Below, one piece after another: positions 1-64,000 of a DNA stretch of 64,000 nucleotides (the stretch's first letter is position 1; each line of letters starts with the position of its first letter). The notes under the pieces were generated by a model. It was given only the letters and a program-made list of their open reading frames with translations, did not search any database and was not told where the DNA came from. The position numbers and the translations under genes are program-made. Origin of the DNA: Macrostomum hystrix (lineage: Eukaryota > Animalia > Platyhelminthes); contig CATNEN010000007.1 of NCBI GenBank assembly GCA_950097015.1, positions 4,154,001-4,218,000 on the forward strand, read 5' to 3'.

Positions 1-629
1 GGCAGGCAATCAGCTATCCAGGCAGGCAACCAGCTATCCAGGCAGGCAATCAGCTATCCATGCAGGCAATCAGCTATCCATGCAGGCAATCAGCTATCCA
101 TGCAGGCAATCAGCTATCCAGGCAGGCAATCAGCTATCCATGCAGGCAATCAGCTATCCAGGCAGGCAATCAGCTATCCATGCAGGCAATCAGCTATCCA
201 GGCAGGCAATCAGCTATCCAGGCAGGCAATCAGCTATCCATGCAGGCAATCAGCTATCCAGGCAGGCAATCAGCTATCCATGCAGGCAATCAGCTATCCA
301 TGCAGGCAATCAGCTATCCAGGCAGGCAATCAGCTATCCATGCAGGCAATCAGCTATCCAGGCAGGCAATCAGCTATCCAGGCAGGCAACCAGCTATCCA
401 TGCAGGCAATCAGCTATCCATGCAGGCAATCAGCTATCCAGGCAGGCAATCAGCTATCCATGCAGGCAATCAGCTATCCATGCAGGCAATCAGCTATCCA
501 GGCAGGCAATCAGCTATCCAGGCAGGCAATCAGCTATCCATGCAGGCAATCAGCTATCCATGCAGGCAATCAGCTATCCAGGCAGGCAATCAGCTATCCA
601 TGCAGGCAATCAGCTATCCATGCAGGCAC
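1..629. repeat. 20-bp minisatellite (G/T)GCAGGCAATCAGCTATCCA, about 31 copies, truncated at the window start
   Basis: Near-perfect 20-bp periodicity with two variants at the first base. Explains ORFs 60..809, 80..634 and 100..702. Confidence 0.97.
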
Positions 630-1480
630 ACTGAAACTGGGGGATGGGGGAGTGAAGGCAACTGGTTCTCTTATCGCCAGATGGATGGCTCAGACCCGCT
701 AATTAGCAGCCGGCGACGTTTTTCGCTTCCACTCAACTACGCTGCGGGTCTCTTGCGAAACAATAGAACAATACACGGGGGAACCGAGCTTCGTCACTCC
801 GCCCACTGATCTGGGGTGGCCCAGCAACCCAGCTCTACCATTCAGACGCGCCCGCAACTGCGTCACCCACGCACTTGTTTTCTCTGAGAGTTCTCATTTC
901 TCATTTGAGCTGTTCTCTTTCTCGCTCTGAAATTTCCCCGATCTCTCTCGTTTCTCGTTTCTGCACGAGTGTGGCAGGCCTTGCATGCACCTAGCTCGGC
1001 CTGCAGGCCGCCATCGCCTACCGTGCTACCTTTTTTCTGCGTTTCCTTCCCATTCCTTAGCAGTCAGCCTCCCCTCACCCAGCTCCATCTCTCGCATTCC
1101 CTGATCCCCGTTTCCAATGTAATTTATCCCCTACCCAAATCCTCGCCCTGCTTGGCTTCCCTCAATCAGTCCGCATCCTGGGGATCGGCTTGCAACACGA
1201 ATGCCCGGGCGAGGGAAGCGACTCCTCAGAGGGGAGATGGGGCGAAGGTTTGTGGGTACCTTTTTTCAATTTCTCATCCAACGCGTCATTAATCTCCAGC
1301 CGATGCTGCAATCATAAAAATCGCAGATTTTACTCCTGTAATATACTAATTTGGCAGGGTAGAAAATGGCGCGCTGACTTAGGCTCAGTCAGGTGGGACA
1401 ACTCATTGTGAGGAGCACTGAGATTCTGGGACGGGAATTTTGCTCTGCATCTCTATCTGGCTCCCGGAGTGGCATGCGGA

Positions 1481-2437
1481 GTGGATTGCTAGTCTATCCG
1501 CACTGAATGGAGGATTTGAATGGATTGCTAGTCTATCCCACTGAATGGAGGATATGAATGGATTGCTAGTCTATCCCACTTAATGGAGGATATGAATGGA
1601 TTGCTAGTCTATTCCACTGAATGGAGGATATGAATGGATTGCTAGTCTATCCCACTGAATGGAGGATATGAATGGATTGCTAGTCTATTCCACTGAATGG
1701 AGGATATGAATGGATTGCTAGTCTATCCCACTGAATGGAAGATATGAATGGATTGCTAGTCTATCCCACTGAATGGAGGATATGAATGGATTGCTAGTCT
1801 ATCCCACTGAATGGAGGATACGAATGGATTGCTAGTCTATCCCACTGAATGGAGGATATGAATGGATTGCTAGTCTATCCCACTGAATGGAGGATATGAA
1901 TGGATTGCTAGTCTATCCCACTTAATGGAGGATATGAATGGATTGCTAGTCTATCCCACTTAATGGAGGATATGAATGGATTGCTAGTCTATTCCACTGA
2001 ATGGAGGATATGAATGGATTGCTAGTCTATCCCACTGAATGGAGGATATGAATGGATTGCTAGTCTATTCCACTGAATGGAGGATATGAATGGATTGCTA
2101 GTCTATCCCACTGAATGGAGGATATGAATGGATTGCTAGTCTATTCCACTGAATGGAGGATATGAATGGATTGCTAGTCTATTCCACTGAATGGAGGATA
2201 TGAATGGATTGCTAGTCTATCCCACTGAATGGAGGATACGAATGGATTGCTAGTCTATCCCACTGAATGGAGGATATGAATGGATTGCTAGTCTATCCCA
2301 CTGAATGGAGGATACGAATGGATTGCTAGTCTATCCCACTGAATGGAGGATACGAATGGATTGCTAGTCTATCCCACTGAATGGAGGATTTGAATGGATT
2401 GCTAGTCTATCCCACTGAATGGAGGATTTGAATGGAT
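1481..2437. repeat. 38-bp minisatellite GAATGGATTGCTAGTCTATCCCACTGAATGGAGGATAT, about 25 copies
   Basis: Direct tandem repetition visible. Confidence 0.97.
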
Positions 2438-2945
2438 CTTGAATTGAAGATTGAAGTCGGAATGCGATTATTCGGTCACGACTGGCTGCAGTGTCTGCTC
2501 TGCCTTCTGTTTGCCTCGCCCCTGCCTTCGCCCCTGTTTCATAATTGATGACGCATCAGACGGAATCGGGACTGCTAAAAGAATCTGTCTTCAGTTTGCA
2601 GTCTGTGGCGGGGAACTTCTGTCTCGGGTTTCCTCTTCTACTGCAGAGCAGATAAAAAAGCGAAATAATTTTCTTCCGCGATGAAAGCCAAGGCCGATCA
2701 AACTCCTAAATGAAACTATTTTCTACCCAGCTCGACTTCTGGCTTGAAAACCGCACATTGCCTCTGCCTCTTTTCCACCTTCAGCTCCTTCAGCTTCAAC
2801 CCCCGCAATTCGAGTGCCCCGAATCACTGTGCTATGAAAATTATTTTTCACTTCGACTTTTACTCCAACCCACCCTGATCTTTTACCGAATTTGATTTAC
2901 GACTTGTTAAGTCCCTATGAAATTATTTCAGTCCCCTTTTTCCTC

Positions 2946-3235
2946 TCCCCATCCCATCTCTCACCTGATCCCATCTCTCACCTGATCCCATCTCTCACCT
3001 CATCCCATCCCCCACCTGATCCCATCTCTCACCTCATCCCATCTCTCAACTGATCCCATCTCTCACCTCATCCCATCTCTCAACTGATCCCATCTCTCAC
3101 CTGATCCCATCTCTCACCTGATCCCATCTCTCACCTGATCCCATCTCTCACCTGATCTTATCTCTCACCTGATCCCATCTACCTCACCTGATCACATCTA
3201 CCTCTCCTGATCCCATCTCTCACCTAATCCCCACT
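2946..3235. repeat. 17-bp minisatellite CCCATCTCTCACCTGAT
   Basis: Tandem copies with minor variants. Confidence 0.9.
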
Positions 3236-3279
3236 CGCTAACGTGATCCCATCTTAATCACCCGATCCTCATTGTGAGT

Positions 3280-3415
3280 TACTTGACCCATTATCACTCC
3301 CCTGATCCTCATTATCAATTACTTGATCCATTATCACTCCCCTGATCCTCATTATCAATTACTTGATCCATTATCACTCCCCTGATCCTCATAATCAATT
3401 ACTTGATCCATTATT
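3280..3415. repeat. 40-bp tandem repeat, about 3 copies (TACTTGATCCATTATCACTCCCCTGATCCTCATTATCAAT)
   Basis: Three consecutive copies. Confidence 0.85.
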
Positions 3416-5084
3416 TCCTTTTTTCCACTTCTCCTCCTCCTCAGCCTACCTTCTTATCGCATCTGTTGCTTCCAACGCCGGGGCTGAAAGCTGTAAAATA
3501 CCAACGCGCCCAACTGGGAATGGAATGCAAACACAATGCAATTTCCCAGGTAGATGGTGAGGAGAGGAGGTCCGCAGGTGGCTTCTTCAAGCAGTCGCTA
3601 CTAACAGGTGGCAGCGCAAAGTGCTGAGCTGCACGGGGCTGGGCCTAATGGAAATGAGAGCTGCTGGATGCGAAATAAAGGCGAGAGAAGCATCTTGGCA
3701 GAGCAATAAGTGGGCCAGCTATGAGCTGGGGATATTTTCGGTGTGGGGGTGAAGGGGCAAACTGCTACTCCGACGGAGTGAGTAAGAGACTGAGCCTAGA
3801 TGGAGAGTGGGCGAGAGATCAGAGGCCCCTGAGATGTAGCAAAAAAGCGATGGAGAGGAAAAAGGCGCAGCTATAGGCTTACACAATAATGGCACAAAGG
3901 GCTGCCCAGAATGTGACAAAACCTGCATGGGGGGAGAAGTGAAGGAACCGGTGGGCTGGACTTGTTTACCAATAGGCCAAAATTCAGAGCTGTTAAATGT
4001 AGACTGAAAAAATAGATCATACTCTGTTTCGACGATGTTCTGAGCTTGTCGTGCTGTTTACGCCCAAGACACAGTGAGAGTGTACACTGCCTGACGATGA
4101 GAAAGTCAGGGCAGATGTACACACCTCTTTATCTCTTAACATATTCAACCTATTCGTCGGTGTGTCTGGTGGCAAAACAGCACCAATATTGGCATATTTT
4201 TTCTCGCAAAGTATTATCGTGTTACCATGTGAGCTAATATTGTTGATTATATTCGAACAAGTACTCGTATGGGTTTGCCACAGAGGTTATAACAGAGCGA
4301 TGTTAGCTGTCCTTGTCACCAGGGTCTCCGACAACGACTTTGAAAGTTTTTTTAATGGTAAAGGGTGGAAAATGTTGATCCATCTGGTGGACTTTCATGA
4401 AAGTCGGTCAATCGGTTTTCGTGAAGTGGGCAGCGGGTATTTGAAACAGTCCACTGTTAATATTCGGGCATTTTTTACAACCGGCTTTTGGGATTCGACT
4501 TTTCACGAATCGGAGTTTCTTATTCCGGTGTTCCGTTTTTTAGACTTTCGTTTCTTTAAATTCCGAAATTTTTGAAATGTCAGTTTTTCAGACTCGGCTT
4601 GGTCATTGTTATATTTTTAGTTTGAGGAAGTCTTTGAGTTTAGTCAATTATCGGCTTTAGCAAAGCTGCAGGTCACTGAAGTGCTTGTTTCCTCTATAAT
4701 TTGAGGATTGCGAACAGCAGTGCTGCAAGGAGGCCGGACAGCACTTCATCTGGTCCGCCGCCTTTTCCTACAAAAAAATTGCCTAGCCGAGTTTCAAGGC
4801 CCCTCGGAACAACGATTCCGCCGACCGCCCCCCAGGCGCACGCGAGTTTGCGTGCTAAAGCTGGGTGAGGAGACCGGGAAGCCTCCTGCGCAGCCCTGCC
4901 GGCCTCATCGCTTGCTTGCTGGTCGGAGCCTCGTCTCGCTTCCTCAATGAGGAAGTAGCATTCGGACCAGCTGGACTTTTGCACCTCCTCATTTACGGTA
5001 TTTAGCGCGACAGCTTGCAAATAAATAAGTGAGAGGGTCCAATGGAATCTGGCTGGTCCGAAGAAAATTGGTAATCGGGGTCAG

Positions 5085-5495
5085 GTGAGGTATTGGATGG
5101 GATCAGGTGAGGAATGAGATGGGATCAGGTGAGAAATGAAATGGGATCAGGTAAGGTATGAGATGGGATCAGGTGAGGAATGGGATGGGATCAGGTGAAG
5201 AATGAGATGGGATCAGGTGAAGAATGAGATGGGATCAGGTGAAGAATGAGATGGGATTAGGTGAGTTATGAGATGGGATCCGGTGTGAGATTGGATCAGG
5301 TGTGAGATGGAATCAGGTGTAAGATGGGATCAGGTGTGAGATGGAATCAGGTGTGAGATTGGATCAGGTGTGAGATGGAATCAGGTGTAAGATGGGATCA
5401 GGTGTGAGATGGAATCAGGTGTGAGATTGGATCAGGTGTGAGATGGGATCAGGTGTGAGATGGGATCAGGTGTGAGATGGGATCAGGTGTGAGTT
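5085..5495. repeat. 17-18-bp minisatellite GAGATGGGATCAGGTGT, the reverse complement of the 2946-3235 family
   Basis: Its reverse complement rotates to CCCATCTCACACCTGAT, one base different from the upstream unit. Confidence 0.9.
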
Positions 5496-5500
5496 TTGAT

Positions 5501-5724
5501 CTAGTTATGTATGAGATGGGATCTAGGAGTAGGATTTAGCAGGCCAAGTGTTACTATTAGCATGTGGTGCAATGGAGAAGAGAATCGGCAGTACAAGCTG
5601 ACAACTAAATCGTAAACCGCAGCGTCGAAGTCAGCGTGGACAGACAGGCAGGAAGCACGCGGGCCGTGTAGGTGCTCCAGCAGCAGCTGTGGAAGAACAA
5701 ACACTCCCTTGGTTTCACTGCCAG
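5501..5724 (-). CDS. Possible downstream exon of the GPCR gene (hydrophobic, Cys-containing)
   Basis: Acceptor GTCCCAG at 5726-5725 is phase-compatible with the 7222 donor and gives ...GVFVLPQLLLEHL...SPLHHMLIVTLGLL. No diagnostic DRY-type motif seen. Confidence 0.22.
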
Positions 5725-5728
5725 CTGG

Positions 5729-5734
5729 GACAGA

Positions 5735-5806
<72 letters not shown>
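5729..5806. repeat. (CAG)n microsatellite, about 26 triplets
   Basis: Pure trinucleotide run. Confidence 0.97.
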
Positions 5807-5808
<2 letters not shown>

Positions 5809-6904
5809 AGATTAAAAAATTCGTCGCTCATTGTCTCCGCAGTGGATTGGCATCCTCAGGTCCCGCAATCGATCCAGCCAGTCACACCCCCAGCAGCCCG
5901 TGTTTGCACTCAGGCGTGGCCCGCATCGGGGGTAGGAAGCCGCAGCCAGTTACCCGCTTTTGTCTCCCAGCCTTAATTGGGATTTCGGTGACGTCGGCGC
6001 GGCTTTGAATCGGCAGGTAAAATGCACTCTCGCCAATCATCGATCTAATCGAGCGTTTGAAATCTGATCTGTCGATTGAGGAATCGGAGACTCGGGCGGG
6101 CTTTCAGATCCAGCAGAGCCTCTCATTCGGCTCCTAATCTGTCCTGATAAAGTGGCTCCTTTGTTCCCGCGAGTGCTCTCAGCCGTGGGGAATAGATAGC
6201 GCATTGAATGGGGAATTCCCCATACTCATGCAGCTTTTTTTCTAGGCGAATCTAGCAGGATTCTCAGACGGAGGCCGGCAGGGGACCTCTGCGACTCGGA
6301 GACTATTGAATAGATGGCTAAAATACAGGAAACCAGACGGGAAGACGGGGAGACAGCTGGGGGAGGAGGGGCTGGACCGGGTTTCTTCGGCCTCAAACTT
6401 TCCCCAGACCAGCCCTTTCTTCCTCCTCTTCCTCCTCCAGTCGTGGCGTGGCTGTCGAGAAGTCGGAGGTGGGTGGGGTTGGGGAGGTCGCTGCCAAGCG
6501 TCTGGAATCGGCCCCGGCTTGTGGAGTAGCCGATCTTCATCCGGCAAGGGGGCGGAACAAGTGGCAGCCTCCCCTGTGCCGATCGGGTCGCGGGTGGCGT
6601 TGGCAGGTTGGGGAAGTGGCCGGGGTATTGGGGGGCCTTGAAGGGCTGAAGGCAGTCAATAAGGCTCGCAGCAGGCAGCAAGGCAAAGAGAATGCCTAGA
6701 AAAGGGCATTCAAAGGCAAGGAGACAAGAAGATGGGGAGCAGTACGGCGTAGATAGACGAGAAGGCTTTGGGATAAAAAAGCTTACTCAAAACTGTGCGG
6801 CACGCGAGCGAGGATTAGATTCCCCGGGATCTGGGCAGTGCAAACGGAGTAAATTAGTCTTAAAAGGCAAGAAGCGCAAAATAATGAGCGGCTACAGTAG
6901 CTCA

Positions 6905-7205
6905 GGCAATTGCGAGCAGTGAACACAGAACTGTGAGCAGTGAGCCCGGAACTGTGATCAGTGAACACAGAACTGTGAGCAGTGAGCACGGAACTGTGAG
7001 CAGTGAGCACGGAACTGTGAGCAGTGAGCACGGAACTGTGAGCAGTGAGCACGGAACTGTGAGCAGTGAGCAGTGAGCATGGAACTGTGAGCATGAAACT
7101 GTGAGCATGAAAGTGTGAGCATGGAGCTGTGAGAATGAAACTGTGAGCATGGAACTTTGAGCATGGAACTGTGAGCATGGAACTGTGAGCACGGAACTGT
7201 GAGCA
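6905..7205. repeat. 21-bp/14-bp minisatellite (GAACTGTGAGCAGTGAGCACG / GGAACTGTGAGCAT) in the GPCR intron
   Basis: Tandem units directly after the GTAAG donor on the minus strand. Confidence 0.9.
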
Positions 7206-7221
7206 CGGCCGCCCGACTTAC

Positions 7222-7561
7222 CAGTGAGCATGTCAACAATGGCCATAGCCAGAAGAATGATGTTGGTTGGGGTGATCATGTGCTTTCTTGTGAGCACAGC
7301 GCAGATGAGCATGTTAGTGACCACAGTTACCAGAATGAGCGGCGGTGCCAGGTAATAGTTGAGCAGCATCCTGAGCACTTCCTCGCTGCTTCGAGCTTTC
7401 CACGAGGTGTTGGTCGGGATCTCGTGCTGCAGGGTGCAGAAGCCATTAGTGGACACGTTGAGCTCGATGAACTCCTCCCCTTTGTACCATAGACTATAGT
7501 AGCGGGACAGATTGGCGGGCAGCTGCGGTATGCAGGCGCAGATTGTGCTGCACTCTAGCAT
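7222..7561 (-). CDS. Class A GPCR, first coding exon (N-terminus, TM1, TM2), FMRFamide/sex-peptide-receptor-like group
   Basis: MLECSTIC...NVS..NTS (N-glycosylation sequons)...YYLAPPLILVTVVTNMLICAVLTRKHMITPTNIILLAMAIVDMLTG matches the TM1 N / R.HM.TPTN..L.AMA..DML pattern of invertebrate peptide receptors. GTAAGT donor at 7221. Confidence 0.8.
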
Positions 7562-7580
7562 GGCTGAATCCGGATTGCCA

Positions 7581-7722
7581 ACAAAGATTAGTACTAGCTT
7601 CAAATGCAGCCAGCTGGAAGGATTGCGAACAAAGATTAGTACTAGCTTCACATGCAGCCAGCTGGAAGGATTGCGAACAAAGATTAGTACTAGCTTCACA
7701 TGCAGCCAGCTGGAAGGATTGT
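7581..7722. repeat. 48-bp tandem repeat, 3 copies
   Basis: ACAAAGATTAGTACTAGCTTCACATGCAGCCAGCTGGAAGGATTGCGA repeated. Confidence 0.9.
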
Positions 7723-7800
7723 CATTAAAGAGGCACCGACCAGTGTAAGCTGCTCATCAGCTAAACGGCTCAACCGAAGCCTGAGTACAAAGCCCATTGC

Positions 7801-8640
7801 CCATTTAAACACTTTCTCCTACATTTAAACACATTCACCTACATTTAAACACATTCACCTACATTTAAACACATTCACCTACATTTAAACACATTCACCT
7901 ACATTTAAACACATTCTCCTACATTTAAACACATTCACCTACATTTAAACACATTCACCTACATTTAAACACATTCACCTACATTAAACACATTCACCTA
8001 CATTTAAACACATTCTCCTACATTAAACACAGTCACCTACATTTAAACACATTCTCCTACATTAAACACATTCTCCTACATTAAACACATTCACCTACAT
8101 TTAAACACACTCCTACATTTAAACACATTCACCTACATTTAAACACATTCACCTACATTTAAACACATTCACCTACATTTAAACACATTCACCTACATTT
8201 AAACACATTCTCCTACATTTAAACACATTCACCTACATTTAAACACATTCACCTACATTTAAACACATTCACCTACATTTAAACACATTCACCTACATTT
8301 AAACACACTCCTACATTTAAACACATTCACCTACATTTAAACACATTCACCTACATTTAAACACATTCACCTACATTAAACACATTCTCCTACATTAAAC
8401 ACATTCACCTACATTAAACACATTCACCTACATTTAAATACATTCACCTACATTTAAACACATTCACCTACAATAAACACATTCACCTACATTAAAACAC
8501 ACTCTCCTACATTTAAACACATTCACCTACATTAAACACATTCACCTACATTTAAACACATTCACCTACATTAAAACACACTCTCCACATTTAAACACAT
8601 TCACCTACATTTAAACACATTCACCTACATTTTAGCCTAT
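7801..8640. repeat. ~20-bp minisatellite ACATTTAAACACATTCACCT
   Basis: About 40 copies with indel variants. Confidence 0.95.
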
Positions 8641-8761
8641 TCTCCACCATTTTAATTCATTTCCTACATTTTAAACCATTTTTCTACATTCTAACTCATT
8701 TTCCAAAGAATTAAAACACACATTCTGTTACATCTTAACGCATTCTGTTCCAAAACATTAA

Positions 8762-9125
8762 TCTACCTTCTAACACATTATACAACCTTCTAACATATTA
8801 TCCTACCTTCTAACACTTTATTCTATCTTCTAACACATTATTCTACCTTCTAACACATTATCCTACCTTCTAACACATTATCCTACCTTCTAACACATTA
8901 TCCTACCTTCTAACACATTATCCTACCTTCTAACACATTATCCTACCTTCTTACACATTATCCTACCTTCTAACACATTATCCTACCTTCTAACACATTA
9001 TTCTATCTTCTAACACATTATCCTACCTTCTAACACATTATCCTACCTTCTAACACATTATCCTACCTTCTTACACATTATCCTACCTTCTAACACATTA
9101 TCCTACCTTCTAACACATTATCCTA
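8762..9125. repeat. 20-bp minisatellite TTCTAACACATTATCCTACC
   Basis: About 17 tandem copies. Confidence 0.95.
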
Positions 9126-9825
9126 GCATTTCCTACTTTTGACTACACTTCGCCACATTCTCCATTAGTTTTTCATTCGCTAGTCCAGTTCCTCCCAAAT
9201 CCGAAAAAAATCCGCCAAGACTGCGCAGCATCCATTTGGCTGATTAGAAAAACGTTCAAATGGATTAAAAAATAATTGAGTAATTTTCTGCGTCAAAATG
9301 TCAAAAACGCTCAGCGCTTTGACAGCTGACTCGTAGTATTTTTCTCATTTTGCTGCAAGAATCAATTTAGGCAAAGCGAAAACATTTCAAGAGCCAAATT
9401 TCTGGGACGTAGAAAATGATCTGACTGGGCAGGTCAGGTTTCAAATTGTTGAAATCAGTCAGGGCTGGACAGGATATGAGGAGGCTGGGCTGATGAAGGA
9501 TGGCGGGCCGGTTTTGAGCAGTCCTAAGCTCAGATTATTGTTGCAGCGGACAATTTTTTGGTCTATTTTTAGCCTGGGGTCAGGCATTTTAGTCGGCCGT
9601 GTTTTTAACCTTGTATGGATGCTCACGCGCTCCGATTCAAAGGTGAGCACAGAAATAAGACTCACAATGACCTGCGTCATCACACCATTTCCTTATTACC
9701 CTAAATATCATTTCCGCCTTGGTTAACACATTGCTTTGCAATTTATATAATTATGCATTGTCACTCCCGATTGGCCTTCTCATTATCAATGTCTATTCCC
9801 TATTGATTGGGCTTGTCATTCCTAG

Positions 9826-10110
9826 ACTGTCTTGTCACTCTCAATCTGTCTTGTCACTCTCAATCTGTCTTGTCACTCTCAATCTGTCTTGTCACTCTCA
9901 ATCTGTCTTGTCACTCTCAATCTGTCTTGTCACTCTCAATCTGTCTTGTCACTCTCAATCTGTCTTGTCACTCTCAATCTGTATTGTCACTCTCAATCTG
10001 TCTTGTCACTCTCAATCTGTCTTGTCACTCTCAATCTGTCTTGTCACTCTCAATCTGTCTTGTCACTCTCAATCTGTATTGTCACTCTCAATCTGTCTTG
10101 TCACTCTCAA
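9826..10110. repeat. 19-bp minisatellite TCTTGTCACTCTCAATCTG
   Basis: About 15 copies. Explains the three overlapping ORFs at 9719-10256. Confidence 0.95.
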
Positions 10111-10489
10111 ACAGATATTTTATCATTCTCTATTTTCTATTAATAGTCAGTCTAACATCCTGTCTTTCGTTTCCTTGCATGAGTTTTCTTATCCGCAATG
10201 CCCCATTCAGCATCAGTAGTTCTCAACAAGTGCCTAATAAATCACCTGGTACTTAAGCAACCCTAGCAAAGTCACCGAGCAAGTCAATAATTTGTTTTAT
10301 GAGGCAGCTCTCTGATAAATAATGCACTCTAGCGTTGTTTAGTTGGAAAACAGCATTCGTGAGCCCGACTGATCTTATAAACAAACTCTACTAAAATAAT
10401 ATCATCATTCAAAGCTAAGGAAGACAGATAATTTATACACATTTATATAATAGATAGAGTTAGATAGAGATAGATAGAAATATATATAG

Positions 10490-10622
10490 ATACAGAGATG
10501 GAGATAGAGATAGAGATAGAGATAGACATAGAGATAGAGATAGAGATAGAGATAAAGATAGAGATAGAGATAGAGATAGAGATAAAGATAGAGATAGAGA
10601 TAGAGATAGTAGATAGAGATAG

Positions 10623-10673
<51 letters not shown>

Positions 10674-10702
10674 TAGATAGATAGATAGATAGATAGACAG
10701 AC

Positions 10703-10745
<43 letters not shown>

Positions 10746-10750
10746 CAGAC

Positions 10751-10781
<31 letters not shown>

Positions 10782-10810
10782 CAGATAGATAGATAGATAG
10801 ATAGATAGAC

Positions 10811-10897
<87 letters not shown>

Positions 10898-10912
10898 CAG
10901 ATAGATAGATGG
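10490..10912. repeat. Compound microsatellite (GATAGA)n followed by (GATA/GACA)n
   Basis: Hexamer and tetramer runs visible. Confidence 0.97.
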
Positions 10913-11311
10913 CAGCAAGGGAAGCACTCACAGCCAATCAAGCGGTTTTCTTAGTTTCCGAAGCAACGCGAAGGTGGATGTTGAGAAGGTCCGGCGTTAG
11001 TTGAATGCCCGGCGACTGCATTTATGGCAGTCAGTGGCAGTCACAGTAGCTGGGCCATTGCCCCCGCCTCACTGCCTGCTCTGTGATCCCGGCTCTCGAG
11101 GAGTCCGCGGGCAGGCTGAGCTGCTTCGACCGCAGCCAATGAGGCGGTACCAAACACCGCATTGGACAGGGGCCGCAGCTGCTGATTCCCGCATAGTTGT
11201 GCCACCGCTTAATTGGGATGCTTAATGACGAGGCCATTGCTGACGAACGATGGGACTGGGATGAGATTGGGCCAGGGGTTGCTTGTGCAGTTTGCTATGC
11301 AGTTTGTGATG

Positions 11312-12487
11312 CATATCAGCTACTGCAGTTTGTGATGCAGCTACTGCAGTTTGTGATGCAGCTACTGCAGTTTGTGATACATATACTGCAGTTTGTGATA
11401 CATATACTGCAGTTTGTGATACATATACTGCAGTTTGTGATACATATACTGCAGTTTGTGATACATATACTGCATTTTGTGATGCAGCTACTGCAGTTTG
11501 TGATACATATACTGCATTTTGTGATGCAGCTACTGCAGTTTGTGATACATATACTGCAGTTTGTGATACATATACTGCAGTTTGTGATACATATACTGCA
11601 TTTTGTGATGCAGCTACTGCAGTTTGTGATACATATACTGCATTTTGTGATGCAGCTACTGCAGTTTGTGATACATATACTGCAGTTTGTGATGCAGCTA
11701 CTGCAGTTTGTGATACATATACTGCAGTTTGTGATGCATATACTGCAGTTTGTGATGCATATACTGCAGTTTGTGATGCATATCAGCTACATCAGATTGT
11801 GATGCATATCAGCTACATCAGATTGTGATGCATATCAGCTACATCAGATTGTGATGCATATCAGCTACATCAGATTGTGATGCATATCAGCTACATCAGA
11901 TTGTGATGCATATCAGCTACATCAGATTGTGATGCATATCAGCTACATCAGATTGTGATGCATATCAGCTACATCAGATTGTGATGCATATCAGCTACAT
12001 CAGATTGTGATGCATATCAGCTACATCAGATTGTGATGCATATCAGCTACATCAGATTGTGATGCATATCAGCTACATCAGATTGTGATGCATATCAGCT
12101 ACATCAGATTGTGATGCATATCAGCTACATCAGATTGTGATGCAGCTACTGCAGTTTGTGATGCAGCTACTGCAGTTTGTGATGCAGCTACTGCAGTTTG
12201 TGATGCATATCAGCTACTGCAGTTTGTGATGCAGCTACTGCAGTTTGTGATGCATATCAGCTACTGCAGTTTGTGATGCAGCTACTGCAGTTTGTGATGC
12301 ATATCAGCTACTGCAGTTTGTGATGCAGCTACTGCAGTTTGTGATGCATATCAGCTACTGCAGTTTGTGATGCAGCTACTGCAGTTTGTGATGCATATCA
12401 GCTACTGCAGTTTGTGATGCAGCTACTGCAGTTTGTGATGCATATCAGCTACTGCAGTTTGTGATGCAGCTACTGCAGTTTGTGATG
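11312..12487. repeat. Compound 21-bp/26-bp minisatellite (GCAGCTACTGCAGTTTGTGAT; GCATATCAGCTACATCAGATTGTGAT)
   Basis: Block of 21-mers, then 26-mers, then alternating 21+26. Confidence 0.95.
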
Positions 12488-13743
12488 TTTTGGGGAATCA
12501 AATATGCAATATACTCAGCTAGTTCGAAGCATGTAGCTGTGCTGCAGAAAAAAATTTTGTGGCCTTTCTCCTAGAAAAATAGTGAAAATATTGACATGCT
12601 GACCTGAGTGCAGCAGCTCACACTGCTCAACTCTAGAGTTAATAGACTCGTCCAGGAGTGAAAAAATCTCGGCAAGGGGGAAGCACGCACCGAAGCTATT
12701 GAACGGGTTAGGTCAGCTCGCCTACAAGCTGGACATTCGCATTGAGAATACGATAGAACAAGACGTTAAGGCTGACCATGGCTCATATTGTGTCTGTGGG
12801 CTGTGGGGTGTGTGTCCACCTAGAGGATATTGCTACGGGAAGCACGGAGACCAGATCGAGCATTAATTATTCTACAGCAGATGGCACTGCTCCGTTACAC
12901 CTGTGCACTTTTCTTGTTCTACAATTTCGATTCTTGGTCATTATGGTGTGAAATGTTGACTCGTTTTTTTCAAGAATGCTGCAGATTTTAATTAAAGACA
13001 GCGGCTTGTCTCGCCCAAGTAGCGAACGGCACGTCAAAGGCATTTGTCAATAGTCAAAAGGCTTCAACAAAGACTTATCGATTGTACCCTTAATCTGATG
13101 CGATATAATGCGATACTGAACGCTGTCACACACTCACACAGGTGTGTACATCTGCCCCTGACAATTTCCTCCTCGTCGGGCACTTTACATTTCACACTGT
13201 GTCTTGGAGGTTGGACCTCAAGGTCGTAAATATTACGACAAGCCCCCAAGCCTTCTCTCCACTGCTGCGCCCCAAACGAACGTGGTTTCTCCGCAGAATC
13301 GAGCATATGTAAACATCAGACAGGGCCAAAATGACTTCAATAGAATTTTAATAAATGTGTTCACGAGAACACGTTCTTTGCTAACTCACTTTCTTCTGCT
13401 GAGTGCATTTTTTGAGCAGGCTACATAGTCTGTTGTCACGCTTGCCACCTAACTCCCTTCGCTGTGTCAACAGCTGTTGAGACTATTGGCCCCGTGGTCT
13501 CAGTCACTTTGAGTTGTCACCTGCTTCCCTGTTAGAAGAGGGCCATGCGTGTTTGACAAGGCTTAGCAAATGACAGCTAAAATTAGAATCCTGAGCAAGA
13601 AGATTAGTTCAATAGGGCTACAAAATTTTGAACTCTGACTACGAGCTAGATTAAAATATTTTAGACCATAGACTAAAAATATGAAAATGTTTCAAATGAG
13701 AAATTTGAGTGCAAATTTAAAGTTAAAGTTTAAGATTCTACCT

Positions 13744-14155
13744 AGGACCACTACATGTATAGAAGAAGAAGTACGGGACACTTTGTTTCTTGGAAAAAAA
13801 TTAAAGGATATTTTTCACGGAAAAATGCACCAGCGAGATAGGAATGTTTCATGTTTTTCATTTTAAAATCTTGCCAACTTTTTATGGAAGCAGATCCGAT
13901 GCTGTTCTTTTAATATATCTCGCAAAATTTGTTGCTTCATCGAACTTCGGAAATATTTATTCATGAATAATTTATATTCATTTTATTTTTGTCTACTTAT
14001 CATGACTCACAATAGCAACCAATCAGACATAAAATTAGCCTAGAATTAGCTATTGAAAACATAAAACATAATTTTCGCAATGCACTTATACTTGATTAGA
14101 AAGTGACTGTAAAATTAAGTTAGTCACGAGATAGCTATTGACTGGCTATTGTTTT
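13744..14155 (+). repeat. Dispersed AT-rich repeat (non-autonomous element arm), copy 1
   Basis: Aligns by eye with 38080-38445 (GGAAGCAGATCC.ATGCTGTT, CACAATAGCAACCAA, CACTTATACTTGATTAGAAAGTGACTGT) and in inverted orientation with 16095-16300. Confidence 0.75.
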
Positions 14156-14513
14156 TCATGATAAATAAGAGAAAATAAAGTGAAGATCTATTATAGCTTT
14201 TTGCGTTCCATTTTGGACAGCGGGCTTTCAATTTCGGCAAGGGTCCATGTGTCAGTCTCCAATCCCCTCCCATTGGTGTCTATGGCCAGAAAATGCACAG
14301 ACCGGCTTTCAAATTCGACAGCGGGCAATCAATTTCGGCATGCAAACGGATTGACTGGAACTTCTCTCTTACTGGCAATCCTCAGCTCGTGGCAGCTGTC
14401 TATGGTAGAAGCAGCTTGACTGCTCGTTAATTTGACAGAGATCACAGTGGGAGAGAGTTTCGCAGCACTGAGTCTTCTCTGTTAAAATCTAACAGTTTAA
14501 CATCGAGCATCGG

Positions 14514-15580
14514 CAGTATGCAACGATATCCAGAGACAAAAGAGATCTTGCCATCCAGGCTTGGCAGCGCGGAGAGCTCGTGACGGACATATCAAGGATG
14601 CTTGGGGTGAAGCGCTCAACCGTGTACAGCATCTGTCACGCTTTTGACACGGAGGGGAGAAGGTATTCATTGCCTAAGGGTGGTAACAGGCGCCAAAAGC
14701 TCACCAACCCCATGAAGAATTTCCTGATGGCCGTTGAGGACGAGGACCCTTTTGCTACACTGCAGCAGTTGCGTACTCACTTGCTGGCCGAGTTTCAGGG
14801 TACGCTCGATAGTGTTGACATCTCGACCATTTCGAGGGCACTGGACAGTCACCTTTACACAATGAAGTGCCCCTCGAGGGAAGTTGACGTGCTGGCTGCG
14901 AGGAACTCCGATGAGAACAAAGCCAGGAGACAAGATTTCGCCAACTGGTTGGTCAACTTGCCGCCTTTTGTTGAGCTGGTGCATCTTGATGAGTCCGGCT
15001 CGGAGTCTGGACTCGGCGCAGCTTCGGTCGAAGTGTGCGAGGAAAGCCAGTTCTCAGATTGGTGCGTACTCAGAAGAGCCCTGGACTCAACCTCATTCTG
15101 GCAACTTCTCCTACTATCGGCTTGGTGGAGTACATCCTTGAGATCGATTCTGTGAACCGTGAGCGCATGCAGATTTTGGTCCCTTAAATCTGCCAGAGCG
15201 TTGCTGCTCATCTGCCAGAAGGCCATTAGAGTGTGATTCTGCTGGATGGGGATTGGTTTCACCAGGGGTTTCAAGTCCACTGGAATTTGAAGGTCGCATC
15301 AGCTTCCGCGCCTTGCCGCCATACTCACCATTCCTGAACCCAGTGGAGCTGGCACACAGTGCGTTCAAGGCTGCAGTGAAGCGCCAACTGAGTCAGCCAG
15401 TTGTTCAGCAGGAATTTGCTCTTATTCCGGAGGACATGAGCGCTAGGGACAGGAGGATAATGGTGTTGCAGCGCTGTGGTGTTGAGGCAATGGATGCCAT
15501 CACCCAGCAGAAGTGCAGTGCTTGGTTTCAGCACACACTGCGATTCATCCCTCCGTGCTTGGCTACAGAAAACATTGGGA
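14514..15580 (+). pseudogene. Tc1/IS630-type DDE transposase, frameshifted
   Basis: HTH (DISRMLGVKRSTVYSI), HLDESG, then a shifted frame VWTRRSFGRSVRGK, VILLDG..FH next to a stop, and LPPYSPFLNPVE in a further frame. Confidence 0.85.
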
Positions 15581-15726
15581 TAAATGTTGATTATCTTTGT
15601 CTTTGTGGTCCGACTTGTTTCACACGTTCGCGACTCTATCGTAGTGTCCCAGTTTGCATTGAATTCATTCAACAAAATGTTCGCGTTTTTTTACTCCGAA
15701 ATATACAGTTTAAATGTTTGCTTAAG

Positions 15727-16040
15727 GCCGAAATTGATTGCCCGCTGTTGAATTTGAAAGCCCGTCTGTGCATTTTCTGGCCATAGACACCAATGAGAGG
15801 AGATGGGAGACTGACACATAGACCCTTGCCGAAATTGATTGCCCGCTGTTGAATTTGAAAGCCCGTCTGTGCATTTTCTGGCCATAGACACCAATGGGAG
15901 GGGATGGGAGACTGACACATAGACCCTTGCCGAAATTGATTGCCCGCTGTTGAATTTGAAAGCCCGTCTGTGCATTTTCTGGCCATAGACACCAATGGGA
16001 GGAGATGGGAGACTGACACATAGACCCTTGCCGAAATTGA
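15727..16040. repeat. 101-bp tandem triplication within the right TIR
   Basis: GCCGAAATTGA starts at 15727, 15828, 15929 and 16030. Confidence 0.92.
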
Positions 16041-16094
16041 AAGCCCGCTGTCCAAAATTGAACGCAAAAAGCTATATAAAAAAATGAAGCTTTC

Positions 16095-16300
16095 TAAAAT
16101 TCGTTGAAGCAACATGTTTTGCGAGATATATTAAAAGAAAAGCATTGGATCTGATTCCAGAAAAAGTTATCAACTTATTAATGTGAAAAACATAAAAAGT
16201 TCATATCTCGCTGGTGAATTTTTTTCGTGAAAATCAGCATTTTATATAAAAAAATTCCAAGAAACGAAGTGTCCCATATCCTAGTGGTCTAGTGGTCATT
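16095..16300 (-). repeat. Inverted, diverged copy of the 13744-13950 repeat arm
   Basis: GAAGCAACA..TTTTGCGAGATATATTAAAAGAA..GCAT.GGATCTG.TTCCA and TTCCAAGAAAC.AAGTGTCCC match the reverse complement of copy 1. Confidence 0.75.
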
Positions 16301-16997
16301 GTATTATGCTCATAGTTTAACTTAATATAAAAAATCTGCCTTTTTAAATGAAAAATAAATTTCAACATCTTAAAAAATGCAGAAATTTCTCACACAAAAA
16401 TAATTTTTAATATGTCAACTCAAGAATGGCTTGTTTACAAAGCGTCCAAGTAGGCCGTTTGAAAACAATATACATGAGCTGTATTATTAAGGAACTTGAA
16501 ATTCTCGGTAAAAAAAATTTAACCAGCCCGAATTTAATTAATTTAGCTTCCAGTAAAAAGTTGCTCCTATATTTCATGTCTAGGGAAAACATTGTTGTCT
16601 CTTGTCTTTCGAAAAAATCACTGAATGGTTTTATTGATACCTGCAATATTTCAATCATTATAAATTCTTTTTCTGCTAGATGATTTTTTCACTGAAAGAG
16701 CACTAGAAAACGATTGATTTGAGAACAATAGGCAATAATTCTAGATATAGACACTCTCCCATTTACCGCCAATTTGAGTAGGCATTAATCAGTTTGATTG
16801 GGAGGAATTGTCAGATCGACTGAGCAATTTCACATAAAACTTTATGGATTAGAGAAGGCTGGGAATGGAGCCCCAGACGCAATCCATCAAACTGGCTGAG
16901 AACGAAGCACTTACCTACCTGCGCTGCAGTTTTGCTCAGTTGCTTAGCAACGGCCTCTCATTTCTGAGACACACTTTAATAGCGCAAATTGTTCCGA

Positions 16998-17515
16998 GGT
17001 GAGAGTGGGATGAGGCAGTGGTGAGAGTGGCATGAGGTAGTGGTGAGAGTGGCATGAGGCAGTGGTGAGAGTGGGATGAGGTAGTGGTGAGAGTGGCATG
17101 AGGCAGTGGTGAGAGTGGCATGAGGCAGTGACAGGCACTGGTGAGAGTGGTGCGAGGCATTGGTGAGAGTGGGGCGAGGCAGTGGTGAGAGTGGGGCGAG
17201 GCAGTGGTGAGAGTGGGATGAGGCAGTGACAGGCACTGGTGAGAGTGGTGCGAGGCATTGGTGAGAGTGGGGCGAGGCAGTGGTGAGAGTGGTGCGAGGC
17301 ATTGGCGAGAGTGGCATGAGGCAGTGGTGAGAGTGGGATGAGGCAGTGACAGGCACTGGTGAGAGTGGGGCGAGGCAGTGGTGAGAGTGGTGCGAGGCAT
17401 TGGTGAGAGTGGCATGAGGCAGTGGTGAGAGTGGCATGAGGCACTGGTGAGAGTGGGATGAGGCAGTGGTGAGAGTGGGGCGAGGCAGTGACAGGCACTG
17501 GTGAGAGTGGGTGAC
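16998..17515. repeat. 22-bp minisatellite GAGAGTGG(G/C)(A/G)(T/C)GAGGCAGTGGT with 33-bp variants
   Basis: Tandem units. Explains ORFs 16936-17723. Confidence 0.93.
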
Positions 17516-18169
17516 AGACGCAGATCGCCCACAATGCCGCGGAATCGAGCTCAGACCTTGTGAGATGGCTTGTAGCGAATGGAACCGGATGTCTTGTTGA
17601 CTGCGGCCCGTGCAGCCGTGCAGTTCCCCTTTGAGTGTTTGCAGCTTCTCTGAAATCTTTCTGCTGGCCAGCGCACAGATTCTTCAAATCATTCCGCCGA
17701 GGCTTAATTGTGCCCAGAAGCACAAAGTCCCCCTGAGCTCATCCATTGCGATTCTTCATCCCCCTGTTCCGCCGGGGATCACGCGGGTGATATTAGCGAT
17801 ATGTATCCGAATGAGCGATGGCTTTATCTGTTCTGCGGGCCCCAACGGCCAACTTCTGCCTCAAGGAGGCGATCATCTCACAGAGTTATTACCCCATAAC
17901 TGCTTAGATGCGGTGTCTGTTCAGCCAGCAAAAGCAGAGGGAAAAAGCTGGGTCATTGTTCATAGATTGGCAGCCAAATCAAAGCAGATTTCTGGGGATT
18001 TCGCTTGAACTAAACGGGATTCTGTGGACTAGATGTTGCTTACATACTACTGGCGGGAGGCGAAACGCGTCAGGCCCCTATCGCAACCCCAGGATAATAG
18101 AGAAGGGCTCAGCCTGGGGGGTAACCCCGCGCCAGCAGCAGCAGGCAGGTTCGGCTGGGTCTGCGTTAG

Positions 18170-19500
18170 CAACCTTCATCCTGCCGGTGTGCCGAATGAA
18201 GGCATAGAGCTCTCGGATCCTGCCGGTGTGCCGAATGAAGGCATGGAGCTCTCGGATCCTGCCGGTGTGCCGAATGAAGGCATGGAGCTCTCGGATCCTG
18301 CCGGTGTGCCGAATGAAGGCATGGAGCTCTCGGATCCTGCCGGTGTGCCGAATGAAGGCATGGAGCTCTCGGATTCTGCCGGTGTGCCGAATGAAGGCAT
18401 GGAGCTCTCGGATCCTGCCGGTGTGCCGAATGAAGGCATGGAGCTCTCGGATCCTGCCGGTGTGCCGAATGAAGGCATGGAGCTCTCGGATTCTGCCGGT
18501 GTGCCGAATGAAGGCATGGAGCTCTCGGATCCTGCCGGTGTGCCGAATGAAGGCATGGAGCTCTCGGATCCTGCCGGTGTGCCGAATGAAGGCATGGAGC
18601 TCTCGGATCCTGCCGGTGTGCCGAATGAAGGCATGGAGCTCTCGGATCCTGCCGGTGTGCCGAATGAAGGCATGGAGCTCTCGGATCCTGCCGGTGTGCC
18701 GAATGAAGGCATGGAGCTCTCGGATCCTGCCGGTGTGCCGAATGAAGGCATGGAGCTCTCGGATCCTGCCGGTGTGCCGAATGAAGGCATGGAGCTCTCG
18801 GATCCTGCCGGTGTGCCGAATGAAGGCATGGAGCTCTCGGATCCTGCCGGTGTGCCGAATGAAGGCATGGAGCTCTCGGATCCTGCCGGTGTGCCGAATG
18901 AAGGCATGGAGCTCTCGGATCCTGCCGGTGTGCCGAATGAAGGCATGGAGCTCTCGGATCCTGCCGGTGTGCCGAATGAAGGCATGGAGCTCTCGGATCC
19001 TCTCCGGAGTGGTCAGCTCGTCGATCCCCTGGGTGTGGCCAAGGTGCAGCCTGCAGCCAGGTGGGGATGCGCATAGTTCGGAGTGATAAATGACTTTGGA
19101 AGAAGCCCTGACCTGTGTTGGCCACGCACATCCCCCTAAGGCCGGTTCTGTTGAGAGACAGCAGGTAATCAGAGACTTTCGGTCAATTCCAGGCATCGCG
19201 GAGCGTGCTTGCCTGTAGTCGCCGTTTCCAGGATTGTTAATATCCTTGGCGAGCTGATCAACGAGCTCGTTGCCAAGGATGTTGCTGTGCCCCAGGGTCC
19301 AGACCAGGTTGACCCTGTTGGGGACCGCTAGGCTTTGCATGCTGTTGAAGCACTCTGCACTTTGACTTCGCCGGTTGACACCGACATCCGTCGTGTGGCT
19401 GTCGCGCTCGGGCATGGCGGTGGCAAATCCACGCTTGATTTTTAGAATAGGGGGCTGGTGGTCTACATCGTTCAAGCCGATGTGGCTAAGGTTCCGACGG
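18170..19500 (-). mobile_element. Non-LTR retrotransposon ORF2 3-prime remnant (RNase H and C-terminal tail)
   Basis: AECFNSMQSL...VNLVWTLGHSNILGNELVDQLAK resembles the non-LTR RNase HI motif V.L.WVPGH.GI.GNE.AD.LAK. It is followed by a degraded C-terminal region ending ...LHAFIRHTG. No RT core seen. Confidence 0.72.
18178..19002. repeat. 39-bp minisatellite GATCCTGCCGGTGTGCCGAATGAAGGCATGGAGCTCTCG, about 21 copies
   Basis: Near-perfect units, open in five of six frames. Confidence 0.97.
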
Positions 19501-19949
19501 ATGTAGTCCACGTGAGGATCAGGGTTTTTTTGATCCAGCCTGTGACAGTCACTCTGCCTCCTCCCCCTCTCAGCCTGTGCCAGTCACTCTGCCTCCTCCC
19601 CCTCTCAGCCTGTGCCAGTCACTCTGCCTCCTCCCCATTTAGTATTTTAAAGAGTCCACTAAATGACTGAATAATGTGTATGTGCGGGCGACTAGCCACC
19701 CATTAATTTACGAAAAACACAAAAGCATCTACAGCAAAAAACACTTCCCCAGATGGGTATTATCTTTAAGCAAAACGAAACACTAAATTGAACCGATTCA
19801 ACCATCAATGACGGGCGGAATAGAGCTGAATAATAGAATAAATATTATTGCAATCACTTGATGGTCTTGATTAATCAGAAACACGCTCGTATAAAGTACA
19901 TTCCATGGAGGTTACACTATACTTCGCAACCCTTCAGGATCTTACTTTC

Positions 19950-21660
19950 AAAATCTCACCCCTTCTGAATCCTACTGTCAAAGTCTCACCCCATCTAAAC
20001 CCTACTGTCAAAGTCTCACCCCTTCTGAACCCTACTGTCAAAGTCTCCCCCCTTCTGAACCCTACTGTCAAAGTTTCCCCCCTTCTGAACCCTACTGTCA
20101 AAGTCTCACCCCATCTAAACCCTACTTAAAAAACTGACCCCCTTCTGAACCCTACTGTCAAAGTCTCACCCCTTCTGAACCCTACTGTCAAAGTCTCACC
20201 CCTTCTGAACCCTACTGTCAAAGTCTCACCCCTTCTGAACCCTACTGTCAAAGTCTCACCCCCTCTGAACCCTACTGTCAAAGTCTCACCCCTTCTGAAC
20301 CCTACTGTCAAAGTCTCACCCCTTCTGAACCCTACTGTCAAAGTCTCACCCCATCTAAACCCTACTTAAAAAACTGACCCCCTTCTGAACCCTACTGTCA
20401 AAGTCTCACCCCTTCTGAACCCTACTGTCAAAGTCTCACCCCTTCTGAACCCTACTGTCAAAGTCTCACCCCTTCTGAACCCTACTGTCAAAGTCTCACC
20501 CCCTCTGAACCCAACTGTCAAAGTCTCACCCCTTCTGAACCCTACTGTCAAAGTCTCACCCCTTCTGAACCCTACTGTCAAAGTCTAACCCCATCTGAAC
20601 CTTACTGTCAAAGTCTCACACCTTCTGAACCCTACTGTCAAAGTCTCACCCCTTCTGAACCCTACTGTCAAAGTCTCACCCCCTCTGAACCCTACTGTCA
20701 AAGTCTCACCCCTTCGGAACCCTACTGTCAAAGTCTCACCCCTTCTGAACCCTACTGTCAAAGTCTCACCCCTTCTGAACCCTACTGTCAAAGTCTCACC
20801 CCCTCTGAACCCTACTGTCAAAGTCTCACCCCTTCTGAACCCTACTGTCAAAGTCTCACCCCATCTGAACCCTACTGTCAAAGTCTCACCCCTTCTTAAC
20901 CCTACTGTCAAAGTCTCACCCTTTCTGAACCCTACTGTCAAAGTCTCACCCCTTCTGAACCCTACTGTCAAAGTCTCACCCCTTCTGAACCCTACTGTCA
21001 AAGTCTCACCCCTTCTGAACCCTACTGTCAAAGTCTCACCCCTTCTGAACCCTACTGTCAAAGTCTCACCCTTTCTGAACCCTACTGTCAAAGTCTCACC
21101 CCTTCTGAACCCTACTGTCAAAGTCTCACCCCATCTGAACCCTACTGTCAAAGTCTCACCCCTTCTGAACCCTACTGTCAAAGTCTCACCCCTTCTGAAC
21201 CCTACTGTCAAAGTCTCACCCCTTCTTAACCCTACTGTCAAAGTCTCACCCCTTCTGAACCCTACTGTCAAAGTCTCACCCCTTCTGAACCCTACTGTCA
21301 AAGTCTCACCCCTTCTGAACCCTACTGTCAAAGTCTCACCCCATCTGAACCCTACTGTCAAAGTCTAACCCCATCTGAACCTTACTGTCAAAGTTTCACC
21401 CCATCTGAACCCTACTGTCAAAGTCTCACCCCATCTGAACCCTACTGTCAAAGTCTCACCCCATCTGAACCCTACTGTCAAAGTTTCACCCCTTCTGAAC
21501 CTTACTGTCAAAGTTTCACCCCATCTGAACCCTACTGTCAAAGTTTCACCCCTTCTGAACCTTACTGTCAAAGTTTCACCCCTTCTGAACCCTACTGTCA
21601 AAGTCTCACCCCTTCTGAACCCTACTGTCAAAGTCTCACCCCATCTAAACCCTACTTAAA
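19950..21660. repeat. 30-bp minisatellite AAGTCTCACCCCTTCTGAACCCTACTGTCA, about 57 copies
   Basis: Exactly two units per 60-nt line over long stretches. Confidence 0.97.
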
Positions 21661-21664
21661 AAAA

Positions 21665-21790
21665 CTCACCCCTTCTGAACCGTAATCTCACCCCCTCTCA
21701 ACCCTAATCTCACCCCTTCTGAACCCTAATCTCACCCCTTCTGAACCCTAATCTCACCCCTTCTGAACCCTAATCTCACCCCTTCTGAAC
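21665..21790. repeat. 22-bp derivative repeat CTCACCCCTTCTGAACCCTAAT
   Basis: About 5 copies sharing the core of the 30-mer. Confidence 0.85.
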
Positions 21791-22356
21791 TTTACTTTAA
21801 AGAAATTATTTCTGTGGGCACACTTTTTAAATTAGCCTCTTTTTATAAAAAAATCGCTCCTTTTCAGAGTTTTCTCATCTGCTAAGATAATCTGCTGAGA
21901 TAAGAAAAATATTTTAACTTCAGAATTTATACTATTTTCTGTCTCATAGATTTTTGTCATCATGTTTTTATAACCTCAAAATCTCAACCTTTCTATTTAA
22001 GAAAAAGCATAGTGCATTAGAAGACGAAAACAGAAATTCAGGAGAAAAATGACAGTTTTTGGCTGCGAAACACTCACGCGCCCTACTTACGCTACTCGCA
22101 AGTAGGCAGAAGCGAGTCAATTCGGAAAATTCTGAGTACGATGCAAATACTTGTCATTGGCTCACAGCAGAGAGGATCATTGGTTCAATAAACGAGCAAC
22201 GCGAGTGCATTAGAAAATCACCGTTTGGAAACTGCCGCGGTATAACCAACAAAAATCATTCGGTTTCCTAGGATTAACAACCAGGCATTAATCCGCGGAT
22301 TAACATGCCATATTTGATCAGTGGATTAATACAAAGACTTTTAATCTATGCTATAA

Positions 22357-22560
22357 GGAGTTGCAGCCTAGTGGTTTAGGTGTCGGACTCACGACTAGAA
22401 AGTCGTTGGTTCGATTCCCGACTCTATTTGAACAGTTGGCTTCCTTTAGCAAGACAAGGAATTGCTTCAGTTCACCCAGCTGGTTAATGGGTACCAGCAT
22501 TAACTTGGATAATTGAGGGTGGATGCAACGGCCTCCCAGGTCTATGGTCTGAACACCCGT
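22357..22560 (+). mobile_element. tRNA-derived SINE-like element
   Basis: A-box-like GCAGCCTAGTGGTTTAGG and B-box GGTTCGATTCCC, followed by body GCAAGACA...CTTCAGTTCACCCAGCTG..AATGGGTACC shared with 60265-60430. Anticodon stem does not pair, so this is not a tRNA gene. Confidence 0.65.
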
Positions 22561-22828
22561 ACACAGCCTTCACATTGTCGGCAGAAAATCTGGTCCAATA
22601 GAGGCAGTGTTAATCATCTATTATTAATTTATTACATATTACTGTACATATTAAGACCCAGAAGTTAATCCGCGGATTAATGTCTGCATACTTAAAACCG
22701 AGCATAAAATCCGGACTTTATCAATTTAATCCAAGAATTGGCTTTTGAACTAAAATCCAGGGATTAGCAACAAGATGTTGTTTTTGGGACTAGACTAAAG
22801 ATCGTCCGTCTAGAGCGTAGCTCTGCTT

Positions 22829-22830
<2 letters not shown>

Positions 22831-22889
<59 letters not shown>

Positions 22890-22916
22890 GCAGCAGCAGC
22901 AGCAGCAGCAGCAGCC

Positions 22917-22950
<34 letters not shown>
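22831..22950. repeat. (CAG)~40 microsatellite with two CCG interruptions, immediately after the UBE4A stop (CUG in the mRNA sense)
   Basis: Triplet run begins 4 nt beyond the TGA at 22957-22955. Confidence 0.95.
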
Positions 22951-22954
<4 letters not shown>

Positions 22955-25900
22955 TCAGTGCTTCTGCTTCTCCGCCAGCCACTGCCGCACCCTGTCGCGC
23001 AAGTCTTCATCAGCGGTGACCTGCGACATTGTCAGGGGCTGCCTGTTGAACGGGTCGGTGGGGTCGGACAGCAGGTGCCGCTGAATGGTGGCCCGGTCCA
23101 CCGTGACCCGTGAGGCCGGCAGCACCACAGGGTCGCGCATCAGCGTGCCCATGATGGGATCAATGAACTCCTCCGGGGCGTCCTCGGCGCTTTCGTCCTC
23201 CGCCTGGCGAGCCGCCTCGGCCAGCCTGCAAGCCGCGGAAAGTCAAATAGTCAGCTTCGATCCTCAACCAGAATTGCATTGCTACCCAAATACTTCATAA
23301 TTTATGACCACCATCAGCTACTGGCAAACTTGAAAGTTCACCACGAAGCTTACACGTCTTCAACAGAAACCCCTAGTTCCTCACCGGAAACCCCTAGTTC
23401 CTCACCGGAAACCCCTAGTTCCTCACCGGAAACCCCAGTTTCCTCACCGGAAACCCCAAGTTCCTTACCGGAAACCCCAAGGTTCCTTACTGGAAACCCC
23501 AGGTTCCTTACTGGAAAACCAAGGTTCCTTACCAGAAACCCCAGGTTCCTCACCGGAAACCCCAGGTTCCGAAAACCCCAATGGTTCGGCACTGGAAACC
23601 AGTGTTTCATTGTTTACTGGTTACTCATTTGAAACCTCTTGTCTCCTCGGAAACACAAAAATCTGCTTCCTTCTCAGAAGTCCCTATTTTATGCCTAAAG
23701 GCATCACCCCCCCCGGCAGCCAAAAATGCAGCCCTGACCCACCTAGCGCTCTCAGCGAAGCGGGCAAAGGCGTCAGCCAGTCCAGGATCGGCCACCCGCT
23801 CCAGGAGACTGGCCGCGGCCTGCATGAGGCCGGGCGAATAGGACCGGCTGTCGCGGACCACAGCCGATAGGAAGGCCTCGCCGCCGCTGCTGAGATTCAC
23901 CAGCAGCCGACAGATGGAGGCCAGCAGTTCGCGAGGCTTGAACTGGTAGGCGGACTTGTCGCGCACGGTCAACTCGCTCTGCTTTGGCCCGGCCAGGTGG
24001 GCCAAGAAGTAATTGAGAGTGCCGGCTACTCGATCGGCCAGCATGGGGTGAAGCAGCACCTCCAGCACGTCAGGAGCCTCCGTGAGCAGCTCCAGGGCCT
24101 TCAGAGTGTCCTGGCTTAGCTGGTTGTGGAATCTGGTCAGCCTATGGAGATGGGACATTGGGACATTGCTCTGGGTGAGGGGATCGGTCACTTTCAAAAC
24201 TTAAGATGATTGACAGACTTCTTTTTACTCAGAATGGAAAATTGGCAGACTGCATTGTACTCAGAGTGGTATAATTGGCAGACTGCATTGTACTCAGAAT
24301 GGGATAATTGGCAGACTGCATTGTACTCAGAATGGGATAATTGGCAGACTGCATTGTACTCAGAATGGGATAATTGGCAGACTGCATTGTGCTCAGAATG
24401 GGATAATTGACAGACTGCATTGTACTCAGAATGGGATAATTGACAGACTGCTTTGCACTTAAAATGGGATAATTGAGGGACTAAAGGGACTTTAGGTACT
24501 TAGTGAGGCCGGGCTAACCTGGCTGTGTGCAGGAACTGTGCCTCGGCCTCCTGCCGCTCCCGCTGGTTCTCGCCGTACTCGGGCCATTGGCCGTCCTGGC
24601 GGCGCAGCTCCAGGGACTTCAGCTGGGCAAGGTAGCCCAGGGCTTCGTCTAACAGGAAGGTGGCGTCGTTTAACAGGAGGTTGAGAAACTTCAGGAACAG
24701 AGGCGCCTCGGTATCGTCCAGCCGCTCCATGGCCAGCCTGGCCAGCAGGCAGATCTGCTCTCGGTGGCTGGGGATGGACCATAGACAGTGCAGCACGGAG
24801 TACATCGGCCTTCGATAGCTGAACTTCATCTCGAACTGCACCGATTCGCCGGATAATTCAATGCTAACGAAAACACTGAGCAACGCCGCCGCTGTGTGCG
24901 AGGCCATCGGGTGCGACTCAAGCAGGGCGGCCCGCCGGTACGTTGGCACCTGGGCGGATGGGGATATTTGGGGAGTGGACCTTGGGATATTTGGAAAGTG
25001 GAATAGGGATATTAAGGGAGTAGAATAGGGGATATTTGGGGAGTAGAATAGGGGATTTTTGGCAAATAAAAAAGGGATATCTGAGGAGTGGAATCCATGA
25101 TCCCACTATCCCCTGATAGTGGGAAAGTGGAATGGGGATATTTAGAAAGTGGAAAAGGGATATTTGGATAGTGGAATACGGATATTCTAAAGTGGAATAT
25201 GGATATTGGAAAGTGGAATAGGGGTATTTGGAAAGTGGAATAGGGATATTTGGAAAGTGGAATAGGTAACATTTGGAGAGTGGAAATGGGATATTTTAGA
25301 ATTAGAGAATTAGAGATACGAATTATTCGAAGAGTGTAGCTAGAGATACTTCGAAAATGGAATTCTGTATTTTTAGGGAAATGAACGGGGTATTCAGGGA
25401 GTGTTTATATTGTAGCCCCTACTTTCAACGCGGATCTTCTACCTGCGGCGCGCCCTCCTCGCCGGGCAGCGGGCACAGGGCGCACAGACCCTCGGCCAGG
25501 CTGGCCCTGAGGTGCGGATTCCTCAGCAGTCTGGGGCAACCCATGAACAACAGCAGGAAGCTGAACAGAGGCTCCAGCTGATGCTGCGACATCTCCAGCA
25601 TGTCCGGCCTTTGATGACGAAAGAACACGGCGCACTGGACGACGCCTTCGGCCAGCGACTCCGGCAGCAGCCGAAGCCACCAACCGGAGCCGTCGCCGCA
25701 GGCGTCCAAAATGCCGACACCATCGGGCAACGAGTCGGACCAGCGCGACGGAGTTCCAGCCGACTCGGCCGACGGCGCGTCAGCTAGAGCGAAATGCACC
25801 ATCAGGCGGGAGGTGGCCACCAGGAAGCCGAGCAGCGGCTCCAGCAAGGCAGGAGATCTCAGGCTGGCCCGGTGTGCCAGATAGTGAGCTGTTAGGCGCT

Positions 25901-28900
25901 CCAATGCTGCCACGTGCGACTCGTGCGGCGGCTGCTGCTGCTGCACCGCGTGCTGCAACCGGCTCAGGTTCTGCTGGACCTGGGTGGTGTTTTCAGTCAA
26001 ATAATTTGTTTGGGTAAACGGCGAAGAGTAACTATGAGCTTGGCTTTGCCTCGTCATCTAATTAGCAGGTGCAATTCGATTCCGGTACCTCCTGAAGCTT
26101 TTCGCAGGCTAACGCGAAGCCCAGCCGAACAGCCCGCTGGCACAGGAAGAATAGCTCAGTGAGCACGTGCGGCGGCTCAGTTGGCGCGGTTGCTTGAGCC
26201 GGACTTTCGCCGCTGCCGCCGCCAGTTGAGAGAGGCGTCTCCTTTGCTAGGCTTCGCAACGGGCAGCGGTCACTGCGGACGTATCTGGGCGAGGCGGGTT
26301 TGGTAGCGGATTAACGAGGCTTAACATTGATAGCCTGAATTATTTACTGGCTTGAGATGAAGCTGGAATGAAAGATTGCGTTCAACACTTGGACGATATG
26401 TATCAATCGAAACTTCTGGGAGGGATTGAATAAGTGAAGAGAGGGAGAGAAGAGATGTAGAGAAGGGGAGGGAGAGAAGAGATGTAGAGAAGGGGAGGGA
26501 GAGAAGAGATGTAGAGAAGGGGAGGGAGAGAAGAGATGTAGAGAAGGGGAGGGAGAGAAGAGATGTAGAGAAGGGGAGGGAGAGAAGAGATGTAGAGAAG
26601 GGGAGGGAGAGAAGAGATGTAGAGAAGGGGAGGGAGAGAAGAGATGTAGAGAAGGGGAGGGAGAGAAGAGATGTAGAGAAGGGGAGGGAGAGAAGAGATG
26701 TAGAGAAGGGGAGGGAGAGAAGAGATGTAGAGAAGGGGAGGGAGAGAAGAGATGTAGAGAAGGGGAGGGAGAGAAGAGATGTAGAGAAGGGGAGGGAGAG
26801 AAGAGATGTAGAGAAGGGGAGGGAGAGAAGAGATGTAGAGAAGGGGAGGGAGAGAAGATATGTAGAGAAGGGGAGGGAGAGAAGAGATGTAGAGAGGGGG
26901 AGGGAGAGAAGAGATGTAGTGAAGGGAGGGAGAGAGATGGAGAGATATGGAGAAGGCTGGTAAGATATAACACGGAGTGATGGGAGATGTAGGCGGTGTG
27001 GGGAGCACAGATCAAGACTGGCTGGCGTGGCGAATGAATAAAATGCAAGGCCATCTGACCTGGGATCCACCAACAGCAGGCGGTCCGATCTGGGGTCGGT
27101 GAGCGGGCCAGCCAGCTGCAGCAGGGCAGCGCAGGCATTCAGGCAGCAGCCATCGCTGGCGAAGGCCATGCCCAGCATCAGGGGGTCCATCGAGTGCCTG
27201 GCAGCCAGCTTGGCCTTGCCGGCGTTGGCCTCGAGAAATTCTGCGAACCATAACAACAGCTCACGCTTGGCCGAGCGGAACAGAGCTCTGAAGATGCCGC
27301 CAACCTGTCGGGAATAGAATGACAACTATTTTGTATTGCTTCTGCAAATGTTGTACCTGCGATACTAGCTGCGATACTAGCTGCGATACTAGCTGTGATA
27401 CTTGCTGCGATACTAGCTGTGAAACTAGCTGCGATATTCGCTTCGATACAAGCTGCGCTTCCTGCTGCGATACTAGACGAGCTTCCTGCTGCGATACTAG
27501 CTGTGAAACTAGCTGCGATACTAGCTGCGATACTAGCTGTGAAACTAGCTGCGATACTAGCTGTGAAACTAGCTGCGATACTAGCTGCGATACTAGCTGC
27601 GATACTAGCTGCGATACTAGCTGCGATACTAGCTGCGCTTTTAACTGCGCTACCAGCGATTCTACTCGAGACTCTAGCTTCAAGACTTAGCGCTCGTACT
27701 TGGATACTAAACATATTATATGCAAGTAAAACAGCTCACCTGGGATAAATAAATACCGCCAAGATCCCACAGGGCTCGCTCAGCCGCATCGTAGGCCCGC
27801 TGGGACATCTGACCAGTTGACGGAAACAGCGGGTCCGGCTGCTGCACCCCGCCCAGCTGGGGCAGGCCGCTGGGGGACAGCAGGCGGCCCAGCACTGTGC
27901 CGACCTGCGCCTGGCGACCGGCTCCCTCCACTGTCAGCGGCTTATCAAGGCGAGACAGGAGGGGCGGGAAATACAGGCACGATTTGAGATTTCTGTGATC
28001 GCTACAGTCTCTGAGAATGAGTAGTTTCAAGAATGATTTTCGGGATAAGTAGGATTTTCGGGATTTCTAGAATTATTTTTGGGATTTGTTGGATTTTCGG
28101 GGTGAGTACCATTTTTAGAGAGGGTAGGAGTTTCTGGACGAGTTTTAAGGTAAAATATTAAGCTAGGATTAGGATAATTTTTATATCTAAAAAAGCAACA
28201 GCTCACCTGCTGCAGGCGAGAAGCAGCCAGCAGAGCTCTGGCGCAGGCTGGCAGGCGGGCCAGATGAAGCAGCAGCACCAGTAGGCGGGGCTCAGTCAGC
28301 AGCGGGCAGTGCAGCGATTCAAAGTGCCGCTCGTCGCGCAGCACAGCCCGACAGACGCCGGCAACGAACTGGCGGACAACAAGAGGAGAGGCGGATGCAG
28401 CGCCTGCAGAGTCAACAGCGCCAGGCAGGCAGGCAGTTAGAAAATCGGCGACATCTGCGGGAAGCTCCCGACTATTGCCGCCGCTGCTGATGGCCAATTC
28501 CAGCAGGTGCCTGGCAGCCAAATCCACTGGACACTGGGTGAGGATCTCCGGATTGGCCAGAAATTCTCTGACCTGGCCAGTGAGCTGGGATCGGCACGAG
28601 GAGATCACTTCCGTCAGGCGAGAAGCCACCGGGGCCAAATCAAGCGGAAGTGCCGCCGGATTGGACTCAGCCAGACGGTTAAGACTTTGATAGCAGCGGA
28701 AACTATATGGCACAATGTCGCGAGAAGTTAGCAACAGATCGACCAGGACTTGCCCAATGAGATCCGGACCAATCAGCCTCTGATCCGGATGGAGCTCGGC
28801 CAAGCCGGCCAAATACTTGGGAGTTGCCGCATCGGTCGGCAGGGGCACAGCTGACTGACGTTCGGCATCGAAGGTGACACCGAAGCAGATTTCGGCAGTG

Positions 28901-29085
28901 AAGTTCCACAGCAAGCGGTAGCGATGCTGGTCCGCCAACTGGGATTGCAGATAGCTGCACAGAGGACAGACGGCTCTGTGCTGGGCGTTCTGTACGTGCT
29001 GGTGCCAGCTCCCATCTGAAGCCAGCGCAGCGAACGGATTGCTGCTGACAGCGTCCGCTGTAGGACGCGGCGTCGACTCTGACGA
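22955..29085 (-). CDS. UBE4A: Ubiquitin conjugation factor E4 A (Ufd2-type U-box E3/E4 ligase), 8 coding exons, no genomic ATG
   Basis: Exons 29085-28207, 27940-27740, 27304-27060, 26284-26089, 25979-25443, 24949-24519, 24141-23743 and 23225-22955, all GT-AG with matching phases (3159 nt, 1052 aa plus stop). Motifs: [80 protein letters not shown], and U-box [46 protein letters not shown]. Confidence 0.93.
23365..23580. repeat. 21-bp minisatellite GAAACCCCTAGTTCCTCACCG in UBE4A intron 7
   Basis: About 10 drifting copies. Confidence 0.85.
24236..24475. repeat. 33-bp minisatellite in UBE4A intron 6
   Basis: GATAATTGGCAGACTGCATTGTACTCAGAATGG, about 7 copies. Confidence 0.9.
24958..25300. repeat. 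Degenerate ~22-bp repeat GGGATATTTGGAAAGTGGAATA in UBE4A intron 5
   Basis: Loose tandem copies. Confidence 0.7.
26438..26935. repeat. 27-bp purine-rich minisatellite GAGGGAGAGAAGAGATGTAGAGAAGGG in UBE4A intron 3
   Basis: About 18 near-identical copies. Confidence 0.95.
27355..27640. repeat. 12-bp minisatellite GCTGCGATACTA in UBE4A intron 2
   Basis: Tandem units with GCTGTGAAACTA variants. Confidence 0.92.
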
Positions 29086-29204
29086 CTGGAACAGAAGCCA
29101 GTCAGTAGCAGTCAGTAAGCTTAAGAATAATTTGGTTTACTCGTGAAGACGTTAATACATATATACGTAGTTTAGCGAAGGGTTGTAGGCTAGAAGGGGA
29201 TTTT

Positions 29205-29300
29205 AGAATAGCGGTTAGAGCGTCGGATTCAGAGCTTGAAGGTCAAGGGTTCGATTCCCAGCTCCAATGGAACAATGTGTTGCTGGGCCAGATATGTAGC
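29205..29300 (+). mobile_element. tRNA-derived SINE-like head between LSM14 and UBE4A
   Basis: TAGCGGTTAGAGCGTCGGA...GGGTTCGATTCCC (A and B boxes). No complete cloverleaf. Confidence 0.5.
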
Positions 29301-30011
29301 CAGTGGCACAGCCGTAGTTAATATATGCTTGTACTATCATATGCTTTGTGAAATTAGACATTTTATTCATAACTTTGAATTTAGTGTTGTGCTAGTTTTG
29401 TAGTGTTCGCAATCAGACAATAGAATCGTTGCAGAACAAGGAGTAAGAAACAGATTAACACTTTATGGACTCCAGTTTATAACTTCACTAACATTGCTAA
29501 CAAACTTTACTCGCTCTCCTAATTTTTTTAGTTTTAGTCAAGAAATTTTTGAGAGCCACGAATGTATATTTCTGCGGATAACACTCAAGGGACAAGTGAA
29601 AATTTACTAGAAAAGCTTGCAACTTGGCATCCAGTAAGATCAGGGTCCAATTAAATTGAGTCCTCCTACGAATAACAAACAGTGCACGCGGCATGCTCGT
29701 GTTGAAATTGTATTCGGCGAAAAATTCGCATAAGGTCCCACAGTGGAACATCTGGGGAGTGGGAAATAGCGAGATTGGAAAACACACCGAAGCAAGCTTG
29801 GCTGGCGGTCTTCTTCCAAAAGCGGATCAGGGATCAGGTGTTGCACAGAAAAAACAACGAGCGGTTTGTAAACGATAGCAGACCGTTTGACGAGTAAGGG
29901 CTGAGTCAGAACAATCGGTGTAGGGAAAATTGGGAGCCGTGGCCAAGAATTTATGAAGTCTTTGTCGCTGTTTTTTATTTTCTAGAGTTTCAAACTCTTG
30001 CTCGCAGTGCT

Positions 30012-31427
30012 TCAAACTGGCGAGCGTCGGCTGCTCAGAGGCGCGCCCCGGTGATGCTGATGATTGGGGTGAAAACGCCGGCCCGATAGGCCGAACGTCT
30101 CCCTGTTGAGCGCGTTCTGTCTGGCCGCCTCCTTGCGACCCAGCCTGGCCGAGTCGCCGCCAGCCGCTGTGCTTGGATCAACGTCCACCCGGCTAATGTC
30201 GTCGTAAAAGCTGCGCTCCTTGTCGTAGCCGCAGTGACGATTGGCTGCGGCAGATGACGAGGCGGATGCGGCGGCAGCTGCTGCCGAGTCCGATGCGTCC
30301 TCGTTGGCGGCGTTGTCTTCGGAGCTAGAGCCACCGCCGCTGCCGTTAACCAGTTGACCGGCGTCGATGCCGTTAGCTGCAGAAGACTTCTTAACGGCTG
30401 TCAGCAACAATTTGGCCATTTCAGCGTTGGCCGTCTCAAAGTCGTAATCGGCAGAGAAATATTTGGCCGGATGGGCCGCAGCTTCGGCGATGCCGTTTGG
30501 CTGGTGCGACCGGCGCGAGTGACGACCGCCGCGGCTTCCTCCGATGCCGGCGCCTCCTCCACCGATTCCGCCGCTGCCGACAACTAGACGCGGCGATAGG
30601 CGACGCTGACCGTTGCCTTGGTAGCGACTAAATTGCATTACTGGCCGACCACCGTTGCCATTAACGCCGACGCTTCCACCGCCTCCGCTATGATGTGGGC
30701 GCATTGGGTAGCCATTTGAAGCAGCGGCGGCGAAATCGGCAGCCTGGTACATGGACGCAGGCCGGTATTGCGGATAGTAGCCACCTACGCCGCCCACGCC
30801 ACCGTTCATACCGCTGCCGCCAGCGCCTTGGTTGCCGCGATAGCTAACATTGTACCAGCTGTACCAGTCGTTGCGAGGACGCGACGGTTGCGGAGAGTGG
30901 GCGGGCAGTTGCATCTTGGACGGAGGCGGCAGCAGATAATGATGCTGATGGTTAAACTGACTGCGACCGGGCCTGCCGCCGGCGCCACCGACACGTCCAG
31001 CGGACGTGCCCTTGGCATGACGCCGCCTACCGCTGCCTCCACCAGCCGACCTGCCTCCGTTGGATTCTTCAACATTGCCAGAATTCGCAGCGGAAGAGGA
31101 GCCAGACGGTTTAGCCTGCACCCGGATGATAGCCGGATCTGGCACCGGGCGAGACAGGGGCGTATCAATGACGCGCAACTCGGTGATGTCAGCGGCACGA
31201 AATATGATGTACTCGAATGTGTCCGGCGATGGCGGAACTCTGCGCTCGCATTGGCGATCCTCGGTGCCGAATACGCGAACATGATCCAGCGTCACAGAGG
31301 CCTCCTTCTGATCGATGCTATGCAGGAATCCTTCGTAACGGATGCCGGCTTTTGATAATAGCGATATTGTGGACCCGATGTAGGGCACTTGAGAAGATGC
31401 AGATGAAGCTGATGGTGGAGGTGCCAT
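30012..31427 (-). CDS. LSM14: LSM14/RAP55/Trailer hitch family mRNP and P-body protein, intronless, 471 aa
   Basis: LSm14 domain YIGSTISLLSKAGIRYEGFL..ID...VTL..VRVFGTEDR...FEYIIFRAADI; FDF-like DYDFETANAEM; FFD-like YDKERSFYDDIS; TFG box LNRETFG; RGG/Gly-rich linkers. Confidence 0.93.
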   Translation of the reverse strand: MAPPPSASSASSQVPYIGSTISLLSKAGIRYEGFLHSIDQKEASVTLDHVRVFGTEDRQCERRVPPSPDTFEYIIFRAADITELRVIDTPLSRPVPDPAIIRVQAKPSGSSSAANSGNVEESNGGRSAGGGSGRRRHAKGTSAGRVGGAGGRPGRSQFNHQHHYLLPPPSKMQLPAHSPQPSRPRNDWYSWYNVSYRGNQGAGGSGMNGGVGGVGGYYPQYRPASMYQAADFAAAASNGYPMRPHHSGGGGSVGVNGNGGRPVMQFSRYQGNGQRRLSPRLVVGSGGIGGGGAGIGGSRGGRHSRRSHQPNGIAEAAAHPAKYFSADYDFETANAEMAKLLLTAVKKSSAANGIDAGQLVNGSGGGSSSEDNAANEDASDSAAAAAASASSSAAANRHCGYDKERSFYDDISRVDVDPSTAAGGDSARLGRKEAARQNALNRETFGLSGRRFHPNHQHHRGAPLSSRRSPV

Positions 31428-32570
31428 GCTTGTCTTGGTAATTTATCAACTATTTAAGTATTGGTTTTTTTCTGTCTTGATTATTGTGCCCTCGCTCGCT
31501 TACTAAGCCTAAGAAGTTACTCGCTGACCCCCGCTTTCGTTCGAGACAGGTCTAGAGGGAATGAAAGAGACAACTCGGCCAGCGGCTCGAGCGGCCATAG
31601 ACTAAGAAAATTCGGGACCGACATGCGACCACCCATTAAGATGCAGAAAGACAACACACAGAAAGTGCACTGATTGATCGCAAACAGACTAGCTTGGCCA
31701 TAGACAAATGAATGAAGTCCCGATCCTTCTACTTAGTTTTTGCGTGTTAAGGCTTGTCAGCTTGAGGTTCTCTAAAAGTACATTTACAGCGTGACTGATC
31801 ACGGTCAAAAAGACACGGGAAGACGCCTATAATATTAGTTTCCCTCATATCTCCACCGTTACCTCACTGTTAACTACTCGTTATATAGTTTGCTTCATCT
31901 AAACTTTCACCTGAATATTATATACTTTAGTGTCTCTTGTCTCCACTTTCACGTTGCCATTATCTAATATAGTGTGATTTGTACTTTCAACTGAAGGGCG
32001 CCAGTCTCAACTGCAGGGGCGCTAGTGCATGGGAACATATTTCTGCAGCATTTTTCCATCGCTGGTGCCAGAATGATACTGATTAAGCATTGCACAATGC
32101 ATGCATGTATCTGAGAAAGGCCGCGGGGCGGTCTGGGCAAATTGGTCGAACGTCAGTCACAGCTCGGCAGCTGTTACACTAACACTATTATTTCTTTCAT
32201 CACACCACAGCCCTCTTCCTTTGACCCTATTCTTATAGGTGTGCTTTCAGCTAGGCAGAGTTGCTGGGCGTAATGTTGGCCGACTTTTTCATTTGGTTTA
32301 ACAAGGGTTCAAGGGAGAGGAAAAAAACTGACCTAGGTACCACAACTCTGACACTTTCTGGCATCCCTCCCTGAATTGGTAACCACCTGTAACCTGTGGC
32401 GGCCAGGCCCGCACACAGCGATGTCTGCGGTGCATTCGCACTCAATCTCCGGCCGGGGCTGTTTGACTCACGCTCGCGCACCTCCCCACGCTCTGTATAA
32501 AAATAACTTTTGAAAAGAAAGTTGTGAATGAATCTTTTCTCGCCGCATTTAATTTTGCGAGACGCTAAAT

Positions 32571-33340
32571 TGGTGAGCCCGACCGCCCCAGCCGTAGCTG
32601 AAGTTACTATATCATAACTGAGTCAGCCGGCGCACTCAAACTGCCAACCTTTTGGGCCTCCCAGCCCAGGGCGTGGTTCGTCCAGGTCGAAGCCCAGTTC
32701 GCCCTGCGAAAAATTACTGATGACAACACCAAGTATTGCCATGTGATCACCGCGCTCGACCAGCAGACAGCCGAGCGGCTTCTTGACGTACTGGAGAAAC
32801 CGCCGACAGCGGAGAAGTACGACGCACTGAAAGCTCGTCTGCTCGGTACTTTCGGCTTGACCCGTCTGCTCGGCACTTTTGGCTTGACCCGGCAGAAACT
32901 GCGAACCTCCGTGCAGTTTCCAGAGAAATGGCCAGGCCGGCCGTCAGTGTACAGCTCGACGGCCGGCAGCAACAGCAGCCTGCTACTCATCTCTGACATC
33001 CAGACGGACCGGCGATTCCTGTTCGACACTGGCGTTGAGGTTATTCTTTTCCCCGTCACCGGCACAGACGCTCGCCTGCACTAACCAGGTCCGCCGCTCA
33101 ACGCAGCTAAAGGAAGCGTCATCCGCACCTTCAGGACGCGACAGCTCACGCTCGACATTGGAATACGTCGCTGCTTCTGGCCGTTCATCCTAGCAGAGGT
33201 CTCTCGCCCGCTCATCGGCGCTGATTTCCTTCGCCACCACGGCCTGCTTGTAGACCTGCCGCACCGGCGGCCTCTGGACGCTCGATCGCTTGCCAGCGTG
33301 CACCTGCTGGGCAGCACGGGGCCCGGATGGAATGATTCTA
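32571..33340 (+). mobile_element. Gypsy LTR retrotransposon remnant (CsRn1-like): PBS, gag and protease
   Basis: PBS TGGTGAGCCCGAC (one mismatch to the tRNA-Trp 3-prime complement). Gag LKLPTFW..QPRAWFVQVEAQF...TKYCHVITALD. Protease FLFDTGVEV and RPLIGADFLRHHGLLVDL. Internal deletions and a 27-bp duplication. Confidence 0.85.
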
Positions 33341-33969
33341 GCACGCACGCTTCGCGCACTCGTGCTTTTGCCATTGACGCACGAGTCGGCGTGTTGGAAT
33401 CCGATTGTCGATTGACTATTAAGTTGCATCATAAATCTGAGTGAGTGGACAGAGAGGGTCATGGGGGCAAAGCCCCCTTGTGGGAGTGTGGGGGCAGAGC
33501 CCCCACGTACTAACATCAAGAAGTTTTTCAAAATGCTGCGCTTATCTAAATAATTGACTATCTAAGAGGGCCCCCCTCTCTCTGGTATGAATCTGACCAG
33601 ATCTGCAGCAGTCGATCGGATGAGGTCTGGGTAAGGGTATAAGGGTAGAAAATATTTTATGGTAGACGCAGCGAGGGCTTGGGGGGAGGTGATCCAGGGA
33701 ACGATCGATAATTGATGGCTGTGAAATGTACAGTAAGAGAGACGTCCTGAAGAAGTTCATTAAATTCCACGATAGTATACTGTCTACTTTATCTATCGGT
33801 CCTCAGTTCTTATCTCACAATCAGTTCTCTTATCTCGCAATGCCAGTTTTACGAGCGTAAAAGGAGCCCCCGCCTCTCTTACTTGCAATTTAAATATACT
33901 GCGCATCGTCTTTGAGCTTCTATTTTTCACCTGTCGCTTCAATTGTCTGTTCTTTGTCATCCAAGACAA

Positions 33970-35445
33970 ATGGCTGCCCTCGTGAATCATGATCTTATGC
34001 CCCCACTGATTGACATGCAGTTCGCAGAAATAGCTGGTATGTCCCGTGACGAGATGCACATCGCTTCTGTAGTGAGCAATCTGGATAGAGAAATGGAAAC
34101 ATTAGAAATCGAGAGTCCCATTTCGGATGCGGCTGATAGCAACGGCTTGCAAGAACTGATGGACGCGGACCCGGAGAAGTGAGCAACTTAGACGAGCTAG
34201 AAAGTGTAGCTATACAACTGGAGAAGGACAACCAGTGCAAGTCCAGCATTGCGAAGGAGACGGCTGCTATCCAGCGCTTCAATGCTTGGCTGCTGGAGAA
34301 GAATCTCCAAATGAATTTCAAGACGGCACCTGTGCAGGAGATCGCAAAATTCCTTCGCTATTTCTACGCATCGCTGAAGAAGCCAAATGGAAGCTACTAT
34401 TCGCCGAACACGCTGGTGGGTCTACGCGCCGGGCTGTTTCGTCATTTTATGAAGCTTCGAGGGCTGAACATCATTGCTGAGCCTCAATTCCAGAATGCTA
34501 ATTTGACCTTGAAGCACGCCTGCAGCGCCTTTATTCGTGACGGGGGTCGAATTCAGCACTTTAGTGCTTTAGAATGTGAAGATCTACATAGACTCACTGA
34601 CTACTTTACGAGGCGAGATCCTATTCGGCTTCAGGATGAGGTGTACTTTAATACGCTTTACTACTTTGGGAATCGTGGTCGTGAGTGGATCAGAGGCCTA
34701 ACCATGGACTCATTCGAAGAAGTTCGTCTAGCAAATGGTACCGCAGCGGTACTCATGAAGACTGGTGCCAGCAAGAATGTTCGTGGCTCACTCGCCATCA
34801 AGGAGAGCGACGACAACAAAGAGGTTCTAATGGTGGCAATTCCAGGTTCGTCATGCTGTCCTGTCGAGGCATTCCGACTGTATTGCGCCAAGATTCGCGA
34901 AGTTCCCGGGTGGAATGATGAAAGATTTTTTTCTGAGACCAAAAGCTGTCATCGGACGGGATGGACTCTGGTACACCAAACAGCCGGTCGGTGTGAACAG
35001 CCTCGGTCCGATGCTGAAGCGAATTTCGACCAGTGCTGGACTTTCCAAGACTTACACTGCTCACTGTGTCCGTGCGACTGTGGTCACCGAACTGCACAAA
35101 GCCGGCGTTGCTGTCGAGACAATCGCAAAGGTAACGGGGCACAAGGTAAGTGAAACTAAATAAAGTGATTTTATGCATATTTTTTGTAAATTAAAATCAT
35201 ATGCAGCATACGAGCGTACATGTACATGCTGCTTCACTATTTCTCTATAAAAATGCTTCCTTCTGCAGGTCAGTACTTCAGTTGAGCGCTACATCCGTCG
35301 GGGGGAAAAGAGAGAGAGCAAAATGGCGCAGATCAGCACCTGCCTGACGGATTCACTCGCCGGTCACATCGCTGGCTCCTCAAGCACTTTATCAGTGCCA
35401 TCGGTGGCCGCCGGAGAAGATTCGAATACAAGCATTGAAATATAA
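33970..35445 (+). mobile_element. Crypton-type tyrosine recombinase (DUF3504-like) coding region with one intron and two frame breaks
   Basis: LRYFYASLKKPNGSYYSPNTL..LRAGL, FGNRGRE (catalytic R), CPVEAFRLY, WYTKQPVGVNSL..ML, TAHCVRAT (HxxR), TGHK, then intron 35146-35268 (GTAAGT...TGCAG), then VSTSVERY (catalytic Y). Stop at 35443-35445. Frame breaks near 34180 and at the T-run near 34930. Confidence 0.85.
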
Positions 35446-35448
35446 TGC

Positions 35449-36110
35449 GACATCACCTCAGACCGTGGCGCCCAGTTCACGTCGCAGCTGTGGTCCAGCG
35501 AGTCCCGCTTCCTAGGCATGCAGCTGCACCGGACGACAGCCTTTCATCCGCAGGCGGGCTGGTCGTGCGTTTCCACCGGTAACTGAAGGCCGCCCTCGTG
35601 GCGCGGCTGACGGGACTGGCCTGGGTCAGCGAGCTGCCCCGGGTACTACTCGGCAATCTGGACGACCCCCAAGGAGGACCTGGAGGCATCATCGGCCGAG
35701 CTGGTCTATGGAGCACACCTCTGTATGCCTGGCGAGTGTCTGCAGTTTGGACAGCCTGTCGACGGCCACGACCAGTTCCTCGCCCAGCTCTGTGGCGCAG
35801 TTCAAGCTTTCCGGCCGACGCCGACAACGCATCATAACAGCCGCCCGACGGCGTGGCCCGCGGCCCTCGACTCCTGCCCATTTGTTTTCGTCCGGTGGGA
35901 TGGCCATCAAGCTCCGGTGCAGAAGCCCAGCGACGGCCCATTCAAGGTCATCCAGCCGGGCGACAAGACCTTCCTGTTGGACCTGGGCACGTGACGCGAC
36001 CAGGTGTCTGTTGAAAGACTGAAACCGGCGATCCTCGATCTGCGGGAGCAAGTTCCGGCACCGGTTGTGCGGCCTAGAGGCCGCCCACCTCTACAGCTTG
36101 CGGCGCTGCC
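35449..36110 (+). mobile_element. Gypsy integrase core and C-terminal remnant
   Basis: [55 protein letters not shown]....Q.P.DGPFKVI, VSVERLKPA. Frameshifts and stops present. Confidence 0.85.
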
Positions 36111-36214
36111 GACACCGATGACGACCGACGAAACCAGCCCAATGCCAGTCCCTCAATGCAACACCGCTCAGGGTGTGGACACCCTGACGTGAATTTCTCC
36201 GGTTTCACTGAGCA

Positions 36215-36430
36215 AGCCCAAATATTAAGTGCAGCTCAACCACAGAACACTATCGCCTAGTCTGTCAACCAATCAGTCACCACCCAATGCTGTAAGCATT
36301 CAAAGCATTCAGGTACTGACAAAAAATTTTCTGGGTGGAATTCCTTTCCTGAATATTTTTTCGGTCATAGCACTTATTCCCCCCTTGGTATAACAAATGG
36401 ACAGCAAAATGGCTTGGTAGTCCTACCATT
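36215..36430 (+). repeat. Dispersed repeat, also present in the GT92 intron (50835-50995)
   Basis: Shared AAATATTA.G.GCAGCTCAAC, ATCGCCTAGTCTGTCAACCAATCAG.CACCAC and CAGCAAAATGGCTTGGTAGT. Confidence 0.75.
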
Positions 36431-38079
36431 AATAAGCAAATGCCAAACATTTGGATATGTAATTTGAAGTGAGTAAGATGAATGAGAGGTATGTGAGTTT
36501 CAGCAGCCCCCTGGAGGATATATACCTGCATTGCCATCAAAGCTATGCCCATAAAAATTCTACTAAAAAGTTTAAAACAAGCTCTGTTTTAATGACTTTT
36601 TTGTACAAAAATGTGGGCCTACCTGGTAAACAAACAAAAACTTATAGTATGAAAAATGAAAAAAAGTCATAGTATGATTTAGGAAGTAAGATCTATTTTA
36701 AACAGAATCATGCAAAAAACTAAAAAGTTTTAGTTTAATTCTGGTAAACTATAGTTTAAACTTATCCTAAGATTTCTTACAATAAACAATTAAATAATCA
36801 AATATGCTATAATGAAAACAGGCGATTATATGTTGTCTTCTTGCATTCTAAACACAAAATCTTTTAAAAAAAGAAATATAAAAATCGAATGCTAAACTTA
36901 ATTTAAAAAATAATACTATCATTTAATATTACTCTTCTATATTTTGCTTTTATAGCTAGGTATATTATATTTATAGCTAGTTGTTTACAATGAACATTTC
37001 AGAATAGGGTAAATTCTAGAAAATTCATTTTAGAAGATTCCTGCAGAAATTGAAATGCAGAAATTGTAATTAATTTACATAGCATAAATTACTAATTCAT
37101 GCACTAGATCCTATACTATACCATGCGACATAGCTAACTAGCTAAAGTAAAAATATAAACTAGAGTTTCAGTGGTCACCTATATTTCTAAAACTTTCAAA
37201 TCGAAAGTTTCTGGCCAGTGTAGTTCAGTTCATTTGTACAGTGAATAAACCTGTGAAGTAAGTGGAGAATCTGAGACAGTCACTTCACTATAAAGTTAGT
37301 GGCTGTTAGCTAGACATTCAAATATTTACTTCGAAACTTTACATAGAATTAGATACAGAGACTAAGAAAATATTTAAATAAACAATGATACTTTAGATAG
37401 ATATTAACTATCAAGTAGTTAGATCTCTTACACTGGAACGAGCTAACACAGTTTGGCATGTTAGTTATCATTTTGCACTTCACATTTTCATACTTTTATT
37501 TTACATTTCATAAAATGTTTTTAAAAGTGGCTAAAATAATATATTTATTACAGCTATAATGCCCCATATTTTTCATACCAAAATTAAGCGAGATATAGCA
37601 CGAATTTTTATAAAGATAAAGACTTAAAAACGGTTCCAGTTATTTATTAGTAGAATAGACAATAGTGCCAATGAAAGAAAATCGTAGTATTTAGCTTTTA
37701 AAACGTTTTAAATTGTATAAATATTTTAGTTTCTATGCACAATTTTTTTCTTATAATTAAATAATTAGTACAATGAATCGCATGAATCATATCATTAATA
37801 TCAATGATTACAATCCAAGATGTTCGCTGCTCGATCGAAACAATATATAAAAATGATTCGCTATCTGAAAAACTAAAATCGTGCGTCGAGTAAAAGCAAA
37901 ATTTAAACAAATTTTATCGTCTTTTTAAATACGAAGAACCCATTTTTGATCTGATGCTCAATACGGCTAGATACTGAGAAAGTACTGCCTCACTAAAGCT
38001 TTACGATAACATAAAATAACAATGATTGATTTCGACCGTCTGCACCCCTCCAAATCACTGCAAGTGAACATAGCAAATT

Positions 38080-38445
38080 CAAGGACCACTATAGAAGAAG
38101 GACGGGACGCTTTGTTTTTTTGTGTCTTGATTTTCGCGAAAAAATGCACTAGAGTTTCACATGAATAAGTTGATAACTTTTTATTGGAAGCAGATCCAAT
38201 GCTGTTATTTAATATATCTAGCAAAACATATGTTGCTTCTATGAATAATTGATCCTCATTGATCCTCATGTATATTTATCCTGAATCACAATAGCAACCA
38301 AATCAAGCATAAATTTAGCCTATAGCTTGGCCTACTGATTTGTTAAGTAAAAAATCTACAAAATTATCGTTATACACTTATACTTGATTAGAAAGTGACT
38401 GTTAAATTAAGTTAGTCACAAGATGGCAATTGACTGGATATTGTG
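38080..38445 (+). repeat. Dispersed AT-rich repeat, copy of 13744-14155
   Basis: Shared blocks AGGACCACTA, ACGGGAC.CTTTGTTT and CACTTATACTTGATTAGAAAGTGACTGT.AAATTAAGTTAGTCAC.AGAT. Confidence 0.75.
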
Positions 38446-38459
38446 TTTGAACGATGCAT

Positions 38460-39890
38460 TTGCAGCGCCTGATCGGCTTTTGCGGACAGGAGTACTCGCT
38501 ATGCGGCTCACTGACTGTGGCGCAGACAATCGAGCTGGCCCATGCAGATCAGTTGCAATAGTCGTCTCGAGACATGGGGAAGACGAAGCGAATAGGCTGC
38601 TGTCAGCGCATCGACTGACAAAATTGGTGGATATGAAGGTTTCAAACCTCAGCGTTGGCATTTTGCGAAAGTTGTGCACAGCCATTTCACTTATCGGGGA
38701 CGCCAAGGTTCTGTTCCTCGACGAGCCAACTACCGGAGTGGATCCGCTCTCTAGGTGGCTGATTTGGAAGTTGCTACAGGAATATAAAGCCAAGTCTTCT
38801 GTTGTGCTGAGCACTCAGGCAATGGATGATGCCGACGTGCCTGTCTGGTGGAGCTGTCCTTTGTGCCGGGTCTTCAATTTTTCTGAAAAGCGCATTTGAC
38901 TGCGGCTTCCATTTCAACGTCACGGTGAAGCAGACAAATTACGTTGCGCTACTGACCAAGCGATTCGAAAACGATTTTTTAAAAATTAAAAATTAAGAAC
39001 ACATTTTCTTCTAACAGTCTGAGCTTTCACCTACCGGCCACGGAGATCCATATGCTGCCCACTCGGGCAAACGCTTTTGAACGAAGAAATGACTATATAA
39101 GCTCGTTCGGATTGGTTCAAAATTCGCTTTACGATATCTTCATGCGGCTACGAGACTTGACGCCCGACGAGGTCGAAAAGCTGTTCAACGAGGGCCGCGT
39201 TGGACTTCTAGTTAATGAAGACGAACGGAGTAAATACCCGAATGAGTCTCATCGATCTCCTTCAAGTCTAAGCATGTCAATTGACGAGATAGAGGGGATG
39301 ACTCAGCCTTCGTTTTGCATGCGATTTCAAGCGATAGACAAAGTCAGTTTTCTGCGCGGGATCCGATCTTGGAGTCGTCTTGTCACTCGAATCATTCACT
39401 TGGTCTGTGTACCAAGCCCTGTGTTCCCATGATCATTCCGGCGGTAACAAAAGCGTCGTCAATCGGAACAACTTTTAGGCTCTAGAAATTCACGTTGATG
39501 CCGATGTTTACAAGTCATCCAAGAGCAGGATCAGTTGGGCCACATCAAGTCAGCTTGCTACTCAGCCAACTGCCCGGCAGCAGTGTCCGATCATTTTCAC
39601 TGACAACTGGAATTGCGCCCTCTTAAATCATCCTCGCAAATTTATCACAGATTCGCTCAGCACTCGTCACGTGACGCGTCCGCCGCTCAGGGTGCGTATA
39701 CGAAGTTTTCCAGGCTTGTTGGGAATAATTCATTAGACAATTCCTGCAAGGTGGTCACTGTGTCGATGTGTAATTACCGGAGCATGCTTATTCCACTATA
39801 CGCAGCTTTTATGCAACAGATTATTATCGCCTTAGTCCCAGCTACGTTCTTTGATGACCTTCTTGAAGACAGAGACACCAAGGTCAGCAA
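38460..39890 (+). pseudogene. ABCA-subfamily transporter fragments: NBD1 C-half, regulatory region, second-half TM segments
   Basis: LSVGILRKLCTAISLIGDAKVLFLDEPTTGVDPLSRWLIWKLL...VVLSTQAMDDAD; SSFGLVQNSLYDIFMRL; IIIALVPATFFDDLLEDRDTK. No Walker A, and the signature motif and H-loop are degenerate. Confidence 0.65.
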
Positions 39891-40667
39891 CCAATAGTCT
39901 TCAATGGGCATGGGAAAAGCTCAGTACTGGATGAGTATGAGTATGGGGTGGATTTCATTGGATTGAGTTGGATGTCATTGGAGTGGTTGGGTGTCACTGG
40001 AGTGAGGTGGATGTCACTGGAGTGAGGTGGTTGTCAGGGAGTGGGGTGTATGTCGGTGGATTGGTTGGGGTCTGGGTTGAATAATTAAAATCAGCAATGA
40101 GACGCCATTAGGCCGCGTCCAATTTGCCCTGAACTGCATGCGAACCCGTGCGCATCAACATGTTAGCCTAAAGTTCCACCAAATTCACTGCAAACCAAGT
40201 GCGGGGGCTTAAAGTTGATTGACAAATTTTTCAATGCTTTGAGAGGAGAAACGTTGCGATGTGAAAAAAACAACTGCAAGGCAAAAAAGTTGCTGGCACA
40301 AGCAGCAGAAGGCTGGGCTTGTACAATTGGAACTGCTTCAACCGCGTAGCTGCTTGGGTATTGTTCCAATCATAAAGGAAGCTGGACTGGCTCTGCTTCT
40401 CTCTGCTCTTGAAGCATTTTAGACAATAAATAGCAGCTGAAGCTGCAGGAAGAACTGGGTGCCGACTCAGCCAGTCGATTTTGCATGACTTTCGGCAGAA
40501 GAAGAAAATCAGCAAGAGAAGAATGCAGAAGAGGCGACTGGCCGGCAAGGAGCTCTTCAAGAGCCTGTGAGCCTTCCATGCGTCTGTCTCACCTGCCTCT
40601 CCTCTCTACTTCTCTGTCTACTCCTAAAAGTAGCAGTTGCCGACTCTTGCCAGTCTGCATTCCAATG

Positions 40668-41150
40668 AGTCTAGATCCCCACCAATCTACATCCCAGTTA
40701 GTCTAGATCCCCACCAATGTGCATCCCAATGAGTCTAGATCCTCACCAATCTACATCTCATTGAGTCTAGATCCCCACCAATCTACATCCCAATGAGTCT
40801 AGATCCTCACCAATCTGCATCCCAATGAGTCTAGATCCCCACCAATCTGCATCCCAATGAGTCTAGATCCTCACCAATCTACATCCCAATGAGTCTAGAT
40901 CCCCACCAATCTGCATCCCAATGAGTCTAGATCCCCACCAATCTGCATCCCAATGAGTCTAGATCCCCACCAATCTGCATCCCAATGAGTCTAGATCCTC
41001 ACCAATGTGCATCCCAATGAGTCTAGATCCCCACCAATCTGCATCCCAATGAGTCTAGATCCTCACCAATGTGCATCCCAATGAGTCTAGATCCCCACCA
41101 ATCTACATCCCAATGAGTCTAGATCCCCACCAATCTGCATCCCCGTGAGT
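40668..41150. repeat. 32-bp minisatellite GAGTCTAGATCCCCACCAATCTGCATCCCAAT, about 15 copies
   Basis: Periodicity of 32 confirmed between successive GAGTCTAG motifs. Confidence 0.93.
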
Positions 41151-41880
41151 CCGGCCACGGAGCAGTTCAAATCCCTTGTTGGTTAACTCCTGCGGTTAAA
41201 AAATTCAAAAATCCAAAACATCAAATTAAATATTAATTTGCACATTGATGATCAGAGACACAGCTTTTGTTAATCCCCGGTGAATATTATTTTGTGTAGA
41301 AATAAATTAACTTTCTTTAATTAAAAGTGTCATAAATAGTTAATTGTATTGTTGTGTCTCTCCTAGAAACGTGCTATATACTCGTAGATGTCCATCTTTA
41401 GCTAGCGATCGAGATTCTCAGTCGCAATTCACTTCATTAAATTATTGTGTCAAAGTCAACTAGACATTGAATAAAAAATGGAAACCAAATTTTGGTGAGT
41501 TTATTGTTTTTTAGAAAAAATTTAACTTCCTCACCTGTTGGATGATGAGTAATGGTTCATCAAAAAAGTTACAATTTGAAATCAAATTTTGGTTTCAAAA
41601 TCACTTCGTGGGAATCTCCCCTAATTGATAATCCCACCGGCATGATAATCTGGGATCATCTCTTCTGCGAGCTAGATAATCTCCTTGCAGGATAATCTCA
41701 CTAAAGGAAAATCTTCCTACACAATAAATTTAGTACTGCTGCTTGACAATCTACATATGAAAAATGTTTTGTTCCTCTATCGCCCGCTCATTTGAGGGGC
41801 ATTCACACATCTTATTAACTCATAAAAAGCATCTTCAAAACTTCTAAAAAAGCAAAAGCTGTTTTAACAGGGTCACGCAG

Positions 41881-44800
41881 GTGATGGTAGCTCGAAACTC
41901 GCACAGCCTGTTCAACCTGACAACCCTGAAGAACATCAAAGACTTTCACGCCACAATGAACGAATTCGACGACTCCGGCTGGGCGCCAATCCATCGGGCG
42001 GCCGAGCGCGGCCTCGTCGCCTCCGTGGAGCGATTCGCCGCGGCAAACCCGGCGCAGCTCGAGCTGCCAACACGCGACCGGGACCGCCTGACACCCCTGC
42101 TGGTGGCGGCCGTCAGCGGACAGGCGGCCGTCCTTTGGTTGCTGGCCAGACACGGCGCCAGGCTGGATGCCACATCGGCGCTGGGAGCCGGAGTCGTCGA
42201 CTTGGCTGCCGGAGCCAGTCGAGGCGAAGCTGTGGCCGCCCTGTTGAAGCTGCTGGGCGGGTCGGGCGTGTGGCCGACGCTTTTGCGGCAGCTGGCGTCG
42301 ACAACAGAGTCGGACGCGCTGGCCGGAGCCGCCTGCCTGCGACGCCTCCTGCGCAATCGGCAGAGAGACGGCCGGAGGTGGTCGAGGCCGGTTTCGTCAA
42401 GTCGGCGACGGCGGCGCTCCGCTGGGCGGCAGCGCCACGCGGCGCCACGCCACGCTCGGGCGAGGCCGCACTCCGTCTCCTGACTGGCGGCTTGAGCTGT
42501 TCCAAACTGCAGGCTGACCTGCTGGCCTCCGCGGAGACTCTGCCGGCCATCAATCGGCTGCTGCTGGTGTCAAGGCCCGTTGACTGGCCGGAGCTGGATG
42601 CTCACTGGCGGCTACTCGGCGCCGCCGGCCGCTGCCTTCGCAGCCTGGCCAGCTGGCCGCAGCTGGCGCTCGCCTGCTCTGCGGCGGGCATCGGCACCAG
42701 CCTCTGCCGCTGCTTGACACGACTGTCGGAGGCCAGTGTAAGCGGCATCGAAGGTGAGGTTCCATCAGCGCCGCCGCTCGAGCTGATGGCTGAACTGGTT
42801 GAAGCTCTGGCTTGTCTGGCAGAGGTGAGCTCAGAATGCTCAGGATTGTTCATAGATTTGCTAATGACATGAATTTTATCCACTGTTTTAAGTCCGTGCC
42901 GGACCAGAAATCGGTCATCGGTCGCGAGCCCGGCGCCGTCCGCTGCCTGTCCGAGCTCTTTCGCAATCCGGACGGCACGCCCAGGCTGCACAGGAGCCTC
43001 TTGCGCGGCTTGGTACACGCGACTGCCGCTCTGGCCAGTGGCCACTCGGGTGAGTACGTGCGGCCGGTCTAGTGTACTTTTATTTCCACACAGTATAGTT
43101 TTATCTATAAATTGTGTACTTTTATCTATAAATTGTGTACTTTTATCTATAAATTGTGTACCTTTATCTATAAACTGTGTACTTTTATCTATAAATTGTG
43201 TACTTTTATCTATAAATTGTGTACTTTTATCTATAAATCGTGTACTTTTATCTATAAATCGTGTACTTTTATCTATAGTGGTGTACTTTTATCTATAAAT
43301 AGTGTACTTTTATCTCTTCACAGTGTAATTTTATTTTTAAAGATTGTACTGCTTTCTATATAGTGTACTGTTTTTTAAGCATAATTGTACTTTTATTTCC
43401 ATATGGTGTACTTTTTCCATATAGTGTACTTTTACTTCCAAACAGTTATATTTTGGTTCGATCGGGAGCGACTGACTTGGCATACTTTTACCGCAATATA
43501 CGCTCGTAGATTGTATACAATTAAATCTAGCGCACGTTTAGTTATTTGACGTATATATTTTTTATCAAAAGAACCGTCAAAGTCCAGTCCATGGACTGAA
43601 CTGCTATATGAAGACTCGCGCCCACGCAATAGCTGCGGCAGTGCCACTGGCTGGCTTGCCGCAGAGTTTACATTCGAGGTGTAAGCATGTGCCACAAATC
43701 TCTGAAATGTCACTCTGTCACACTCGCAGCCAATCAGATTCGCCTAGTCGAGGCGGGCGCCGGGTCCAGTCTGGTGTTTCTCTGCCGGGCCAAGCAGCCA
43801 GAGCTGCAGCTGGCTGTCATGTCTGCCATTCGCTTGCTAGCCAGAAGGAATCCCACGGCGCAGCGTTCCCTGACAGCCGACGGCGCGATCTGGCCTTTGC
43901 TGGCTCATCTGAGACGGGTGCGAACACGCGACCTACAGGCGATTAGCGCGCGCGCAGTCTGGACGCTGGCCGGCGCTGATGAGAACCGTCGACGCGAGGT
44001 TGCAGTCGCCATGGGTGTCGACCTTCTTCTGGACTTTCTACAGGTGTGCCTTAGTTGTGAACAGGGAACAGTAAAAGACCCTTATATTATTTTTCAATCG
44101 TTCAATTTTTTGCTGTACCGCGCAGGTGAAGCACCAGCCGATCTACCTGCTGATGGAGCAGGCCAAAGCAGCCGACGCTGACGCTGCTTCAGCGACTCCA
44201 GAGGCGGCCGCAGAGGCGGCGCAGCGCAAAGCGGCGGTGGCTGCCACTCTGCGCCTGCTGTCAGACCGCATGCCGGAGGCGTACACCCGCGGCGTCGAGT
44301 TTGTGAGCTACTTACCCTGGAAGAGTCGTACCTAAGGAATCCCAGCAGGAGTCGTACCTAGGGAATCTCTCCTGTTTCCTTTCGCAGACCAGCGAGGAGC
44401 ACCTGCAGCTCATCGCGGCTGACGGTCTTGGCGTCCTGGCCGAAGGTCCACACTCGCTGCGGGACCGCATCGTGGACAGCCGAGGCCTGCCGGCTCTCGT
44501 GCGGCTTCTCCGGTCGGACAGGCCGGCCGTTGCCGAACTCGCCGCAGTTGCCATGCGGCGACTGAGCGTCGGAGTAGGGGACTGGCCCGACCGTCGGGTT
44601 CAGAGCCTTCTGCTGGCTGGCATCGGCGGCGACGCCATCGTAGGCGGCGACGCTTCGGACGGCGTCGGCGACGGCGGAAACGGCGGTGGTTTAACAACGA
44701 AGTGAGTCGAGGCAAATAAAAAAGTGAAATTCAAGGCAAACTGGCATGCACCACGTCGTTGGCTACGTGCGAATTCGTGTCTGTATTTGTTCAGGGGAGT

Positions 44801-46792
44801 GTGTGCTCACTACTGTTTGCTCAGGGGAGTGTGTGCTCACTACTGTTTGCTCAGGGGAGTGTGTGCTCACTACTGTTTGCTCAGGGGAGTGTGTGCTCAC
44901 TACTGTTTGCTCAGGGGAGTGTGTGCTCACTACTGTTTGCTCAGGGGAGTGTGTGCTCACTACTGTTTGCTCAAGGGAGAGTGTGTTGGCTACACTTCAA
45001 TTTTCTGAAAAGTTTAAGTTACTATTTGTGCTGCGTTCTCAAACCCACGCAGCAGCGGTAGCAGCGGCCTCCGTGCCCTTGCCTGGCTGGCGACGTCGCC
45101 GGCGACTCGCCACGAGTCCAGTCTGCGACTCCTAGCGACGAGGGCGGCGGCTGCCGCAGTGCACGACAATCCAGCGGCGGAGGCGGCTCTAGATGGCTTT
45201 GACGGGTTCAGCAGTGTCGTCTACCCGGAGCTGCTGTCACGGCTAGAAGAGGATCGGCATCCTGATCGTCGAGAGGTGGAAGATCAAGACAACGACGGCG
45301 AAGAAGGTGCCGATTCTGAAGACTTTAGAGAGCCGTCGACCTGGCAACTTCGACGCCTAGCCACGTCAGCTCTGACGGCGCTGGCTGCCCGCAGTTCGCG
45401 TCAGCGTCGCCGAATTCGGGCAGCCGGCGGACTCGGCCCGGTGGCACGCGAAGCACTGCTCTTTAGAGCGCGCCGACACCCGGACGAGGGTGTCAGGTCC
45501 ACCGCCGCCTATCAGGTCTGGCGAGTTCGATTGCTTCATCACAATGAGTCAGATTTGACAGATTAGCCATCCATTCATTACAGTCCATTGTCCTGAGCCA
45601 CCTGATGAAATCCGATGGACCGCCTCCGCCGGATTCAACTGCAGTGGCCGGCCGCGGCCTCCAGACCCTGACTGAGCTGCTGCTGCGTCTCAGCGGCCGG
45701 CGTCATCCCCGCCAGCAGTCGGACGAGGCTAGCGCGGTTGAGCCGCCAGCTGCTGCTTTTCAGTCGCGCGTCTGCGAACTACTCGCCCGACTGGCCGCTT
45801 CGACGAACTTCGGCAGCGGAAGCGGTGGAGGCGGAGGCAGCGGCATCCCGGACGCTCTGATCGCGGCCGGTGCCGTCGTCGGCCTCGCTGACTTGGTCTC
45901 CGGCGGAGAGTCGGTGCCATCAGCGGTGCGCGGTCGCGCCTGCGCCGCCCTTGCGCTGCTGTCGCACAATCCGACTGGACGGCGTCAGCTGATCGCGGCA
46001 GCCAGGCGGACGCCGCAGCTGATGCGGCTTGTGCTGGGACGCGGCGAGTTCCCTGATTGCGGTCGCGCTGATCAGCGACTGGCGGACGACTGGGAGGAAC
46101 GGCGGCGACTACTGCCGCGTATTGAGTTAGTTCAAGTATTTCTCGTCCCTTTCCCGGAATGCTTTTTCTTTAGGATTATGCCTTACCTGATGGAAATTTA
46201 CTTTGATTGGAAACATCTTCACTGCCTCTTCTGCCAGTCATCACCATCTGCAATATTTTCTCTCTTTAGAATCACCCACCCCACTCCTCTCTCTAGTCAG
46301 GCATCAACCACCCCACTCCTCTCTCTTGCCAGTCTAAACTACCCCACTCATTCCTAGCCAGGCATCTACCACCCCACTCCTCTCTCTAGCCAGGCATCAA
46401 CCACCCCACTCCTTTATCTAGCCAGACATCACCCACCCCACTCCTCTCTCTCAGCCAGACATCACCCACCCTACTCCTCTCTCTAGCAAGGCGTCACCCG
46501 CCCACTCCTTTCTCTAGCCATGCATCACACAACCCTCTTTGTAATTACTACTACTGTATAACAACGCCAACGAAATTACTCTATCAGGCCGGCGCGAACT
46601 CAGCTGGTGACTCGTCGAGCACCTGGTGGATCCGGCCGTGGCGGCGGCAGTGGCGGCCAACGCGATCGTGAGCGCGAGCCAACTGGCGTCTCCCTGGCTG
46701 CCTCTTCAGCCAACGAGGTCGCGGCGCCGCTGGATGCAACAGAATTGGCGGCAGCTGGAAGCGACAGCGAAGTGGAGACAGACTCCGATTGA
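41881..46792 (+). CDS. ANKAR: Ankyrin and armadillo repeat-containing protein (ANKAR-like), C-terminal part
   Basis: Exons 41881-42824 (one frameshift near 42345-42375), 42893-43049, 43730-44043, 44126-44302, 44388-44701, 45053-45515, 45584-46125 and 46588-46792 with consistent phases. Ankyrin motifs GWAPIHRAA and TPLLVAAVSG; ARM motifs VWPTLLRQL, VWTLAG, GLPALVRLLRS and GIPDALIAAG...ACAALALLSHN. Confidence 0.75.
43098..43440. repeat. 21-bp minisatellite TTTTATCTATAAATTGTGTAC in an ANKAR intron
   Basis: Tandem copies decaying toward the 3-prime side. Confidence 0.88.
44790..44975. repeat. 30-bp minisatellite TCAGGGGAGTGTGTGCTCACTACTGTTTGC, 6 copies, in an ANKAR intron
   Basis: Perfect tandem copies. 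Confidence 0.93.
46270..46520. repeat. Degenerate ~35-bp repeat (CACCCCACTCCTCTCTCTAGCCAGGCATC) in the last ANKAR intron
   Basis: Loose tandem copies. Confidence 0.7.
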
Positions 46793-47633
46793 AAGATAAT
46801 TGTCTAAATGTGTACAAAATAATAATGTTTTCTTGTACTTGTGGGATCATGAAGTAAAAGGCAAATATTTTTATACATTTTTATCAATTCTACATGACAT
46901 TCACATTCCGAAATGTTCCTGGTCATTCAGCTTTGTCATTTTTTGGCTACTGTCATAACTGGTGATTAGGCCGTCATTGAAAAAGCTACTAGGCGGCAGA
47001 CGAACAGACGGGATGACAAGTGGCACGGAACAGAGGTGGCGGAGAGCGGCACGGAGGGGGGAAGGGGGGAAACGGAGGGTGGCCCCACTTATAACAGCGA
47101 CCGGAGGGGGGAGAGGCGAAGCCGAAAAACACACTGCGCATAATTTATGCGAGTGCGCGGGATTGGCTGGAGTTCTGGCTAAACAAATAAACAGGCAGAC
47201 GCTTAGATGTTCGTGACGCTTACTGCAAGTAAAAATGCAAGAGCATGAGACAAACCTATGAACATGGACCAAAAACCTTTATACAAGTTGGCGTATGGAT
47301 ATTGGCTAAGAGGATAGATTGGTAAAGTATAACTGCTACGTCTAAAATGGACTCATGACAACTAGGGGGATTACTCAACAGGCTGAGAAAAACGAGGGAA
47401 GAGATATTCATTATTACAAAGTTATTTAAGTTAAAAGGAATGCTAAAACGGCCCTTCTGAGGGCTACTTAAGAGGACAACGACTGAAAAAAGGAGAAAAA
47501 GCGATACAATCGGCCTCCTTAACAATTAATAACGTCATAGTCTTGCGTTGAAATCAAGAAATTGAAAACGAGGCATAGTCGTGGCATAGAGAAATGGAAC
47601 TGCAAAGGAAAGCTTAATAAAAGTAGGAATTAG

Positions 47634-48454
47634 TGTAACGGTGTAAATACATTATCAGTTTTAGTGTAAATATGTTTCATTTTTTTTGTTGTAAACGATT
47701 TATAAAAATACTCAAAAATCTAAAAATTAAATACGCGCTAAAAACAACAAAATTTAGTTTTACTCTTTACTATATTGAAAGTAGTACTGTATGAATATTT
47801 TTGTTTTAATGAAAACCGTGTAAAGATTATTTTGTTAAAATTCACAATTTAAACAAATGCTAAAAAACTCTTGTATATATAGCCGCAGTTCTTCAGACAG
47901 AAAAATAACCTCGCCGTGCGTGTAAGAGAGTGAGAGAGTGTGTGTGAGTAAAATTGTTGGCCGAAAGTCAAGTCATTGTTGAAGCTTTAAATTGTGTGTT
48001 CGAGATATAAAAGAGTGATTTGAGGAAAAGGAGTCATCTTGTTAGTCATTTGTGAGAAGATACTGAGAGATATACTGAGAACCATACTAAGAACCATACT
48101 AAGAACTATACTGAGAACTATACTAAGAACCATACTAAGAACTATACTGAGAACCATACTAAGAACTATACTCAGATTTATACTAAGAATATTACTAAGA
48201 GGGAACTGTTAAACTCTAATCTCGGGGACGCCCAATCGGCTGGAAAGTATATATAGTGCCTAATTACCGCTCGTGCAACACATACGCTACCATATTGAGG
48301 AGTTAAAACGGCCCATTTGAGGACCGCCAGTCTAAATATCTATTAAATTGAGACAGCAGCAGTAAGATCCGCCCTAGTACAACTTTGGTGGCATTCGTGG
48401 GATATTAAATATTATAGAATAGCCCTGCAACAACTTTGGTAGCAGCGGTGGGAT
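47634..48454 (+). mobile_element. LTR-like remnant ending in two tRNA-Leu PBS-like motifs
   Basis: Starts TGTAAC, contains TATAAAA and a 12-bp internal repeat (ACTAAGAACCAT, 48060-48200), and ends ...CA-ACTT-TGGTAGCAGCGGTGGGAT (48437-48454) with a decayed copy at 48386-48403. Boundaries uncertain. Confidence 0.5.
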
Positions 48455-49434
48455 AGTTAATTACCACCTGCAACATTAGTGCAAACTGTAAGTTATTTCT
48501 GGAGGATAAATCCGACACGCGGTGTGTGCGCATACATTGTTATTTGATTAAGCGCACGTACAAATTTTCGCTTATATAACTTGGAGTTGCTATTCCTGGT
48601 CTTCTAGAGGTCTGGTCGCAGCAGCAGAAACCAGGTGCCTCGCTTATCTTCCGATAAGGCGCCGCGTGTGAGAGACGAATTTTCAACTTCTTATCTGATT
48701 TGCCAATTGTGTGTGCTATGTTAAAGATATTTTCATAAAATTGGAAGCCTAGTTGCAGCTGCAGACAGCCGCACCGTGCATGCTTTCTTCAAGTCAAAAG
48801 TGAAGTCAATAGTGGGTCCATCTCAATTTTTCTGTGGCGGATATGGTGGTAAGTTGAGAAATATATAAAAGAATACCATTTTTGCATACCTTGCATTTTT
48901 AACGAAGGTCTTTCGGAAAGCAATAGAAGTGAGTACCACAAATACTAACAAAGGGCATTCGTTTTTTATTGGCGAAGGCACCTAGCCTGTGGGGTGGGCA
49001 GCACGATCAGCTAAAGGGTTCGTTCACACTGCCATCAAGTAACTCAGTGTTGCTGTGCATTTATTTATTGTTCAAATGAATGGTAATTATTAAAATAATG
49101 TACAATCGCATGTTCCATTCTCCTTTGATGGCAATGTGAACGAGCCTTAGGAGGGGTAGAAATTGGCACCGAGGGTCAGGGAAGCATGCCTAGCGAGACG
49201 AACCGACAGCCAATCAGAGGGCGGTGAGGAGAGAGAGAAACCATAGGGCGCAGTGAATTTACATCGGGCAATGCCACAGTGCCACATAAGATAAGCAGAT
49301 GGATGTACAGAAAAGCTGAATGGCATAGATTTCACTGCAAAATAATTAGTTGAATAGCACTTAGCAGCTCCACCAAGTCTGCATCACTGAAAGTTAGACT
49401 AATTCACCTCGAACTGCGACAGAGCTGCCAGCCG

Positions 49435-51565
49435 ATGCGTCAGTTCTTACGACCGGCACAATTTGCGGCCCTCGCTGGCTCGCTGATGCTGCTGCTGCTG
49501 CTGTTAACAATGACAAAGTTGACTGACCTGATTTCAAAGTCTTCGCGCTTCACGATACAGCAGCAAAATGTCGATATCTTCGAGAGAATCGTTCAGCAGC
49601 TCAGGCCGGATCAGACCGACCTGGCGGAGCTGGGGCAGCACGTTTTCAGCGCGTACTTCGATACCAGATCCACACTGGGCAACAGGAAGTATGTGCGCAT
49701 CATCTCAGTGCTGGATACGAAAGCCTATGAGAGCGAATTCATCTGCCAGTTTCTAAATGAGTCTGGCAGCTTGTCATTCAGCTCCATGGCCAGAAAGTCA
49801 GCCATCGGATCCGGAATGGGGCACAACAGGCACTACTACAAGGAGTTCGTGCTCTCCTGCCCAATCGCCAATGATACTAGCTTGGCAGCGTTTGTTTTCC
49901 TTCAGACTGGAGACGCCGCAATGAGGTCGCAGGTGGTGCGAGTGCGGCATAACCCGCTGTCTCTGAGCCAAACACCGGCCACCAAGCAGACGGTTATCAA
50001 CTGCGTGTCTGTAACCTTCGGACGGCCGAGCGAGCTTCGGCTGATCGAGTGGCTGGAAACTCAGAGGCTGCTCAAGATGGACAAAGTGGAGCTGCACTTC
50101 AGCCAACTGAAGAACATTGTGTTCGAAGCGGTGGCCCAGGCATACAGCTCTGAAGGATTTTTGAATGTTCGACGAATAGCCTGTCCGTTCTGCGAGCCAA
50201 GCAACCCGTGGCTCGAGCTGCTGCTTATGTCTCCAGCCATTAACCAGTGCTTCTACGAGGTAAGCCTGTGTAATGACCAGTAGTCCAACTGGTCTTATTG
50301 TCAATATTTAATGTTCATCAAGGGTGCCATAATTTCAAGACAGCATTGTGTTGTATTAGATGCTAAATGCTTGGATGTGCTAAACTTCAGAGACTCTAGA
50401 GCTGTTGAGATCTATGCTTCCAACTTATTTATCGCTTTAACAGTAGAACTACCAAGGGGGTTTTGATGCACCTGAACGGAGCAAATCAAGCATACGAAAC
50501 TCAAGAACACGGGCCAACTTTTTGTTGCGCATTTTCTGAAATAAGAATCACGTCGCCAGCTGTTCAGACCGTCGAGATATTCAATAGTTCCGGTCAGATT
50601 TTTCCCATAAGCGCTAGTGTATTTCAAACACCCCGATGTACGAATTAGCACTGCCCCTCAGTGCTGGCTTGCCAGGCCTTCAAAATTGATCAGCATGTCA
50701 CCCGAATGTGCCTGCATTATCTCCGCCTTCGGTGGTCACCTACCTTTATCTAGACGGCCTTGCTGGACCTTCAAGGGCTACAACAGGTGGAAATAGGCCA
50801 CGAATGATGCGAATTTCTCCAAGTTTACTGATCAAGCCTAAATATTAGGCGCAGCTCAACTGCAATGCACCATCGCCTAGTCTGTCAACCAATCAGACAC
50901 CACCAACGCTGGTAGCATTCGGGCGCTGCCCAAAAAAGTTTTTTTTAAAGCGTTTCGATACGGGCAGCAAAATGGCTTGGTAGTACTACTGTTAAGGACA
51001 GATTTAGTAAGTTGCTAAATTTGCAAAAACTTAATTCCAGAATCTCGGTGGCTATGAGTTCACGGCTGTGTTTGACTTGGACGAGATCATCGTGCCGCAG
51101 CAGCATGCGGACTATCCAAGTCTGCTGAATGCTCTGAGCCAGGCGGCAAGCGCCAACTCGTATGCGTTCCATAACTGGTACCACTTCAGCGAGCTGGGCG
51201 AGAACGCCTCCGTGGACGCGCGAATGTACATGCTGCGGCATCCATATAAGGTTAAGGACATCAGCCCACCTGGATACTCCATAAAGTCAATTCACCGCAG
51301 CTGCTGTGTGGTGGCCCTGCACAATCACTACAGCTGGGAAGACGCCCCGAATCCCGATACGCGAAACGCGCGGCACGATGTTGACCCCAATTTGGGGCTG
51401 AACGAGCATTTCAAGTCCTGCCACTTCGGTCCTGACCAGTGCAGCAAAATGACAAAGCGGGAGGACCGCAAGGACGGCTCCAGGCTCAACAAGTTGATGA
51501 CAAACGAGCTCACCGCGGCATTTCGAAGCAAGGTAAATCTGATTGTCAGCGTCACGGGTCACTAA
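49435..51565 (+). CDS. Glycosyltransferase family 92 (DUF23-like) type II membrane protein, 2 coding exons
   Basis: Exon 49435-50259 (N-terminal TM anchor, VFSAYFDTR, FVLSCP, CVSVTFG, RLIEWLETQRLL, AINQCFYE) then GTAAG...TTCCAG, exon 51041-51565 (FTAVFDLDEIIVP DxD motif, LHNHY). A further intron from the donor at 51531 is possible. Confidence 0.75.
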
Positions 51566-52101
51566 GGCAGTAGTGCTGATCCTAGCAATTGGCTATTGAA
51601 GCTGTGGACATTGGTTTTTACTGAACTTATACTGCAAGTCAGCATTGTTAAAGTTCATTATGTTTTGTAACTATATTGCTGCTGTTGTATATCTTGTTAA
51701 TTACTACTGTCCTATTCCAATATTTAATATATGGCAAAAATGTATACTGGAATCGTATTTCGCACAATTTAATGACTTGTTCGTGATTGTAATTTAATCC
51801 AAAATGTTAGTTCTTAAAATAGGCAAGTCTGGCGCAAAATCCTATAAGTATCCAAGCCATTTGAACCCGATTATAGAAGTGAGCGACTCGGGTCACAGGA
51901 GTGGAATCCCTGCTTTGATTAAAAATCTGAGTTGCAGACTCACCAGAATTCAAATTAGAGCACGAGCAGAGAATATGGCAAACTCTTGCTATGCTGAGCA
52001 CGAGTCATGCTGTCCAGCCAGTGTCAGCACCTGTGTTTTTGCTGCTAAAAATGAAGTCAATATTCAGCTTTACATGCTATCCGTGTTTAGCGAGTGGATG
52101 A

Positions 52102-53124
52102 GTGGCAGAAGTAGCTGGTGGTGGCGGCAAGGAGCTCGAAGCGAGCAGTATCATCCTGGTGGACCAGAACGCCTACCCTGCGTCTGTGCTGGTCCTCCTG
52201 GACAATCTCCTCGATAGGGATATGATCCCTCACAGCACGCATGGTAGGTGTGGCCCTGCTACACCAAGAAGGGATGCTTGCAGATGGTGTTCCGGCTTCT
52301 GCACGGCAGTGGCTTCAGTAACTCGGACTACAGAGATTACAGAGGACAGCAGGAGCCGCACCGAAGTGGGCTGTCAAGCTCCCGAGGGAGCTGAAATGAA
52401 CTGCCCGTACATGACCCATCCGGCTGCGACCTCGGACAACTTGAAATGGCAAAACGATAACCGAACCTTCGGCAGGGTCGAGTTTGTGAGCCTCACCTTG
52501 CCAGACAGCCGGCGGTTGATTGATGAGAAGAATGGCGTGTGTGTAAGTTACGGTTATTTCGAACGCGGTGTTTGCCTGTATTCAGCAGAGGAGTGGGCAA
52601 ACATGCCGGTTGACACCTGCACCACGATCGTTGCTGGAAAGTCTGATAATGCAAGTGACTCATTGTTGTCACTATTGTTACCGGAAGTATTTAATTATGT
52701 TAGCCTGGAATACCTCCTCCATACCTCCTCCATACCTCCTCCATACCTCCTCCATACCTCCTCCATACCTCCTCCATACCTCCTCCATACCTCCTCCATA
52801 CCTCCTCCATACCTCCTCCATACCTCCTCCATACCTCCTCCATACCTCCTCCATACCTCCTCCATACCTCCTCCATACCTCCTCCATACCTCCTCCATAC
52901 CTCCTCCATACCTCCTCCATACCTCCTCCATTATTGATCGCATCAAATTAGCCTGTGGAGGCAACCTGGTTAGCGGCTGTCCTTTTGTTTATACAAACGG
53001 ATGGGCAAAAGACATGCTAAACTGTGAAAAATCAATTACCATAGGATCTTTTAGAGAAGCCGATAAACTCAACTCGACAGAGGCAGCTTGCGTGCTCATC
53101 AGAGCCTACGGAACAGAATGCTGA
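52102..53124 (+). other. Coding-like Cys-containing segments of unknown identity (possibly a degraded ABCA extracellular domain) interrupted by an 11-bp repeat
   Basis: Open frame lying just upstream of the ABCA TM/NBD remnants. No diagnostic motif. Confidence 0.25.
52711..52930. repeat. 11-bp minisatellite CCATACCTCCT, about 20 copies
   Basis: Perfect tandem run. Confidence 0.95.
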
Positions 53125-53199
53125 GCTACTATCATAGCTCGCATGTCATGATCTCGCTGACTTTTCATGATACGAAGGCAGTTTTTACCTAACCCTAAG

Positions 53200-54148
53200 C
53201 CTCGTTTCTAAGAAATAGACGGAATAGCATCATCGGCGACCACTGTAAGCGGCATTTATCTGCACCAGCCGCATATCATAGCATCGCATTCATCCATTGT
53301 TGCACATTGTATTATCTGACCCTTAATCCTGTGCCTCTGGGAAAACAGACTTACATTGGTTTGTGCCTGCAATAATCCTCTCAGTTCACTGGCAGTCAGG
53401 TATTTGAAAAATTGAAATTGACGCCTCAGTAAAAGGAGAGATCGAGTCTATTGAAAAGTCGCCTAGAAACTCGAGCCGCATGTCAGAGTTGCGGCATCTC
53501 AGTGGGACATACCCCAACGGAACCAAAGGTGTGCAGGACGTCTCATTCACAGTCGCCACTGGCGAGATATTTGGGCTGCTCTGGGCGGGAAAGAGCACCG
53601 GCCGTACTGACGGTCATTATTGGTCACATCAGAGCAACTAGTGGTCACTGCGAAATTAGAGCTGACAATAACTGGAAGACCGTGTTCAGGCCGCCCGGTC
53701 AGGCTACATCGGCTTCTGTCCGCAGTACGATCCCCTGTACGCAGATCTCACCGGCAAGGAACACCTGGAGTTCTATGCATCGATCCTGGGCGTGTCCAAG
53801 TTGGACGCCGAAGAGCAGATTGACCTATTAGAAGGCTTGGAGCTGGAGAAGCACAAGAGCAAGACCACCAGACAGTTGTCTTGCGGCAATAAACGCCGAC
53901 TGTCGCTAGCCACGTCTCTCTTAGGCAATCCTCGATCACTCAACTGGCATGGACCAGGAAGGCGAGGAATCTCTATGGCAGGCTATCAGATCGGTTGCTG
54001 GGAAAAATTGCTCTATCATTCTGGACACGCAAAGCTAGGAGGGGGCGGAGGTTCTAGCTACCAGGATTGGCACCATGCCAGGATTGGCACCATGAGCCAA
54101 GGATTCCTCATCGGACTTGGCACTGTGCAGCAGCTAAAGAAGGAGTGA
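53200..54148 (+). pseudogene. ABCA-subfamily transporter NBD remnant with frameshifts and short deletions
   Basis: LRHLSGTYPNGTKGVQDVSFTVATGEIFGLLWAGKST (Walker A with a deletion), GYIGFCPQYDPLYADLTGKEHLEFYASILGV, QLSCGNKRRLSLATSLLGNP. Walker B region deleted. Confidence 0.75.
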
Positions 54149-55577
54149 GTTTTGCCGAGTATTTATTGCTTAAAGCTATTTATTACTTAAAGGCTTTAAT
54201 TATATATGAACATTAGCTAAATCAGTTATGGCTGCACTTCTCGATCAGACGAATAACTATTTTTCGAACTACCGAGCACTTATTGATCTGATACTGTACT
54301 TGATTTAACCCTTTAAAAGCATCTTGGCCGATCAATAACTCCTTAGCTCAAAGGAGTTATTGACCGCGGCCTCTCTAACAGTAATCTAAAAGTTTCACAA
54401 ATGTCTTTGCAATGGTGGTTATTGTTCGTTGCTTCAAGTCATAATATTTCGTACGTGTAACGTGTGTCATTAAAAAGAAGTAGCTCGTAGTATTTTCGCA
54501 TTCATATCGAGAATTGTGATTGCATGCTATAGAAATCTTCAGCGACTATGCCAATCGTTTGGTTACAATGATATGGAGCAGATGGAGATTAGCCAGTTAA
54601 GAAGTATAGAAGAGCAGAAATGAAACTCTTGGATATATGTATAAAATGTATATTTATTTATACTTATATTGAAACATTTATTTTTACATCTATACATGTG
54701 TTTATTTACTCATATGTATATATACATCCTTTTACTATATAGTTTTCTCATTATACGATTTTATGAGCTATTATATGAAGTCAACTGCGTAAGAACGCGT
54801 TAAAAGCACACGAAATGCAGCAAAGTAAAAATCGTCTTTTTTAGGCATATTTTACTTATAAAATTTGTTTTTTATTAGCGAAACACGGTACTCGATCATT
54901 TTTGTACGTGCCTTGAGTATATACGCTCGTAAAAACACGCAAATCAATATGAATGCACTTTTACGCAACTCGAATACCGGTGTACAAGCGTTCAAACAAA
55001 AAGTACAAACAATAATCTGAAAATATTTTTAGACCTTACTGGCATGCAATTAATATAGGTAAAAATAGTTTTAAAACATTCAAGTCATAAAATAAAAGCA
55101 CGAAAGTCTCGAAGCTTTGAATTCGCCATGCCCATTGTGAACGCGAAAGACGCGAACCCTCACGAACTACGAACTGGGAAAAATGCTCTGTCATGCCTCA
55201 GTGAGCTGGGAGATTCAGTTTAAACTGAAGTTGAGTAGCATCATCAAGGAGATCGTTCTTACTAATCAATCAGCAGAAAAAACCCGATCGGAAATTATTG
55301 AAGACGATTTGAAAATGTGAGTTATATGTATGTCACTTCTACTGGGTCCTCATCGAATCGTTTCGGGATAAATTGTGTGAAAATAATTAAGTAGAGTATT
55401 ATTTAGTGTTAATTTTGACATTGCCGTGACCTGTAAATTCAGAAACAGTATACATTGAGCAAGTGTTTTATTTAGATGAAATGTAATATAAAATATATAA
55501 CTTAAGTAAACTTGTTAATATTTAGATTAAAACAGGCAGAACTTCAATACTCGCATTTTATTGCCTAAAATAGAAAA

Positions 55578-58139
55578 TTGGAGACTGCCGCACCACCTGA
55601 GTCCAGTGTGGTCCTACGTCCGTTTCTTCACCCGGAGCTGTCAGCCGAATGTTTCAGCGAAGTAGCGACAACATCCGCTAAGACGGGCCACTGTCCTGGC
55701 TGCGAGCTGCTGCTGATGAGCCGCAGCTGCCGGCTGAGTGTTCGGGCATTTCGAGTCGCTGCCACAGCTCGGGAGGCTCACGTCGCCGTTGACGGAGGCC
55801 GCGCCCGCGTTGCTTGTTTGCGGACGGGCCCGGATGACGAATCTTCAGTGCTCGACGGAGGCTGGCGCTGGTTTTATCACGTGACAACCGAACCCTGCCG
55901 AGAAGTGCGAGTCCGAGTAAGCAAGGGCCAATACACTCACATGCGAGCACATAATATATAGTATTACACTCTGAAGGGCTTCAGACACTGCAACATTTTT
56001 GGTGGCTGTAGACCCGCAGCCAGCGAGAGGTGATTCTGCTCATTCCACTGACTCCTAAGCACACACGCACACAGGGGAGTGCTTCTGCCCTGACTTCTCT
56101 CATTGTCACGCAGTGTACAATCTCACTGTACCTTGGCTTGGGGGTTGGCCCTGCTGAGCGTGAGTCTTGCACAACGACTTTCCCAAGCCTTCAAGACAAG
56201 GCTGCGCTTCAAACTAATACGACCTTGCCGCGGATTCGAACTTAGAGACCTTCGTGAGTACAGCCGTGTCACTGTTAAATTACTAATCATTCAATAAATC
56301 GGACTCTCATAGAGCAAGTAAATTCTGAAGCGTGGAGACTTTCTCAGAGTTAAATGTGAATGAGTTTCTTTTGTTGCTGAGGAAAGCACGAGCTAGTCTA
56401 GCGAGTAGCGCTCAACCCGCCGATCGTAGCAGAATAGCAGCGAGAAAGCCGTGATTAAATGCGTCTTTGGTGTTGTACACGGAGACTTGGTCCGAAACAA
56501 TAGTCGGGGACGATTTGGAACAAAGCTCAAAGGAGTTATTGACTGCGGCCTCTCTTGCGCACCTGTGCCTCCTCATCATCATCATAATGATGATCATCAG
56601 TGTGTAGTTCAATCCTCTGCTGAGCAGCGGAGCGCGCTAAGTGATCAAACGCAACAAGCAGGTAGGCAGTGGGCCGAAAGATTGGGTGCCGAAGAGACAG
56701 CACAAAGGTGCAAGCAAACACTGAGGCGGATAGGCAGGCAGGTGTGCCTGCTCCTAATTGAACTCCTATACTCCTATTACGTCGTGTAAAATAACTCTTG
56801 CACCGATCGTCTCACAGGAACAGACATTCGTGGTCAAAATAGAGACCTTTGTGAGCACACCGTAGATGTGGGAAAGAACGAGTAGTATCGTCACGTATTT
56901 TAGATTTTTTTTCGAAAAATGTTTCCGAATGGACAGAATTGACAGTTGCAAAATGTTGCATTTTTTATAGAAGCTAATTACGAGTATATAATTGGTCCGA
57001 ATTCGTGTGCTCGTGCAGACGTTTTGGGTCGTAATTGTAAGCATTCGTTAGATAAGTTTGACATAAACTCCTATCTCGGCAGTGAGTCTCAGCCCAGTAA
57101 CAAGCAATTTGTGTCCTTAAGCGAAACACTTCAATTCTCTGTTAAAAATAGGTCTCTGATCCAGCTGGGAGAAAAAATTAGGTCTGGTGTGGCGGCCTGC
57201 CCAGTCCATGGACTGAAACAGCTGTACACAGCCCTTTGAAGCGCCGCGACTTGCATCCGACCCAACTGGTCTCAAATTTATTACGCCTGTTGTCCTGTGT
57301 ACAGGCGTACTTCTTCTTATTGATTATTGATTATTGGGTACAGCAGGTAACTTTTTATGCTTTCAAGACTCTGAAATAAGTCTTGCTAACGTGCAGCAAG
57401 CACACAGGCTAGCAGATGGAGAGTGTTCTCTGCCGTAACTACATAAGTTGGTTGATCTCAATTTTGAGAACCCTGGAGAGTAAAGACTTAAACAACTAAA
57501 AACAGGACTCGGCAGGCGTCAACTTGAGCACACCTCAAACCGCACTTGATTTCCGAGGAAAAAGCATACCCGACTTGCAGGAACCGATGAAGTTTCGATC
57601 TCAAATGAAGCTGCTCATCAGTCCGAGAAGTGCATGCGACAAAACTGCTTAAATTTGCCTCAATTCTTTTTTTCAGAAGAGACCTCGACAGCAGCTCACC
57701 GGGCCCCGTGTTTCTGAATATAGTTTTTGACAATTGCAGAGAAGCTTTAAACGCTTTACATTATGTCATAGGAAGCATTGTGCTGGTACAGGCTGTATAT
57801 AATACGAGTGTAATTATGATCAACTTATTCAATCAACAATTCGGCCCGCAGTTTGCCTCACTTCACCAAGCCGGTCGCCTTCACCTTGGCGGGGTCCAGT
57901 GTCTCCTAGAGGAGATTCCAGATGCTATCGGCAGTAAGGCGGATGCTGCGGCGACAAGCCAGGAGCTGGACTGCAACCGATGTGACTTCGAGGAACTGGA
58001 CGACGGCACGGACGGGCTTAGCGGCTGGCTTTGTTCTCGACTGGACGGGCTCGAGCAAAGAATCTGCGACAGACTCGATGCCCTGGAGTGTCGGTTGAAG
58101 ACCTGTCAAGGATGTCAAGCTGCTGACCAGAGATTCTAG
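55578..58139 (+). CDS. Putative multi-exon gene of unknown function with a C-terminal coiled coil (weak resemblance to C10orf88/PAAT)
   Basis: GC-rich exon-like blocks at 55578-55915 (CELLLMSRSCRLSVRAFRVAATAREAHVAVDGG) and about 57865-58139 (LDGLEQRICDRLDALECRLK). Middle exons not resolved. Confidence 0.3.
56150..56278 (-). mobile_element. tRNA-derived SINE-like head
   Basis: Minus strand reads ...CTGTACTCACGAAGGTCTCTAAGTTCGAATCCGCGG (B box). Confidence 0.4.
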
Positions 58140-58184
58140 CTGCAGAGAAGCGCACTCTAAGCTCTCAGATATGACGAGCGGGAG

Positions 58185-59000
58185 AATAAGTGCCGATAAG
58201 ACAGGTGTAAGAAATGTCAGACAGGACAGGTATCAGCAAAGAAATGTCAGACAAGACAGGTGTCAGCAAAGAAGTGTCAGACAAGACAGGTGTCAGCAAA
58301 GAAGTGTCAGACAAGACAGGTGTCAGCAAAGAAGTGTCAGACAAGACAGGTGTCAGCAAAGAAGTGTCAGACAAGACAGTTGTCAGCTAAGAAATGTCAG
58401 ACAAGGTCTATGTCAGCTAAGAAATGTCAGACAATGTATATTTCAGCTAAGAAATGTCAGACAAGACAGGTGTCAGCTAAGAAATTTCAGACAGGACAGG
58501 TGTCAGCTAAGAAATGTCAGACAAGACAGGTGTCAGCAAAGAAATGTCAGACAGGACAGGTGTCAGCTAAGAAATGTCAGACAAGGTATATGTCAGCTAA
58601 GAAATGTCAGACAAGACAGGTGTCAGCAAAGAAATGTCAGACAAGACAGTTGTCAGCTAAGAAATGTCAGACAAGGTCTATGTCAGCTAAGAAATGTCAG
58701 ACAAGGTCTATGTCAGCTAAGAAATGTCAGACAAGATATATGTCAGCTAAGAAATGTCAGACAGGACAGTGTCAGCTAAGAAATTTCATACAGGACAGGT
58801 GTCAGCTAAGAAATGTCAGACAAGACAGGTGTCAGCAAAGAAGTGTCAGACAAGGTATATGTCAGGTAAGAAATGTCAGACAAGGTATATGTCAGCTAAG
58901 AAACGTCAGACAGGACAGGTGTCAGCTAAGAAATGTCAGACAAGACAGGTGTCAGCTAAGAAATGCCAGACAAGACAGGTGTCAGCTAAGAAATGCCAGA
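58185..59000. repeat. 30-bp minisatellite GTCAGCTAAGAAATGTCAGACAAGACAGGT, about 27 copies, with degenerate copies continuing to about 59230
   Basis: Tandem periodicity. Explains ORFs 58171-59071. Confidence 0.95.
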
Positions 59001-59807
59001 TAAGACAGTACTCGGGTGTGAGGGAATTGTTATTTAAGAGGTGTCAAATACGAATTTGTCAAATAAGATAAATGTCAGGGACAGACGATATAAAAGGATG
59101 CAGATGTCAGGTACAGAAGTGTCGGTTGAGAAAGGTATGAAATTTTCAGATGAGACAGATATCAGAGAAAGTGTCAGACTGGCCAGAACTCAGAAAAGAC
59201 AAGTGTCGCAGAAGAAAACTTAAAGACAACTACAGGTGTCATGAGTTAACTTTTTATGTTAGATAAAGCGACTAACTTTAGCACCGACGTGGGTGAACAA
59301 TTGCCAACTGAAGCGTGTGTTAGCTAGCTCATCATAACAATCCAGAATTTAATATTTAAGCTCCATTATGCTTTGTAGTCGAGTCGAATGAAATCTAAAT
59401 AAAAAGATTCTGATAAAATTCTCGCAGATTGTCCATCCATGTGTTTGTCTTCATTTATCTGTGAAGATAAAACTATCATTACTATAATCGCTTGAATACT
59501 ACTGCCTCAAGTAGGCAAGTATGGTTAACAGAATCCAGAAGCTTCCAATAAGTTTTCTAAACTAGCTTTAATATCGAGACATGGGTCGCCCAAGTCTTGG
59601 TTTTGATCCCGATTGAAGTCTTTGTCATTCACCAAATAAAAAACGAAGCACTGAGCAATCAGAACATGTCAGTTATTATGTTTTTTTTCAATCCAAAACA
59701 CTGAATCCTAATTCAGAGCTTGTGTACTCAGTATATATTTTGCCATATTCTAGGTACACAAGAGAGACGGCTGCTGGGAGTCCGCTGCTATCGTCAGTTC
59801 AGTTGGT

Positions 59808-60194
59808 TCATTCGTCACCCTCAGCCTCGTCGGCCTCGTCGCTGTTGATGTTGAAGTAGCGCAGATCGAAAGACTCCCGGCCAGAAGCGACCACGCGCAA
59901 GTAGTCTCTGAGGGAGTTCTTTTTCAGATACTTCTTGGTCAGGTACTTCAGGTAGCGCTTGGAGAACGGAATATCTGCCGAGACAGTCAGCTCGTTTTTG
60001 CTCCGCTCAACACTGACCAGATTCTGCAGATTGTTGGTCTTGCCCTGCACTTTAATCCGCTCTAGGAGAAACTTTTCAAAGCTGACAACATCCATGATGC
60101 CGTCCTCCACTGGCTGGGTGCAGTTTAGTCGGAACTTCAGGGTCTGACGCTTGCGCTTGGACTTCAGGTTGGAGCGGCGAGGCACCTTCGGCAT
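59808..60194 (-). CDS. RPL22: 60S ribosomal protein L22 (eL22), 128 aa, no coding-region intron
   Basis: [37 protein letters not shown]...[28 protein letters not shown]...LRYFNI with an acidic tail. Likely ATG at 60194, 10 nt after a TTACAG acceptor. Confidence 0.95.
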
Positions 60195-60264
60195 GATGCT
60201 ATCGCTGTAATGCAAAGCCAGCATGCTTTAGCTTAATTAGGCACTCTTCAAAACTTCACCCACC

Positions 60265-60430
60265 TGTTAGAGCTGCACGACTTCTGACCCAGAGGTCGAG
60301 AGTTTGAATCGTAGTCCAAGGAAAGCTAACTGTTCATGAGCAAGACACTTAATTCCTTCAGTTCACCTAGTTAAAACAATGCATTAGCATTAGCTGCATT
60401 AGCTGGGACAGAAATTCGGACTGAGTAGCC
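60265..60430 (+). mobile_element. SINE-like element related to 22357-22560
   Basis: GAGTTTGAATC (B-box-like) followed by GAGCAAGACACTTAATTCCTTCAGTTCACCTAG. Confidence 0.5.
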
Positions 60431-62044
60431 ACACAAGCAATAGCTGGGGCTGTGCATCCAGTGCAGCTGGCCTAGGTATAAGTTCTTTGATTTCTTCCAT
60501 CTGTTGTTCAGAGTTGAAGCTGGGGTTAGTAAACACTAAAACTTGTAAGTTATAATAAAAAATGTAATACTTATTTGGATGGGAAATAAAATATATGCAA
60601 AGGCCCCTATATAACTATATAATATATAGGCCTATTTCTAAATGTCATGCAAACAATAGTAAGTACTTAATATATATAGGTGTAGGATGATATCCAAAAA
60701 TATAAGTTACAAAATTCTTTACTATAAAACAATGTAAACTATAATTTATATATAATTACTGAATCTAAATATAACTTTGTTCAATCATAAAATATACAAC
60801 TGCCTTTTTCAATTTCAAACTAAGTGTTGGAATAAAAAAATTATTTGTTTAATAGCTACATTGGTTCATATATAGGCCTATGTATATAAAGTAAAGTTGA
60901 ATTTCATTTTAACAGAGTTGCTTATATTAAGTATAAATAAATAGGCCATATTTATGGGCCTACAGTTTGTGTTATACTGTATATAAGGGTGTAGGTCATT
61001 TTTATCAAAACATCTAAAATGTTTTATATCCCTTTCATTAATATGGTTTGCTTTTAATTGGCTAGGGCCAAAAGAAATAAAAGCTGTCTACTGCAGAATA
61101 GCCGAGAAACAAGCATTGCTAAATTGGAAAAGCATGAACTGGATGGTATTTTCAAACTTGGAAAATATACCACAAGATTGGTAGGCATTTGACAAAATCT
61201 AATAATTTTCTATAAATCTATGTTTGGAAAAATTATAAAGGACACTGGACAGATTAAAATGCTCACTCAGGCAGGCCTATGCCTAGCTATCAGCTTAATT
61301 AAAAAGTTCTGAGTTAGCTTCAAGCCTCAGGCTTGGCCAGCAATCCTGCAGTTCTCTGCTTTTTCAGTTATTTTATTGCCATTATTAGTCAATCACCAAC
61401 CAGTAGACCACCACCTATCAGCAACTAGCTAATCATGTTACTGTGAATCACTTTGTTAACTTTTTCAACCCCAATTATGCCACAATACAATACATCGAGG
61501 GCACATGGGCCAACTACAAAGCAAAGTACTAGTACCTGGCCATGCATGCCATAGTAGATGGCCTATTTGAGAAATACCAACAGGAGTTCCTCTGGTGCCA
61601 ACTATTTCCAGCTAGAGAAAAAGTTGCAAAACATTTTGTTCCTGATTTGGCATTTTTATGTTTTAAATTTGAGTACAGTGACACTTTACTTTCATTAGGC
61701 TTAACTTTATTGCTAAGGGGATTAAATATTCGAAAAACTGTTTAATGCATTCAATCAGAGCTAGTTTTGTCAACGTGCATACCACTGCCAATTTTAATGA
61801 TTGTATCATGGCCAGTTTTGTTAAAAGTGAGTACACAGATAAGAATTTCAATGTGTCAAATGTACATAGCTGTGTCAACCCCACTGGCAAGACAGTGCGA
61901 ATTTATAAATATATTACATCACAGCTTTTCTCACCTGTGTGTGTGTTTGATTTAAATAGGTAAAATATGCATAGCAGACTTCAATTCAACTATATATTGC
62001 TCAATACTAGCGAGACATATACTCCGTTCTTACTACAACATATA

Positions 62045-63344
62045 TGAGGGTCAGTCAAAAAGTAATGATAATACTGTTGTAATTCCTAAATATATGGTGC
62101 ATCGAAGTGAAACTGGTTTCATTTGAAAAATAGTCTTTTCCTCTTTATTTAATAGAATTTTGGTCACTCTAGAATGATATATGTCTGCTTGGTGAAGCTC
62201 TAAACACAGTATACCCCCTTCAGCCATGGAAAATTCAAAAATTGAAGCTCGCATCAATGCAAAGTTTCTAGTGAAACTTGGCTGGAAGCCAGCCGACATT
62301 ATCGAGGCCTTCAAGAAGGTCTATGGTGATACTGCGCCATCTGATCCGACGCTTTACCGCTGGATTCAAGCCTTTAAGGAAGGCCGAGAATCCGTGGAAG
62401 ATGCCCAGCGGTCTGGCAGGCCAACAACATCGAGCACAGAGGACAATGTGGCGGCTGTGCAGCAGCTGATTGATCAGGATTGCCGTGTGACTATCGATGA
62501 GATAGCTGAGGTAGTGGGTATCTCTCATGGCAGTGCCCACTCGATTGTCACCATCAGCCTTGGTCTGAGCAAGCTGAGTGCCCGCTGGGTACTGCGGCTG
62601 TTGCGGCCTGAACACCGGGTTCAGCGCACTGAATGTGCCATCAGCCTGCTGAACCGCCTGGACGCCAACTCCGAAGACTTCTACCAGCGATTGGTGACCG
62701 GCGATGAAACATGGATATATCAGTACGATCCCGAGTCCAAAGTCCAGTCTAAGGAGTGGCTGCCACGTGGTTCAGCGGGTCCCAAGAAGTTCCGTGCCGA
62801 GCGGTCAGCAGCGAAGGTCTTTGCGACTGTGTTCTGGGATGCTGACGGAGTTGTGATGGTTGACTTCCTAGAAAGCCAGAAAACCATCAACGCCATCTAC
62901 TACGAGTCGCTTTTGCGAAAGCTCCGCACCGAACTGGCCAAAAAGCGACCTGGCAAGCTGCACCGTGGAGTGCTCTTCCACCACGACAATGCACCAGCCC
63001 ACACTTCTCGACTGTGCCGGGAGGCTCTGCGAGATTTCCGCTGGGAAATACTTCAGCATCCTCCGTACAGCCCTGATTTGGCTCCTTCAGACTTTTTTTT
63101 GTTTCCAAAGCTGAAGGAGGCGATCAAGGGAGTTCGACATGACAGCAAGGAGGCTGCCAAGAAGGCTACCGTACAGTGGCTTGCTGCGCAGCCTCCTGCC
63201 TTCTACATGAATGGCCTGGAGAGATGGCGACACCGCATGGAGAAGTGTCTGACCCTGGAGGGGGATTATGTAGAAAAGTAGATTTGTGCGTGAAGCTTGA
63301 AGCTCGTGACAATAATATTATCATTACTTTTTGACTGACCCTCG
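62045..63344 (+). mobile_element. Full-length mariner transposon (1300 bp), 36-bp TIRs, TA duplication
   Basis: TA|TGAGGGTCAGTCAAAAAGTAATGATAATACTGTTGT ... ACAATAATATTATCATTACTTTTTGACTGACCCTCG|TA, with 3 mismatches between the TIRs. Confidence 0.96.
62226..63281 (+). CDS. Mariner transposase, DD34D, 351 aa, uninterrupted
   Basis: Two HTH regions, SARWVLRLL linker, LVTGDETW, FHHDNAPAHT, HPPYSPDLAPSDFFLF. 34 residues between the second and third Asp. Confidence 0.95.
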   Translation: MENSKIEARINAKFLVKLGWKPADIIEAFKKVYGDTAPSDPTLYRWIQAFKEGRESVEDAQRSGRPTTSSTEDNVAAVQQLIDQDCRVTIDEIAEVVGISHGSAHSIVTISLGLSKLSARWVLRLLRPEHRVQRTECAISLLNRLDANSEDFYQRLVTGDETWIYQYDPESKVQSKEWLPRGSAGPKKFRAERSAAKVFATVFWDADGVVMVDFLESQKTINAIYYESLLRKLRTELAKKRPGKLHRGVLFHHDNAPAHTSRLCREALRDFRWEILQHPPYSPDLAPSDFFLFPKLKEAIKGVRHDSKEAAKKATVQWLAAQPPAFYMNGLERWRHRMEKCLTLEGDYVEK

Positions 63345-63389
63345 TATATAAATCATCAACCTCATCTCTATATTTCAATCAAGAAAAGT

Positions 63390-63885
63390 GTCCAACAGTT
63401 TTTAAAATGTGTCTAACAGTTTTTTAATATTTTTAACAGTTTTCTAAATGTGTTAAACAGTTTTCTAAATGTATTTAACAGGTTTCTAGATGTGTTAAAC
63501 AGGTTTCTAGATGTGTTTAACAGGTTTCTAGATGTGTTTCACAGGTTTCTAAATGTGTTTAACAGTTTTCTGAATGAGTCTAATGGGTTTCTAAATTTGT
63601 TTAATATAGTTATGTAAATGTGTTTAACAGTTTTCTAAAAGTGTTTGACAGGTTTCTAAAAGTGTTTTAGCAGTTTTCAAAATTTGGTTAACAGTTTTCT
63701 AAGTGTGTTTAATAGTTTTCTAAATGTGTTACACAGGTTTCTAAATGTGTTTATCAGTTTTCTAAATGTGTTAAACAGTTTTCTAAATGTGTTAAATAGA
63801 TTTTTAAGGTGTAAATAGTTTTTGTAAATGTGTCCAAGAGTTTTCTAATGTGTTAAACAGTTTTTTAAATGTGTTTAATAATTTT
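63390..63885. repeat. Degenerate AT-rich ~21-bp repeat (AACAGTTTTCTAAATGTGTTT)
   Basis: Loose tandem copies. Confidence 0.75.
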
Positions 63886-64000
63886 CCAAATGATCCCAAA
63901 AGTTTCCCCACTTTTGTAAATGCGTCTAAAAATTTTTTAATTCATTTATTGGTTAAAAATTGTTATTTGATGCTGGGGGAAATTAGTTCTCTGCTGCAGG

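What the first reader, a model, noticed from the sequence alone, without database searches (positions are those of the whole stretch)
28207..31427. UBE4A has no start codon: candidate LSM14-UBE4A operon in which a spliced-leader AUG supplies Met1
Seen: the otherwise complete UBE4A reading frame begins at an acceptor (CTTCTGTTCCAG|TCG TCA GAG, 29085) in phase 0. An in-frame TAA lies shortly upstream with no ATG between, and the first in-frame Met is about 340 codons downstream in exon 2. The conserved N-terminal SSNPFAAL motif lies only 13 codons after the acceptor, so little more than a Met is missing. LSM14 ends 926 nt upstream on the same strand. Known: flatworm spliced leaders end in AUG that can serve as initiator, and trans-splicing resolves polycistronic transcripts. 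Inferred: LSM14 and UBE4A are co-transcribed and UBE4A translation depends on SL addition, coupling an mRNA-repression factor to a ubiquitin-chain elongase.
Basis: partly seen in the sequence, partly recalled or inferred. Interest (0 to 1): 0.75.

Follow-up and report, generated by a model that had tools for sequence, protein, structure and literature searches.

The report
Spliced leader supplies UBE4A start codon
In this Macrostomum-type flatworm the ubiquitin-chain elongase gene UBE4A has no start codon in the genome, and RNA assemblies show that the trans-spliced leader, which ends in AUG, is joined exactly in front of its first codon; this mechanism is already known in flatworms, and the proposed operon with the upstream LSM14 gene is not shown.

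Summary
The genes lie on the minus strand.

**Start codon, supported.**
- UBE4A exon 1 (29085-28207, 293 codons) follows the acceptor cttctgttccag.
- An in-frame TAA lies 18 codons upstream with no ATG between. Exon 1 has no in-frame ATG, and the first in-frame Met is codon 338.
- Spliced RNA contigs from two samples of one study carry GCGAAGACTCAATTTATTGCATG joined at 29085, reading AUG-UCG-UCA.
- This matches the 3' end of the published 35-nt M. lignano spliced leader (SL). The genome holds at least 20 exact copies of the 25-nt pattern (SL 3' end plus GT donor), and none lies in the window.
- Exon 1 is under purifying selection (dN/dS 0.23 against M. lignano), so it is translated, which needs the SL AUG.

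**Operon, not shown.**
- The LSM14 mRNA carries no SL and ends sharply at 29470, 384 nt before the acceptor.
- No RNA contig covers the gap.
- The pair meets a published distance rule (under 1 kb), and the adjacency is conserved in M. lignano, but co-transcription is untested.

SL-donated start codons have been known in flatworms since 2006 and are noted for Macrostomum. This scan confirmed the same mechanism before on other DNA of this genome (CHMP6 and others). This is a new member of a known kind.

The parts
30012..31427 (-). LSM14/Scd6-type coding sequence (471 aa, single exon)
   Evidence: ORF. Pfam LSM14 Sm domain 2e-27. DYDFE, FYDDIS and ETFG boxes seen by eye. M. lignano orthologue P0001, E 4.7e-151.
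29470..31513 (-). Extent of the LSM14 mRNA in RNA contigs: 5' ends at 31471-31513 without SL, 3' end at 29470/29471 (3'UTR about 540 nt)
   Evidence: table 8, records 6, 9, 13 and 15 (runs X2, X5, X6; two studies). There are no loose ends on these contigs.
29087..29469 (-). 383-nt stretch between the LSM14 3' end and the UBE4A acceptor AG, with no RNA contig. It is either the outron of a read-through precursor or a short promoter plus outron.
   Evidence: tables 2 and 8 (zero depth in four runs). No conserved non-coding block against M. lignano apart from the SINE.
29181..29283 (+). tRNA-like SINE fragment (B-box GGTTCGATTCC), antisense to the genes
   Evidence: At least 837 candidate copies in the genome, 79-86% identical. 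Not a tRNA gene by ARAGORN or Rfam.
29137..29139 (-). In-frame TAA, 18 codons upstream of the first UBE4A codon
29086..29097 (-). Trans-splice acceptor cttctgttccag. TTCCAG fits the published M. lignano SL-acceptor motif [T/C]TNCAG.
   Evidence: Motif from PMC8629364.
28207..29085 (-). UBE4A exon 1, 293 codons with no in-frame ATG. In RNA it is joined at its 5' end to the spliced leader, which supplies the AUG.
   Evidence: records 12 and 14 carry the loose letters ATGCAATAAATTGAGTCTTC(GC) beyond 29086. Translation. dN/dS 0.23 against M. lignano.
27941..28206 (-). Intron 1 (GT..AG, 266 nt), removed in the RNA contigs
   Evidence: The loose end at 28207 equals window 27911-27940.
27740..27940 (-). 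UBE4A exon 2 (67 codons). It holds the first in-frame genomic ATG, at 27808-27806 (codon 338).
22955..27307 (-). Remaining UBE4A exons, with approximate coding pieces 27307-27059, 26292-26080, 25994-25440, 24952-24503, 24152-23727 and 23227-22958, then the stop codon. They encode the Ufd2P core and the U-box.
   Evidence: Pfam Ufd2P_core positions 49-626 of 628 and U-box 5e-30. tblastn of M. lignano UBE4A P0042 covers residues 4-1053. The best PDB U-box match is UBE4A 1WGM, 5e-32.

Best explanation
UBE4A of this Macrostomum-type flatworm depends on trans-splicing for its start codon. Its pre-mRNA carries a 3' acceptor (TTCCAG) directly in front of codon 2 (Ser) and has no start codon of its own. 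The 35-nt spliced leader ends in AUG, is transcribed from tandem SL RNA genes elsewhere in the genome, and is spliced onto position 29085. The mature mRNA therefore reads ...UUGCAUG|UCG UCA GAG, and translation starts at the leader's AUG to give M-S-S-E-S-T-P-R...

Shown here: the SL-exon 1 junction in RNA, the frame, the SL RNA genes, and the lack of any genomic in-frame AUG before codon 338.

Inferred: that ribosomes actually start at the SL AUG. This follows from purifying selection on exon 1 and from the proven use of the SL AUG in Schistosoma.

LSM14, upstream on the same strand, is made as a separate, non-trans-spliced mRNA that ends 384 nt before the acceptor. Whether UBE4A is transcribed by read-through from the LSM14 promoter (an operon) or from its own promoter in the gap is unresolved. 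I put the operon at about 0.35.
For: -: contigs from two samples (X5 record 12, X6 record 14) lie on 28207-29086 and run on into ATGCAATAAATTGAGTCTTC(GC) on the + strand. That is GCGAAGACTCAATTTATTGCAT on the minus strand, and the G at 29086 completes the ATG.
- The same contigs skip intron 1, so they derive from RNA.
- at least 20 exact genomic copies of the 25-nt pattern GCGAAGACTCAATTTATTGCATG|GT. The copy read (L002) shows the full SL exon CGGTCTCTTACTGCGAAGACTCAATTTATTGCATG|GTAAG with a Sm-like site and three hairpins. The exon is identical to the published M. lignano SL (PMC8629364).
- no SL-like sequence lies in the 64-kb window, so the join is in trans.
- there is no in-frame ATG between the upstream TAA and codon 338. 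The only ATGs in exon 1 are out of frame.
- exon 1 against M. lignano gives dN 0.33, dS 1.42 and dN/dS 0.23.
- the UniProt M. lignano UBE4A models also lack a Met (FQSSLNPF..., SSLNPF...).
- PMC9851317 and PMC12582326 report that flatworm SL AUGs serve as initiators (Cheng et al. 2006).
Against: - The RNA evidence comes from assembled contigs of one study (two samples), not raw reads. Contigs drop rare isoforms, so a minor cis-spliced or non-SL form cannot be excluded.
- There is no protein or ribosome-profiling evidence for initiation at the SL AUG.
- The AUG context (U at -3, U at +4) is weak.
- One M. lignano scaffold (L013) has a genomic ATG at the homologous position, so the dependence may not be universal in the genus.
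Confidence: 0.88

Rival explanations
1. LSM14 and UBE4A form a two-gene operon. One promoter upstream of LSM14 drives a precursor. Cleavage and polyadenylation at 29470 release LSM14, and SL trans-splicing at 29085 caps UBE4A and gives it its AUG.
For: - The genes share a strand, the upstream gene carries no SL and the downstream gene does.
- The 384-nt spacing is about 280 nt without the SINE. That is below the 1000-bp rule used to call M. lignano operons, including those whose first gene is not trans-spliced (PMC8629364).
- The LSM14-to-UBE4A adjacency and orientation are conserved in M. lignano scaffold NIVC01000763.1, even though dS is about 1.4.
Against: - No contig or joint bridges 29087-29469 in four runs.
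- The spacing is well above the roughly 100-bp mode of M. lignano operons.
- The same paper finds that distances between a non-trans-spliced gene and a trans-spliced one are unimodal, with no operon peak.
- In M. lignano the gap is about 1.97 kb from stop to start.
- Macrostomum has a single SL, so SL use does not mark operon genes.
Confidence: 0.35
2. UBE4A is a monocistronic trans-spliced gene. Its own compact promoter lies in the 383-nt gap, and a short outron is replaced by the SL.
For: - The LSM14 mRNA ends cleanly at 29470 in three runs of two studies, and nothing downstream is covered.
- A TATA-like GTATATATGTAT lies at 29166-29155, about 75 nt upstream of the acceptor.
- About 60% of M. 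lignano trans-spliced genes are not assigned to operons (PMC8629364).
Against: - No transcription start data are available.
- The TATA-like string lies in AT-rich sequence and may be chance.
- No non-coding block is conserved with M. lignano.
- The gap is short and partly taken up by a SINE.
Confidence: 0.5
3. The true start lies in an undetected upstream cis-spliced exon (for example ATGATA|GT near 29340), or translation starts internally at Met338 or at a non-AUG codon. The SL form would then be incidental.
For: Contigs cannot exclude rare isoforms. An earlier case in this genome had its own ATG in a tiny upstream exon (note s1-316733).
Against: - No joints to 29085 and no contig over 29300-29360 in any run.
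- The assembled, and therefore dominant, form in both samples is the SL form.
- Exon 1 is under purifying selection over 275 aligned codons, so an internal start at Met338 would waste a conserved domain.
- The M. lignano models also begin at the same acceptor without a Met.
Confidence: 0.05

Closest known systems
Schistosoma mansoni mRNAs that use the 3'-terminal AUG of the spliced leader as initiator (Cheng et al. 2006, J Biol Chem 281:733, as cited in PMC9851317 and PMC12582326)
   Same: The SL ends in AUG followed by a GU donor. It is spliced directly in front of codon 2 of an ORF that has no genomic start codon, in frame.
   Different: The flatworm lineage is different (free-living Macrostomorpha) and so is the gene (UBE4A). 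Here there is only RNA-junction evidence and no translation assay.
SL trans-splicing and distance-defined operons of Macrostomum lignano (Ustyantsev & Berezikov 2021, PMC8629364; Wudarski et al. 2017, PMC5730564)
   Same: The 35-nt SL and its GTAAG donor are identical, and the acceptor motif [T/C]TNCAG is the same. The pair fits that paper's operon rule: same strand, under 1 kb apart, second gene trans-spliced, first gene allowed to be non-trans-spliced.
   Different: That rule rests on distance only. Here the spacing (384 nt) is off the 100-bp mode and no precursor RNA is seen. The start-codon role of the SL was not analysed there.
Note in the M. cliftonense / M. hystrix genome paper that the Macrostomum SL probably contains the final ATG as translation start (Wiberg et al. 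2023, PMC10468722)
   Same: The same genus-level SL ending in ATG. The authors kept the ATG on reads for annotation purposes.
   Different: That is a general remark with no gene-level demonstration. Here one gene is shown to have no alternative.
C. elegans SL2-type operons
   Same: The proposed logic is the same: upstream 3'-end formation coupled to downstream trans-splicing.
   Different: C. elegans has a dedicated SL2 and spacing of about 100 nt. Macrostomum has one SL, so nothing marks downstream operon genes. Nematode SLs do not end in AUG.

Membership tests
SL-donated initiator AUG (flatworm type) | The organism has SL RNA genes whose exon ends in AUG directly before the GU donor | tested here: met
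   At least 20 exact copies of ...TTGCATG|GT. The full SL exon, GTAAG donor, Sm-like site and hairpins are seen in L002.
SL-donated initiator AUG (flatworm type) | The mature mRNA carries the SL joined at the acceptor in front of the ORF | tested here: met
   loose ends of 20 and 22 nt in two samples match the SL 3' end exactly and are joined at 29086/29085. The same contigs are cis-spliced at intron 1.
SL-donated initiator AUG (flatworm type) | The SL AUG is in frame with the conserved ORF, and no genomic in-frame AUG could give the same N-terminus | tested here: met
   AUG|UCG UCA GAG. TAA lies 18 codons upstream, and the first in-frame ATG is at codon 338.
SL-donated initiator AUG (flatworm type) | Translation actually starts at the SL AUG | not testable with these tools
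   Indirect only: dN/dS 0.23 on exon 1. This needs N-terminal proteomics or ribosome profiling.
SL-resolved operon | Same-strand neighbours at a short intercistronic distance, with the downstream gene trans-spliced | tested here: met
   384 nt from the LSM14 3' end (29470) to the acceptor (29085). The SL is on UBE4A only.
SL-resolved operon | Precursor RNA spanning both genes | tested here: inconclusive
   No contig or joint lies over 29087-29469 in four runs. Contigs cannot show rare precursors.
SL-resolved operon | No independent promoter or transcription start in front of the downstream gene | not testable with these tools
   No 5'-end data are available. A TATA-like string at 29166-29155 has unknown meaning.
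UBE4A / Ufd2 E4 ubiquitin-chain elongase | Ufd2P core followed by a C-terminal U-box | tested here: met
   Pfam PF10408 positions 49-626 across five exon pieces and PF04564 at 5e-30. Yeast Ufd2 structures hit at 1.5e-14. The U-box matches UBE4A 1WGM best (112.9 bits, against 79 for UBE4B). The M. lignano orthologue is named E4 A by UniProt.
LSM14 / Scd6 / RAP55 | N-terminal LSm domain plus FDF and FFD-TFG boxes | tested here: met
   PF12701 at 2e-27. The DYDFE, FYDDIS and ETFG boxes were seen by eye only, and the Pfam FDF model did not hit.

The most novel reading that the evidence does not exclude
At this one position a trans-splice acceptor and a genomic start codon may be interchangeable.

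- The window species has ctgttcCAG|TCG TCA.
- The UniProt M. lignano models read F-Q|S-S with no Met.
- M. lignano scaffold NIVC01000763.1 has ctgtttcATG TCC TCG at the aligned place, and its exon 1 is otherwise 282/282 identical to the UniProt model.

If that difference is real and not an assembly error, a one- or two-base change switches UBE4A between an SL-donated and a self-encoded Met1 while the protein stays M-S-S.... That would be a live example of how SL-dependent start codons arise or revert. Separately, LSM14-UBE4A may be a conserved operon.
Probability: 0.3. Interest if true: 0.5.

Novelty: new member of a known kind. Interest (0 to 1): 0.3.

Why it matters
- **Annotation.** Gene finders that require a genomic ATG will truncate this UBE4A to Met338 or drop it. 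The public M. lignano models already start without a Met. Macrostomum annotation pipelines need to add the SL AUG.
- **Biology.** All UBE4A protein output depends on trans-splicing. The case adds a clean, RNA-supported example in a free-living flatworm that can be made transgenic, so the mechanism could be tested directly.
- **Operon.** The operon idea would matter only if precursor RNA is found. Nothing here links LSM14 function to UBE4A.

Tried and rejected
- **tRNA gene in the gap.** ARAGORN and Rfam found none. The tRNA-like piece is a SINE fragment.
- **Exon 1 family scans.** Pfam and PDB sequence scans gave nothing.
- **Word search, N-terminal 200 aa.** No hits.
- **Word search, residues 1-330 of M. 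lignano UBE4A P0042.** No hits. The length filter hides its own cluster, whose representative is 309 aa.
- **Exhaustive phmmer with exon 1.** One cluster only, from M. lignano. The N-terminal roughly 290 aa has no detectable relatives outside Macrostomum. The claim that SSNPFAAL is a widely conserved N-terminal motif could therefore be checked only against M. lignano. The human motif is known to me from memory only.
- **Paralogue in the own genome.** None; UBE4A exon 1 is single copy.
- **Is M. lignano UBE4A 'g2' of transcriptional unit Mlig003010?** No paper or held supplement mentions it.
- **DNA for P0041 and P0042.** Not on record.
- **First idea on M. lignano Met1.** I first thought it aligned with Val13 of the window protein, with a homologous acceptor 11 codons upstream. 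I dropped this in favour of the acceptor = ATG alignment after seeing the DNA alignment and the FQSS N-terminus.
- **ORFs at 18081-19583 and 16947-17738.** The first gave only repeat-driven spurious Pfam hits and the second gave none.
Full report
**Observation.** Both genes lie on the minus strand.
- The sequence cttctgttccag|TCG TCA GAG puts a canonical acceptor in front of position 29085.
- Translation of 29145-28207 gives HE*TKLFLSLLTATDWLLFQ|[21 protein letters not shown].... The in-frame TAA is at 29139-29137, there is no Met before the acceptor, and SSNPFAAL starts at codon 14.
- Exon 1 (29085-28207) has 293 codons. Its four ATGs all lie in one other frame.
- The first in-frame ATG is codon 45 of exon 2, at 27808-27806, which is codon 338.
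- The LSM14 ORF runs 31427-30012 and has a Pfam LSM14 Sm domain at 2e-27. Its stop lies 926 nt upstream of the acceptor.

**RNA evidence.** One look-up found eight public runs that hold the stretch. I laid four of them on 28150-32150.
- In two samples of one study (X5, X6; about 45 Mb of contigs each, the size of a transcriptome), contigs lie on 28207-29086 and continue beyond 29086 with the + strand letters ATGCAATAAATTGAGTCTTC(GC).
- On the gene's strand this reads GCGAAGACTCAATTTATTGCAT. It is followed by the G at 29086, which is shared between the acceptor AG and the leader's ATG, and then by TCGTCAGAG.
- The RNA therefore reads ...TTGCATG|TCG TCA GAG, with the AUG directly in frame.
- At their other end the same contigs jump from 28207 to letters that match 27911-27940 exactly. 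Intron 1 (28206-27941, GT..AG) has been removed, which shows the contigs derive from spliced RNA.
- No joints to 29085 from any upstream cis exon were reported.

**The leader is a true trans-spliced leader.**
- The 25-nt pattern, leader 3' end plus GT, occurs at least 20 times exactly in the window's genome (220 Mb). The copies sit in arrays with a period of about 11.7 kb on contigs C15, C17 and C42.
- There is no copy within the 64-kb window, even with three mismatches allowed.
- One copy (L002) shows the full exon CGGTCTCTTACTGCGAAGACTCAATTTATTGCATG, then the GTAAG donor, a Sm-like AUUUUUAG and flanking hairpins.
- The 35-nt exon is identical to the published Macrostomum lignano SL. The window's TTCCAG fits the published SL-acceptor motif [T/C]TNCAG (PMC8629364).

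**Gene identity and completeness.**
- Open-frame pieces downstream carry Pfam Ufd2P_core positions 49-626 of 628. The last exon carries a full U-box at 5e-30.
- The U-box matches the solved UBE4A U-box (1WGM, 5e-32) better than UBE4B. The core matches yeast Ufd2.
- The exhaustive profile-free search with exon 1 found a single cluster, from M. lignano. One member is a 1053-aa protein that UniProt names Ubiquitin conjugation factor E4 A.
- Local tblastn with that protein covers its residues 4-1053 in eight window pieces between 29046 and 22961. The gene is therefore complete except for a start codon.
- The N-terminal roughly 290 aa has no detectable relatives outside Macrostomum.

**Is exon 1 translated?** Against M. 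lignano, 275 aligned codons of exon 1 give dN 0.33, dS 1.42 and dN/dS 0.23. The exon ends at the same place in both species. A conserved 293-codon reading frame with no genomic AUG can be translated only from the SL AUG or from a non-AUG codon. Leaky scanning would first meet out-of-frame AUGs. That ribosomes start at the SL AUG remains an inference. It rests on established work in Schistosoma (Cheng et al. 2006, cited in PMC9851317 and PMC12582326).

**Comparison with M. lignano.**
- The LSM14 orthologue (P0001, BOX15_Mlig003010g1) lies on scaffold NIVC01000763.1. UBE4A follows it on the same strand, about 1.97 kb from stop to start. The adjacency is therefore conserved.
- The gap there holds a satellite and a copy of the same SINE family in the other orientation.
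- At the UBE4A 5' end the scaffold reads ctgtttcATG TCC TCG TTG AAT CCG.
- The two UniProt M. lignano models begin FQSSLNPF... and SSLNPF... without a Met. Otherwise they match closely: P0042 is 282/282 identical to the scaffold's exon 1.
- MAFFT aligns the window's ctgttcCAG|TCGTCA with the scaffold's ctgtttcATGTCCTCG.
- So the acceptor of the window species and of one M. lignano version sits exactly where the other M. lignano version has an ATG. Both kinds of protein begin M-S-S. The window species also has 13 extra codons before NPFAAL.
- I cannot tell whether the M. lignano difference is a real variant or an assembly error.

**The operon question.**
- LSM14 contigs reach 31471-31513 at the 5' end without any SL letters. 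They stop at 29470/29471 in three runs of two studies, which indicates a sharp 3' end. No contig covers 29087-29469.
- Of these 383 nt, about 100 are a SINE fragment.
- By the published M. lignano rule the pair would be called an operon: same-strand neighbours under 1000 bp apart, second gene trans-spliced, first gene allowed to be non-trans-spliced.
- The same paper reports that operon spacing peaks near 100 bp. It also reports that distances between a non-trans-spliced gene and a trans-spliced one show no operon peak (PMC8629364).
- Macrostomum has one SL, so SL use does not identify downstream operon genes.
- A TATA-like string lies about 75 nt upstream of the acceptor, and its meaning is unknown.
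- I rate co-transcription at about 0.35 and an own promoter at about 0.5. Contigs cannot decide between them. There is no evidence for functional coupling of LSM14 and UBE4A.

**Novelty.**
- The use of the flatworm SL AUG as initiator has been known since 2006.
- The M. cliftonense / M. hystrix genome paper remarks that the Macrostomum SL probably contains the start ATG (PMC10468722).
- Earlier follow-ups of this scan confirmed the same mechanism on other DNA of this genome (CHMP6, s1-408126; two genes in s1-316733).
- This is a well-supported new member of a known kind. Its practical value is for annotation, and it carries a small evolutionary lead on acceptor/ATG interchange.

**Limits.**
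- Only one reads call was allowed, and it returned assembled contigs, not raw reads.
- Both SL-bearing samples belong to one study.
- No exon-joined model was sent to any search tool.

Noticed in passing
L002 1840-2002 (-) and 1501-1535 (-); arrays on G000 C15, C17, C42: In the one array unit read (L002), a U1 snRNA gene (Rfam RF00003, 151.7 bits) lies about 300 nt upstream of the SL RNA gene on the same strand. The SL RNA genes sit in tandem arrays with a period of about 11.7 kb.
   Followed up: partly
window 29181-29283 (+); L013 13084-13144: A tRNA-like SINE fragment with a B-box has at least 837 candidate copies genome-wide. A related copy lies upstream of M. lignano UBE4A in the opposite orientation relative to the gene, which suggests independent insertions.
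   Followed up: partly
window 28025-28101, 27357-27637, 26441-26935, 24961-25296, 24205-24475, 23366-23570: Six of the seven UBE4A introns hold a different minisatellite (periods 39, 12, 27, 22, 33 and 21 nt). Several keep long open frames that mimic exons.
   Followed up: no
window 22829-22954 and 19943-21681: (AGC)42 lies directly after the UBE4A stop codon. A 30-nt satellite of 58 copies lies further downstream, with strong GC skew.
   Followed up: no
window 27739-27308 versus L013 15009-15467: The window gene has an intron, holding the 12-nt minisatellite, between P0042 residues of about 350-358. The M. lignano scaffold has one uninterrupted coding piece there. This is a possible intron gain or loss within the genus.
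   Followed up: no
L013 13385 versus proteins P0041 and P0042: M. lignano scaffold Mlig_3_7 has ATG where the UniProt models from the earlier assembly read Gln or start at Ser. The rest of exon 1 is 282/282 identical to P0042. This is either a variant or an assembly error at the exact SL acceptor / start position.
   Followed up: partly
window 30102, 30462, 30850, 30956: Single-base differences in the LSM14 mRNA contigs relative to the assembly are shared by several runs. These are probably strain polymorphisms.
   Followed up: no
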